The position numbers and the translations under genes are program-made. The notes beneath the pieces are model-generated. The model had not been told where the DNA came from, did not search any database, and saw only the letters and a list, made by a program, of their open reading frames with translations. Below are positions 1-64,000 of a stretch of DNA of 64,000 bases, in pieces. The DNA comes from Antechinus flavipes (taxonomy: Eukaryota), in contig NC_067399.1 in assembly GCF_016432865.1 (NCBI RefSeq), forward strand, positions 628,308,001 to 628,372,000, in the 5' to 3' direction. Within the stretch, counting starts at the first letter, position 1, and the number at the start of each line of letters is the position of its first letter.

Positions 1-2720
1 AGTCGTCCAACTAGTCAAGATTTACCAGCCTTAATGTGGTAATAGCCCTTTAGAACAAATACTAAAGTTTTGGCTATGTGGGAAGCACCTATTTTATGTG
101 AAGTGAAAGAAAAAAATTGTATATAAGAATACTAATTGTGATTCTTCTCAGAAAATATCAAATTTTAAAGCTCCTAATAACTTGATAAAGTGAGGATTTT
201 TTAATAAGACAAAAAAAGTTCCATTGTTAAAAATCTCACACAGCAAAGTAAACAGAACCAGCAAGGCACCGTTTAATTATCACATAATGCCACCAAAATA
301 CAAGTTGGTACACTTTGCTGTTATCTCTGTATTATTGCTTATAGATATAATAAAAAACCAGACACCTAAAACAAACTTTAATATTTTATTCAAGAGTTGA
401 CATATATAATTGTAATGTATCCTGTATTTGAGCATCCCCCCAACTTTTCATCGCCTGAGAAATTATAAAATCTTCCTTCTATTGCTCATCCACTAAGCCC
501 TGAGTGCTGTTTTCTGAAAATAGGCAGATGTATGGCCTTGTAGAGATCATTTCCTAAAATTGTATCTTAACATCTCTTGTATTGTTGTTATACTTGCCTT
601 CTTTTAGGAGAGAATTTGCATGTGTCATGTCAAATGTACCAGTTTCACAGCTAGTTTTCTTTACTCAGTGCTCTGATGAACATTCTCTAATGCTCTTGAC
701 ACTTCACAGAGTATTTAAAAAAAAATAATGTTAACCACTATTTCTTTTGAGCATTTCCAGAATTTGCTAAATTAATACCAATTAAAGCTTATTAGCGAAG
801 CAGTGCTAAAGATTGCTGCTCGTTCTCTTAAAAAGTCCAAACTTTTTAGAGGAGAACATAACTCAGCCACAGAAAATAGGAATTTTGTATTAACAAATTT
901 AACTTTGGTTTCTTCTTAATACATCATCAACCATGATAATTTGCATCTATCCTCTCTAGAAAAGTGGTGCAGACCTACACAGTCAAAGAAAAAGACAAAG
1001 ATCTAATCCGTTTTCACAAAAAGATAGCTGACACAAACATTTCTGAAGATTTTTTCCTGTCATCGAAGTGTATTTGTTCCAAGAAAGAGTTATTAAGTGA
1101 AGGATAAGTAGAAGTGGTACCAGTTTCAAGGACAATATATTTTGATGTGGATTGGCATTTATTTTCCCATTAAGGACTATGGGTAATAAATATATATGTA
1201 CATATAGGATCATTAATATATTATGTGATTCTTTGCATTCATGCTTGTAATAATGACAATTATTACAAATTGACATGTAGTAACAATTAATTTCCCCCTT
1301 GGGTTAATAGTGATTTGAAGTTGTCCTACAAGCAGGAAGTTTCTTAGACTTGTTTTCATAATTCCCAAAGTAGTTTTTTCTCTTGTTACAGCTCAAAGCA
1401 AAGGATATGAAACAATATTTTTTTTGTCTTAAAAGTGTCATATTGCCTTATATAGAATGGAGAAATTTATGCTTTTCCTTCTAATTTTTTGAGATAATAT
1501 ATTTGCCCAAATTCTGCTGATTTTAGGCAATTCATACAACTAGGTCTGGATCACATACCATATGCTGGCTTCTGAGTTTTAAAGGGAAGCCTTAGTTTCA
1601 GAGGATGCAGGAACTATTAATCTTTTGGTACAATCTCTTCTATAATTCTTATTTACATTCATAGTTTTCTGTTAATTCTTTAAGGCATCTTCTAGTTCAT
1701 TTTGCTGGGGGAACTCTGAAGTATAAAAGTTTTGCGATTTTCAAAAGTCAAAGGGAACTAATATATCAAGAACATCCAAGATTCCCCATACCTTTCCTCT
1801 GGGTCCTAAAAGAAACCAGGCAACATAAATGGGGCACTGATATCAGGAACAGCTATATCAGACACATTGATAACCACTACTCTTAAGTTGCCTTAGTTTT
1901 TATGTGTACTCTGGAGATGTGAGATGCACAAAAACATTCCATGTGGAAATAACAAGTCAATTGATAGCACATAACATTTGATATTTTCAACTGGTTTTTC
2001 TCAATTTCATTTATTGCTGAGAGGTTAATGAAAAGCTGATATAAAATTATCTCCAATTCATGGTCATTAGATAGGAAGATTTGAAAAGTCAACATTTAGT
2101 AGTCAAGCTTTACTGACATTAGGGGTGAAATCTCAACCTAGCCCTTGAATTCATTTGTGTTTATATATTTTACATGCTGTATATGTCTCTCTAATATGTC
2201 TCTCTAACACCATCTCACTCCCCCACCTGGGAAAAGGCAAAGAAAAAAAAAACATCACTACTTTTGTTTGCTCCCCAAATGACTAAATAAGGCAGATTAC
2301 AACTACTTTGTTTATTCCCCCAACTGAGGGTGGGAGGGGTTAAAAGTAGCCAGTTGAATGTCTGATAATTAGGAAGGTTTTAAACTAAAAACTTACACAT
2401 GAACATATGTATGTGTGTGTGTTTTGTTTTTGTTTTTTACATGTAATAAGTTTTTTTTCCAATGCTTTTCCTTAGTTGGCTAAACTGTGTATCAAGAAGC
2501 CAGTTGTGATGTCTTCAAGTGATTTTTTTTCCTGAGGCAATTGAGGGTTAAGTGACTTCAAATGATTTTTATAACTAAAACATTTCCCATTAGTCTCCAT
2601 TATGAAATCTATTATGTTTGGGTAATTTTTCATTTCTACGGTTTCATAAATTAAAACTCGATGTTTCAAACTAGAAATGTAAAAAAAGGAAGGTTGCAAT
2701 TTTTATGGTACATGATTTTT

Positions 2721-2726
2721 TTTATT
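2721..2726 (-). terminator. Distal RET polyadenylation signal AATAAA
   Basis: Plus-strand TTTATT, about 15-20 nt before a CATA/AAA end resembling the recalled human mRNA terminus. Confidence 0.7.
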
Positions 2727-3256
2727 TAAATGACTGAAATTGGTTTGATTACCAAAAAAAAAAAAAAAAATCAGCATAGTATAATTGCCTTTAGTAATGA
2801 GAATTCAAATCTTTTTTTCCCCAAATAACTGAGATTTTACTTGGTCCTTGGTAAGTTCTCCTGCACATATGTATATATAAATCATGACCCATATGCCTGG
2901 TAAATCCTAATATTTTCCCAGTTTAGGAACAGACATCAAGTGATGCATGAAGCCAGAGATAATATCCATCAACCAAGACATTCTGAAAACACTCCTTTTT
3001 CTTCTTTTCATAGGGGCTGGTCAACTTACTACAGTAATGCACCTTTACTGTGTAAGAACTTTTACTATTTAGAGAGTCTATCCTTACATTTTTCTATTTG
3101 ATAAAGCTATCATAAAACATAAAAAGCAAACATTTAGCCACAAAAGCTATTTAAAAGAGAACTGTCACAGTATACCTTCAAAATGTCATAAACTCAAGGC
3201 TCTGTAACATGACAAGTCAGATCTTCATTCCTTTCCAGTATACCATAAGAGTGGAA

Positions 3257-3258
<2 letters not shown>

Positions 3259-3316
<58 letters not shown>
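3259..3316. repeat. (AT)29 microsatellite inside the RET51 3'UTR
   Basis: Direct count. Confidence 0.95.
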
Positions 3317-3321
<5 letters not shown>

Positions 3322-4872
3322 CAATGCATACACTAGTTCTCTCAGTCAAACCAAAAAGCTAAAATAGTACTACTTTTTAATTTTTTTTATAAAATACAGT
3401 ATTCTTATGAAAACTATTTTAAATCCTATCACAGTGCTTGAAATCTAAAGACCAGGCAGTGTTTTGGCAACCCGACTCTCCTTTATGAAATGATAGATAT
3501 GAGCATACTGGTAACATATTGTGCTGACAACAAAATAATACCCACAGAGACTTACAAGTTAAACTACAACACATGAATCATGTTTTGAATAAATATGACT
3601 ATTCAGGAACACTGAATTATATAATAAGTTGCTTGTGAGTTCAAATACTTTTAAAAGAACAAAAATTCTTGCTACAGCAGCTTTAAATTACAAAACACAA
3701 GAAAAAAATAGTCCATCCATGTACCTTTTCATGGAAGCTCTATAAGAGCCAAAACATTCTCTGAACTCTACTGAAACTGTATGATCTCCTGTTCCAAGTT
3801 GTAGCATCTCTTCTTCATGGTTAATGCTATTTCTAACATAATTAGCTAGAATGCCTCCTATATAAAGAAGCTGGTAATAGAAACTGTTGGACAAACTAAA
3901 CTGAATGTGAGTCTAAGCTACTCATTAACTTGCAAGATGAACAATTTACTATAAGCTATGTTGATAGTGACGTTATGTATTGAAAGCATACAATGGGACT
4001 GGAAGCTGAAAAGGTCCCTTCTGCCATCCAGAATCACTGAGAGAAATCTCTGAAACATATTTAGTTGAAAATACTCAGTATTTTCTACACTGTTCTCATA
4101 GAAATAATTATGATTATGGAATTATGTAATAGTAGTAAGATGGATGTAATGGTAAATATGTTGTAGTTTTGTGAGCCCTCTTCACTTACATCAGTCTTTA
4201 TATATAGCATATCTGGTATCAAACTTCTCTCCATTGTGCTAAAAGTTAGAATAGTTTTAAATCTGGTAAAAACAATTTTTTTTGCTAAGAAAAGATAACA
4301 ACACCTTTGTAAAATAAATTTTCAGATCTCAAATGTTGAGATAATTCTGTACTGAGATTTCCTGCTCTCTCTTTACCCCATGACAGGGTTTCATTATAGC
4401 ATCAAGCTTTTGCTAACCTTCTGATTTTCAAACAGGTGCAATTAATTTGGAACAATATTTTTATGATTTTTTTGTGCTTCATGCTTTTGTGTTGCCTTGT
4501 TTCACAGCAACCAAAAAAATTAGTGGTTTAGGTAAAACTATTATTATATACTAATACCATTTTCTGTGAATAACTAACCTGAAAAATTGAAAGCATGAAG
4601 TGTTCATTAGGTAGTGATCAGATACCAAACTGGAACTTTCTGTTGAGTGGGGGAAGGAGGAGTAAAAAAAAGAGTTAATAAAATACTGGAATTAGAATTC
4701 TCATCCAGTTTGATATGTTTTCCAAGATGGGGGAATCATTAGTAATTTTAAGTAAAGCCATTTTAAAAAAGTTAAAACAAACTACCAAAAATGAGTTTGC
4801 TATTCTAGAAATTAATGTTGGCTTAACCAGTTTAAATTGCACAAAGAACGAGCCAGTGGACTTTCCATTCTT

Positions 4873-5004
4873 NNNNNNNNNNNNNNNNNNNNNNNNNNNN
4901 NNNNNNNNNNNNNNNNNNNNNNNNNNNNNNNNNNNNNNNNNNNNNNNNNNNNNNNNNNNNNNNNNNNNNNNNNNNNNNNNNNNNNNNNNNNNNNNNNNNN
5001 NNNN
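4873..5004. other. Assembly gap (132 N) over the end of RET51 exon 20
   Basis: Run of Ns. Confidence 1.
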
Positions 5005-5078
5005 AAACACAGAGTTAGTGCCATCGAATCTTGTGAGTGGGACAGGACTCTCCTCAGGCCAGTTCGGGTATGACATGC
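5005..5078 (-). CDS. RET: RET exon 20 (RET51 tail), visible part; the rest lies in the N gap
   Basis: ..ttttcatttttAG acceptor at 5079-5080; (G)[24 protein letters not shown] then Ns. Stop expected near 4921 if the tail is as long as in human. Confidence 0.95.
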
Positions 5079-5103
5079 CTAAAAATGAAAACAGATAATT
5101 TTT

Positions 5104-5136
5104 TCTGCACTGAAGAACCAAAACTTCATGTGCAGA
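5104..5136 (-). promoter_or_regulatory. Predicted 12-bp hairpin just upstream of the exon-20 polypyrimidine tract
   Basis: UCUGCAC-A-UGAAG [UUUUGGUU] CUUCA-GUGCAGA: 7 bp, 1-nt bulge, 5 bp, 8-nt loop. Confidence 0.7.
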
Positions 5137-5161
5137 CAGTAAGGCCCTTGGCAAAACTCCC
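5134..5161 (-). promoter_or_regulatory. 3' arm of predicted long-range intron-19 RNA duplex; contains branch-point-like CUUAC (A at 5140)
   Basis: GGGAGUUUUGCCAAGGGCCUUACUGUCU is complementary to 5769-5800 (27 pairs counted by hand). Confidence 0.7.
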
Positions 5162-5768
5162 TTTGTTGTTAAAACAAAACTTGTAACTTTTGCACCAAAT
5201 ACATGGTGCATATTCTGTTTCCAGGTTTTTGATACATAAATTACATTAATGGGTAAAAAAAAAATTAAAAGTTTTCTTGATAAAATTACCTTTTAAGGAA
5301 CTACCAGCTTGGGCTTTTATAAGCTTCCCAATATCAAAACATATTTTGATAGCAGCAAAAAGGAAAACAGCATAATGCTGTCCCAAACAGGTCGTTGCAA
5401 CCAAAAGATTTTAAGATTTTTGTTTGTTGGTTGTTTTGTTTGCTTGTTTGTTTGCTTTTTTGGTGGTGGTTGTTGTTACAGAAAATACTTTAAGCCAAAA
5501 TAAGCCTACTTAGCAATCATCATGGAACCAGGTACTTCTGCTTATTCCACAAGGGATAAGGACCAAATCTCTAAGAGAAGCATGCATGCCTGCAAGATAC
5601 TACATCTAGAATCCACACTAAATCCAGTCATTTACAAATCATAGATTCAATGTCCTAAAAAATGGAAAATCCTCAATTAAGAAAAAATTCTACTTCTTTT
5701 TTTTTAAATTACAAAATTACAAGACAAAAAATATAATCTTTTGAACATCTAATCAGGAGGCAAAAAGT

Positions 5769-5800
5769 AGGAGTTTTGGCAAGAACCATATTTACTGTCC
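5769..5800 (-). promoter_or_regulatory. 5' arm of predicted long-range intron-19 RNA duplex (within RET9 3'UTR)
   Basis: GGACAGUAAAUAUGGUUCUUGCCAAAACUCCU; pairs with 5134-5161. Confidence 0.7.
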
Positions 5801-6603
5801 ATCTCACTACCACAATATGCTAGAATATTTTTCTTTCAAAATACCTGCTACAGCTTTTTATGATGGTATCATAATGCTATGTAGGAACACAAAGGATGTG
5901 AAAACAGTGGACTGCTTTTACTTTCCAGAGTTGCCATCACTGCATTATTTTTGAAGGCTCTAGGAGCAGCACTCACTTTTTTCTGCTGTCTAGACAGGCT
6001 AACTTAAATTAAGATCCCATCTCAAGTTAAGCACATATCTTTGCTCATTAAACCTCTCACTTGTATACAAGAGTAGAGATTAAGCATTTATATTGTATGA
6101 GACAAGACTGTTCAAATATATTGGGACCCATTCCCAAATTGAGCTAAATCATTTTCATTTTTTTCCCCAAAGCAAATGCTTACCAAAATCTAGTTGATTT
6201 GCCCAAGCAGTTAAATTACAGGTATATTAATCTGATATAATGTATCCCATTTTCCCACCCCATCCCCCCAAAGTGTACACTTTGATTTGTTAACCACATT
6301 TAAAACCTCCCCTGAGAATACTTCCCTGATCTATTTTTCTCTTTTTATCATATCTATTTGGTAATTTTTACTTATTTTCATATCCCTTTTCTTTTTAAAC
6401 AGAGTTGCAAAATGCCTGAAATATAAACCTAATGCAAAGTTTAACATTTACAAACAAAAAAAAAAAAAAAAAAAAAAAGCTTTCCAAGCAAACTTTGATT
6501 TCATTCAAACCAGAAACACTCTTTAAAGGGATACAGAGTGTGAGGACAGTGCAGAAGGAAAAAAAAATCAGGAGTGGGTGAATGGGTGTGTGTATGTGTG
6601 TTG

Positions 6604-6783
<180 letters not shown>

Positions 6784-7551
6784 CTAACAAAATGGAGGTA
6801 AAAATGAAAAAGTCAGGTCAAGGAAAAGGAAACAATGTTAAGCATAGTCTTTCCCAAAGACATCAGGTAGAAGAGTAAATAATGAAACAATCTAGGATAT
6901 TTTCTACATGACCTCTTTTACAAGTATTTCAGTCACCAAAGTAAGAATGGGAAGTACCTTAGAACACATGCTTCCTTAAATCACTCATATTTTATTGTGT
7001 TCCCAATAACTATATAATAGTATTATATGTGTGTGTATTTCCTAAAAGGATATTATAATATAATAGATATATCTATATATTATATAAAATATTGTTATAT
7101 ATAATTATAATAGATAAAATAATATAATAGATGTGAAAAAATTCACCAGATATATTTGATACTTAACTTTCCTTTAAAAAAAATCCTGTTACTACAATGT
7201 CCCACTGGTGTTTTAAAACATTTAATAATAAAGAATTTTCTAAACTGCTATCCTATTCTTCACCATTAGAAAGAAGTTCTTTCTCTCCTTTTCTTTAGAT
7301 TTTCAGTGCATTATAGAGTGCTTAGCACATAGTAGGCATCTAATAAATTCTTGTTATTAGTTGAATACTGTGCAATTTCACTATGGATGGAGCTCTTCAA
7401 GCCCAGTGGAAAGTAAGTTCAAATAATAGGCCCAACAAAATCCTGAAAAGGTTTCAAATACTGGTTGCGAAATGGTGTGTGTCTTTATCAACTAAGGACC
7501 AGTCTAATAAATTTCAGGGACTCTCATTACTAAAATTAGACCAGTTAGGGA

Positions 7552-7857
7552 TTTTTTGTTTTGTTTTGTTTTTTTCAGACTGGGTCTATCTTCTTCAGGA
7601 TGGAAGTATAGCACTTACTCATTGACCTGTTCTTGATACTGATTGATCAAGAAGCTTTAACTTGCTCTGCTTTTCTGCTCTGAGACAATTCTCTTTTACC
7701 TTAGGCAGCCCTTTGGACCTCTCCTTAAGAGTGGCCTCATAATGGTGCCAGATTTAGCAGAGTTTTAACCCTACTGTAGCTCAGGACTCTGGAATTCAAG
7801 TGACCTACCTGCCTCAGCCTTTGTAACAGGGACTACCAGTACGGCACCACTCCTGGC
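7552..7857 (-). pseudogene. Full-length 7SL (SRP) RNA retrocopy in intron 18
   Basis: Minus strand GCCAGGAGTGGTGCC..GTAGTCCC..AGGCTGAGGC..CACTTGA..GCCTAAGG..GAGCAAGTTAAAGCT..ATCAGTA..AGACCCAGTCT plus A-rich tail; collinear with the Alu and S domains of 7SL. Confidence 0.85.
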
Positions 7858-8332
7858 TGAGATAATATATTTTAGACACTTTGCCTTTACTCAAGCCAAG
7901 AAGCAACAAAATATCTAAAACTTGCTCTATCTTTTCCAATCACACCAAAGCTGATTCAATTAGTTTTCTTTTTCTTTCTTTCTTTCTTTTTTTTTTTTTT
8001 TTTGGGGGGGGGCTTACAGTTGTTTGCTAGTAGTCATTCTTGGTGCTTGATTAAAACATCTGACTAGTATTTGAATATTTGAGAGATACTACTGGGCATC
8101 ATGACTTTGATCCAGAGAAACTACACTTTGCAATATATGTACAAAACAGGACTTTCTCAATGACCAAGGTACAGGAATCATTTGTTGATTAAAGCAGCAA
8201 ATTTCTCACCGCTGAATTTGAAATTCCTGGCTAGAGAGTATCTTATATGGTAACAGATCATTCAGAACGAGGAATCCTTATCTATCTAAATCAACCTAGA
8301 AAAAGAGAAGCCAAAAACCTAAGTAAACTTAC

Positions 8333-8432
8333 CCTACTCTTCACCATCATCTTCTCTAGGTCTTTGCTGATCTCCCCAAATGTTGGCCTCTTATCTGGTT
8401 CCTGCTTCCAGCAGTGCAACATCAGATTGTAC
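8333..8432 (-). CDS. RET: RET exon 18 (100 nt), end of kinase domain
   Basis: gcAG/GTAAG; [33 protein letters not shown]. Confidence 0.98.
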
Positions 8433-9573
8433 CTGCAAGAGACAGAGCAAATCAATGGGAGCAAGAGGATGACTTTGGACTGATTTCTTAGTCACCATAT
8501 CCAGAGATAAAAATTTTCAAATATTTTAACTTTTACAATCATTCATTTTCAGGTATATTCTTTATTTTGATCTAGGCAACATGGTATAGTAGATAGAGTA
8601 CTAGATATAAAATCAAGTACATCTTGATTCAAATGCATCTACTTGCTACTTATGAGACAATGATTTTGTCACTTTATCTCACTTGACCTCAGTTTCCTCA
8701 TCTGAAAAATGAAAAGATTAAACTCAATGGCCTCTAATGTTCCTTCCAGCTTTAAAATGAACATACATTAGCATAGGCAATTCTTCAAAGAGGAAACTCC
8801 CTCTACCAATGTTTGCTTGGAAAGTTATAGTTTTTCTGACTTAGAAGCCAGCTTCCTATTCACTCAACCATTTATTATAAACTGAATGACTATTTTAAAA
8901 ACCATTAAGGTTCAGTATCTGGGGCACCAATGGATGCATGCTCAGCAGCAGACTTTTGGATGAGCCATGTGAAATTGTCCATTGGTATTTATTTATAGGT
9001 TCTTTATAAGCACAAAATGCCAGTTTAGCTCTAGCATGCCATTTTGAAGTTTGATATCATTTTTGGATTTTGATAGAACATTATGAAACCCCTCTCTAGT
9101 CGTTTACTGAATGATTTTTTTTTACTTCAATGCAAAATACCCATAAGATATTGGCCAAAGGACATACATTAAATATGATATACAAATGTCAGGTAAGTAA
9201 AAAGCTCCTACTTTGAGAACAAAAGTAGCTGAGAGGTTGGCAGCTGAAGGGGCATAAAATCTGTACCTTAAATATATTAATTTTTTTCTTTTACATTTGT
9301 TTGCTAAGCAGCCTTCTTTGGGTGTTAGGTTAAAATGTCTGGCTGGCTCTTGAATATTCAAATGATACTACTGGGTATCATGACCTTGTCACAGAGAAAC
9401 CACAGTCTGCAATATGTGTGCAAAATAGGAAATGCTCAGTCACCAAGGTATAAAAGCTACTTAGTAATTAATCAGATCAGCATAATGACATCTGCTAATT
9501 GTTTCATGTAACAGTTTACTTCTTCCTTGAAAATCCCAGAATTTAAATACATGAATAAAATCAATTATACTTA

Positions 9574-9732
<159 letters not shown>

Positions 9733-9931
9733 TTAAAGTGATTCAAATAGCCAGGAATACTGTAAATAATCTTATACTTTTTATAGAGCATGGATGCATA
9801 CCCTTTCCAAAGCTCTCAAACTAAATACATCTAGCCTTTAAGAAGACTTCATCTACAATAACAGATATGTACACATCCACGTTTTATCAATCACGAAGAT
9901 ATAGTCAGTATTTCTTTAAAATTTCTGTCCT

Positions 9932-10463
9932 GGAATATTAAGAAATGACCAGCAGGATGAATACAGAGAGGACTGGCGAGACTTACATGAACTGATGCTA
10001 AGTGAAATGAGTAGAACTAGGAGATCATTATACACTTCAACAACGATATTGTATGAGGACATATTTTGATGGAAGTGGATTTCTTTGACAAAGAGACCTG
10101 AGTTTCAATTGATAAATGACAGACAGAAGCAGCTACACCCAAAGAAAGAACACTGGGAAACGAATGTGAACTATCTGCATTTTTGTTTTTCTTCCCGAGT
10201 TATTTATACCTTCTGAATCCAATTCTCCCTGTGCAACAAGAGAACTGTTCGGTTCTGCAAACATATATTGTATCTAGGATATACTGCAACATATCCAACA
10301 TATATAGGACTGCTTGCCATCTAGGGGAGGGGGTGGAGGGAGGGAAGGGAAAAATTGGAACAGAAATGAGTGCAAGGGATAATGATGTAAAAAAATTACC
10401 CTGGCATGGATTCTGTCAATATAAAGTAATTATTAAATAAAAATTAAAAAAATAAAATAAAAT
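9932..10463 (+). mobile_element. 5'-truncated young L1 3' end in intron 16, antisense to RET
   Basis: TSD AAAATTTCTGTCCT at 9918-9931 and 10464-10477 at a TT/AAAA endonuclease site; A-rich tail; about 97% identical by eye to the 3' end of the full-length L1. Confidence 0.95.
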
Positions 10464-10900
10464 AAAATTTCTGTCCTATCCACTAAAAAAGTGGATTGAA
10501 TGATGTGATAATATTCATATATAACCTTTTATATTAGCTAAGAAACTAACTTTGATTCAGCTATAAGTCAGGCTCAATCCAAAATATCTAAATGCTTTTA
10601 CTTTATTCTGTTCAGAAAAACAGGAAGGTCTGCTTCTTTCTAATCCAGAGCTCAGGCTCTGTTTTTGCTTGCTATTAACTAGCTGTTTGACCTAGTGCTG
10701 TCCAGTCTTCTCTGTGAATGAGTTTCCTTTATCTATACAGTAAGATAACTGGAAATAGGATCTATAGGATCCCCACTCACATATAAGACATGTTCCTAAA
10801 TAATTCATAGGACTATATGTTCAGAAACCTAGGAGGTTTCTAGGTTAACCATATTTTAGAGGTAAAGAACTTTGTGTCCTAAAGGTGTGTTAAATGACTT

Positions 10901-11047
10901 TTTTTTTTTTTTACCTCTGAGGCAATTAGTGTTAACTTGCCCAGGGTTACACAGTTAGGAAGTAGTAATTATCTGAGGTCAGATTTGAATTCAGGTCCTT
11001 CTGACTTCAAGGCGGGTTCTCTATCCACTGTACCACCTACCTGCCCC
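10901..11047 (-). mobile_element. WSINE1-like SINE with TSD, nested in an older MIR-like fragment
   Basis: TSD TGTTAAATGACTT at 10888-10900 and 11048-11060; T-run tail. Confidence 0.85.
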
Positions 11048-12059
11048 TGTTAAATGACTTTTTCAAACACACAGATTGTAAGCATAAGAGCCAGGATTTG
11101 AGCTAATGCTCCTTCCATGACACTGAATAAAATCATCAATGAAATCCCCCTTCCAGAACTCAAAAGGTAAGGGATATCAACAGTGCTTTATAGTGCTGTA
11201 ATATAGAGAAAATTTTCCTCAGATGAAAGGGAAAAGAATACATAACTTCTGTCAAAAAATACTCATTCATATATCAAATCATTAGGAAGCTACCCAATCA
11301 GATTCTTAGAGTCTACAGTACAAGAAACAAGTCTTTCACAACACCTATTGTCTTTCATGTTTGACAGCCACCTTTAATGACAAGCCTTGGGATCAAAAAT
11401 GCTAATACTTTAGTAAGAAAGACTTCCCTTCTCCCAAACTTCTCAGTTGGCTATTTGATATCTGTGTCCACTATAAATATAATCTAATCAGTTATACGGT
11501 AAGAAAATCTTGCCTAGTTAAAATTAAAGGTCATTAATGTCAAAAGTTTGAAGTCAGTGATTTCACAGAAAAATACAAAAGTGCCTGGATATTGGGGCAT
11601 CCTTTGCAAAATTGTAATTTAACAACAGGCACTAAGTTACCTTGAAGGTGGGGGGAGGAAGAGATGGAAAATAGATTATCCCTTCCTTATTTGGCCCCAG
11701 ATAGAGCAGTAATTGTAAGAAAAGAGGGGTCTCCAACATATTGAAGAGTCTGGCTTGCTATCACAAATAAGCCATGTTTCTTCCTGCCCTCCCCTACTTA
11801 GTTCAAAAGTAACTCCTTCCTGAAAAGGGGGAAAGCATGTACCCAACTATTTAGAGGTGTTGAATGAAGAAGAATGGAGAGAGGAGGGAGGTGAGAGTAC
11901 AAAAAGAAGCATGATATTGTACAGTTCGCGGGAGAACAAAGCAGAGAAGACTGAAATCACAGCAAGAAGGAATATGATTGGAATCATGTACCATGACTTG
12001 AACAGAAGTACTAAGTAAGTTAAATAAGTTTCAAGAAACTGATCTTTGGGGGGAAAGAG

Positions 12060-12760
12060 GGGAGGTCTTTAGATGACAAAATTGGTGAGGACACTGGTGA
12101 CAGGATATGAAAATGCTTTGTGTAAATTTAAGATGGAATTCAATAGGAAGAATTCATATGTGGCTTCAAGAATTATCTTCTCCCTCACATAGAAAAGACT
12201 GGAATCATCAGTTAAAAAAAAAACAAAACATCAGAAGGGCTTTTAGGAGGCTGTAAGCTCAATGAGTCTTTTTTGGGACACAACAGCCAGAAAAATGAAT
12301 GGGATCTTGAGCTATACTAAAAGAGGTATGACTTCAGGAATAAGGAAAAGAAAGTCCTTCTGTACCATCAAAAGGTGAATACACTTCTATGGTGATGTTC
12401 AATTTGATAACCACAATATACAAAGGTCATGGAGAAGCTCAAACACCCAGAGGCTGGTAACAAGAATGATGAAATGCCTTACATCTATATCATATGAGGA
12501 TCATTTGGGAAAAAGAAAAACCCAAGGAGTTTAGACTGGAGAAGAGAAGAAAGATGTTGATGATAACTGTCTCCAAATATATAAGGGGTTGCCATTGGAA
12601 GAAGAAATTAATTTTATTCCATTTGGATTTTGAGAGCTGAACAAGGAGGAGTGGATGGTTATCACAGAGAAGTCGATTTAACTTTGTGTTGGATAAAACA
12701 CCCTTACAATAAGAATTATACAAAAAACAGGTCAGACTTCTCTTCAGTGGAGGTCTTTAG
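12060..12760 (+). mobile_element. L3/CR1 LINE 3' fragment
   Basis: CR1-like RT remnants (GATGACAAAATTGG, ctggagaagagaag..gtctccaaatatataagggg); boundaries approximate. Confidence 0.65.
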
Positions 12761-12989
12761 AATACCTCCAATTTTCACATTTCCTAGGATTTTCACAGCT
12801 TTAAAGTTTGCAAAAGTCCTTCCATGTAACCTCACTAATTCTCACAACTCTTTCAATTAAATCATTTTGTTAATCTTACTTTATATATGAAGAAAGTGAG
12901 GAGAGAGATTAAGTAACTGGCCCAGAATTATAGAGATAGTATCTGAGAGAAGAATTGAAATTCTGTCTTCTTGTCTCCAAGTCTGATGC

Positions 12990-15900
12990 TCTAGCCACTG
13001 CACAGAGAAATAAGAGAGGTAGAAGAAAAAATTAGAAAAGAAATGAGAGGTATGCAAGAGAGTTAAGAGTTTAGAAAAGGAAGAAGGAAAAATTGACTGA
13101 AGAAAGAAACTCTTTAAAAAAAATAGAACTAGTCAAATGCAAAAAAAAAAATCCGCTGAAGAAAATACCACCTTTAAAAAATAGAATTAATTGGGGCAGC
13201 TGGACAGCACAGTGGATAGAGCACCAGCCCTGAAGTCAGGAGAACCTGAGTTCAACTCTGAGCTCAAATACTTATGTGTTTCTGGGCAAGCCACTTAACT
13301 CCAATTGCCTCAGGAAAAAAAAAAAAAAGAATTAACCAAATGGAAAAAGAAATACAAATAACTGAAGAAAATTACACATTAAATCTAGAATGAGATAAAT
13401 GGAAATTAATGATTCTATGAGACAGCCAGAATTGGTCAAACAAACTAAAAAGAATGAAAAAAATGAAAGAAAATGTGAAAAACCTCAGTGGAAAAACAGC
13501 CGATCTGGAAAATAGATCCAGGAGAGACAATTTAAAAATTATTGACCTAACTGAAGGCCATGATCAAAAAAAAAAAACAAAAACAACTATAATAACATTC
13601 TTCAAGAGAATATTAAGGAAAACTGTCCTAATATTCTAGGAACTAAGAGGCAAATACTCATTGAGAGAATCCATCAATCTCCTTTGCAAAGAGATCTCAA
13701 AGGAAAAACCCCAAGAAACATTTTTGCAAAACTTCAAAACTCCATCTTAAGGAAAAAATACTGCAAGGTGCCAGACAAAAACAATTTAAATATCAAGGAA
13801 CAACAATTAGGATTACCCAGGATCTGGAAGCTTCTATAATAAAGAACAGGAGGCCTTGAATAAGATATTTTGGAAGGTAAAGGACCTACGGTAACAACCA
13901 AGAATTAGCTATCTAGTGAGACTAAGCATCATCTTTCAGGGGAGGCAATGGATCTTCCATGAAGTCAGAGGCCTTTTATTGAAAAAAACAGAATTAAACA
14001 GAAAATTTAATCTACAAATACAGGACTAAAGGGAAGCATATAAAAGTAAAGAGGGGGAAAATATAAATTATTTAAAGTTTAAACTGTTTATATTCCTAAA
14101 TGGGAAAACTTTATCTGTAACTTTGAGAACTGTATCTATCACTGGGGCAGACAGATCCATCATTTGAATGGAAGGTGTAGTTGTGAATGGACTCCAATAT
14201 GATGATATCAAAGAAAAAGACATCAAAGGGTAAAAAAAAAAAAAAAAAGTCTGTACTGAATAAAGAGGAAAGGGGAGATATAATGGGACAAATTTGATTA
14301 CATAATGAGGCACAAAAGACCTATTATAAAACAGGGAAAGAAGTGAGGCAGAGGAGCATTGTCTGAAGCTTGATCTCAGTAGTTTTGGTTCAAAGAGGGA
14401 ATAACAATCATTCAGTTGGATATAAAATTTATTTAACTCTATAAAAAAAATAGGAGAAAGGGGAAAGAAAAGGGAGTGGCAGAATAAAAGGGAGAGCAGA
14501 AAAATTAGGAAAAAAAGATATGAGAAAGGGAGAGGAAGTGATAGAAGATAAGATAGTGCTGGAGTGATTTAAAAAAACACTACTAAGGACAGGATGGAGA
14601 GAACAAAAGTATATACAAGGAAGAAAATAGGATGGAGGGAAATTTGGAGCTGATAATCATAACTGTGAATGTATATGAGATGAACTATCCCATAAAATGA
14701 AAACAAATAATAGAGTGGATTAAAAAACAGAATCCTAAATTATGTTGTTTACAAGAAACACATTTGACATAGAAAAACACAGAGTAAAAGTAAAAAGCTG
14801 GAACAGAATATATTATGCTTCAGCTGAGGTAAAAAACAACAACAAAAAAAGCTAAGATAGCAATCTTGAACTCAGATAAAGCAAAAGTAGATCTTAATAA
14901 AAGAGATAAGGAAGAAAAGTACATTTTGATAAAGGGTACTGTAAACAACGAAGCAGTAACAATACTAAATGTGAATGCACCAAGTGGTAAAACAGCCAAA
15001 TTCCTAAAGATTTTAAGCCAGTTACAGAAAGAAATAAACAGCAATACTCTACTAGTGAAGGATCTCAATCAGGATCTCAATCTTCCCCTCTCAGAATCAG
15101 ACAAGTCTAACCACAAAATAAAGAAGAAACTAGGGAGATTAATAGAATTCTAGAAAACCTACATAAGATAAACCTCTGGAAAAAAGTGAATACATTCAGA
15201 AAAGAATGCACCTTTTTTTCTTGATAGTATATGGAACCTACACAAAAACTGACTATGTATTAGATCATGAAAATCTCATAGTCAAATGCAGAAAGGCAGA
15301 AATAGCAAATGCTTCCTTTTCAGACCACAATGCAATAAAAATTATATTCAATAAAGGGTCAAGGATAGATTAAAAACCAATTGGAAAATGAATAATCTAA
15401 TTCTAAAGAATGAGTGGATCAAACAATAAATCACAGAAACAATCCATAATTTCATCCAAGTGAATGATAATAATGAGACAACATACAAAACCTATGAGAT
15501 GCAGCCAAAGCAGTTTTTAGGGGAAATTTTATATCTTTAAAGAGATATATGAATAAAATAGACAAAGATGAGATCAACAAATTGAACATGCAACTAAAAA
15601 AGCTAGAAAAAGAACAAATTAACCCCCCAATTAAATACCAAATTGAAATTCTGAAACTCAAAGGAAAGATTAAGAAAATTGAAATTAAGAAAATTATTGA
15701 ACAAATAAATAAAACAGGGTTAGTTTTGTGAAAAAAAAACAACAAAAATAGATAAACCTTTGGTTAATTTGATTAGAAAAAATGAAAGAAAAAAAACAAA
15801 TTACTAGCATCAAAAATGAAAAGGACAAACTTACCACCAATGAAAAAGAAATTAAAGAAATAATTAAGAGTTATTTTGCCCAACTATATGGCAGCAAATC

Positions 15901-16378
15901 CGACAATCTAATCACAATAGATGAATATGTGGAAAAATATAAATTGCTCAGATTAACAGAAAAGAAAATAAATTACTTAAATAGTCCCATTTTAGAAAAA
16001 AGAAATTGAACAAACTATTAATGAACTCCCTAAGAAAAATCTTCAGGGCCAGGTGGATTCACAAGTGAATTATACCAAACATTTGAAGAACAATTAATTC
16101 CACTATTATGCAAATTATTTGGAAAAACAGGTAAAGAAGGAGTCTTGCCAAATTCCTTCTATGAAACAAATATGGTACTGATACCTAAAGCAGGAAGAGC
16201 TAATACAGAGAAAGAAAATTACAGACCAATCAGTCTAATAAATATCGATGCAAAATTTTAAATAAAATATTAGCAAAAAGATTACAGCAACTTATCAGCA
16301 GGATAATACACTATGACCAAATGGGATTTATACCAGGAATTCAGGGCTTGTTCAATATCAGGAAAACTGTTATCATAA
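12990..16378 (+). mobile_element. Older degraded L1 (ORF1 part, spacer, ORF2 endonuclease to start of RT), no 3' end seen
   Basis: ORF fragments TADLENRSRRDNLKII, KGTVNNEAVTILNVNAPSG, YFAQLYGSK; many stops and frameshifts; boundaries approximate. Confidence 0.9.
13191..13327 (+). mobile_element. WSINE1-like CORE-SINE nested in the old L1 ORF1
   Basis: tRNA-like head GGGGCAGCT..CAGTGGATAGAGC..GAGTTCAA, CCAATTGCCTC, A tail; 8-bp duplication AGAATTAA at 13183-13190 and 13328-13335. Confidence 0.85.
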
Positions 16379-18233
16379 AAAAAGAATAGGCAAATGAGAA
16401 CAATAGGTTCCAACAACTATGAAAGTGGCTGAAGCAACTGCTGTAGAACTTAGATCTTTGTCAGATATCCAAGTAGCCAATGTCATCCACTGCATCCTCA
16501 GCCCTGCTACTTGTCTTAATTTGTATCTTGCCACTGTATTTCAATGACTCAGAAAGAGAAAATGAGGCTAATGCACAACTTTGTCTCATTTAAATCCAAT
16601 TCATGAGCAAGTCAAGATATCACCAGTGATGTCATCAGTACTCTTTTGAAAATGAAGGATGAATAATTACAGCAGAAATTTCTCTCAGTTATAGGCTATA
16701 CAACAAAGATTCCTTCCAATTCAACTCTGATTTTGTAAATACCACATCTTTGAACAACAGGGCAGAGACTGGTTCCTGCTCCAGCTTTCATTCTTCCCCT
16801 ACTCTTTTCCTTCAATAATTAGAATAAACAATAATCATGTAAAAATGTTAATGTGCCATCCATGAAAGATTTGAAATGAGCCTACTCCCAAATGTGCCCG
16901 TGATTTATGATTAATGATTATACAAGCTAGAAACTGGATGACAGAGGCTATATTAGAATAACCCCATGTGTGTTGGGAAAAAAGAAGATAAGAGCTAGCA
17001 TTATTAGAGTTTACATACCTGTTTGATTCTGCTGCTAATTGGTGGAAATGGGGGGGTTAAAAAAAAACCCATGCAATTGGAAGACTATTGTCAAAAGTCA
17101 CATACAAGTACAAAAAAACAAAAACAAAAACAAACAAATAAAAAAACACCTCTTCAAATCAACAAACCTAAAGGAAAGAAGCTGATTACAGAGAGAAATG
17201 GAATAAAGTTACATGTACTTTGCTTAAGTAAAAAATTACTTTTCCACAAATCACTTTAATAAAAGAAAAAAATTGGTATTCAAGTAAGGTTAAGTATGAT
17301 TTACAGCATATTTTGCATAACTTTTGTAAATTCATATTAAATCACAAGAAAATTAAGCCTCAGAAAATGGCTGTACCAGTTCTTAGGAGACAGTACAGTA
17401 CAAATGTCTCTGAAGTCAGAGGAAGTGAATTTAAATCCTGTCTCTGATACTTACTCCCTATAATTTGCTGGGTGACCTCAAGCAAGTCACTTAAATCTTT
17501 TTGGTGCTGTTTCCTTATCTGTAGAATGAGGAACTTGGTTTAAGTAGTCTGTGGTATTAGTTCCAGCTTTAGATTTAAGGATCATCCATATCCTATGAGC
17601 ATTCATACAGTCCTGTATGAATGGCCCATACCATCAAAGATAGTTATTTTGATAAAAACAAATCTTTATTTCCGTTCTTTTTGTCATAGTAGATTAATTT
17701 GTTGGACAATTAATCTTTTTTCATGGCCCATTCCACTATAAATCTTTAAGAATCTGGGCTCCACAAAAGTTACAATGTTTACAGACCTCAAATTCACACT
17801 CTCCCCTTAATCAGAGACTAACTTTACACTGAGATGCAACTTTTTATGCTCCTTGCAATTTGACTATCAGTCTAGATCTAAAGTCTTCATGTGAAAGAAT
17901 AAAGGTAACTACATATTTGTCCCTGAATTCCCAGCACACCCACAAAGGTGTGTACTTGAAATAGAAGAGAAATATAGGAGAGTGACCAGTAACCCCTATT
18001 TCACTTCTCAGGTATTCTAGTAATGATCATCAGAACTTTAGCTACTATAAAGTTGACAATCAACTCAGAAGCATGACTCAAAATGGAAAGAAATGCATGA
18101 TTGGCTATGCATTCCTAGAGCTACACTGTAATAGGAATTATTGTTGCAAATAATGTAATAGGAAATGTTGTAATCATGAGTATATCCTAGAATAGCTAGA
18201 ATCATTAAAATCTCCACAGAAGTACACACTTAC

Positions 18234-18304
18234 ACATCACTTTGGGTAGTGTAGATATGATCAAAAAGAGACTCAATTGCCATCCACTTTACAGGAATCC
18301 GGCC
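18234..18304 (-). CDS. RET: RET exon 16 (71 nt), includes M918
   Basis: atAG/GTAAG; GRIPVKWMAIESLFDHIYTTQSD(V). Confidence 0.98.
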
Positions 18305-18674
18305 CTATGGGAGGAAGGAAAAAAAGGAAAAAGACATTCATGTAGCTTATAATCAACTGATCAAACTCTAAATGGAAATGTAATACATAGTGTGGTGAAT
18401 GGAATAACCTATTTTACAACCACATACTATACCTTGCTAGGAAACTCAGGCCCAAATCCTAGAAAACAACTTGGTCAATATGCCTATTTGTTTAGGGCTT
18501 CTCCCTGTGTCTAGCAGCCACTTATCAGAATAAGAAGGGAATTGGCATACAGTGATCCCTTCCACATAGCATGGATTAGAAGAACAGCACCCTTGCAATC
18601 TGGAAAATCCACAAAAAGTTTTTAGGTGCTCCCTTCCTCCTAAAGAAGAAATCTGATTTTACATATGTATGTAT

Positions 18675-18790
18675 TTTTTTTTTTAACTGAGGTACTTGAC
18701 TTGCCCAGAATCACACATCTAGGAAGTATTAAATGTCTGAGGCTGGATTTGAATTCAGGTCCTCCTGACTTCAGGACTGCTGCTCTTCAT
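18675..18790 (-). mobile_element. Partial WSINE1/MAR1-like SINE
   Basis: GGATTTGAATTCAGGTCCTCCTGACTTCAGG B-box region and T tail. Confidence 0.7.
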
Positions 18791-20563
18791 GTGTGGTCTT
18801 CGCCCATTAGAATATAATCTCCTTGAGTACAAGGGTTGCATCATTGCTTGTTCTTAAATCTCTGGTTCTCAGCATAGTGCCTGGCACAGAGTTAACAATG
18901 TCACTTTATCTTGATAATCTTTCTATCCACTCACCTATTTAATTGTCCCTCATTTGAGCCTTGCTTGTAACTCAGCAAACAGCTCCTATAGACCTTATTA
19001 TTCACATTTTGCATTTCAGAAAACTGAGATTAATAGAAAATAAATGTCAGAAGATTTGAAGACAGGTCCTTAGATTATTTTTGTTTAATACAAAACTCTT
19101 ATAATAATAAATATACTCTTCTCCTTTTGTAAAGGAACTTGAAAGTGAGAGAACCCTCTTCAAATAAGTCATGCAATTGATAAATAAGCAGGATTTCTTC
19201 ATATAACTTTTTTTTGGTAGCTTTAGCTTCATACATAGCTAGAGCTCAAGAAGGGAAATATACTGCTTTCACTAAATCAACAACAAAAAAGGACAGTTCT
19301 TAGCACCATGTAGCAAAAAGCATATTTCACATAGTTGTTTTATGGTTCTCATCACTAACATGATGAAAAAACATCATTTTAATGTTATACTATGTTGATA
19401 TTTATTAGATGTAGCATAAATAAGTTACACTAATCATGCCTTGGATATTTACTGCATTTTGCTTCTTCTCCTTCCTGTACTGACCTGCCAGTTCCACCAT
19501 CTCTCTCACTCCTCAAAGCTATTGAATCCATTTCCTTCACAGAGAAATTAAAATCAGGGATCCGAGGCACAGGGTGTAAATAAAATTAGTGAGATAAATC
19601 AATGTGGTTGCATTGAAAAAGGTGATAAAGCAATAGGATTTTCTCAGGATGACAAAAGAACCTAGCACTCTGAGAATCTGGTATAGATTTAGAAATCCAG
19701 AAGTCAACTCGAACTAAAGAGAGCATATTTGTGAGGCTTGGGGCTTCCTAGCACATCATTTTCACCTGCATCTGAGCAGACTAGACTTCACTGCTAAGGC
19801 TGCCTGCTTTGGGGAAAATTTCCAGCTCCTATGAACTACTTTCATGGAACTTTCTACTGAGTATTAGTCATCACTTCTTGTTTATTTTATTTCAGCTTTT
19901 TGTTGGCTAACAGCTATAATTACACAGAAAGAATATCATGACCTTTTCTTCTAAAAACTCAAGATGAAGAACTGAACAGAAGAAAATTATTTAAAAAAAA
20001 AAACATAGCACTAGATGACCTTCAAAAGAAATCATGATTTTTAAAAAAAGTAAATAATAACTGAAAACACATTTAGAGAAAACATGAATGTATTTCAAAG
20101 TCTTTTCTTTGTGATCAGCAAAGAATAAAAGATTATATCTAAAGGGCAAAATGTAACTTTTCTTCTCCCTTCAGTTTAAAAGGATAGGAAAAGTAAACAA
20201 AAATGTCTTTCTCCTTTCCTTCCTTATACAAAATACATTAAATCATCTTGCATTTAGAGTATCTCATTGGTTAAGTGATTGTGTCTTGGAACCATCTGGA
20301 CTTTCCTGAGCAAGGTTATCTTAAAATATTGGAATCTCATTAAACATCATCTTCAGCAAGCAAGATTAGGTATTTTTAAAAACCCTTCCATTTTCAAGTG
20401 GGAGTGAATAGTCTAATGGTGTTAGAATACTTGGTCCTTATAAGACAATTATCAGACCTATCTTTTTATCCCTTTTATACTGGGAATGACATTTTGACCA
20501 TCACTGCACAAATTTTTCCAATGACAAATATTGCCATTGCTTAAATAGCTTCACAAATCCCTA

Positions 20564-20692
<129 letters not shown>

Positions 20693-20861
20693 CTAGAAGA
20701 AAAAAAGATAACAACAACAAAAACTCCCCAATACCTAATAATCCAGAATGACATGTAATGAGATGAGCAATGCTGATTACAAGAGGGGTAAGCACAAACT
20801 CATGATATTTAAGGATGGCTCTCCTTGTAGACCCAGCAAAGCTAGTCTGTAAGCACGGTAC

Positions 20862-21076
20862 CTTCATTTCTGCAAGATAATGCATTCCTCGGGAAATCTG
20901 CCAGGCGAAGGAAATGAGATCTCCCATGGTCAGTGCCCTCTCATCTGGATTGTCCAAGTAGCTAGAATTCCGATTGCCATTACCTCCCATGTAACTGGGT
21001 CCCACCTTCCGGCTTTCCCGGAGGAAGCTCCGCAGAGAACCATACTTAGCATACTCCACAATCAGGTAGAGAGGTC
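20862..21076 (-). CDS. RET: RET exon 14 (215 nt), gatekeeper V804, hinge and kinase insert
   Basis: ttAG/GTACC; (G)[71 protein letters not shown]. Confidence 0.98.
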
Positions 21077-24000
21077 CTAAAGGGCAAAAGAACACAGGTC
21101 AGTTATGGAAGTGGTTGAAGTATGGAAGGAATTGAGCTATCCACATACTCAAGAACAAGCATGGCTCTATGTATTGAGTCTGGTTGTTCCTATAATGTAA
21201 TTTGGATGTAACAGAATTGTTCTTCTTCCAATGTCTCAAATCAACAAATAAATTTAATTCCTACTAAATATAAGGAACTCTGGTAGGCACTAAAAGGGAT
21301 AAAAAGGCTTGAAAGACACATTTTACCATTAAAAAGTGTGTGGGGGGGGGAGAGAGAAAAAAATAGAAGGAGACAGAGAGAGACAGAGAGAAAGACAGAC
21401 AGACATAAAGAAGGGGGATGTTAAGGATAGTGTTCTTATATACACTAAGTTCTTAAGACTTTAATATTAATGAACATGTCAAGTTACATTTCTCCCAGGT
21501 AGAAAATAACAAAGAACAGTATGAGAGCACTTGGGAGCTTTGTGTGAGAAGAACAAAGAACATAGAAAGATAAAGGTGAGAGCACCACAAGCAAACTTCA
21601 TATCTAATTCATAATTTTACCCAATTCCAAGAGTAACTCCAAATCCAGATTATTTCTCAAAGATCTCTGCCTTCAGAGTCATGCTATCTGAAGATATTTT
21701 GAAGTAACTGGGAATGTTTAAGCTAGAGAAAAGAAAACTCAAAGAGGATATGATTCTGTCTTCAAATATTTAAAGGATTGAATTGGAAAAGAGAGATTGG
21801 ATTTGGTTTGTTTGTTTCTCTGACCCCAGAAGTGAGAAACTAGGATAGTGAAAGCATGTTGCAATATGTGTGTGTGTGTGTGTGTATACACGATATATGT
21901 ATATAAGTGTATATATGTGCGTGTGTGTGTGTGTCTCTATAACATATACAAGGGATAGCTATTAGATCTTGGATTTCATTGGTATAGGAAACTCTCAGGT
22001 GAGGAATTTTCTTCTACCAGGTTGGGACCGTCTCTGTATCTTATAACCTTAAGGAGTACGTAAGGAATAACTAAAATGTTACATGATTTGCCCAGGACCA
22101 CACAGATAGTATCAGAGATTTGGACTTGGACTCACATTTTCCTTATAGGCTCTGAGGGTAGCTCTCTATTATATCAAAGTGTTTCTCACTGTCTCAAGCA
22201 AGAGACGTGATGAGAGGGAAAGTAGAAAAACTCCTATGAAAAGAAGAGGGAAACATCTCTGTCTCCTGAGTTGCCTCATTTGCCTTCTTGTCCAAGCTAT
22301 GAAGGCTATGAACACATGGCCACTTCTTTCTTCGGTTTATTATGTACTATCTTGGATGACTGGATATCCAGAGATAAAGCTGATTATATCAACATCTGAA
22401 GATAGAAGAGCTGGAGCCCCAGCAGCATTGCTAGCAGTGTCCACAAGAACAGAAATTGCCAATAGCAACATTTGCATTGAAAACCAAGAACAAACTGCAA
22501 TTGTTCCTTCCATATCATGACTTTCCCCATCATGGATGGGGCACTTGGGAGCTTTGATATACCTTGGGTTGGCTTAACAAATTAAATAGAAATTTGGGGA
22601 AAGTTTTGCCAAAGCTGCAGACAACACATATTCAGACCAGCAGATGATACAGACAAAAGTTTAGAAACTCAGAAATGCATATGCATAGTATTGTACAATA
22701 TCAACATATTTTATTTTTAATACCATAATAATTCAGACTTCTCTGGTCCCAAGTGAGGATCAAAAATTTTTATGCAGATTTTATTTTATTATTTTATCCA
22801 GATTTTCCAGATCATGATGGGTACCATGTCCCTAACTCCTACAATATGGAGAGGATAACTATAGATCAGCTGGAGAAAGACTGTTTCAGGGAGTATGACT
22901 CCTCAGTGTGGAGAGAACTAATACTTGATATGTATGAATTGTAAAAATGCCAGCTCTTGGAGTCCAGCAGAGTTATACCTAAGAGAAACTTCATAAGGAT
23001 TCTACAAAGGAGCAAAAGGACTTTCAGTGACCATAATCTGTGAGGTTCCCCTTTGTCTTGCATAGTCCCTTTCATACATCTCATCATTTTTATTCTTTTT
23101 GCTTGTTTATTTTAGCTCTAGCTCACTCTCCCAATGGACCTTGTATATGAAAGGGGAGAGGAAAGAATATGCCTTTCTTTTCCTTTCTCTCTTTGTAAAG
23201 TTCCCAAACCCACTTTGTTCAGAGATTCAAATTACTTTTATCAGATTATTGAATCTTACTTGCATTTTTCCAATCTGTTTGAAATAAAGGGTGGTTTCAT
23301 AATTTCTAAATGGTTTATCACTATGTGTTCAATTTTTGTTGTTATTGTTTTTTTCTCCTGAAACTCTACTACTATTTTTTCAGGGAATAATTAATTTTGC
23401 CTGATAAGGTACAGGGTAGGACAGTTTCTTTTCTTAACTCTGGAATTTTTCTTCAGGACTCACATACATACAAACACAAAAAAACATGGTAGATTCAAGA
23501 GATAAATAACTACTACATATACATGTATATACATACATGTATGTATACAAAAATATGATAGATTCTAGAGATAATAACTATTACATATACATACTTTATT
23601 ATTTTCTAGCTCATTATAACATGCTACTCTATCATACCTGCTTCCACTGAGATATACTTAGTTTTCCATAGTTCTTGCTAATAAATCTGTTAGCTGTGCA
23701 GGAAAACCCCTGTTTGATGCTTAAGAAACTTGGTTTCCTGGAGTTTCTAGGGAAGCCTTTTCTAGTGTTGACACTATTCATCAGAGTACATATGACCTGA
23801 AATTGGCATATATCTGCTTAAATACTGATACACAGAATATTTATAGCTGTTACATTGATGAAAAGTTGCCTCAAGAAATATAACTTCCTATTTTCATTTT
23901 CTGCTTTCTTTTTCCTCTTTTCCCACTTTTGTTTACCTGTCTCTTCTGTAAATCAATATCACTGTTCTCTCTATAGTTTTGCTGAATTGTCATTCTCTGC

Positions 24001-25833
24001 CCCATCCCCATTTCTTTTAAGTTATTGTTCTCTGAATATGGGAGGACAGCGCATAGGACAGGAACTGACACTTGGTAGATAACTTAATAAATGCTACCTG
24101 ACTGACAAGAAGGTGATATAAATAAAAAAAATATATCAACGCATTTTAAAAAATGCTTTGAGATCCACAAATAGATAGTGTTCCATAAAAACACAATCTT
24201 CTATAGTAAATAAAGATCTCAAAGTCTCATAGTGGTATCTTCAAAGTCTGCCATTAATTGAGCAACTAAAAATAGGAAGATTAAAAATGTTGACTGGTCT
24301 GCTGCAGTCAAGTTGGAAAATACTTTAGTTGAGTTATTTTTTTCCTGGAGAGTTATTTTTCCCTCAAGCATTATCAGAAGGAGTAGATAAATAATTATTT
24401 GTTCCTTCTTACTGAGTGAATGAAAATGACCTCCAAAGGCAGTCTCAAATACAGAAAGAACTTCAGACAGATTGTACCAGTGAGTTTTGAGACAATCTGT
24501 TGGCCTCTTTCCTCATTTTTAAGCTAGGTGGTTAAACAAGATGATTTCTAAGGTATATTTCTACGATAAAAATCTTACAGCTTGGGAGATCCATGATTGA
24601 ATAAAATGTCTTTTTTTCTTAAAGGTAAATATAACATTTTACTTGCAATTTATTTGACTCTTGATGAATGTAATCCTAGTATGCTATGGACACTTTCGCC
24701 AAATAATGAGTGATGGCTCTGACATACTGATGAAGGATCTCTGACACAAGGAAAACATCATTTCCCTCAATGCATAGCTAAAATGCTGGCTTGCATGATA
24801 CTTTTCCTAATCCTTACAGCTCATAGTTTTCCCCCAATTTACCTTTTATTTACTTTGTATACTTATGTCTATTCTTGTACATTTACACATTGTTTTCCCC
24901 AAACAATGTAAGCTTCTTGAAGGCATGGATGATTTCATGTTTATTTGTATATACCTAATGCTAAATATATACTAATTCTGTTATGTATAATAATAATATC
25001 TAGTTCTGGCATATATAAAGTATTTAATGTTTATTGATTGGTTCTAGGATATGGGTCATTCTTGTATATTGTTCTTCTAAGTATCATTTCATATTATCAT
25101 GTTATACTACATGAAGAGAGGCTCTCACCAGAAACATTCTAAGGAAATTCATAAATGGATTTTCCTTCAACTATAAAAAATATCAAATATTAGTTAAATG
25201 ACACCAATCGCTATGCATCCCACTTTTTGGTTTCTGCAGGGAACAGTAGTATAAATGTGCACTGACATCATACAGCCTACAGACCATAGAATACCACCAG
25301 GAAATGCAAAATGTGGCTAAGAAGGGCTAAATAGCAGTTTGTCCATGAAAACACAGCTGGGAGAGGTAGCTTTTTTGTGTTTGCAAATTGAAGGCCCACA
25401 GACCCTACACAGAAATACCCATTGTGTACATGGTAAAGGAAAAGTCAACCCAAATACTGACAAAAACAAATGCCACCATAAGGCAGCATGAGCTGTTAAA
25501 AAATTATGAAATTATGAAATAATCCTTTGTTTCAAAAAGGCCACTGTAAGTTGCCATGAAAAGTAATTAGGTCTCCTTCATGGAGTGAATTTTGGGGGAT
25601 GCATCTCTCTGTCTTGAGAGGAAGAAAGAAAACAAAAGGAAGAAAGATAAGCAGAGAGGTAGGAGAGTGAAAGGAAGTAATTAGAGGGAAAAAGGAGTAT
25701 TAGGAAGAGCAGAGGAGAAGGAGAAAATGAGAGAAATGGTACAAGAAAAAGAAGATGCTTAAAATTCATTTTCCAAGTCATTTTAAATCTCCAATTTCTG
25801 TACAAGAGTATAACTTCCTTATTTGTTTTATTA

Positions 25834-25974
<141 letters not shown>

Positions 25975-27847
25975 TTAGAAACAGGGTAGGTTAAAAACCA
26001 ATCTCCTCTGGTCTTTCTCAATCTAGTTCAGCTTCATTCTGGCTTACAAGTCCAGGATGATAATATGGTATTTTACTGAAAGTCATGTATTTGGTGACTA
26101 TCACCTTGATAATGGAAAGTCTTAATCTTAAATGATACCAAAGCTTTATGTTAATAATATTTTAATTACATCAAATTGTCTAAAGGAGCTCTTCATTCCC
26201 AATTCCATTCTGTATGGCTGTCAGAGAAAGATCTAAATATGAAAAATCAACAGATTTGCTGTCATCCCAAGCTACCAACATTCAAAATTTTACCATCATT
26301 TTCTATGTTGACTGCTGTTTTAACCTGATCCATAATGTGTGCTTGACAGAGATTCTGAGGTTCATAGACTCAAACCCAGAGGAAGAGATTTCTCCAAGGT
26401 TGCTGGTGCTTAAGGATTTTCTGGAAAAGGGAGTTTTGTCTTGGCTCTCCATTCAAAGTGAGGTATGAGCTCATTTGTCACATGAGGATTAGTCATTTGA
26501 AAGGTAAATAGCAATGGTGAGTAATTTTAATGCCTAAAAATGCTGGAGTTGTATGTTTAACTAGCACTCTTGCCTCATAATAAGTATCCCTGTGACCATA
26601 TCCACCATAGCACAAATCATGCTGGGAAAATGAGTGGGGATTGTTTCCTGTTCCACTCCCAAATCCATTTTTGGCAAGTATGCTATTGCAGTCAGGTGGT
26701 GATTGAGAAAATCAAAAACCCCAATTAAACTATACACAAATCCCTGTCCCAGCAGTTGCTGTAACTCCTTCCAACATGACCTTATTTAAGACAAGTTTTT
26801 ATGGTGCATTTATGATGGTGATTTCTCTGAGTGCCACAAAAATTCATTAACAGCTGGGCAATTACTGTAAGTGCCACACTAATTTATTAGAGCAGTACAC
26901 TTAAAATCTAGCTCTCCATATACCATCTCATCTCTCTCCAGCTGGCATTAATTCTGCCCTAGCTAATTGCATTAAGAATCAAATGTTAAATCACCTGGGA
27001 TAAAGGCCAGTTGTTTTGTAACCATCCATTTGGACACTTTGACTCAGTCCTGTTTTATTGATGATGAAATCACTCAAATCACGTGTAAATGTCTAGAGGT
27101 ATTTAGCAAACTCATAAAGACATTGAGCATTTTACTTAAAATGTCATATAATGGGTTATTTTTGTATTGGAAATAAATTTTCCTTACCATACTATTCTAA
27201 GGTAAGGGATATATGAGATGTTTGGTTGCTAAGACTCTTACAACAACTGTAATTTTAATAATGAAGCTTATTTGCTTCTCTGTAGGAATCAGAAGCAATT
27301 TTTGGATAGGTTGCTTTTTAAACTTTTCTCTACCTCCATCACATGCATTATCTGAAATATAATCCTCCAGAAAACGAAAACTGCAGGGGGAGAAGTATAA
27401 TGAGTATACTTTTTAATATTTCCCCTGGAATGAGAATTTTTGTTCTCACCACAGCCAATGTCACCTTACTTAATAATATTCCTGATCAATGGAATTTCTC
27501 AGCATGGTGAAAGTTTCCTGGCGGTTCTGTAAGAGGAGACTATCTGCTTCAAATGAGAGTTGTCTGTATACATGACTAATTTTAACTACAGGAGTAGAAA
27601 AATAAAAGTTCTGGCCTTCTGGAAGCATATTAGTGTTTCTTTGCATGACCTAAGCCCAGGCCAGTGGAAACTATGGCTTACATCATCATGGCACTATCTG
27701 AATTCCCTCTCATCAGGAAATGTTGGAATATAAATAAATAGCCGTTGGTAAGTGCTGCTGGCACTTGGCAAAGAGAGCAGCAGGGCCTGCATCCAAATTC
27801 TACCAGTCTGTTTATAGTCAGAGGTGGGTAGCTAATCAACATTTTTA

Positions 27848-28102
<255 letters not shown>

Positions 28103-31100
28103 CTAGAAAAAAATGTTTTAAAAGTTTTAAAAATAACTTGCCCATCACTTTCTAAAGGGTAGATATGAGGAGAGAGAATTTTGTCAGTAACTTTATATAT
28201 CAACTACCTAAAAGGCATGACTCAAATTGGAATCATTAGGGTTGACTGGAATTTGATAAGAGGTTGGGATCCAAAGTGAGGGGTACATACACTAAATCAT
28301 TATAAGGGAGTTTCATCTTCAAAAAGTGAAGCAAAATAAAGACTTTCCTCTAGGGAAGCTCCCAAATTCTAACTAGTCTAATTTTTTCCGGCTTTGTGGA
28401 AAACTTTACCACACATTTTAATGCTTTTTGGACCTGAAACATTCTTGGGCTAAACTTTAAAGTTGAAAACAACCACTACCCATTTACACAACTTGCCTAG
28501 TAATATCTGACTAAGGCATCTGGTTTATAACTTAAGGTACAACACTGATACCAGATTTCTCCTGAGATTCAACTATCTGCATATACAGGTTATAAGTGGT
28601 CTCTTTCTCATCTTCATAGACTCCAAGCTATATTCTCACTTTTGCTATAGATTTTTCTGAATTCCTATGGAAATGTGGCAAAGAAATAATCTCTGTGCCA
28701 GAAATGCCCAACTAAGTTTCTACTCTCTTAAGTCAAGCCTGACCAATAGACAAGTTGAAAGGGATGATATTGCTGCATGATTATACAAAATATATAATAC
28801 AATGATATTCCTAGTTGTATAAGTCCTGGATGAGTCATTTAATTTTTATCTGTCTCTTTCAATCTAGTAACCCAAGTTAAAAAAAAAAAAAGAATTGAAA
28901 TTACTCTGACAGAACCTATTTGTGATGAAGTCAATAGTACTCAATGGTTACCACTTCCCTTTGCAAATATTCAAAAACCACCTCTTTTGCAATATGTTTT
29001 GAAACTGAGCAAATGAATTCAAGTCAAGCTCTCTGCATATAGCATTGGATAACATCTATCATTTTCAGGCCAATGGAACATCAATGATTATCCACCATTT
29101 TTCAAAGATCATCAAAGCAGTTCAGCAATCATTTTTGCCATCTCTTTCAGAACTCATGGATAAAATTCATCAAAGCCCAGTGACTTAAACTCACTGAGGG
29201 TACTGAGTGGTCTCTTACCATTTCCTTACTTTTGTAAGGTATTTACAATTTTATTCACTAGGTGTATTTTAAATGTCTATTATATAACAGGAGAGAAAAG
29301 TAAATAAAAGGCTAGCCTTGGAGACAAGCAAAACCTAACATTAAGGTACTACTTCTGACACATACTAGCTCCAGAAGCTGGGGCAGGTCATTTAAACTTA
29401 ACTTTTCAGTGTCTCAAGCAACTCTAACATTTGGAGTTAAAGAAGATTTAATGTGTATTAATGGAGGTCATTTCCATAACAGGACTTTGTAACATTGACA
29501 CAGTGTATGCTATCACTGGTCTGGACCTCTCACTCTTTCACTGCCACCAAAAATCAAGAAACAAAACCAAAACCAACCCCCCCAAAAACAAACCCCTGTT
29601 TGTATGTGTGTATCTATACATACATAATATATACGTGTGTGTGTGTGTGTATAGATAGATAGATAGATGTATACATGTATAACTATAAAATACAGAATAT
29701 AAAATGATGTATAATATGAATATAGAATATGTATGCACATATACATGTATGTGCAAATGCTAGGCACTAATAAGAGTAGTTGATATTTAACACCATTTAC
29801 AAATACTGTTTTTATTTACTATTTATGTCCCCATGAGCTAAGTGCTATTACTTTTTCTTTTTTGGAGATAAAGAACCTGACTTGGACACAGTCACACAAC
29901 TAACAAGCTTTGAAAGCTAAGTTAAATATGGCCTTCATGGTCCCAAGTCTAAGACTTTTCAACAGTACACCATGCTTTTTCTCTACTGATAAATTTTTAC
30001 TTTCTTTTCAGATTTTCAATTTCTGTCCAAAAGACTGTCCTTCTGTTGTGTTCAATCATCCAGTTCACACAAGGAAGGCAATTAGTAAAGGCTTGCTTAA
30101 TTTAACTATATAACCAAATTTTACTTCTACTCCAAGGAACAAGGAAATAACTTTACTGCAGCTGGGGACAATGTTCGCTTACCCAAAAAATACTCATACA
30201 TTTTCCTTTCTTGTGCAACCCTATTGCACAGTCTCAACTTTTTTTTCCTTAAAAAAAAATCCAACAAATTAGAAGAATTTATCATAGATAATCAGTTCTC
30301 TATTATGAAAAAAGCCGAATCATTGCTACCACAGAATGATGAGAGATATATAAAACACTCAAGAAATCCAAGTAAACAAAGATTAGGGTGCCATAAAGAC
30401 ACCCCATTCACTAAGTGTTACAGCCCCTGCTCACAGAGACAAAATTCCAGTTAAAGATACCTCCAAAAAACTGACAATCTCTTTGGACTTCAATAGGAAA
30501 CACATCGAACTTGGGAGACAACTTGAAAGCAGCACCTCCATGTCAATAGGAATAGTGAAAACTCTTTTAGGAAAGAGAAATGATTAGCATGGTGGGTGGG
30601 GAATGGACCAAGTGTTTTCAATAAGTCCTAAAATGGATCCTGAGTTCATTGTTAATACAGCTCCTTGTAACAACTTTTTTTAAGATTCTATTTTTTTCCT
30701 GGCTTTGTAGAAAACCTTACCACATTTTAATGACTTTTGAAACATTTTTGAGTTAAATTTTAATTTGAAAACAACCACTACCTATTTATACAACTTGCCC
30801 AGTGGTATTTGACTCAGGCAGCTGCCTTTTTGGCAGATCAAGGCACAACACTAATAACAAATGTCTCCTGGGACTCAAATGTCTACTGCGCAGACTCAAA
30901 CTAGTCTGGAACTAAAATGGGAACAGCAACCTAGGTAAAGGAGTCTAAAGGGCTGACAGTGGGCAAAAGACAAGACTAGTGAGTCTAGATCCTCACAGCT
31001 CACAGCAAAACAATATTTTAACTGGCTTCTGTTTTCTGATAGAAAATAGGAACACTCTCCACTCCACAGGGTTGTGATTTAGGTCAAAAAGACAGCTTGG

Positions 31101-32903
31101 AGGAAGAAAGTCTAAGTAGCTTGAAGGAGACATAAAAATAATAATCCCTTGCATTCATATAACATATATAATTTTTCAAAGCACTTCTACAGGCAGCATA
31201 GTATCATATATAGGCGTGTCAGATTTGACATGAGGGTTCAGGTCTCCCTCAGACACCAACCAAGCTATGTTAATATGGGCAAGCCAATTCGCCTTTCTTA
31301 TCTCAGTTTCTTCCCTTATAAAACAGTTATAATGATCCATATGGTACCTGGCTCAGAAGGATGCTATATGCTCAAATAAGACAAGATTGATAGACCACTC
31401 TGTTGACTCTAAATCATTAAATTCATGTCATTTATAATTGACAAGTATTGTCTCATCAGAGCTTCACAATTAGCCTGTGGAGGAGGCAAGTCTGGCATTA
31501 TTATCTTCTATGTACAGATCAAGAGGTTGGCAAAGAGAGGGTGTCAGCTGTGTTAATATCACACAGCCAATTAGCAGTAGAATAGGCATTTAAAACTTGG
31601 GCAAATCACTTTGACTTACTTGGCTTTAGTTTCCTCATCTGTCAAAGGAAGGGGTTGGATCAAGAAGGGTCTCTCTCTTAAGTCCCTCCCTTCTATCTCT
31701 AAATCTCCTAAACTCCCAATCTTGTGTTCTTTTTGTTTAAAGATAGTGAAATTTCTAGAAGTTATTGATTTGGGGTTTTCCCTACAAAGGGAATGTGCCC
31801 CCTAGAATCATAGTTCTTTGTTGGTCCCATTCCCAATAACATTCCAGAGCTTAGATAAAATCCAATATTTTAAATGTGTCTTTGCCTACTAGTCTTGAAA
31901 GCACCAGGGCCTGATTTGGCATTTTCATCTTTGTGGTAAATTTGTTTTCTTTTTTTTTTAATTTCCCAAAGAAATTAACCAAAGAAAGTTAGGAAGATGA
32001 GTACTGTTTGTACTATTCCTGTTTCTGAATATAATCACACTGAAGCAGAGGAGGGGATGGCAGTAGTGACTGAGCTGCAGATTTCCCAGTGGATGGCTCT
32101 GTTAAAGCCAAAGTTTGTAGTTTCTTTGGAACAGATCTTGTTTGGTACTGTATCATGGGGTGTGGGACCAGAAGACTGTTTTTGGAAGAACAGCTGAAGC
32201 TACAGTACCATAGCAAGGGGATTTTCAGTTAAAATCCAAATCATTCTCTAAACCTTATTCCAATAGGAAGGAAATTGATGTATAAAGAACTGGCTTTAAT
32301 TTCTTCATTGTAGTGTGGTACAATGGGAAGAAAACTGGACCATGAATCATATCTGGATTTTAACTAGCTCTGCTACTTGAGGCAAAATACTTCATTTCCT
32401 CAACTGCAAAAAGAAGGGGTTGCAAAAAAAAAATGTAGATCTTCCAGAGATAATGTGTAAGTGTCTTTAGGAGGCAATGCAGCATAAGAGGAGTGGCACT
32501 GGCTCTATAATCAAAGAATTTGGATTAAATCCTGGCCCAGCTAGCTCTTTCCTAACTAATATGTCTTAGAACAAGTTAATGTCTTCTTAGGATTTCAGTT
32601 TCCTTATCTGTAAAGTGTCAGAAATGGACTTTAAAGTCCCTTTGCATTCTAAATCTAGAATCCTATGATGATCCCAATAGACTTCTTTCTGAGAACTCCC
32701 AGAACAAACATATAAGATCAGAAAAACAGGCCAAATGGAGGTTTGGTCCCAGTGAGCAGTTTGGGGGTTCTTTCCCTCTATTTAGTTCTATAACTGTGAC
32801 CTCTTTTAATATCAACCAAGTCCCAAGCACAGAAAACCCAGAACAGACCTAGAGCCCACAGATCCGATACAGTTGCCCACTCTCTCCCTGCATGAAGTCT
32901 TAC

Positions 32904-33160
32904 AGGGATTTTGAAGGCATCCACTGAGACCTGATTCTCCATGGAATCCAAAGATGGCCGGCGAACATTGGAGGAAGAATAGCTGATGGGGTAAGCCTGA
33001 GCAGGCCTCCTGAAGGTCATCTCTGCAGAAGCAATGGGTGGCTTGTGGGAGTTCTTGTGGTAGCGACGGATGAAGTAGGAAGAGAGCAGCACAGAGAAGA
33101 TGAAGGAGAAGAGTACGGCTACAGCAATGACCATTCTGCAGACTTCATCACAAAGTGGTT
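32904..33160 (-). CDS. RET: RET exon 11 (257 nt): C630/C634, transmembrane helix, juxtamembrane Y687, S696 and caspase site D707 equivalents
   Basis: acAG/GTAAG; (E)[85 protein letters not shown]. Confidence 0.98.
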
Positions 33161-33324
33161 CTGTGAGCAAGGAAGGGCAAAGAGTTTAACACGCTGTGTA
33201 TAGAGAGTTGGCCTCTGAGAAGCAGAACAACATGGAGAGTATAGACTCTGACTTCAGTTAAAGATCCACTTTTGATTCACATTAATTGTGTGACCTTGTG
33301 GCCTCTGAATGCCTGGAACTCTCT

Positions 33325-33700
33325 GATAGGTATCAAATGATATCTCAAGGTTTAACTTGCACTTCTCTAATAAATAATACTTAGAGCATTTCTCTTCATA
33401 TGACTGAAATGTTTTGATTTTCCCCTATATATGAAAGGGGATATTACAAGAAAATCTGAAGAATATAGACTATATTACTTATCGATTTATGGAAAGGCTA
33501 ATAATTTATGAATAAACAAGAGAGAAAAAGTAGGGTGAAGTATAAAATGGATAATTTCAATTATACTAAATTTAAAAGTTTCTGTATAAATAAAACCAAC
33601 ATAGGCAAGATCAAAAGGAAATTAGGAAATTGGGGGGGGGATTTTATAGATAGTTTCTCAGATTAAGGTCTCATATTTCAAATGTATAAAGAACTTTAAA
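33325..33700. mobile_element. Old L1 ORF2 C-terminal fragment with an internal inversion
   Basis: 33325-33428 reads L1 on the minus strand ([14 protein letters not shown]-like); 33430-33700 reads upstream L1 sequence on the plus strand (MDNFNYTKFKSFC). Confidence 0.6.
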
Positions 33701-36023
33701 TAAACCTCTAAAAACCTGTATGTTCCAAAATACTTGTAGTGACTCTATATAAGTTCTAGTGTATCTGCCTGTTTGCTTTGGTAGAGGGAGTTTCCTCATT
33801 GAAAACTGATGAAAATCACAGGTCTAACCAATAATAAATAAATAAAAAGACAGAGAGATATACACAGAGATATTAAGGTTTGCAAAATACTTTAGAAACA
33901 TTATCTCATCTGATTTGCTAAACAATCTTGAAAGGTATGTATTATTATGAACCTCTCCCCAGTCTTACAGATGGAAAAATCAAGGCTAAGGTAATGTTAA
34001 ATACACTGCCCCAAAAAGTAAATTAGTATATAAGGTGAGATTTAAATCAATGAATCACTGTATTGGAACCAACACAGCCCTGGGAATCAAGAAAGCTTTG
34101 TCACTCTGGACACTTTACCCAACTACTAAGAATTGCCATTTTCTCACATAAAAAAAAAAAAGATTTGGATAATTAGATCTTTAAGTTCCCTTCTAGCTTT
34201 AAACATCAATTCTAGTTCATCATCTCCTTTCCTTTCCTCTGATCTGCCTTGTATTCATAGTAAAATGAATTTGTATGCATATGTGTATGAAAATATGTGT
34301 GTGTGCATAAACATGAAGAGGATGAAAGTCACACATATGCTCTTGCATCCTGTCACATTTTCCACAATGATAGTGCAAAAACTAAAGAAAAAATAAAGAA
34401 TGTGGGGACAGGGGAAAGTCCAGGGTGAAGGAAGACATTCCTGAGCTGTTCAGTCAGTAATATCTTAGAGCCAGAAAAAAAAAAAAATGGACATTGTAGA
34501 GTGGAATTTTCCCTTCTTTCTCCCATTCCACTACTATCTTCTTCTCATGAAAAAAAAAAAAAAAAAAAAAAAAAAACGTCATTATGGAAGCTTTTACTGT
34601 AAGGCCCAGTGGCCGTAAAAAAACATCACTCTAACAACACAAAAATGCTAGTCTGGCCTTATGTATACAACAAGAGGCCTGGGGAGCTTCCATATCTTAG
34701 AAAATATTGGTACAGTATTTTGTTTACAGCATTTGAGTTTACTGCACTTTGGGATCAATCTGTGGGATGCTACATGATTTTAAGTTTTGTGTGTGTATAA
34801 TAAAATAATAAAAATTATTTTAACTTGTGTCATCCCTGCTTATCTGGTTTCCTTCCTGTTAGACCTTTTTTTTTTCTTTTTTCTTTTTATCATAGTGGCC
34901 ATGATTGTCTGTCTCTGAAAGACAAAAAAAAAAAATGAAAACTCTTGGGTGCTGATTTCTCAGGAATACATCAGCAGACTAATCTACATAGCCAGTTCTT
35001 CTGAATGTTCTCTCTGTTCAGGTTTTATTGTCCTATTCTCATCTAGGTGCTTCTCACCCACCTAAGTCTGCTTCATTGCTCAAGCTCCATGTCCTCCATG
35101 AGACTTTCTTGCAAATACTTCAGCTGACTTTGAGTTTTCTCTCCTCTATCCTCTGGTGGCAATTACTATCTGAACTTTAAGTTGTAACACCAGTTAGATC
35201 ATATGAAGTTAGCATAATGTAGTGGAAATAGTGCTGAACTTGGCAGTCAGGAAACCTGGGTTCAAATTCCAGGCAGCAGCCATTTAAAAGCTATACAATT
35301 ATAAACAAACAAACTGAAGCGAAACTGTTCAAGCCTAAGCTTCCTGGGATCTAAAATGAGAAATGACTATATATAAATCTACCTCACAGTATTGTAAGGA
35401 TGCTACTTTATAAACCTTAAAGAGCTTAATAAAAATGAACTGCTGGGTCTTAAAAGTGAATGCTCAATAAAAACCATGCTTAAATAAAAACTTTTTCTCA
35501 GAACTTTCAGGGCCTTGCATTTGAGACACATTGTTATTGTATAAAGAAGTCAGTATTTATTAAGTGAGTTCTATATATCAGGCTCTGACCTCATGCCATC
35601 TAGTGAAAAATATATTTTCTACCATAGACAGAGGACCAGACCTCCACCCCGGTATCTTGGTGAACATCAGTAGAATGAATATTTGATGTGTCACAAATAG
35701 ATTAGAAGCATCCAACAAGAGGCTGTCAAACTTCTCTATCTCCCCTAGAAGGAATAATAAGCTCAAGAGAAGGAAGAAAATATTCAGTTAACGAAGTGAG
35801 AAAGCAAGGCATCCATATAGCTTCCATATATACAAATACATATCAAACAGCTAATATAGAAATATTAACAAACATTTCAATCTGATGTTTAGCCTAAATG
35901 CTTTGCCAGATTAGAACCCCTAATGAAACTGATTATCCTTACATTTGAGAGCTGGCTACTACTTGTAATGAGGACAGTGTTTCCTATAAGGGCTAAAGGG
36001 TTCCCCTAACCCCTCCCTCTAAC

Positions 36024-36143
36024 CTTTATCATCATCCGGCTCACAGAAACACTTCTTTTTTTCTGGGAAGCAGTTGCAGACTCCATAACCAGCCTTGATT
36101 CCCCTCCATTCTCCTCTCTCATGACCACCAATAATGTCTCCCC
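36024..36143 (-). CDS. RET: RET exon 10 (120 nt), cysteine-rich domain with C609/611/618/620 equivalents
   Basis: ttAG/GTTAG; (R)[39 protein letters not shown]. Confidence 0.96.
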
Positions 36144-36860
36144 CTAATCAGACACAGACACAAGAAATGCAGATTTCTCAGTCAGGATTATGAAGCTCTG
36201 TTATTCATTTTAGGCACATAGGGAGGGGCTTTATTCAACAAAATGGAATGGTTCACCAGACAAAGTTGCTATTTCTATATTTACACAAAAGCTGGGCTCC
36301 AGAGATCTTCAAAGGCATTCACTTCTAGCTTTCATTATAACAGGAATGGCTATCCCCATTTTGCAGAATATGAAAACTGAGGCACAGAAGGAATAAGTTG
36401 ACTCAAGGTCAGGTAGCTGAAGCTAAAAGCAAGGGATGTCATCCTGATCTCTGGGTTCTTACACTAATGCTGACTTCAGGAAACTTAATATGCTGCAGAA
36501 AATTGGGGGGAAGAGAGAGGAGAGCTTGGCAGAGAGAAGCAAACCATACAAGTTATATTGAGAATATTAGAAGGCCTTTTGAAGGTAGATTAGCATGTGA
36601 ACTGTTAAGAAATCAATATATGCACCATGGATATTTGAATACACATGCTTTTGTCTTCACTCCCCTCCCCTTGCAATTAGACTGGAAGCTCTTTGGGGGA
36701 AGGGACTTTTTTCCATCTGCCTAAACCTCATATATATACGTTTGTTGAATGGTGGGGCAGATGGGAAGAAGCACAAAACAAGGGCAAAAATGTACGTAGG
36801 GTCAAAGAAAGGTTACCAGGGCTATATTCTGAGGGACAATGGTCTGAAAGGGTTTCATAC

Positions 36861-36971
36861 GTATGCAATCTTGAGGGCAGATATGAAGATCTCGACTTTC
36901 TATTGCATCACAGTTGCCATCAGGACAAGTCTTGAGGTTCGGAGTGCAAGTCGAATAGTTCTTGGAAATTC
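36861..36971 (-). CDS. RET: RET exon 9 (111 nt), cysteine-rich domain
   Basis: ctAG/GTATG; (G)[36 protein letters not shown]. Confidence 0.97.
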
Positions 36972-37587
36972 CTAGAAATAGAACAAATGGCTTTGGACAT
37001 CTTTTATTTCATAGAATTATCCAAAATCCAAGAATCTCAAATAGTCTTGCACCTTCTAGGACAGATGTTCACTGTCATACAGCTAAAGAATAGTAAAATC
37101 AAGATGAGAAATCATGTTTCTTATACTCAATCCAGCATTCTTGATATCCCTACATTTGAATTCCTAATTCTAGTAGAGAGATACAGATAACTGCCATTTT
37201 GCTGCTAAATGGGGCCACATTTTCCTGCTTGCTAGCTCAATTCCTTCCAAAGAATCAAAAAGAAAGGGAAAATAAAATAAAATAAAATAAAATTTTCCTT
37301 TTCTATCCCAAGATTTCTGTAAGGAATCTTCTTGAAATGAAATTAAAAATGTCTTCTCTTCCATCTGTGTCCCAACTTAAATCCCAGCCTTCCTTGAACA
37401 AATAAAAGATACTGGGTCCTCCAGATTCCTTTCATAATCAGACTAATAAAGAAAAATCAATGGCCTACTTTTATTCTCTCTCTCACAGCATCTAATACAG
37501 TACCTAATCTAAACCTGGCACCCAGTAAATGTTAATTGGCTTACTGACTGGATTGGCTCAACAATGAAAATAGCAATGATGGCTTAC

Positions 37588-37713
37588 CTTTGCCATCTCC
37601 TTGTCTCCACTGGCATGTGCCCATCAGGGTGCCCAAGCCACCACATTCTTCACATTCTAAACGTCTCTTGTTTACTGCACATGAAATGGGACAGCCCTCC
37701 TCCTCAGGGAAAA
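37588..37713 (-). CDS. RET: RET exon 8 (126 nt), cysteine-rich domain
   Basis: acAG/GTAAG; (F)[41 protein letters not shown]. Hand-translated; not in the ORF track in this frame. Confidence 0.97.
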
Positions 37714-38879
37714 CTGTGAGAACAGCAAAAACAAAGCATGGAACTTACTGTGGAATTCCAGTTAGCAATCTGTCTTTTGATTTTCAGTGTCTTTCAGAGC
37801 AAGAATCATGTCTACCAAGCTTCCAAAAGCTTGGATGGCACTGATCAAGCTAAGTCAAGAGACACTGAAACCAATACACTTGTATTCTAATGACGATAAG
37901 TCCATTGAGAATGTCCGTAAAAGATCTATTAAAGTCACCAATGTGCATCCATTAAATACCTACACCATTTGCTAGGTATCAATCCAGATGGTAAAGATGC
38001 AAAGAGAAATGTGAAATATTTTTTGCCTTCAAACATCTTGCAATCTATTGAGTGAGACTATGTATAAGCATATAACTGTATACCAAATACACTTACATGT
38101 AAGATTTGGGGCTGTGGCTGGGGTTAAAGCACTAGTAACTAAAGAAACCAGGAGGGCCTCATCAAGGAGAAAATGTCTGAGCTAAGCTTCAAAGGAAATT
38201 AAAGCTTCTAAGAGGGGCAAAGGTGAGAAAGGAGAAATTCAGAATGTGGAACATCCTGTGAAAAATCAGAGATGAGATGGAATGTTGTATAATGTTGCAC
38301 ACTAGGAAGAAAGAGAGAAAGAAAAGGCATTTAAATATTGACTACTATATGTCAGCCACTGTGCTAAGTATTTCCAATAATAAATCAAAAGGATTCCATT
38401 CATTCAATTCAACAGTTCAATATGATGCTATTATTTTTTCTCAAATATTTTGCTCCCTTGTCCAATTTCCCTTTAGAACCTTGAAAAATGCTAATTTTGA
38501 ACTGTTCCCACTTTTGACTTCCATCGCCCCTAATTCTTTACTACTGAATGGAACCAGGGGATGTCACACAACTGTTTTGATTAGGCCTGCTGCACATTTC
38601 TGTTATCCAATATTTATTCCACCCTCATTGCTGAAAGTCAATCAAAGGATTGTTAAGTTGGCAGAGAGCAGTATCAGCTGAATGATGAGTTTGTAACCAG
38701 ATTGCAAGGAATGAACCCTTTTGAAGTTAAAGGACTGATGAGTTTAAAGATTTTTCTCTACCTGCTTCTCCATCCAATTCATCAAAATGGATGTCCCAAA
38801 CTTCTTCTCAAATGTCCCACATCATCTCTCCCTTCACCCCAGGCAGAGGACTATGCCTTAACATGACACCAACAGACAA

Positions 38880-40020
38880 GATCTCCCTCTTTTCTTCTCC
38901 CCCCTCCCCAATTGCTTGACTCATCATTACCTCCTTTATTCTAGTCTCTGATGATGAGATGATCCTTATACTCAACAAGGTCAACTGATCTAGTTGATCC
39001 TAATCTAATAGTTCATTCTCACCTTGCTGGATCATCATCCTCATCATGTTTATTAGATAATATCATTATTATTAGAGAAGATTTTGTTCTGAGCTTTCTC
39101 CTTTCCCTCTACACTCTCTCACTTGGTAATCCTACTCCCAAGTCTAAATAAATAGCTCTAATCTCTCTCTCGAACCCCAGTCCTACATAGCCAATTGGCT
39201 TTTAGGAATTTTATACTGGATGTCCTGGAGACACCTCAAATTCAGCATGTAAAACAGAACTCATTACCTTCCCCTCTCCAAACTTCTTTTGAATTTCCTT
39301 CCCTTGAAATTTTGAACTTTCTTACTCTTACCAAACATATCCAATAAATTGCCAAAACTTCTTGTTGGTATCTTCAAAATATTTATTGCATATATAACTT
39401 TCTTTCTTTTCACTCATACATCAACTATTGCCTGAATTATTGCAATAATCTTTTAATGGGTCCCTCTGATCCAAGCTTCTGTCTACTCACTCCAGCCCTT
39501 TCAGAATTTTCCTAAAACACAATTCTAACCATCTTCTGACTCTATTTGAATTCCAGGGATTCCCTGTTACCTCCACAATTAAATACAAACTCCTCAACCT
39601 GGCCCCTTCTTAATTTTCCATTTTTTTGAACATTATCTGCTTCCACACTTTCTATTGTCTACCCATATTTCCTACCAATTGTTAGTTACTCTTCCTCTCC
39701 TGCTTTCAAGCTTAGAATGTTCCTCTCCCACACCTGGAATGTCTGGCTTTTTTTCAAAATTTAACTGAAGTGCCACCTTTTACCAAAGTCATTTTCTGAT
39801 TCCTTCCCCACCCTACCTTGTCTTGCTAATGGTCTTTCCTTACAAGGCAAACTTGCATTTGATTTTAACATCTTTAAACACATCTGTATATTTACATATC
39901 ATGTCTCCCCTAAGATACAAGCTCCTTAAAGACAAGAGCTATATTGTTTTTATTTTCATAATCCTAGCATTTAACTCAATATATACTGACATACTTTAAG
40001 TGCTTATTGAATACTTTACT
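38880..40020 (+). mobile_element. L2 LINE fragment
   Basis: Typical L2 3' sequence (CACCTCAAATTCAGCATGTAAAACAGAACTC, AAATACAAACTCCTC, TAAGCTCCTT-like end); boundaries approximate. Confidence 0.65.
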
Positions 40021-40364
40021 CAGTTGAAAAATATTAGGATAGCCCATATGTAGCCTATATGTTTGGTAATCTACATATATTTAGTACCTTATATAAGATT
40101 GTGGAAAATACAAAAATCAGTCTAGACAGCTGAGAAAATATTGGGTTAAAATTCACAAAATCATGTAGATTGTTGCAGAGTGTGATGCTGAAGTTGGAAT
40201 TTACAATCTCATGGGACAAACTATAATGCAGCTGGGGAAGTTCCAGGGAATATAAATAATTGGAACATAATGCAGTGGGGGATTAAATGTCATGTGAATG
40301 GAATGGAATAGATGACAAGTACTTAAAAGAAAGTTGAGAGCAAAAGTCCCAGGAGTATACTTAC

Positions 40365-40623
40365 AATTTCCTTCTACTGAGATAGTAGATGTTGTTCTGG
40401 ATTGTTTCTTGCTCTGTCTGTCTGATGCAATTACCAAATATTTCATTCCTGTGCATTCTGGTCTCTGCAGCATAGAGGTGTCATTCACAAACAGATTCCC
40501 TGTTGTGCTTTCTGGGGTGGTGATGATGCCCAGAGCAGTGCAATTAACACTGAGTGACTGTAGTTTGTAGGTAATATTTACTCCATGGAACTCCTTGCAG
40601 TTTTCAATGCAAACTTTTCCAAT
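40365..40623 (-). CDS. RET: RET exon 7 (259 nt), CLD4
   Basis: ctAG/GTAAG; [86 protein letters not shown]. Confidence 0.96.
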
Positions 40624-40799
40624 CTAGGCTCAAGGAAGAAATGAGAACATTACACATCTAAATAACATTGAAAATCATACTTTAAAAAAACCATACTTAA
40701 CTGTCTATAATCATAATTGCTTATAATTCATAAGGATAGAAAAAACTCGGTACTCAGCATGTTAAAGTGTATATAGGATGTAACTTCCACAATCTAAAA

Positions 40800-41330
40800 A
40801 TCATGTTCAGAATGATAGTTTTAAAGAAACTTTAAAGTCTATCTTATTTATATAGACTTTGGATTGATATATTTTGGTCTTACATTAGTAACTTCTCAAT
40901 GTATTCTTCCTTACCGATACCTTGTAACATCAAAAGAAACAAACTACACAATTAAACAAAAGTGACTATGTACGACATCATATTCAACATTCTTTATCTA
41001 GAGATTTTCACTATTCCACTAGGGAGATGTGAAAAGCACATTTTCTGAAATCAAGCTTGGATATTACAGTTTGTCAGTTTGGCTGTCTTTTGCTGTTGCC
41101 TTCAAAATAGTCATGGTGTTGATTATTCTACTAGATTCTGTTCCTGGAGTCTGCATTAGTTCACACAATTCTTCCCATGCTGCTCTGAATTTCTCAAATT
41201 TGTGATTTTCTATGGTATAGTAACATACCATTGCATTCTTAGAGTCAGGGATTTTAATTTTTATCATCAAGTGGAACACATAAGCATTAAGTTTTTAATT
41301 GCAAGCAAGATTTTATGTTCTATTCTTGGA
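40800..41330 (-). mobile_element. Old L1 3'-end fragment
   Basis: Degenerate YYCA..ENDEL..SEISRTR-like coding end and L1 3'UTR features; boundaries approximate. Confidence 0.5.
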
Positions 41331-44300
41331 GATACAATAATAATCACAACAGTCCAATGGGATATGTGGGGGGGGGGGAGGGAGAACAGGATGTCCATGT
41401 AGATGATAGGGAGAAGAGGGAAGACACATATATAATTATAATGATAAAAACAAAAACTAGGACTCCTTAGCAGTTTGCAAATATTATCTCATTTGTATGA
41501 GGTAGATGTTATTATTATCTCCATTTTATAGTTGAGGACACTGAGGCAAACAGAAGTTAAATGACTTGACTTGTAAGTGTCTGAGAATAGATTTTATTTT
41601 AGGTCTTCTTAACCCCAGATCAGTGCTCTCACTGTACAATATTAAAAAAATATACACACCAGAAATCAAGACATGCAAGAGGTTAATTCTGGTACTACTT
41701 TATTAGTCACACATTAAAAAAAAACAAACCCAAAGCAAGACACAGCAGTGAATAGTTTCTTATAGATTTATATTTGCATTTTAAAAGTTTTTGAAATATT
41801 CATTATTTCCAAAAAAAATTTTAAAAACAGTCTTGTGATTTTATGACCACATTCCCTTGAAGGCCCTTTCAACTCTTGTAGAATTTCAAAAACTAGCTGG
41901 AGGGATGCACATTTCTAGCCTCATGGAGCATATGCTTAGAAAATGTCCCTTCCCACTATTCTGTGCTGGTTCAATCTTTTGATGTATACAGAAAATTGTG
42001 GGAAGGATTAGGGGGTGAAGTAAGACAAGCCAGAGTCACTTTTGGCAGTAGACAAAGAGAAGGAAGGTCGTGGAGATCCTGCGTCCATCCTGTTCACTTC
42101 TATGCCTAAAGACCAAGAATAAAGACCAAAGAATTTTGCTTATCCTGACTCTGGCTGATTCTAAGGCATCTGAGTACTAACCTGGACTTCACATCAAAGG
42201 AGTGTACTTCCATTTCAAACATCTCTCATAAGGAAGTAGCATCTATCTAGACCAAGGTCAACTTGTCTCAACTGAGCACCTCCTTAGACTCAAAGCATCA
42301 TTCCAGGTTCAAGTGGATGGTGACTCAGCTGATGGAATGTCTTGCTTGCTATTTAGAACTCTATGTTCTTTTTTGTTTGCATTTGGTGACTAACCCATTC
42401 AATGTTCTTTCAGGGATGAGGGCTGAGGTAGGCCCTACAGGCCACAAACACGGTCTCTACTATAGGAGAGGCATCTGAAGGAGAAAGGCTGGTGTCTATG
42501 ACCTCTTAGATCCTCCCCCAATTCTAATGCAACATGTTTTTCATATGTTCTGGAGAGGCTGAAAATCCAACAGTTTTCAGGAATGTAAGTCATTCATATT
42601 TTTCCTTAGGAAAAAAAAAAAACAGCTAAAAAAGAGAGGATAAAATCTGATTTGTTACTGTGTGTTTCCTCAACATATGGATTCTCTCATTGTTGAAAAG
42701 AAAAGGAAACAGAAACTTAATGTCTGATAAGGACCCTGGACCTTTTCCATTTAATTTTCAGCTAAAACACACTATATGTGCTATTTCTCATTAGAATATA
42801 ATCTCCTAGAAAGCAGATGTCTTATTTTTTCTTTTTGTATCAAACATGGCTTTCTATTCAGTAAGTGTTCAATAAGTGTCTATTTATTCATACAATAATC
42901 CAAGAAATTCTACAATCTGTGGTGGTTACATCTTGATAATTTTACTTAGAGGTTTACTAAGTATTCAGACCTCTTTAAACAAGATCTGAGGAAGCATTCT
43001 AGTTCTTATTAAATGCAAAAAAGCAACATTAGTAATAAAAAAAGACTAAAAATAAGCAGAATCAGGAAAACCAATATGTACACTGACAATATAAATGTTT
43101 GAAAAAAGAAGAAAAAACTAGAGCTGGGTAATAGAATCCAGATTGACCTCCCAAATCAGATTTAAAAAAAAATTTTCTCCTTTGTTCATAGAAGTGGGAG
43201 AATATCAGTGCAGAATGCCATAATACTATTTTACATGCTTGATGTATTGGTCAGTTTTGATGAACTGTTTGGATTTTTCCATTCTCTGTCTCTGACTTAT
43301 TCTTTCTCTTTCTGTCTGGGCCATTCTTCATTCCTATCTACTAACATCCTTTTATTCTTTGTTAGAAGAGATGATTCTCTTGATGGGGAAAGGAAGGGAG
43401 GGACTTAGAAATGAAGGCGATAAATGTTGCATGGTATAGTAGAAAGAAGACTGGATTTTAGGATCAGAAAATCTGGGTTCAAATTTTAGCTAAAAATAAT
43501 TTTGGGCAAAACACTTAAAATGAAGAAATTGGACCAGACAATTCACAACATCCTTTCTAACTAAAAACTAAAACAAAAGATATAAGAAGAAAGATTTTAT
43601 AGAATAGAAGTAGCTGAAGAGATAGCAGAAGACTGGCTTGAATCCTGGTTCTGCTATTTCTTACCATGGTCAAGAAACAGCAATCTAGTAAAATGTATTT
43701 TATAAAATGTCTATTATGAAGAAAAGGAGTATCACAGCAAGAATATAGGTGAACATTAGAGTCAAACTCAAATAGAAATGGATCCTGTTGTCTTAGAAAT
43801 AACAAATTAACATAATCTGTATTGAGCTGTATTTTTATTTATGCTGTTAAACATTAACCAATTACATTTTAGCCAGGGGTCTAATAAGTTTATTTTTCAT
43901 ACCTGCCTGAAAACTGGCAGGATAAGGAAGGGGAAACAGAGGTGAAATAACTCTCAGTGATCTAGATCAAAAGGCTTTTCCACTTCAATCTCAACGATTT
44001 TGAAGTCCATGTGTGAGGAGAAAAGGTATAGCTGTATACCTCTGAAAAAGAAGCAGACTTTAGGGGGAAGTAATTTGTGGTACTGAAAAGTTTGCTGACA
44101 CTATACCAGGAGATTAGAGATGGAATGCCTGTCATTAGCTATGTAATTATGGGCAAGTCCTTTCATTTCTGTGGTGTTCGCTTCCTTATCTCCAAAATGG
44201 CAATAATAATATACTTTTATCATCACAAAACACATTCCATATAAGAAACATTGACTAAGTACCTTGTACATGCAAAAAACTGTGCTCAACTCTAGAAAAC

Positions 44301-44780
44301 TGGCTCTGTATATAATAGAATGTGATAGAAGAAAATGAAAGATCCAAGCAAAGACTTCAGGAATATTTGAAGAGGAGAAGATCACTTCCAGCTAGGATGG
44401 TCAATACCCTGAAAAAGGGCATTGGTTTGTAGACTTTTAAGCATGGGTTAAATGTCAATTGTTGGAAATTATTGTCTGACTAGTGCAAGGATGCCAAAAC
44501 AGGACTGTTGAGTACTTGGAAAATTATTATTTCACAGTTACTACTGTGTATTTAAGAAAAAGAAATACGATATTATTGATGATAGTTGGATCAAGATTTT
44601 AAAAAGGGAAAAAAGGGAGGACCAGTAAGAGCCCTTTGAAAGATGGACCTGAGCTCTGAAATTTCTCCTGAGATCTCCAGGACATGTTAACTATATTGTG
44701 ATATGTTACTGGATCTATGATCTCTTCTCTTTAAGTTTCTTTCCACTGGGGAAAACTGCAGCCCCATTCATGTTCATGCA

Positions 44781-44960
44781 TGTAGGGTGTCTCTTGTCTC
44801 TGACCTGCCCGACATAGTGAGGAGGTCTTCCCCAGGTCTCCTCGAATTGCACAGAGATCAATGGAACATGCAGCAACCTTCTGCTTAATTTATTAACATC
44901 AACATAAATCAGAGTGACATATATTTGCCACCAGCAAGGAGAATCCTGGTAAGTTCCAAT
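44781..44960 (-). mobile_element. Possible LTR 3' portion
   Basis: Minus strand has AATAAA followed by a segment ending ..GAGACACCCTACA; 5' end and TSD not established. Confidence 0.3.
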
Positions 44961-47182
44961 TAGTGTGAATCATTTAGCATATAGTGCTTCTTTGTAGTTG
45001 AATACACACTATTCGAAATTATAATTATTTAATATATGGTAATTGTTCTAGCCTAGAGGAATGATACAATGTAATTTGAATAATTCAGCCACTTAAAGGG
45101 ATTCATTGTTGTTATTAATTGGAATCTGTTAGCACGCAATATTGAAGTCCAAATCAAAGAGAAATTATATATAGATGATAAGACTCTCTTAAGTGTTCTT
45201 ATTTGGGAATAACATCACACTATTTTCCTCAACCTTCAAATGCTGTGGAGACCCTTAAGTGAGGTTCACAATTGCTCAAGAGTTCAACGTAGCTACCTAT
45301 ATAGGTACAAACATGTCAACTAATATGAAGGAAGAGGAACAGCCTACTGGAGCTGGCTTCATCTCCAGAAAAATATTGACATTTTTGAATAGGTCTTTCT
45401 TTCAGGAAGAAACTTGGAGTCATTAAAAACACTGAACAATTTTCTAAATAAAATATATGTGTGTGTATGTTTCATGTACCTACACATGCATATATACATA
45501 TAACATACAACAGAGAACATATTCTATTTATTTATCCACATACACATAGATGTTTGTGTCTATATCCACATAGATAAATATCTATATAGCCCTAGCTATC
45601 TATATCTATCTACACATACATAAATATGTATGTAGGAACATTTTGGATGAAAGACTAAGGCTAAGTTTTTGGATTGGCTAAGGAGAGAAGGCCAAGTTGT
45701 ATTTGGGGAACTATTGTGTTTATAGGGACTCCAAGCTTATCCCTGAAAGAAAAGCCCATTAAAAAAAAAAAGTATCCATATTCTTCTGGACATGTAGTAA
45801 CTTCTATGGTTAAAGGACTTCTCTGAGGTCCCATAAGTAACCAAGTTCCAGAGCCAGCCCTCAAACCTGAGTCCAATACTCTGGTCAGCCACTGGAATCT
45901 CCCCCTTCCCTCCACCTTCTCTGTAATAATCACTTATTTCAATTACCCTCCAGTGCCAGTAGGCAAACATCACTTGCATTTTCTAACAAAGTCAACAGCA
46001 ATGTGCCCTCAGTTAATATCAACTCTTCATTGGCATTACCAACAGACATTATTAATGAGTTTGGAGAAGATTTAACTAAAACAAAGGAAGAAACAAGAAG
46101 TTAAATGTTAACGAGATAAAGATTGGGTCAGGGAATATGTGTGAGAATTAGAAAGCAGAATAGAGAACAGTAGTGTTCATAGATATATAATAATATCCCA
46201 ATTTATATGATGTGTTAGAACTTACAAAGTATTTTGAATGTTGTGCAAGAATGTATTATTATGTATTTCAGTTTAAAAGATAAAACATGAAGGGTCAAGA
46301 AATGAAAAGGACTGGTCATATCTAACAAATCTTCAAACTTAAGTTCTGTTAGAGCCAGAATTCCAAGCCAGGTTTTGCTCAAGGGTTTTTCTGCTACTCC
46401 ACATTGCCTCTTGAAATGTTATTTGTACATTCCAAAAAGGAACATAACATCAGGAAGTTGATGTTTTGACATGCAACTGAGTTGGATTTAAATGAGGGCT
46501 GTGCGAGGTCACCCATCTCACTTTCCCCTCCCGAGCTATCTGGGTTAAGGGAATATCTCTTTATCAGGATGACTGGAAATAAAAGAGGCCATTATTCATC
46601 TCATATCTACCTAGGCTTAATCATTAAATGGATGTGGTCTCAAACTGAGACCTGTTGAAGACCTTAGCTTAAAAAGGTTAAGATCACCCACTGCAATTTG
46701 AACTGTAGTAATCTTTCATCAAGAGACCAATGTCTTCTTCTGAAAGAAGCTCCAAAAGAGGTGAGAGAAGTTACTCTGGTTGGAACACTATCAGTATTCC
46801 TGATTATACCAACTTAGATTGATCTTTCCTTTCCTAATATCCCAGAGTATTTCAAGTCCTGGATAACATCCATGGGTTTATAAGCCATCTGAGATTGCCT
46901 TCTAATTGGTTCATGTATGTAGTATTCTTTCTTCCATCAAGAATACAAATTTCTTGGAGGTAGGGATTGCTTCTTCTCTTGTATTCCTCATGATAATATG
47001 CCTGCCAAAAAATCTTCCAAATGATACTTAAATGATTTCTTCCAGAATGCACAAATTACCAAGGACTCCATTTTATCTTATGGCAGATGGAGAAGTTCAT
47101 CTGGGCCATCTTCCTATTTCCCTCTGTTCATGTGGTCCAGGTTCCTTCTCATCCGATGAGAAATAGCCCATGCATCACTCAC

Positions 47183-47382
47183 CTGTGCATATCGGTGAGC
47201 ATTCCGATTTACTGAGAAGGAGTAGGAGTTGTTTGGAAACCGTATGGTGACAGGTAGGATGGTCACATTGAAATAGAGATGGAGTACTCCTCCAGGACCC
47301 TGGAAGTCAGTGTCATTCACCAGGACTCCCACCTGGAAAGAATGGCTCTCTGTGATAGGAAGACTTCGGTTGAGCACCAGTT
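47183..47382 (-). CDS. RET: RET exon 6 (200 nt), CLD3/4
   Basis: gcAG/GTGAG; (K)[66 protein letters not shown]. Confidence 0.96.
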
Positions 47383-49127
47383 CTGCAAAAATAAACATCA
47401 ACATTCTTTCAGATTGTCAATTCACAAGTGAGCACTGTTCTTTAAAGAGAATACTGATAATAAATAAGGGCTAATGTTTATTTAATTCTTTTAAGATTTT
47501 TGAAGTGCCTTGCATGCATTATCATCTCATCCTCAAGAAATACCATACTCTCATTTTATTGATGAAGAAACTGATATACAGAAAGACTGAGTTATTTATC
47601 CACAGTCCATCAACAAGTAAATGTCAGAGGTGAGATTCAGATCCATATCACTCTTGAATCTAAGTTCAACACTCATTCTGCTATACTACATTGTTATAAA
47701 GAATTTGGGAGAAGAGTTGTAAAAAGCCTTAAGATCATGTCTTAGGACATCATTATAGGGATGTTTAGAGATGTTGAGAACATGTAGCCTGGAGAAGAGA
47801 AGATTTTAGAGGGACATGAGAGCTCTTTTCAAGCATTTGAACAAGCTACATCATGGAAAAGAAATTATCTTCTTGATTCCACAGAGAATTTATCCATGAG
47901 TGATGGGTGAAAAGTGTAAAAAGCCAGATTTTGGCCTAATATAAGGAGACCATTAAAACTCCCAAAGGAATGGGCCACTTCAGGAGGTAAGGGCTTTCTT
48001 TCTTGCCTGGTATCTTTATGCAAAAGTAACCTGTAAGGTATGTTGTGGAGGGTATTGTTCAGAATAAAGTTAAAACAGATAGCCTCACTGGCTGTGATAT
48101 CATGGTAAATCTTTAAAAATGTAAAAAAAAGAAAAAAACAGATCTAACAAAAAAAGGAAAAGAAAAGAATATTGCATACAAGATACACATACTTGAAAGT
48201 CTGCTGTTATCGGCATTTTTTCCATTATTTCCTTAAAGCTAGACAATTAACCAAACAAAGAATAAAACCTTGATCTATAGAATTTTCTGATTTTGGAAGT
48301 GTAAATGCTCATGCTGGATATTTAACAATTGGCTTTAACAAAATAGTAGAGGCTGATTCCAGTACCTGCCCTTGCCCTCAGATCTCAACCTGCAAGCTAA
48401 AATCTGTCTCTACAACTTCTTTCCTCCTCCTTCCTTCCAGAAGTCTTTAATATAAACCTAATCCTTGTTCTTTATGACACTTTTTTGGACTTGAAAAAAA
48501 CCATATATCCCTCCTTTCACATCTTCTGTTCTCCAACATTTGAAATTCCTTCAAAAACCCTTCTCCAGAATGATATTCAGGACCCTCAACATCCTAGTTA
48601 CTCTTCTAATAGCATCAGTCCAGCCATCTTCATTAGTTAATGCTGACTTTTGCTTTTTGTTTTTTAATTCAGGACATGATCATTTACTAATATTGAGGGA
48701 AATGATCCAAATAATGTTTTATAATCTCTGAGGTCAATTGAAAGAAAATAAAATGGAACAGAACCGAATAATGGCAATATCAATGAAATAAGTGACTTGC
48801 CATACCACTACCCCTATTTACTTTGAATTAGATCAAACTTGTTTTGTAGCTCTGGTATTTTTTTAAAACAAGCTCATGACGTATAGTCCCATGTCCTAAA
48901 TTAATATATACATTAAAGCAGCAGGGAGTACTGAAGATATTTTTTTAAAAATCTCCTCAAATGAGATCATTTGATAGAATCTGCTAGAGTCAATTTTCCT
49001 GCTTCCTTTTATTCATCTGTTCTAAGGCATTAGTTTCAATCAGTCAAGTTAGTAGCCCAGAAAGATAAAGAGAAGTGATAGGATCCCAAATGCCCCACCT
49101 CCCTCTGTTCTCTCTAATCCCTCTTAC

Positions 49128-49323
49128 TGTAATCATGCATCATCGCCCGCACACGACTTCCATTAGAGTTGTATGAAGTTTCATTTGGTGAGTGTTCCAC
49201 ACGGAAGAACTCGTTGACCAAAGGGTCACTGGTCAGCATGGTATGTGTGTACTTTCTTGGGATGTCCACAGAGGAAGGCACGACATCTGCATCAAAAACC
49301 TGCAGGACTGCCAATACTGTACC
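49128..49323 (-). CDS. RET: RET exon 5 (196 nt), CLD3
   Basis: ctAG/GTAAG boundaries; GTVLAVLQVFDADVVPSSVDIPRKYTHTMLTSDPLVNEFFRVEHSPNETSYNSNGSRVRAMMHDY. Confidence 0.96.
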
Positions 49324-50043
49324 CTAGGAGGAAGCACAAAGCAAGAGTGGGTATGGAGAGGGGGGATAGGGATGAGGAGTGGCAGAAAGACTCTCTGATC
49401 TGCTTTTATACTTTATACACTGAAAATTAAAGTCTTCTAGCTACCTCTGAGAATGGCCCTGACACACAGCTAGGACCATGAAGAAATGATTATCTCTTTT
49501 CCCTGCTTCTTTTCATAGGCTACTTTTTGCCCTCTAATTACACATCTGGACTTCCCTTCCAATGCTATCACTAATTAGCTACTTCACCCTGGGGGCCCAG
49601 TTGCTTTTACTCCATCTCCCCTTACCATCCCCCCTCCCATCTCCAATTCTCAAGTTTCTTTCTCACTAAAATAAGTGGTTTGTTATAGTACACCTTAAAG
49701 GTACTTTTAGCTCTTAAAACATATGATGCTTTTCATGAATTGCTTAGAGCTCTATTCATAGAGCTAGAATTCATTCTCCCCCTAGAGGGCAGCAATTTTC
49801 CAAAATTTAAAGGCAACTCACTAGAAGGAACAGAGCTAATGGCCAATTTACTTTAGAAGAATAATGAAACATTTGGGAATATAGCTCATGATAAGGTCTG
49901 ATTCTGTGAGAATCCCTGAGGAGAAGTAGGGGGTAGAAACTTTTTTATCAAAAGGGAATGCATTGTAAATAATATAAATTCTTCTGCTGTTTTAGCTTTT
50001 AAGGCCTCATACGACCTGGCTTCAACCTATCTTTCCAGTTTCA

Positions 50044-50185
50044 NNNNNNNNNNNNNNNNNNNNNNNNNNNNNNNNNNNNNNNNNNNNNNNNNNNNNNNNN
50101 NNNNNNNNNNNNNNNNNNNNNNNNNNNNNNNNNNNNNNNNNNNNNNNNNNNNNNNNNNNNNNNNNNNNNNNNNNNNNNNNNNNNN
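50044..50185. other. Assembly gap (142 N) in intron 4, within an L2-like fragment
   Basis: Run of Ns. Confidence 1.
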
Positions 50186-52134
50186 AAGCTTTTGATTTTG
50201 TAGTCCCACCTTGTGTCTGGGTAGTATTCCCACTTAGTTGGGGGACTATTTTGTGCATGAAACTTTTCCTGATTCCCCAACTGTTAGGTGCTCTCTTTCC
50301 ACTACCTTAGATATTTTTGTATTTCTTCATTTTTATGTTCTAGGTATTTTTATACGTATTAGTTGACTCTCACTAGAAGGCAAGGTCCCTGGTGAGTAGG
50401 AAATGTACTTGTATTCCCAGCATTTAAAACTGTACAAGCATAGCGCTTACTATGCTAGCCCACACAAATGATGAGCATTTAATAAATATTAATTTATATT
50501 ACCAAAAAAAATTATATCAGCTAACTTATGGGCTCTTTAGAGTATCTGTTTAAAAAAAAATCACACCATAATCCATCTTCAGGACTTCTGCTGACTTCTG
50601 ATAGAAATGATGGTCATTGCAGGATCAATGGATCTAAGACTCAGAAGACTTCCAAAACCATTTTAATTTAACCCCTTCATTTTTTCAGTAAGGAAACTTA
50701 GGCCCAGTGACTTTAAGTACCTTGAGAAGACTGCACAAATATTAAGTGGAAGAGACTAGGTAGAAAACCCTGAGGCAGGACCACACCATCTTGCTAATAG
50801 GAAACATGGGCTTTGCTTAAAAGGACTCCTGAGAAAAAGGTTATGGCCTCTGGAATCATATGAAAACACATTATCGGCTGCAGTTGGCTTCTAAGACAGA
50901 AGGAAAAGTATTTGGGGACTTAAGTATTCAGAATTGGCTACATCTAAAACTTTGGACTGGCAGGTTCTCATTTATTGCCTGCTACAGACTTTTCAATTCT
51001 GAGAAATTCTTATACGATACAAATCTCTACAAAGGAAGTGTTATACCTTCATTAGTTAACAACTAAATGAACAGTTAATAATTTAGCAATTTGTTAATAA
51101 TTGACAATTAGCTATGAATTTTAAAATAGGACACAAGACAGCTGTCTGGGGTTCTCAGGAAGTTGGACAAGTATAACAATGATAAAATCAGATATTTCAA
51201 GCAAGACAAGAACTGAGAAGAGTTCAACCTTGTCGTCTTTTCCAGAACAGCAAGAGAAACATGGAGGCTTTACATTGCTATGTAGCTAGTAAAAGTGCCT
51301 GAGGCAAGATTTAAACTAATGTTTCAGACTCCAAGTTCAATGATCTGTCCATTATGCCATCTAGTGACCACAACTGGTATAAACCAATTTTGCTGTTACC
51401 AAAATTTTGCCTTAGAATCCATTCTGTAAGTCATGTTCTTGCTCTCATCCACCAGTAACAGGACTGCTTTACACAAAGGAAAAAGGTAATTACCTTGTCA
51501 AGGGATAGGAAAAATGAAAGTGGGTCTGAGTTCCCTGCCTTACAACTAAAATCACCCTTTAAGTTCATGGTCTATTACATCTTTTTGCTCCTCGGGAAAT
51601 TTATTTAGACATTTCAGTCATGTCCAGTTCTTTCAGACTCCATTTGGGATTTTCTCGTCAAAGATACTGGAGTGATTTGCCATTTTCTTTTCCAGCTCAT
51701 TTTACAGATAAGAAAACTGAGGCAAACAGGTTAAAGAAATTCATGAAGAGAATTTTCCTGATTTCAGGTCTGGTGCTCTATGCGGTATATCACAGAGCTG
51801 TCCTCTCAGGAGATAGCTAACCCTTAATTAAGGAAAATTCTATCCCCACCTCCTTTCCTCTTATCCCTCTTCTTAATAGGAGGTAAATATTCAGCTCCTA
51901 AGTTTAGCATGGAGTAAGCTTCAAGCAAGCAAGAAGTAAGGAAAACAAGTTTTGTGCCATGACAGGGATCAAATACATCGCCAAGGTGAATTGTTTCTAC
52001 AGAGTCAGTTCTAGATCAGCCATGCTGTGACAAAGAAAAGAAAAGGCACAGGCTTCTCAAAAACAACAGACAAAAAACTCTTTGTTTTTTCTTTGTGTTT
52101 GTAATGTAAACCAGAAGTGATCATGTTTGTGCAA

Positions 52135-52138
<4 letters not shown>

Positions 52139-52183
<45 letters not shown>
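52139..52183. repeat. (AC)n microsatellite, intron 4
   Basis: Direct reading, ~22 units. Confidence 0.95.
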
Positions 52184-52186
<3 letters not shown>

Positions 52187-52545
52187 GTCCCTTGTATCTG
52201 TGTACATTTTATTCATGCCTATTTTCTCCTTCTCTGATTTAAAAATCCACCAACTGGCATGATAGGAATGGTAGAAAGGAAATTAAACAAGACCTCTACT
52301 CATAGGTTTTGGATGGCCACTGAATCTTTCATTTTATAGATGAGGAAACTGAGGCACAGAAAACCAGTTATTTGCCCAAAATCACATTGCTTAGTAATTG
52401 ACTGAGGCTGATAGGAATGGAATTCAGGTCTTCCTAACTCTAAATCTAGCACTTTCTGTCTCAACTATCTAGTTTTCTTTCTTGGTCTAGGGCCTAAGAA
52501 TGCTTTCTAATACCACTTCCAGAATGCCTGATACATCCCTCTTAC

Positions 52546-52787
52546 CTCTTTCCGTTTGTACTCCACAACTGCATTAGCTGTGTTGATGCCATTGGGGAAA
52601 TTAGGAGGTGAATCATCTTCATCATATACAGTCACAGGAAAGGGCACCATCACAACCTCTTCTCGCAAACCTTCCCAAACTGTGCACTTGGCAATCAATT
52701 CATATTTCTCCTTTTCTTCCCGGTCCAGTGAGTGCCTCATGTTCACCTCCATGGTGTCCTTATCAGAATAGAAGGGAAGGGCTTCTT
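52546..52787 (-). CDS. RET: RET exon 4 (242 nt), cadherin-like domains 2/3 with Ca2+-binding LDRE and DEDD motifs
   Basis: Acceptor ..cacgtAG at 52788-52789, donor GTAAG at 52545. Translates [81 protein letters not shown], ungapped against human exon 4. Confidence 0.97.
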
Positions 52788-53299
52788 CTACGTGACCAAA
52801 GCAAAGACAGGGAACAGTGTTAGTGCAAAATTTTGCAAGGTGGGGGAATGGCATCCCATTCAGACATAGAGGCAGAAATTCCATTGTATTGCCCCTGATT
52901 GGACTGACAGGTGAGGTAAGAGTTAGGAATTTGGGGGCTAGCTATCTAATTTGGCTCATTCCTGTGCTCTCCTTGTTGGAGAGAGAGGAGATAAAAAGGA
53001 GAAAAGAGCAGGAGTATTGTACAAAGCTACTATCTGCATGAGAGATAATTTAATCCTGGCTGCCAATCCTTACAAAGGAAGTACTAAGGGAGAGAATTTA
53101 TACTAGGAAAGGATAACTAAAATGATCAAGACTACAGTATAAATATGAAGAAAGACTAAAAACCAAATGAAGATAACATCATCTAGCATGCAAATGGCCT
53201 TATTAATAATTTCAAGAATACTGAAACAAATATAAATAACTGACAATAAAATAGAATTGTAGGTTTGCAAAGCATTTTATGCAATAATCCCATGATGTA

Positions 53300-53300
<1 letters not shown>

Positions 53301-53366
<66 letters not shown>
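53301..53366. repeat. (GT)5(AT)28 compound microsatellite, intron 3
   Basis: Direct reading. Confidence 0.95.
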
Positions 53367-53368
<2 letters not shown>

Positions 53369-53779
53369 CATTTTACAGATGACAAGACTGAGGCTTTAGG
53401 ACTTATCCATGTCTGCACAGCCAACATGAGAAGATCAGATGTGGACTCAATACTTCTGGATTCCAAAATTAATACAACATTCATCCAACTATCTCTAGAA
53501 ACACTTTCTAAAACCATTTTAAAAACTCATCATTTTCCCCCTATATCCTGCCCATGCTCTTGCCTCCTTTTCCTCTTATCCTTTTCCCACTATCCGATAG
53601 GAGAAATCATCGTCTTTGTTCTTTCTTCTTCTTTCCCCATAAATTCTTAGTTTCTGCCAAGTTCTGAGTTTATTTTAGTTTTGCCATTTATGTCTGTCTC
53701 TCCCAACTTTAATACCATGGTGACTACCACTTGTTCATGTCCCCTTCTTTTTCATGAATACTGCCATCTTACTGTGAAA

Positions 53780-54040
53780 AGTAAAAAAAATAATAATAAT
53801 AATTATATATATACACACACATACATATATATGCGTATGTTTTATATAAAATATATATGCACATATATGTATATCACATGTACATATCATATATTAAATG
53901 TGGTCATATATGAACACATGTGTGTATAACATGTCAAATATAATGTATATAATGGTATGTGTGCCTGGATGTGTGTATATGTGTACTTGTGTGTATAATT
54001 TATATATATACATGTATATGTATATATAAAATATATAGAT
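53780..54040. repeat. TA/CA/TG low-complexity tract
   Basis: Degenerate dinucleotide sequence; similar tracts at 29600-29760 and 45455-45635. Confidence 0.8.
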
Positions 54041-55112
54041 CTGACCACATTACTTCTTTATTCCACAACTAATTTCTTAACTGCTGCCTGTCTCAGGGAA
54101 GACTATATCATCTTCTTCCAACTCTTCAGCCTATAATTCAAGGTCCTTTCACATTCTGGCCCTAATGGACTTTTTCCAGGCTTTGTTTTATCTCTCCCTT
54201 TCACTGTGTTCCAGCTAAATTGAATTATTTAACTCCTAAATCTCATCCTATATTCTCTATCCTCTGTGCATCTTTGTGTGCTATTCTCTATGCAAAGAAC
54301 AGAACTCCAAACCTCAGTATTTTAAAACGTTTTTCTTCCCAAGCCTAGCTCAGGTACCACCTCCACCATGAAACATTTCTGATTCCCCTAAATAAAAATT
54401 ATTCTTCTTCTTAAATTTCTCATGCTGTTTTGACTCTTCCTATGCATTTAACTACATTTTAATTTGTGCTTTCATTATTTGTGAGCCTGCCTTATTGATC
54501 CTATGAATAAAGGAAAAGGCATTTATTTGGCACTTACACAAATGAAGCACCAGCACTTAGCATAGTGCCTGGCATATAATAGGTGCTAAATAAATGTTGA
54601 TTGATTGGCTCTACCCAAGCTTAAATTACCAAATGGATACTACCTCAAACAAAGACCTTGAAAAGACTTTATAGGAAATATAAATTTCTTGAAATAGAGT
54701 TCTAAAAACCTGGCATCAATAAAGTCATTCTGATTCGTATGGAACTCTTGATTGCACCTTAACTTCTTTTTTTTTTTAATTTTTATTTAATAATTACTTT
54801 ATATTGACACTCGTTTCTGTTCCAATTTTTTTTCCCTCCCTCTCTCCACCCCCTCCCCTAGATGGCAAGCAGTCCTTTATATGTTGGATATGTTGCAGTA
54901 TATCCTAGATACAATATATGTTTGCAGAACCGAACAGTTCTCTTGTTGCATAGGGAGAATTGGATTCAGAAGGTATAAATAACCCGGGAAGAAAAACAAA
55001 AATGCAGATAGTTCACATTCGTTTCCCAGTGTTCTTTCTTTGGGTGTAGCTGCTTTTGTCTGTCATTTATCAATTGAAACTCAGGTCTCTTTGTCAAAGA
55101 AATCCCCTTCCA

Positions 55113-58100
55113 TCAAAATATGTCCTCATACAATATCGTTGTCGAAGTGTATAATGATCTCCTGGTTCTGCTCATTTCACTTAGCATCAGTTCATGTAAG
55201 TCTCGCCAGTCCTCTCTGTATTCATCCTGCTGGTCATTTCTTACAGAACAATAATATTCCATAACATTCATATACCATAATTTACCCAGCCATTCTCCAA
55301 TTGATGGGCATCCATTCATTTTCCAGTTTCTAGCCACTACAAACAGGGCTGCTACAAACATTTTGGCACATACAGGTCCCTTTCTCTTCTTTAGTATTTC
55401 TTTGGGATATAAGCCCAATAGAAACACTGCTGGATCAAAGGGTATGCACAATTTGATAATTTTTTGGGCATAATTCCAGATTGCTCTCCAGAATGGTTGG
55501 ATTCGTTCACAACTCCACCAACAATGCAATAGTGTCCCAGTTTTCCCGCATCCCCTCCAACATTCATCATTATTTTTTCCTGTCATCTTAGCCAATCTGA
55601 CAGGTGTGTAGTGGTATCTCAGAGTTGTCTTAATTTGCATTTCTCTGATCAATAATGATTTGGAACACTCTTTCATATGAGTGGTAATAGTTTCAATTTC
55701 ATCCTCTGAAAATTGTCTGTTCATATCCTTTGACCATTTATCAATTGGAAAATGGCTTGATTTCTTATAAATTTGAGTCAGTTCTCTATATATTTTGGAA
55801 ATGAGGCCTTTATCAGAACCTTTAACTGTGAAAATGTTTTCCCAGTTTGTTGCTTCCCTTCTAATCTTGTTTGCATTAGTTTTATTTGTACAAAGGCTTT
55901 TTAATTTGATGTAATCGAAATTTTCTATTTTGTGATCAGTAATGGTCTCTAGTTCATCTTTGGTCACAAATTTCTTTCTCCTCCACAAGTCTGAGAGATA
56001 AACTATTCTATGTTCCTCTAATTTATTTATAATCTCGTTCTTTATGCCTAGGTCATAGACCCATTTTGATCTTATCTTGGTATATGGTGTTAAGTGTGGG
56101 TCCATGCCTAATTTCTGCCATACTAATTTCCAATTATCCCAGCAGTTTTTATCAAATAATGAATTCTTTTCCCAGAAGTTAGGGGCTTTGGGTTTGTCAA
56201 ACACTAGATTGCTATAATTGACTATTCTGTCTTGTGAACCTAGCCTTTTCCACTGATCCACTAATCTATTTCTTAGCCAATACCAAATGGTTTTGGTGAC
56301 TGCTGCTTTATAATATAATTTTAGATCAGGTACAGCTAGGCCACCTTCATTTGATTTTTTTTTCATTAATTCCCTTGAGATTCTCGACTTTTTATTGTTC
56401 CATATGAATTTTGTTGTTATTTTTTCTAGATCAATAAAATATTTTCTTGGAAGTCTGATTGGTATAGCACTAAATAAATAGATTAGTTTAGGGAGTATTG
56501 TCATTTTTATTATGTTCGCTCGGCCGATCCAAGAGCACTTAATATTTTTCCAATTATTTAAGTCTGACTTTATTTGTGTGGAGACTTTTTTATAATTTTG
56601 CTCATATAATTCCTGACTTTCCTTTGGTAGATAGATTCCCAAATATTTTATGGTATCAACAGTTATTCTGAATGGAATTTCTCTTTGTATCTCTTGCTGT
56701 TGGGTTTTGTTGGTGATGTATAAAAATGCTGAGGATTTATGGGGATTTATTTTGTAGCCAGCTACTTTGCTAAAATTATGAATTATTTCCAATAGCTTTT
56801 TAGTAGAATCTCTGGGGTTCTCTAGGTATACCATCATATCATCTGCAAAGAGTGATAGTTTGGTTTCCTCATTGCCTACTCTAATTCCTTTAATTTCTTT
56901 CTCGACTCTTATTGCCGAGGCTAGTGTTTCTAATACGATATTAAATAATAATGGTGATAGTGGGCAACCTTGCTTCACTCCAGATCTTACTGGGAAAGGT
57001 TCCAGTTTTTCCCCATTGCATATGATGCTTACTGATGGTTTTAAATATATGCTCCTGACTATTTTAAGGAAAAGTCCATTTATTCCTATGCTCTCAAGTG
57101 TTTTTATTAGGAATGGATGTTGGATTTTATCAAATGCTTTTTTTGCATCTATTGAGATGATCATATGGTTTTTGTTTGTTTGGTTATTGATATAGTCAAT
57201 TATGCTAATAGTTTTCCTAATATTGAACCAGCCCTGCATTCCTGGTATAAATCCTACTTGGTCATAGTGTATTATTCTGGTGATGATTTTCTGTAATCTT
57301 TTTGCTAATATTTTATTTAAGATTTTAGCATCAATATTCATTAGGGAGATTGGTCTATAATTTTCTTTCTCTGTTTTCAGCCTACCTGGTTTAGGTATCA
57401 GTACCATGTCTGTGTCATAAAAGGAGTTTGGTAGGACTCCTTCAATCCCTATTTTTTCAAATAGTTTATATAACATTGGAATTAATTGTTCTTTAAATGT
57501 TTGGTAGAATTCACATGTAAATCCATCTGGTCCTGGGGATTTTTTCTTAGGGAGTTGATTGATAGTTTGTTCTATTTCTTTTTCTGAGATGGGACTGTTT
57601 AGGATATTTACTTCTTCCTCTGTTAGTTTGGGCAAGCTATATTTTTGGAGGTATTTTTCTATTTCATTTAAGTTGTCGAATTTATTGGCATAAAGTTGGG
57701 CAAAGTAACTCCTAATTATTGCTCTAATTTCCTCTTCGTTAGTGGCGAGTTCTCCCTTTTCATTTTTAAGACTAACAATTTGATTTTCCTCTTTCCTTTT
57801 TTTAATCAGATTTACTAAGGGTTTGTCTATTTTGTTGGTTTTTTCATAGAACCAACTCTTAGTTTTATTAATCAATTCAATAGTTTTTTTACTTTCAATT
57901 TTATTGATCTCACCTTTTATTTTTAGAATTTCAAGTTTAGTGTTTGATTGGGGGTTTTTAATTTGTTCCTTTTCTAGCATTTTTAATTGCAAACCCAATT
58001 CATTGATCTTCTCTTTCTCTATTTTATACAAATAGGCCTCTAGAGATATGAAATTTCCCCTTATTACCGCTTTGGCTGCATCCCATACATTTTGGTATGA

Positions 58101-58941
58101 TGTCTCATTATTATCATTTTCTTGGGTGAAGTTATTAATTATGTCTATGATTTGCTGTTTCACCCAATCATTCTTTAGTATGAGATTATTTAGTTTCCAA
58201 TTATTTTTTGGTCTACTTCCCCTGGTTTTTTGTTGAATGTAATTTTCATTGCATCGTGGTCTGAAAAGGATGCATTTACTATTTCTGCCTTACTGCATTT
58301 GAGTTTGAGGTTTTTATGTCCTAATATATGGTCAATTTTTGTATAGGTTCCATGAACTGCTGAAAAGAAAGTGTATTCCTTTCTGTCTCCATTACATTTT
58401 CTCCAGAGATCTATCATATCTAACTTTTCTAGTATTCTATTTACCTCTTTGACTTCTTTCTTATTTATTTTGTGGTTTGATTTATCTAATTCTGAGAGTG
58501 CAAGGTTGAGATCTCCCACTATTATAGTTTTACTGTCTATTTCTTCTTGCAGCTCTCTTAGTTTCTCTTTTAAGAATTTAGATGCTACCCACTTGGTGCA
58601 TATATGTTTAATATAGATAGTGCTTCATTATCCATGCTACCCTTTAGCAAGATATAGTGTCCTTCCTTATCTCTTTTAATTAGGTCAATTTTTGCTTTAG
58701 CTTGATCTGAGATCAGGATGGCTACCCCTGCTTTTTTGACTTCATCTGAAGCATAGTAGATTTTGCTCCAACCTTTTACCTTTAACCTGCATGTATCTCC
58801 CCGCTTCAGGTGTGTTTCCTGTAAACAACATATTGTAGGATTCTGGCTTTTAATCCATTCTGCTAACCGCTTCCTCTTTATGGGGGAGTTTACCCCATTC
58901 ACATTTATGGTTAGAATGACCAATTCTGTATTACTTGCCAT
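55113..58941 (-). pseudogene. L1 ORF2 (endonuclease, reverse transcriptase, CCHC knuckle) with two 1-nt frameshifts in the endonuclease region
   Basis: Track ORFs 58585-58941 (CLQETH), 58190-58519 (GDLN, SDH) and 55113-58163 (1016 aa open, SLFADD, CWRGC..HCWWSC) join after frame corrections at ~58588 and ~58217. Confidence 0.95.
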
Positions 58942-59462
58942 CTTGTTAACCCCGGTTTATGCTTTTCTCCCTTCTTTCCCCTTTCCCCCCCTTCCCAGTA
59001 TTAAGCTTGTGAGCACCACTTGCTTCTCACAGCCCTCCCTTTTTAGTATCCCTCCCCCCGCCTTAGAGTTCCTCCCCCTATCTTACCCCTTTCCCTCCCA
59101 GTTCCCGTATTCCCTTCCACTTAGCTTATTCCTTCCCTTTTCACTTTTCCCTTCTCACTTTTCAATGAGGTGGGAGAAGTTTTACCATAGATTGAATATG
59201 TCTTAAGATTTTTCACTTAAAGCCAATTCTGAAGGCAGTAAGATACCCACTATATTCATCCCCCTCCCTTCTTTCTCTCAGATATAATAGGTTTCCTATG
59301 CCTCTTCATGAGATGTACTACCCCCACTTTACCCTTTTTCTGATACAATGTCCTTTCCACATCAATTTCTAGAACAAGGTATACATGTATTCTTTATACA
59401 TCTATATAGTCAAAATATAGTTCCCAAGATTAATCTTTACCTTTTTAGATTTCTCTTGAGTT

Positions 59463-60529
59463 CTATATTTGTAGATCAAACTTTTTGTTAAGTTCTGGTT
59501 TTTTCATCAGAAATAGATGAAATTCGCTTACTTCGTTGAATGTCCATCTTCTTCCCTGGAAAAAGATGCTCATTCTCGCTGGGTAAGTTATTTTTGGTTG
59601 CATACCAAGTTCCTTAGCCTTTCGGAATATCATCTTTTAATGTGGATGCTGCCAGATCCTGGGTGATCCTTATTGTGGCTCCTTGATACTTGAATTGGGT
59701 TTTTCTAGCCACTTGCAATATTTTTTCCTTCATCTGAGGGTTCTGGCATTTGGCCACTATATTCCTTGGTGTTTTGATTTTAGGATCCCTTTCAGTGGGT
59801 GATCAATGAATCCTTTCAATGTTTATTTTTTCCTCTGTTCCTATGACTTCTGGGCAGTTCTCTTTGATAATTTCCTGGAAAATAGTGTCCAGGCTCTTTT
59901 TTTCATCATGTTTTTCTGGGAGTCCAATGATTCTCAGATTGTCTCTCCTGGATCTGTTTTCCAGGTCTGTTGTCTTCCCCAGAAGGTATTTCACATTTTT
60001 CTCCATTGTTTGATTTTTTTGGATTTGCTTGACTGATTCTTCTTGTCTCCTCGAGTCATTCAATTCCACTTGTTCAAGTCTGATTTTCAGTGAAGTGTTC
60101 TCTTCACTCACTTTTTTAAAATCTTTTTCTAATTGTCCAATTGAGTTCTTTTGTTCTGTGGAATTTTTTTCCATTTCGCCAATTTTGTTTTCCAGTTCAC
60201 CAATCCTATTTTTCAAGGATTTTACTTCTTTATCCACTCTCTCTTTAACTTTCTCCAGGCTCTTTTGCCAAGCCTCCCTCTCCTTTTCCCAAGCTTCCCT
60301 CTCCTTTTGCCAAGCCTCACTCTGCTTTCCCCATTTTTTCTTCTAGCTCCCTTGAGAGAGCCTTTTTAATCACTTCTATGAGGTTTGTCTGTGCTGAGGA
60401 ACAGATGATCTCCTCCTTTGGGGATTCACCTGGGGACTGCCTGTTTTTAGTCTCCTCAGGATTTAGAGTCTGCTCTCTATCTGTGTAGAAGCTGTCAAGG
60501 GTTAAAGTCCTCTTCAGCTTCTTGCTCAT
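59463..60529 (-). pseudogene. L1 ORF1 with three lesions
   Basis: Extra A in the run at ~60334-60339; TGA (likely from CGA) at 59803-59805; ~17-nt deletion near 59635; terminal ..KFDLQI* at 59463. Confidence 0.9.
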
Positions 60530-61112
60530 TCTGTCTATTAATCAGAGACAAACTACCAAAGAAAAACAGAAAAAACTGGAGTCTTTCTTTGGGGGAGGGG
60601 TTGGGTATGTTACCAAGCTTCCTCTACAGACTGCAGGGGGCAGCAGTGAGGCACTAGCAGGACTGTGCTGCGCCTGCGCTCTGAGATCCCAGAGCGTGCT
60701 GAGTCACTGTGGGGGGGGAAGGGGGAGACGGCCAGGTCCCGAGAGACTCCAGCTGTTTGGGGTTGTATTCTTCAGCCCTGGTGTTTTTAGCTTCTCTGCT
60801 GGGCTGCTGACTTGCTGCCGGAGCAAAGTATCCAAACCTGTAGCGAAGCTCTCCCCGCAGAGACGGCTGCGATCACTCCCCACCCCCTCTCCAGTCTGCT
60901 CCCGTGCTCTCACTGCTGCTGCCCGCCGCCTGCGCCCGATCTAAAACCATCCCAGCCCTCCAGTAAAGACAGACCTTTCTTGGCGGATCTCAAGGATGGC
61001 TTCTCTTGGTAACTATATGTGGGTTTTTTTCAGTCAAGCATTGATTCAGAGGCTTGTAATGAAGTGGATAGTGAGAGAAAGCGTGGAGCTTATGCAGCTG
61101 TGAGCCTCCTCT

Positions 61113-61132
61113 CCGCCATCTTAACCGGAAGT
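61113..61132 (-). promoter_or_regulatory. L1 internal promoter start: YY1 motif (AAGATGGCGG) and ETS motif (ACTTCCGG)
   Basis: Element begins GAGGACTTCCGGTTAAGATGGCGG; a YY1 site near +15 is a known feature of mammalian L1 5' ends. Confidence 0.75.
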
Positions 61133-61329
61133 CCTCTGCACCTTAACTTCAAATTACTCTAGCTTTCATTGATTGGTCATAATGGGCCCAACACAAGTCT
61201 CAGTTGGTCATTGTTTGGGTTTTGCTGGCTCAGGGTAAGTGTAAACAAACTGTTTCTGTTTTTGTCAGAAAACTTGAGGGTCTTCCCCTTCATATTGATT
61301 TGTTTTGTTTTGTTTTGTTTTTGAGTAGG

Positions 61330-61625
61330 TAAAAGCAGCCATTTTTTGCCTCTTTTATAACATAGCCTAATCATTGAATGGGTGTTACCTCAGACAAACT
61401 GAAAGACCTTAGCTTTAAAAGACCAAGATCTTCCACTACATCCAGGGTCATTCTTAGTCATCCTATCTTGTCTTGCCCTTGGATCCAGATGGCTTTGGAG
61501 GGGTAATTGAGGATGGTGACTTCGCACCATCATATTTCGCTTAAATCCAATTCACTCCTAAATCATGATATCACCTTCCCAATATTATGGACCTCTTGGA
61601 CAATGAAGAATAAACAACAACAACA
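61330..61625 (+). mobile_element. RTE-tailed marsupial SINE (WALLSI/MdoRep-like)
   Basis: CACTTAAATCCAATTCAC-like core and (CAA)n tail; related copies at ~16400-16670 (+) and ~46430-46650 (-). Confidence 0.6.
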
Positions 61626-64000
61626 AATTCTGAGGACATAAAAAGAGAAGAAATTCCCTGCTCTCAAGGAGATTATATACATCTTAATGGGAGAAGACAA
61701 CACATAAAGAAAAGTTCATTTTTGGGGGATGGTCCAGTGTTCCTTAGAGTACAGTGCCAAAGCAGATGGTAAGAACTTTTGTTTCTGTCATTTTCATTTA
61801 AATAATACCTTTTTCTGAGTAAGTGTCCCGAGAAAAATAAAGGCCCAACACAGCTGAGGAAGAAAAAGGAGGAGAGATGAGGATGACTGAAATAACAACA
61901 ACCAACTTAATGTAACACTTTACACATGTTATTTCACATGAGCCTCACAACAACCAGGTAAGGTTGATAGTACAGAAAAATGAAGAGAATGACAAGCAGT
62001 TTACTCAGACAGACCTTCCAGCTCCAATCCAGGATTCCATGTTAGTAATCACATCAACTTCCATTTATTTACTTTATATTATCTCACTTGGTATTACCAA
62101 TTGTCTTGGGAGGCATGTAGTATTTTCCTCATTTTCTAAACATAGGAAATGGGATTAAAACCCAGGTTACTGGGAATCTAAGTCCAATAAACTAAGCCAG
62201 TCAGTGATTTTTTTTCTCTTCATCCCATCTTTGGCAAAACAGGGCAAGGTAAGTTTATTACATTTGGGGATAGAATTGGCCAACTGCACCATAATAGGAC
62301 CTTGTTGGTTCACTTATTTTAGTCATGTATGACTCTTTGTAACCCCATTTGGGGTTTTCTTGTCAAAGATACTGTAATAGTTTGCCATTTCCTTCTCCAC
62401 CTCATTTTACAGATGAGAAAATTGAGACAAACAAGATTTAGCAATTTGCCCAGGGTCACTAACTTAGTGACCTCATTCACACTCAAATGCTAATTCTATG
62501 AGGCACTGGCATTTAAACTTTTATCCCTAACAGAGAGGAGACCTTTAGCACTTCCTTCCCAAAGTCTCTATTCATATCAATGAAGAAGTAAACAGTCCAA
62601 GAGCTGACACCACTGGTCTTCCCTAAGCTTTTCCATGGCTCCTTATTGTCAATGACTGTGATGAAAATAACAATAATGACAAACAATAATAATAGCATTT
62701 CTGAAGCATTTTAAGGTTTGCAAAATATTACAGCACTTTGAGCAGCCAGGCAACATAAACTTCAAAAAAGCTGTAAAAGCCACAAGAATTCAAAAGAGTT
62801 TTAAAGTAGTTGTGGTCATGTTAAATTCTGATTGCACCAAGAGTTAAAAACAAAGAAATAATCTGGTCAAATTATGTGCACTGCAAAGTGCTTTTTTGTT
62901 TTGTTTTGTTTTAAGATTCTTCTGCAAACAAGGAAATAAAATCTGATGAAGTCATACTGTTTTAATGGCTCCCACATGGGAGCTGTCCACTTCCTTAGGA
63001 GGGCTGCCTTAAGATTAGACTAAAATCCCTTCTCCTCTGGCATCTTCCAGGAACTCACCCAAGGGTGGCTACTGGGTTTTCTTTTCTAAGTTCAAATACT
63101 CCCTGAAACATCTACTGACCCCTGGCAAGTCACTTAACCCTGCTTGCTCACTTTCCTCATCTGTAAAATAAGTTAAGAGAAACAAATGGCAAAAACAAAA
63201 CCAAAACAAACAAACAAACAACAACAAAAAACAAATGGGTTCATGAAGAATTGAATACAGCTAAAAACAACTGAATAAACAACAAAAATAGATTGCATGT
63301 CTGGATATATGCATGTCTATATGCATATACCTATGCATATATATATATCTCAAATACAAGTTACAAAGTTTCCAACAAATGTTTCACCCTCTTTTTCAAT
63401 AGTTGCATCAATGAAACAAGACCTTTTCAGAGGAACAATACATGAGTTCTAGCACTATATTAAAAGGATTGATTTCATAACAAACATCAGAACTTGCACA
63501 TTCAAGTAATAATTGTCTTCTTCAAAATAATCAATCAATAAAAACTTATTAACTGTCTACCATATACCGGGCATTGTGCAAACTACTAGAAAAGTTATTT
63601 ATATAAACTGTAATATATAAAATATGATAGCTAAGCATAAAATAGTCATTTTGGAAAGCTATGTGCTTGTTCCAACCATGCTTCTGACCAAGGCTCCTAT
63701 TTGAGAACTATCTTTAGAATCTCCAAAATGTGTTGGCATTGCTTTTCAGTAGTGTGACAGCTTCATTCTATGTGTCTGGGTTTTATTTTTGCAATCAATC
63801 AAAGATTACTGAGAATCAAGAGTAGTAAAAATGTGGCTAATCAAACTAGAAAATAAGTTTTTCCTTACAAATGAGTTTTGATTGATAAGAGCAAGAGATT
63901 CCTGTTTTGTACAATTCATAAAATTGGCTTTCAAGGCAATTCTATAATAGGAGCTCCAGAGACAGTTGAAACAATTACATTGTGGTTTGGATAAGGCAGA

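What the first reader, a model, noticed from the sequence alone, without database searches (positions are those of the whole stretch)
5134..5800. Long-range RNA duplex in RET intron 19: candidate switch for RET9 versus RET51
Seen: on the transcript strand, 5800-5769 (GGACAGUAA-AUAU-GGUUCUUG-C-CAAAACUCCU) is complementary to 5161-5134 (GGGAGUUUUG-C-CAAGGGCC-UUACUGUCU). The duplex is 9 bp, a 4-nt bulge, 8 bp, a C:C mismatch and 10 bp: 27 pairs (4 of them G-U), closing a ~610-nt loop. The 3' arm carries the best branch-point-like motif near the exon-20 acceptor (CUUAC, A5140, 60 nt before the AG), and that A is paired. Established: RET9 arises by cleavage/polyadenylation within intron 19, and RET51 by splicing to exon 20. 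From memory, both arms are nearly invariant in human RET, where the RET9 poly(A) site lies just after the 5' arm, i.e. inside the loop. Inference: co-transcriptional pairing either masks the branch point (favouring RET9) or loops out the intronic poly(A) site (favouring RET51). I know of no description of this for RET, though it may appear in genome-wide catalogues of conserved complementary regions.
Basis: partly seen in the sequence, partly recalled or inferred. Interest (0 to 1): 0.88.

Follow-up and report, generated by a model that had tools for sequence, protein, structure and literature searches.

The report
Conserved RNA duplex in RET intron 19
Two short stretches about 600 bases apart in the last alternative intron of the RET receptor gene can pair as RNA, and this pairing has been kept from bony fish to mammals right where the cell chooses between the RET9 and RET51 protein forms, so it is a strong and testable candidate for the switch.

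Summary
RET lies on the minus strand and intron 19 is 6635-5079. Positions 5800-5769 pair with 5161-5134 exactly as described: 27 pairs, 4 of them G-U, -37.2 kcal/mol. It is the best duplex in the intron (0 of 48 shuffles reach it), but energy alone ranks it only about 15th in the 64-kb window.

Conservation is the decisive evidence. I recovered intron 19 from seven other vertebrates: a rattlesnake, an unidentified tetrapod, a rodent-like mammal and four teleost-like fish. In seven of the eight introns, the window's included, the homologous element is the best partner of the 3' arm. The two arms co-vary: five column pairs change on both sides, and same-species duplexes are about 8 kcal/mol stronger than fish/tetrapod chimeras.

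The 5' arm contains AGUAAA. A conserved ATTAAA lies about 10 nt after it in most species, and RNA-run coverage ends at about the arm.

My best reading is that pairing silences the RET9 poly(A) site and favours RET51. The direction of the effect is inferred.

No published description was found.

The parts
6636..6783 (-). RET exon 19 (DYLDLAAS...ENKLYG); last base G6636
   Evidence: Translation; 100% identical to the exon-19 part of a hornbill RET protein
6604..6635 (-). Start of intron 19, read through as the RET9 tail (RISHAFTRF, 6633-6607) plus the stop codon (6606-6604)
5079..6635 (-). Intron 19 (1557 nt), GT at 6635-6634 and AG at 5080-5079. Its 5' part, down to about the 5' arm, is the RET9 3'UTR
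   Evidence: Cross-species alignability runs from exon 19 to about 5743 and then stops.
5769..5801 (-). 5' arm: H1 5801/5800-5792, bulge 5791-5788, H2 5787-5780, mismatch C5779, H3 5778-5769
   Evidence: Near-invariant in four tetrapod sequences, and a diverged but still pairing homologue in four fish
5791..5796 (-). AGUAAA poly(A)-signal variant inside the 5' arm (H1 plus the first bulge base)
   Evidence: Present in all tetrapod sequences recovered. No AATAAA or ATTAAA occurs anywhere in this intron
5748..5753 (-). ATTAGA, the degenerate counterpart of the ATTAAA that follows the 5' arm by about 10 nt in L018, snake, rodent-like and one fish sequence
5162..5768 (-). Loop closed by the duplex (607 nt). 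Poorly conserved; the equivalent distance is about 85 to 1020 nt in other species
5133..5161 (-). 3' arm: H3 strand 5161-5152, mismatch C5151, H2 strand 5150-5143, H1 strand 5142-5133/5134
5140..5140 (-).
   Evidence: The A is absent in the snake
5104..5136 (-). Local hairpin (12 bp with one bulge) covering the three upstream AGs. It shares 4 nt (5136-5133) with the H1 strand of the 3' arm, so the two structures compete
Evidence: Read. H1 probabilities fall towards this end. The stem is kept in the rodent-like, snake and most fish sequences.
5096..5096 (-). Alternative, more canonical branch-point candidate (aUnAy, -17), followed by an AG-free pyrimidine tract
   Evidence: present at -17 in all eight species
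5005..5078 (-). Readable start of exon 20 (RET51 tail, [25 protein letters not shown]). The rest, 5004-4873, is written N and was left untouched

Best explanation
The two arms form a long-range RNA helix in the RET pre-mRNA that has been kept since before teleosts and tetrapods split. The helix joins the two competing processing sites of intron 19. Its 5' arm sits on or next to the RET9 poly(A) signal: AGUAAA lies inside helix H1, and the conserved ATTAAA lies about 10 nt downstream. Its 3' arm sits 55-80 nt upstream of the exon-20 acceptor.

Proposed mechanism (inferred):
1. Until the 3' arm is transcribed, the RET9 poly(A) site is free and can be cleaved, giving RET9.
2. The 3' arm emerges almost together with the exon-20 acceptor. 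It pairs with the 5' arm, buries or crowds the poly(A) signal and loops out the rest of the intron.
3. The transcript is then protected from intronic cleavage and is committed to exon 19-20 splicing, giving RET51.

Anything that blocks the 5' arm or speeds up cleavage would therefore raise RET9. The local hairpin that shares 4 nt with H1 could tune how much of H1, and hence of the AGUAAA, is paired.

Shown: the duplex, its conservation, the covariation of the arms, and its position relative to the poly(A) hexamers and the acceptor. Inferred: that it acts on isoform choice, and the direction of that effect.
For: - The duplex is -37.2 kcal/mol and the best in the intron, with 0 of 48 shuffles reaching it. 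H2 and H3 have p>=0.99 (terminal U-G 0.81) in a whole-intron fold.
- Orthologous introns were recovered from a rattlesnake (L021), an unidentified tetrapod (L018), a rodent-like mammal (L003, with L002 for the 5' arm only) and four teleost-like fish (L011/L012, L013, L019, L020).
- In 7 of the 8 introns examined, counting the window, the homologous CAGUAA-containing element is the best partner of the 3' arm within 2.2 kb (-33 to -46 kcal/mol). In the snake it is second by 0.5 kcal.
- Unbiased all-against-all scans rank the homologous pair first in three fish introns, with 0 of 40 shuffles each.
- In the structural alignment, 196 of 215 cells are paired. Pairs changed on both sides are G-C to A-U (snake, first pair of H2), C-G/A-U, A-U/C-G, C-G/U-A and U-G/G-C. 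Seven further pairs change on one side and still pair.
- Same-species duplexes average -38.5 kcal/mol and fish/tetrapod chimeras -30.3.
- The poly(A) hexamer travels with the 5' arm. AGUAAA is inside it in all tetrapods. ATTAAA lies 37-45 nt after the CAGUAA start in L018, snake, rodent-like sequences and fish L019, and inside the arm in fish L013.
- Cross-species alignability of the RET9 3'UTR stops 25-55 nt after the arm.
- Ten RNA runs plateau at 0.45 of the sampled words of 5620-5960, which puts the end of RNA coverage at roughly 5800-5770.
- Loop length varies from about 85 to 1020 nt, while the adjacency of the arms to the PAS and to the acceptor is kept.
- Precedent: in Drosophila Nmnat a stem is needed for distal splicing over a proximal terminal exon with a poly(A) site, shown with compensatory mutants (PMC2724269).
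Against:
- The poly(A) site of this species is located only indirectly, and its ATTAAA is degenerate (ATTAGA).
- The ATTAAA of the other species lies outside the helix, so occlusion there would have to be steric.
- In the snake, two pairs are broken and the duplex is weaker at -31 kcal/mol.
- The covariation rests on eight sequences, essentially one deep split plus one lineage, and on a hand-made alignment fitted to the structure.
- The helix also covers a perfect yUnAy motif, which is what the opposite direction of effect would predict.
- By energy alone the duplex is only about 15th in the 64-kb window.
Confidence: 0.5

Rival explanations
1. Same conserved duplex, opposite direction. Pairing hides the branch point (A5140) or otherwise hinders the exon-20 acceptor region. 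That delays exon 19-20 splicing and leaves time for intronic cleavage, so pairing would favour RET9 (or skipping to a later exon).
For: A5140 lies in a perfect yUnAy motif, pairs with U5794 (p 0.70), and the motif is kept at about -54 to -61 in 7 of 8 species.
Against: The snake has no A at that position. A candidate at -17 with an AG-free pyrimidine tract is present in all eight species and lies outside the helix. The helix would then mask the poly(A) hexamer and the branch point together, which gives no clear switch. H1 is the least stable and least conserved part: its outer pairs are missing in fish.
Confidence: 0.2
2. The duplex is real and conserved but serves something other than isoform choice. 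Examples are a double-stranded platform for an RNA-binding protein or editing enzyme, nuclear retention, or holding the two RNA halves together after intronic cleavage so that splicing can still proceed (the rescue idea of PMC8052449).
For: Conservation and covariation show only that pairing is selected. PMC8052449 reports enrichment of poly(A) sites inside conserved complementary pairs and proposes such a rescue.
Against: The arms keep their adjacency to the poly(A) hexamer and to the acceptor while the loop changes more than tenfold in length. That points to those two sites as the targets. The helix is 27 bp with a bulge and a mismatch, which is short for editing or dsRNA sensing (general knowledge).
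Confidence: 0.15
3. There is no functional pairing. Each arm is conserved for its own reason (poly(A) signal, upstream element or microRNA site on one side; acceptor-region signals on the other) and the complementarity is coincidental.
For: Both arms lie in regions expected to be conserved anyway. The last ~110 nt of the intron are 85-91% identical between this species and the rodent-like and snake sequences. Within tetrapods the arms hardly vary, so they say little. Energy alone is unremarkable at 64-kb scale.
Against: Fish arms differ from tetrapod arms at many positions yet remain each other's best partner in every fish intron. Positions changed on both sides keep pairing. Cross-clade chimeric duplexes are about 8 kcal/mol weaker.
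Confidence: 0.07

Closest known systems
Drosophila Nmnat intron-4 stem (Raker et al. 2009, PMC2724269; microRNA modulation in PMC13092977)
   Same: Two conserved complementary boxes in one intron. The choice is between a proximal terminal exon with a poly(A) site and splicing to a distal exon. The products differ in their C-termini. Pairing approximates the distal acceptor and disfavours the proximal route.
   Different: In Nmnat the boxes surround a proximal acceptor site, whereas RET9 needs no splice at all (read-through of the 5' splice site). The RET helix overlaps or abuts the poly(A) hexamer itself. Nmnat has been tested by disrupting and compensatory mutations; RET has not. The two are in insects and vertebrates and share no sequence.
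[quoted passage not shown] 2021, PMC8052449)
   Same: It is an intronic, conserved, complementary pair hundreds of nt apart with a poly(A) site in its inner part, which is exactly the class that paper describes statistically.
   Different: RET is not named in the text or in the supplementary files held. The full catalogue is a genome track that I could not search, so prior listing cannot be excluded. No RET-specific mechanism or fish-to-mammal covariation is described there.
AGO2-dependent choice of the proximal Ret poly(A) site in mouse neurons (bioRxiv 10.1101/2020.12.15.422806)
   Same: [quoted passage not shown]
   Different: That work invokes recruitment of the cleavage machinery by AGO2 and mentions no RNA duplex. 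Its reporter carries the poly(A) regions only, so the AGO2 effect does not need the 3' arm.

Membership tests
Long-range pre-mRNA structure deciding between intronic polyadenylation and splicing (Nmnat type / PCCR) | Two complementary boxes within one intron that form a stable helix | tested here: met
   -37.2 kcal/mol, best in the intron, 0 of 48 shuffles; p>=0.99 for 17 of the 18 H2/H3 pairs (the terminal U-G 0.81)
Long-range pre-mRNA structure deciding between intronic polyadenylation and splicing (Nmnat type / PCCR) | Both boxes conserved in orthologous introns of distant species | tested here: met
   Found in snake, an unidentified tetrapod, rodent-like and four teleost-like sequences
Long-range pre-mRNA structure deciding between intronic polyadenylation and splicing (Nmnat type / PCCR) | Compensatory substitutions that keep pairing | tested here: met
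   Five column pairs changed on both sides and seven on one side; cognate duplexes -38.5 against chimeric -30.3 kcal/mol. Small sample and a hand-made alignment
Long-range pre-mRNA structure deciding between intronic polyadenylation and splicing (Nmnat type / PCCR) | The competing poly(A) site lies in or at the base of the looped-out part | tested here: inconclusive
   Hexamers (AGUAAA in the arm; ATTAAA about 10 nt after it in most species) and the RNA-run word share place it there.
Long-range pre-mRNA structure deciding between intronic polyadenylation and splicing (Nmnat type / PCCR) | Disrupting and restoring the helix shifts and restores the isoform ratio | not testable with these tools
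   Needs a minigene or genome editing
Long-range pre-mRNA structure deciding between intronic polyadenylation and splicing (Nmnat type / PCCR) | Pairing seen in cells (PARIS, RIC-seq, structure probing) | not testable with these tools
   No such data within reach
Branch-point-masking helix | The branch-point adenosine that is actually used lies inside the helix, in all species that keep the helix | tested here: not met
   The proposed A is replaced in the snake. A candidate at -17 outside the helix is universal. The branch point in use is unmapped
MicroRNA obstruction of a splicing-relevant stem (MIMOSAS, PMC13092977) | A microRNA site within one strand of the stem | tested here: met
   An 8-mer match to the miR-182-5p seed lies in H2/H3 of the 5' arm in all four tetrapod sequences and in none of the fish. 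About 3% chance that some conserved microRNA fits (my estimate)
MicroRNA obstruction of a splicing-relevant stem (MIMOSAS, PMC13092977) | Argonaute/microRNA binding at that site changes the isoform ratio by opening the stem | not testable with these tools
   There is only an indirect hint: a mouse AGO2 CLIP site next to the proximal Ret PAS, and AGO2 knock-down raises Ret51

The most novel reading that the evidence does not exclude
The helix is the hub of a three-way competition that sets the RET9:RET51 ratio in tetrapods. The 5' arm can be held by the cleavage machinery, by the 3' arm, or by nuclear AGO2 loaded with miR-182 (an 8-mer site lies in H2/H3). Argonaute binding would keep the arm open and the RET9 poly(A) site usable, so loss of AGO2 or miR-182 would let the helix form and shift output to RET51. 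This would be a vertebrate, disease-gene example of microRNA obstruction of a long-range stem, built on a fish-to-mammal structural core.
Probability: 0.12. Interest if true: 0.9.

Novelty: new member of a known kind. Interest (0 to 1): 0.74.

Why it matters
RET9 and RET51 signal differently. In the mouse knock-in models, mice making only Ret9 develop normally, whereas mice making only Ret51 have kidney and enteric-nervous-system defects (reviewed in PMC3189609). RET drives Hirschsprung disease, MEN2 and several cancers. How the ratio of the two forms is set is largely unknown.

A helix of about 27 bp kept across fish, reptile and mammal sequences, joining the RET9 poly(A) site to the exon-20 acceptor, gives a concrete element to work on. 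It can be mutated, blocked with antisense oligonucleotides and screened for patient variants. It would also be one of few vertebrate cases where an intronic-polyadenylation-versus-splicing choice is tied to a specific conserved long-range structure.

Tried and rejected
- RNAduplex of the whole intron against itself gives one meaningless chained duplex, so I replaced it with window scans.
- The first shuffle run timed out and was repeated with 48 shuffles.
- Full-length RET proteins P0018 and P0009 are not on record for contig look-up.
- The frog locus has no DNA served, so amphibians are missing from the comparison.
- L001, L004-L010, L014 and L015 end before the arms.
- Two of the four metagenome pattern hits (L016, L017) are unrelated chance matches.
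The later searches used 5620-5960, 5170-6640, words only, or the miR-182 sequence. Only local scripts on sequence already held touched them.
- Rfam gives no match in 5170-6640 at E<=1.
- Literature searches linking RET9/RET51 with RNA structure found nothing relevant. PMC4734678 concerns 3'UTR variants and its text was not opened.
- Human RET was not examined and the N run in exon 20 was not filled.

Full report
**Context.** The window carries RET on its minus strand. Translating that strand gives the kinase exons and exon 19 (6783-6636, ending ...WIENKLYG). The read-through RET9 tail RISHAFTRF with its stop follows at 6633-6604. Further downstream an acceptor is followed by [25 protein letters not shown], the start of the RET51 tail. 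Intron 19 is therefore 6635-5079 (1557 nt). Exon 20 is written N from 5004 to 4873, and I left that untouched.

**The observation.**
- H1: 9 bp, 5800-5792 with 5142-5134.
- A 4-nt bulge, 5791-5788.
- H2: 8 bp, 5787-5780 with 5150-5143.
- A C:C mismatch, 5779/5151.
- H3: 10 bp, 5778-5769 with 5161-5152.

That is 27 pairs, four of them G-U, closing a 607-nt loop. RNAduplex gives -37.2 kcal/mol.

An all-against-all scan of 40-nt windows of the intron ranks this pair first, with the next at -29.0. The best duplex in 48 dinucleotide shuffles averages -28.7 (sd 1.8, minimum -33.2), so none reaches it. In an equilibrium fold of the whole intron, H2 and H3 are in the minimum-energy structure with pair probabilities of at least 0.99, except the terminal U-G at 0.81. 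H1 has 0.1-0.7. H1 is weaker because its 3' strand shares four bases with a local hairpin (5136-5104).

One caution applies. On the scale of the 64-kb window, 14 other pairs no more than 2 kb apart score as well or better. Energy alone would not single this duplex out.

**Orthologues.** No vertebrate genome collection is offered, so I used the open reading frame that covers exon 19 plus the RET9 tail as bait and fetched the contigs that encode its relatives. I also ran one pattern scan of metagenome contigs. This gave complete or nearly complete intron 19 from seven further species:
- L021: Crotalus adamanteus.
- L018: an unidentified tetrapod, about 69% identical to the window in the RET9 3'UTR.
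- L003: mammalian signatures, rodent-like. L002, a close relative, covers the 5' arm only.
- L011/L012, L013, L019 and L020: teleost signatures that match damselfish RET.

**Conservation of pairing.** In the rodent-like sequences both arms are islands of near-identity. The 5' arm differs only in the bulge and the 3' arm by one deleted G, while the flanks of the 5' arm are about 60% identical.

For each species I scanned up to 2.2 kb upstream for the best partner of its 3' arm. In seven of the eight introns, counting the window, the winner is the homologous element beginning CAGUAA, at -33 to -46 kcal/mol and well ahead of the runner-up. In the snake it is second by 0.5 kcal/mol. Unbiased all-against-all scans of three fish introns again rank the homologous pair first, with 0 of 40 shuffles reaching it in each.

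Fish arms differ from tetrapod arms at many positions and lack the 4-nt bulge, yet they still pair. In a structure-guided alignment whose rows I verified as true substrings, 196 of 215 cells are standard pairs. Five column pairs change on both sides while keeping a pair:
- G-C to A-U at the first pair of H2, in the snake.
- C-G/A-U.
- A-U/C-G.
- C-G/U-A.
- U-G/G-C.

Seven more pairs change on one side through G-U.

An alignment-free check agrees. Duplexes between the two arms of the same species average -38.5 kcal/mol, and fish/tetrapod chimeras average -30.3. The sample is small and amounts to one deep split plus one lineage. Even so, the result is hard to reconcile with two independently conserved elements.

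**Position relative to the processing signals.** Intron 19 of the window has no AATAAA or ATTAAA. AGUAAA lies inside the 5' arm (5796-5791), covering H1 and the first bulge base.
- In L018, the snake, both rodent-like sequences and fish L019, an ATTAAA begins 37-45 nt after the CAGUAA start, about 10 nt beyond the arm.
- In fish L013 the ATTAAA lies inside the arm.
- In the window the corresponding hexamer is ATTAGA, at 5753-5748.

Cross-species alignability of the RET9 3'UTR runs from exon 19 to 5743-5764 and then stops. Ten RNA runs of two related organisms all hold 0.45 of the sampled words of 5620-5960. Assuming coverage is continuous from exon 19, this puts the end of the RNA at roughly 5800-5770. 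That estimate is indirect.

Loop length ranges from about 85 to about 1020 nt, while each arm keeps its neighbour: the poly(A) hexamer on one side and the acceptor region on the other.

**The branch point.** Three points count against it:
- The snake has a U in place of that A.
- Three AGs lie between it and the acceptor.
- An aUnAy candidate at -17 (A5096), followed by an AG-free pyrimidine tract, is present in all eight species.

Which branch point is used is unknown.

**Mechanism.** I take the helix as a device that couples the RET9 poly(A) site to the exon-20 acceptor. While only the 5' arm exists, the site is open and RET9 can be made. The 3' arm appears almost together with the acceptor. 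Pairing then buries the AGUAAA, crowds the ATTAAA and protects the transcript until exon 19-20 splicing makes RET51.

This direction is inferred from the anatomy and from the tested Drosophila Nmnat precedent, where a stem is required for distal splicing over a proximal terminal exon with a poly(A) site (PMC2724269). The opposite direction, masking of the branch point, remains possible. So do other uses of a conserved helix.

**Links to the literature.** The catalogue of conserved complementary regions in human genes reports an enrichment of poly(A) sites inside such pairs (PMC8052449). It does not name RET in its text or in the supplements held.

A preprint shows that AGO2 binds next to the proximal Ret poly(A) site in mouse and that its knock-down shifts output to Ret51 (10.1101/2020.12.15.422806). 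In all four tetrapod sequences the 5' arm contains an 8-mer match to the miR-182-5p seed (sequence confirmed, match). This invites a model like the microRNA obstruction of stems described in flies (PMC13092977). That model is speculation.

Searches that combined RET9/RET51 with RNA-structure terms found no description of this duplex. Rfam has no match in 5170-6640.

**Limits.**
Local scripts on sequence already held were the only further use.
- Human RET was not examined.
- Amphibian, bird and shark sequences are missing.

**Verdict.** It is very probably functional and probably acts on the RET9/RET51 choice. It belongs to a known kind of mechanism but appears to be undescribed for RET.

Noticed in passing
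window 5136-5104 (minus strand): A local 12-bp hairpin with one bulge covers the three AGs upstream of the exon-20 acceptor. It shares 4 nt with the H1 strand of the 3' arm, so hairpin and H1 are alternatives. The stem is kept in rodent-like, snake and most fish sequences, and the rodent-like sequences show a shifted bulge with a new G-C pair.
   Followed up: partly
window 5782-5775 (minus strand); also L018, L021, L003, L002: An 8-mer match to the miR-182-5p seed lies inside H2/H3 of the 5' arm in all tetrapod sequences and is absent in the fish. A 7-mer copy sits in the 3' arm because the core is nearly palindromic. It may relate to the AGO2 site reported next to the mouse Ret proximal poly(A) site.
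   Followed up: partly
window 5753-5748 (minus strand): The ATTAAA that follows the 5' arm in the other tetrapods is ATTAGA here. In this species RET9 probably relies on the AGUAAA inside the arm, which would put the cleavage site within or just after the arm.
   Followed up: partly
L013:1213-1260: This fish intron has a second, weaker copy of the 5' arm start (10 nt complementary to the 3' arm, -28.3 kcal/mol) about 120 nt downstream of the main one. It could be a competing partner.
   Followed up: no
window 53340/52183, 60932/60659, 49648/49388, 45761/45423, 13248/13001 (minus strand, starts of 40-nt windows): Other intragenic pairs no more than 2 kb apart have duplex energies of -44 to -50 kcal/mol, stronger than the finding. 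I did not check them for repeats or conservation.
   Followed up: no
L005-L010 (contigs carrying P0002): 21 contigs of a related species all break about 120 nt after the RET9 stop at a CAAA-type low-complexity stretch. Their recorded product reads past the stop (…TRFQQHKK) and does not translate back from the DNA, which looks like a gene-calling oddity.
   Followed up: no
window 5004-4873 and 50185-50044: Two runs of N (132 and 142 nt). The first lies inside exon 20, in the RET51 tail. Both were left as they are.
   Followed up: no

Follow-up and report, generated by a model that had tools for sequence, protein, structure and literature searches.

Whether RET intron 19 is retained or removed decides the C-terminus of the protein, and the RET9 and RET51 forms signal and traffic differently and have distinct roles in development (PMC3189609, PMC3459860). 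The RET51 acceptor is preceded closely by three other AG dinucleotides, and the question raised by this locus is how the correct AG is chosen past them. In the window, the whole 64-kb stretch of DNA that was analysed, RET lies on the minus strand. A 5′ splice site GT at 6635-6634 follows exon 19 (6783-6636), and read-through beyond the exon gives the nine-residue RET9 tail with its stop codon at 6606-6604. At the far end of the intron, the polypyrimidine tract and RET51 acceptor occupy 5079-5095 on the minus strand, with the acceptor AG at 5080-5079, and exon 20, which carries a RET51-type tail, starts at 5078. Both acceptor position and exon identity agree with RET, and a fragment from a relative has been annotated Ret by JGI. 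Two runs of N are present in the window, at 4873-5004 (132 nt, within exon 20) and 50044-50185 (142 nt). A repeat core at 8690-8760 (minus strand), upstream of exon 18 in the intron 17/18 region, is one that we take to be MIR-like, as would suit a mammalian genome, and the low G+C content agrees with a marsupial.

A hairpin between a branch-like motif and the acceptor

The minus strand at 5104-5136 is predicted to fold into a 33-nt hairpin, in which an outer stem of 7 bp (5′ arm 5136-5130, 3′ arm 5110-5104) is separated by a bulged A5129 from an inner stem of 5 bp (5′ arm 5128-5124, 3′ arm 5115-5111), with an 8-nt loop at 5123-5116. The preliminary description of this DNA had claimed a 12-bp hairpin here, and 12 Watson-Crick pairs are indeed read at 5136-5104. 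RNA folding gave an energy of -15.7 kcal/mol (z -4.80), none of 200 dinucleotide shuffles was equally stable, and the same hairpin was retained in fold contexts of 121, 260 and 800 nt. A step-1 scan of 33-nt segments along the minus strand of the 64 kb found 2 loci at or below -15.7 kcal/mol and 6 at or below -14. The chance of such a hairpin in any given 60-nt interval is accordingly small (~0.2-0.6%), and for all acceptors in the window together it is perhaps 5-10%. No other local feature of the conserved ~95-nt end of intron 19 is as stable as the hairpin, and with its conservation included, its existence is unlikely to be due to chance. A precursor microRNA was ruled out, as 33 nt is far too short, and so was an intronic poly(A) signal close to the hairpin, since intron 19 contains neither AATAAA nor ATTAAA.

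The same description had placed the only AGs between A5140, the adenosine of a branch-like motif, and the acceptor at 5125-5124, 5111-5110 and 5106-5105, all in the stem, and this reading is confirmed. The AG at 5124-5125 (minus strand) lies in the 5′ inner arm about 15 nt past A5140, as part of an AAG at -46, and the other two belong to the CAG/TGCAG at 5105-5111 (minus strand), at about -32 and -27. Predicted pairing probabilities of these AGs are 0.96-1.0, reaching 1.00 for 5125-5124 in the 260-nt fold. Together with the preceding pyrimidine run, the AGs at -32 and -27 resemble a pseudo-acceptor. The true acceptor AG is likewise predicted to be paired in the 260-nt fold of the window, so thermodynamic accessibility alone does not discriminate between the sites, and the hiding of an AG is context dependent.

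Conservation among therians and in fish-like loci

Orthologues were reached with the exon 19 peptide (window 6607-6783) and then with the open reading frames of L002 and part of P0024, and intron ends were taken from short public contigs whose gene calls read through the acceptor. One database sequence, P0002 (ENA, a 650-nt contig), has an exon 19 fragment joined in frame to a helix-turn-helix N-terminus of bacterial appearance (PF01381) and is probably a chimeric metagenome contig. Five therian loci other than the window were compared, with either a marsupial-type tail (L009, L010/11) or a placental-type tail (L012/13, L014, L015). None of the fetched contigs looks human, since their RET51 tails differ from the human one. 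P0023, P0028 and P0029, which may belong to the species of the window or to a sister species, lie outside the compared set.

In these five loci, identity to the window is 90-98% over the final ~95 nt of intron 19, and the remaining intron is at background identity (0.3-0.55 in forced alignment) save for a block ~650-750 nt upstream. Both arms and the bulged A are identical to the window in L009, L010/11, L012/13 and L014; L015 keeps 11 of the 12 pairs, its loop-closing G-C being replaced by A.C. The hairpin is maintained in all six therian sequences, the window included. In the therian alignment, variation is seen in 4 of the 8 loop columns, in 1 of the 25 stem columns and in 7 of the 52 flank columns. 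The loop is thus more variable than everything else (4/8 versus 8/77, Fisher p 0.012), and conservation of stem and flanks does not differ significantly (p 0.26). Variability confined mainly to the loop, within an otherwise frozen block, matches the hairpin prediction. The loop variant of L012-L014 creates a fourth AG, which is exposed in the loop.

Selection on structure had been suggested from a supposed difference at the bulged base in human; every therian sequence read was invariant at this A, so that variation at the bulge lends no support to such selection. The proposed cross-species check for covariation also gave no support: alignment A1 shows no double change in the 7 outer pairs, and its few inner-stem double changes derive from the non-homologous fish spacer. 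An RNAalifold consensus across all 10 loci does not recover the hairpin. A local pairing of the branch-like motif with CAGTG, also suggested by RNAalifold, amounts to only -3 kcal/mol. Covariation is lacking among therians because the intron end is 90-98% conserved throughout, and since their stems never change, sequence-level constraint accounts equally well for the same data.

Six non-mammalian loci were available (L002, L003-5, L006, L007, L016 and L008), which are probably teleost fish given their compact gene spacing, a CSGALNACT2-type neighbour 4 kb off and a Tc1-like transposase beside L016. These fish-like loci share with the window the GAGTTT(T)G motif, GCCTTACTG, the 3′ arm motif followed by an A-run, AAT(G/T)AT, the pyrimidine tract and the acceptor AG, and every one of them has an open RET51 tail. 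None of the six has the inner stem. The outer stem is intact in two non-mammalian lineages only, with 9 bp in L002 (-14.7 kcal/mol, z -3.4) and 6 bp in L003 (-8.0 kcal/mol, z -1.3), and is not intact in the other four of the six loci: an uncompensated G.G mismatch breaks it in L006, L007 and L016, and it is missing altogether from L008 (z about 0 in each). Every vertebrate locus read retains the AG at about -27, an AG at -32 is found in most non-mammalian loci, and L008 has three unprotected AGs. The structure is therefore not maintained wherever the AGs and the CCTTAC of the branch-like motif persist. The hairpin had been proposed to be needed for correct 3′ splice-site choice, a claim that these loci do not support: fish-like loci without an intact stem keep both the AGs and the RET51 frame, which indicates that the hairpin is not generally needed for acceptor choice. 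Their unprotected AGs also weaken the case for a branch point at -60 that needs help past the AGs.

Reading from the sequence, use of 5110 or 5105 as the acceptor would shift the frame in the window. The corresponding spacing is 30 nt, and hence in frame, in L002, L003 and L006, so that the coding consequence is inconsistent across loci. Read backwards through the acceptor, the RET51 frame meets no stop for 25-40 codons in the marsupial-type loci and L015 (window 5079-5150, minus strand, and orthologues), which accounts for the gene callers' fragments used here. In L012 the backward frame contains a stop, and the extension is thus probably not coding. A coding role for the upstream AGs was rejected on this stop in the intron frame of L012 and on an extension of 31 nt in the window and 30 nt in some fish.

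The adjoining long-range helix and the candidate branch points

The hairpin adjoins the downstream arm (5135-5160, minus strand) of a long-range helix, whose upstream arm (5770-5802, minus strand) belongs to the second conserved block of intron 19. Pairing of 5160-5135 with 5770-5799 comprises 9 + 8 + 9 bp, interrupted by one mismatch and a 4-nt bulge. In the 800-nt fold, the helix has a pair probability of ~0.99, with the branch-like A5140 paired to U5794, and the hairpin forms alongside it, ten of its pairs standing at 0.87-1.0. Only 5136:5104 (0.13) and 5135:5105 (0.31) are displaced, and the helix pair 5135:5799 directly adjoins the hairpin pair 5134:5106. Helix and adjoining hairpin are predicted together in the window, L009, L012 and L015 (folds of 700-1000 nt) and in L002 and L003, and the arrangement is weak in L007 and L016. 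The base of the hairpin had been described as overlapping the long-range duplex, with which it would partly compete. The overlap is confirmed, but it and the competition are confined to two basal pairs, and the two structures are predicted to fold together. Their predicted coexistence in the 700-1000-nt folds likewise speaks against the suggestion that the hairpin is the alternative conformation of a switch, and makes it instead a neighbour able to stack on the helix.

The helix is present from fish-like loci to mammals, always with CCTTAC inside. In L007 it is 25 bp long (about -42 kcal/mol), with positions of about 847-871 paired to the 25 nt that end ~47 nt before exon 20; elsewhere among the fish-like loci it is found at 6774-6822 in L002, 2134-2182 in L008 and 2546-2603 in L016. 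Its central part differs between fish and mammals on both arms with complementarity retained, and this clade-level compensation provides good support for the long-range helix. The stem-loop directly 3′ of this vertebrate-wide helix is a genuine, local structure that is fixed in therian mammals. The upstream helix arm also contains AGTAAA, a weak poly(A) signal variant (5791-5796, minus strand), which is kept in L009, L012 and L015.

Two sets of branch-point candidates precede the acceptor. The distal one is CCTTAC (5139-5144, minus strand), with A5140 lying 60 nt before the A of the acceptor. It matches yUnAy at 5/5 positions and does not vary in any locus read except L010/11, which carry CCCTTCAC and keep a branch-like TTCAC; its distance to the acceptor is conserved at 60-61 nt. 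Pairing within the long-range helix means that the conservation of CCTTAC needs no branch-point role. The proximal candidates are the A-run and TTAT at 5096-5104 (minus strand), at about -18 to -26, which are single-stranded past the hairpin. All 11 fetched loci and the window conserve AAT(G/T)AT, whose A lies at about -18, as well as the A-run, although these proximal candidates fit yUnAy less well than CCTTAC does. A proximal branch point is the easiest explanation for fish that have no hairpin and yet retain both AGs and the RET51 frame. On the reading favoured below, the working branch point would most likely be proximal, at -18 to -26.

Possible roles of the hairpin and related systems

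If the branch point is proximal, what does the hairpin do? It probably has a masking function, and the fuller reading that we favour, tentatively, is that it masks an ancient pseudo-3′ splice site while a proximal branch point is in use. The elements of such a pseudo-site occur in the same order in the window, L007/L016, L008 and the therian loci: CCTTAC, then ~30 nt with a pyrimidine-rich run, then CAG. The helix would bury the branch-like CCUUAC of the pseudo-site, and the hairpin would bury the pyrimidine run, the CAG/UGCAG at -32 and -27 and the AAG at -46. What would then be left single-stranded is the last ~25 nt, consisting of the A-run/UUAU, the polypyrimidine tract and the AG. In this way, U2AF, U2 and the second-step choice of AG would be directed to AG 5080-5079, giving the RET51 frame. 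The hairpin would thus act by masking and not by shortening the 60-nt distance. As the hairpin is weak or absent in four of the six non-mammalian loci, masking would be dispensable there.

A different role follows if A5140 is itself the branch point. The hairpin would then loop out 33 nt and reduce the branch-to-AG distance from 60 to ~28 nt, three AGs would be skipped, and the helix, by hiding the branch, would favour RET9. The perfect yUnAy match of a motif that is near-invariant from fish to mammals, its constant distance of 60-61 nt and the location of every intervening AG in the stem are all consistent with this, and the yeast COF1 and UBC13 introns operate in just this way (PMC3239191). 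However, helix pairing already accounts for the conservation of CCTTAC, fish loci hold AGs at -27/-32 (three in L008) with no protecting stem, and L012-L014 expose an extra AG in the loop. Helix and hairpin, moreover, are not alternatives, and human introns with distant branch points are reported to be AG-free and unstructured (PMC3239191). We regard this explanation as possible but doubtful, and the same standing is given to one in which structure plays no part. Here the ~95-nt block would consist of linear protein-binding or splice-signal motifs that regulate RET9/RET51, for example a decoy 3′ site engaging U2AF, U2 or PTB, and its self-complementarity would be incidental. Flanks as conserved as the stems, an alignment devoid of compensatory changes, pyrimidine-rich runs ending in CAG before the 3′ arm in every lineage, and a 3′ arm motif that every vertebrate read retains, including those whose 5′ arm cannot pair with it, would all be expected of such a block. 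Less easily explained by linear motifs are the rarity of a 12-bp stem of -15.7 kcal/mol (2 loci per 64 kb of strand), a variable patch that coincides exactly with the predicted loop, and the presence in mammals, as opposed to fish, of a 5′ inner arm complementary to the pyrimidine run that it faces.

It is improbable that the hairpin is a functionless chance inverted repeat, carried along by an ultraconserved intron end that matters for other reasons, for instance solely through the long-range helix. The window has ~20 acceptors, and a comparable hairpin near one or another of them is expected in perhaps 5-10% of cases, but therian-wide identity, variation restricted to the loop and a constant position adjoining the helix are hard to square with neutrality. 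A composite structure that sets RET9 versus RET51 in vertebrates, with the helix gating a distal branch and a yeast-like hairpin, added in mammals, letting that branch reach the acceptor past three AGs, is also unlikely, if less so than chance.

Elements resembling the RET intron end have been described in other genes. A yeast intron stem between branch point and 3′ splice site was reportedly the subject of a study by Meyer et al. in Mol Cell in 2011. In caspase-2, Cote et al. are said to have found in 2001 that In100, an exposed decoy 3′ acceptor, binds U2 snRNP and PTB. Like In100, the RET element is intronic and conserved, and consists of a branch-like motif, a pyrimidine run and an AG. The caspase-2 element is not used productively and influences a neighbouring splice choice; unlike that exposed element, the candidate decoy in RET is predicted to be folded away.

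In yeast it is established (Gahura et al. 2011, PMC3239191) that structure can mask AGs and bring branch point and AG closer together. As in COF1 and UBC13, a stable stem-loop in RET separates the used AG from a consensus branch-like motif, with silent AGs inside it, and the effective distance would fall to ~28 nt. The yeast introns have a known branch point, and mutation and probing demonstrated the effect, whereas in RET the fold is predicted and the branch point is a candidate. The RET candidate also differs in that its branch motif is buried in another helix and a proximal alternative is present. In human, cryptic 3′ sites held in RNA structure and unmasked by mutant SF3B1 have been proposed (Kesarwani 2017, as cited and re-examined in PMC11870503). 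That source describes cryptic AGs 10-30 nt upstream of the canonical AG as proposed to be silenced by local pairing, which is similar to the situation in RET, and adds that later probing of SF3B1-sensitive junctions found only subtle differences. As presented there, the SF3B1 sites are statistical trends over many junctions with modest structures, in contrast to the one very stable, deeply conserved hairpin of RET.

Conserved long-range pairings that steer splicing or polyadenylation have been catalogued (Kalmykova et al. 2021, PMC8052449; Drosophila Nmnat). The RET hairpin resembles these in being contiguous with a 26-bp helix that spans ~600 nt of intron, and differs in that the local hairpin is an add-on not described for the catalogued cases. 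RET is absent from the main text of PMC8052449, and in the searchable literature we found nothing on RET intron 19 structure and no description of cis-elements that set the RET9:RET51 ratio.

Therians show almost no change in the final ~95 nt of intron 19, and part of this conservation extends to fish. If the hairpin masks a pseudo-acceptor or enables a distant branch, variants in one arm, or antisense oligonucleotides directed at it, could shift RET isoforms, and the locus would offer a clean mammalian test case of structure-guided AG choice. Should the unlikely composite of helix and hairpin prove true, it would represent the first conserved case in vertebrates of 3′ splice-site selection assisted by structure, and one that lies in a disease gene.
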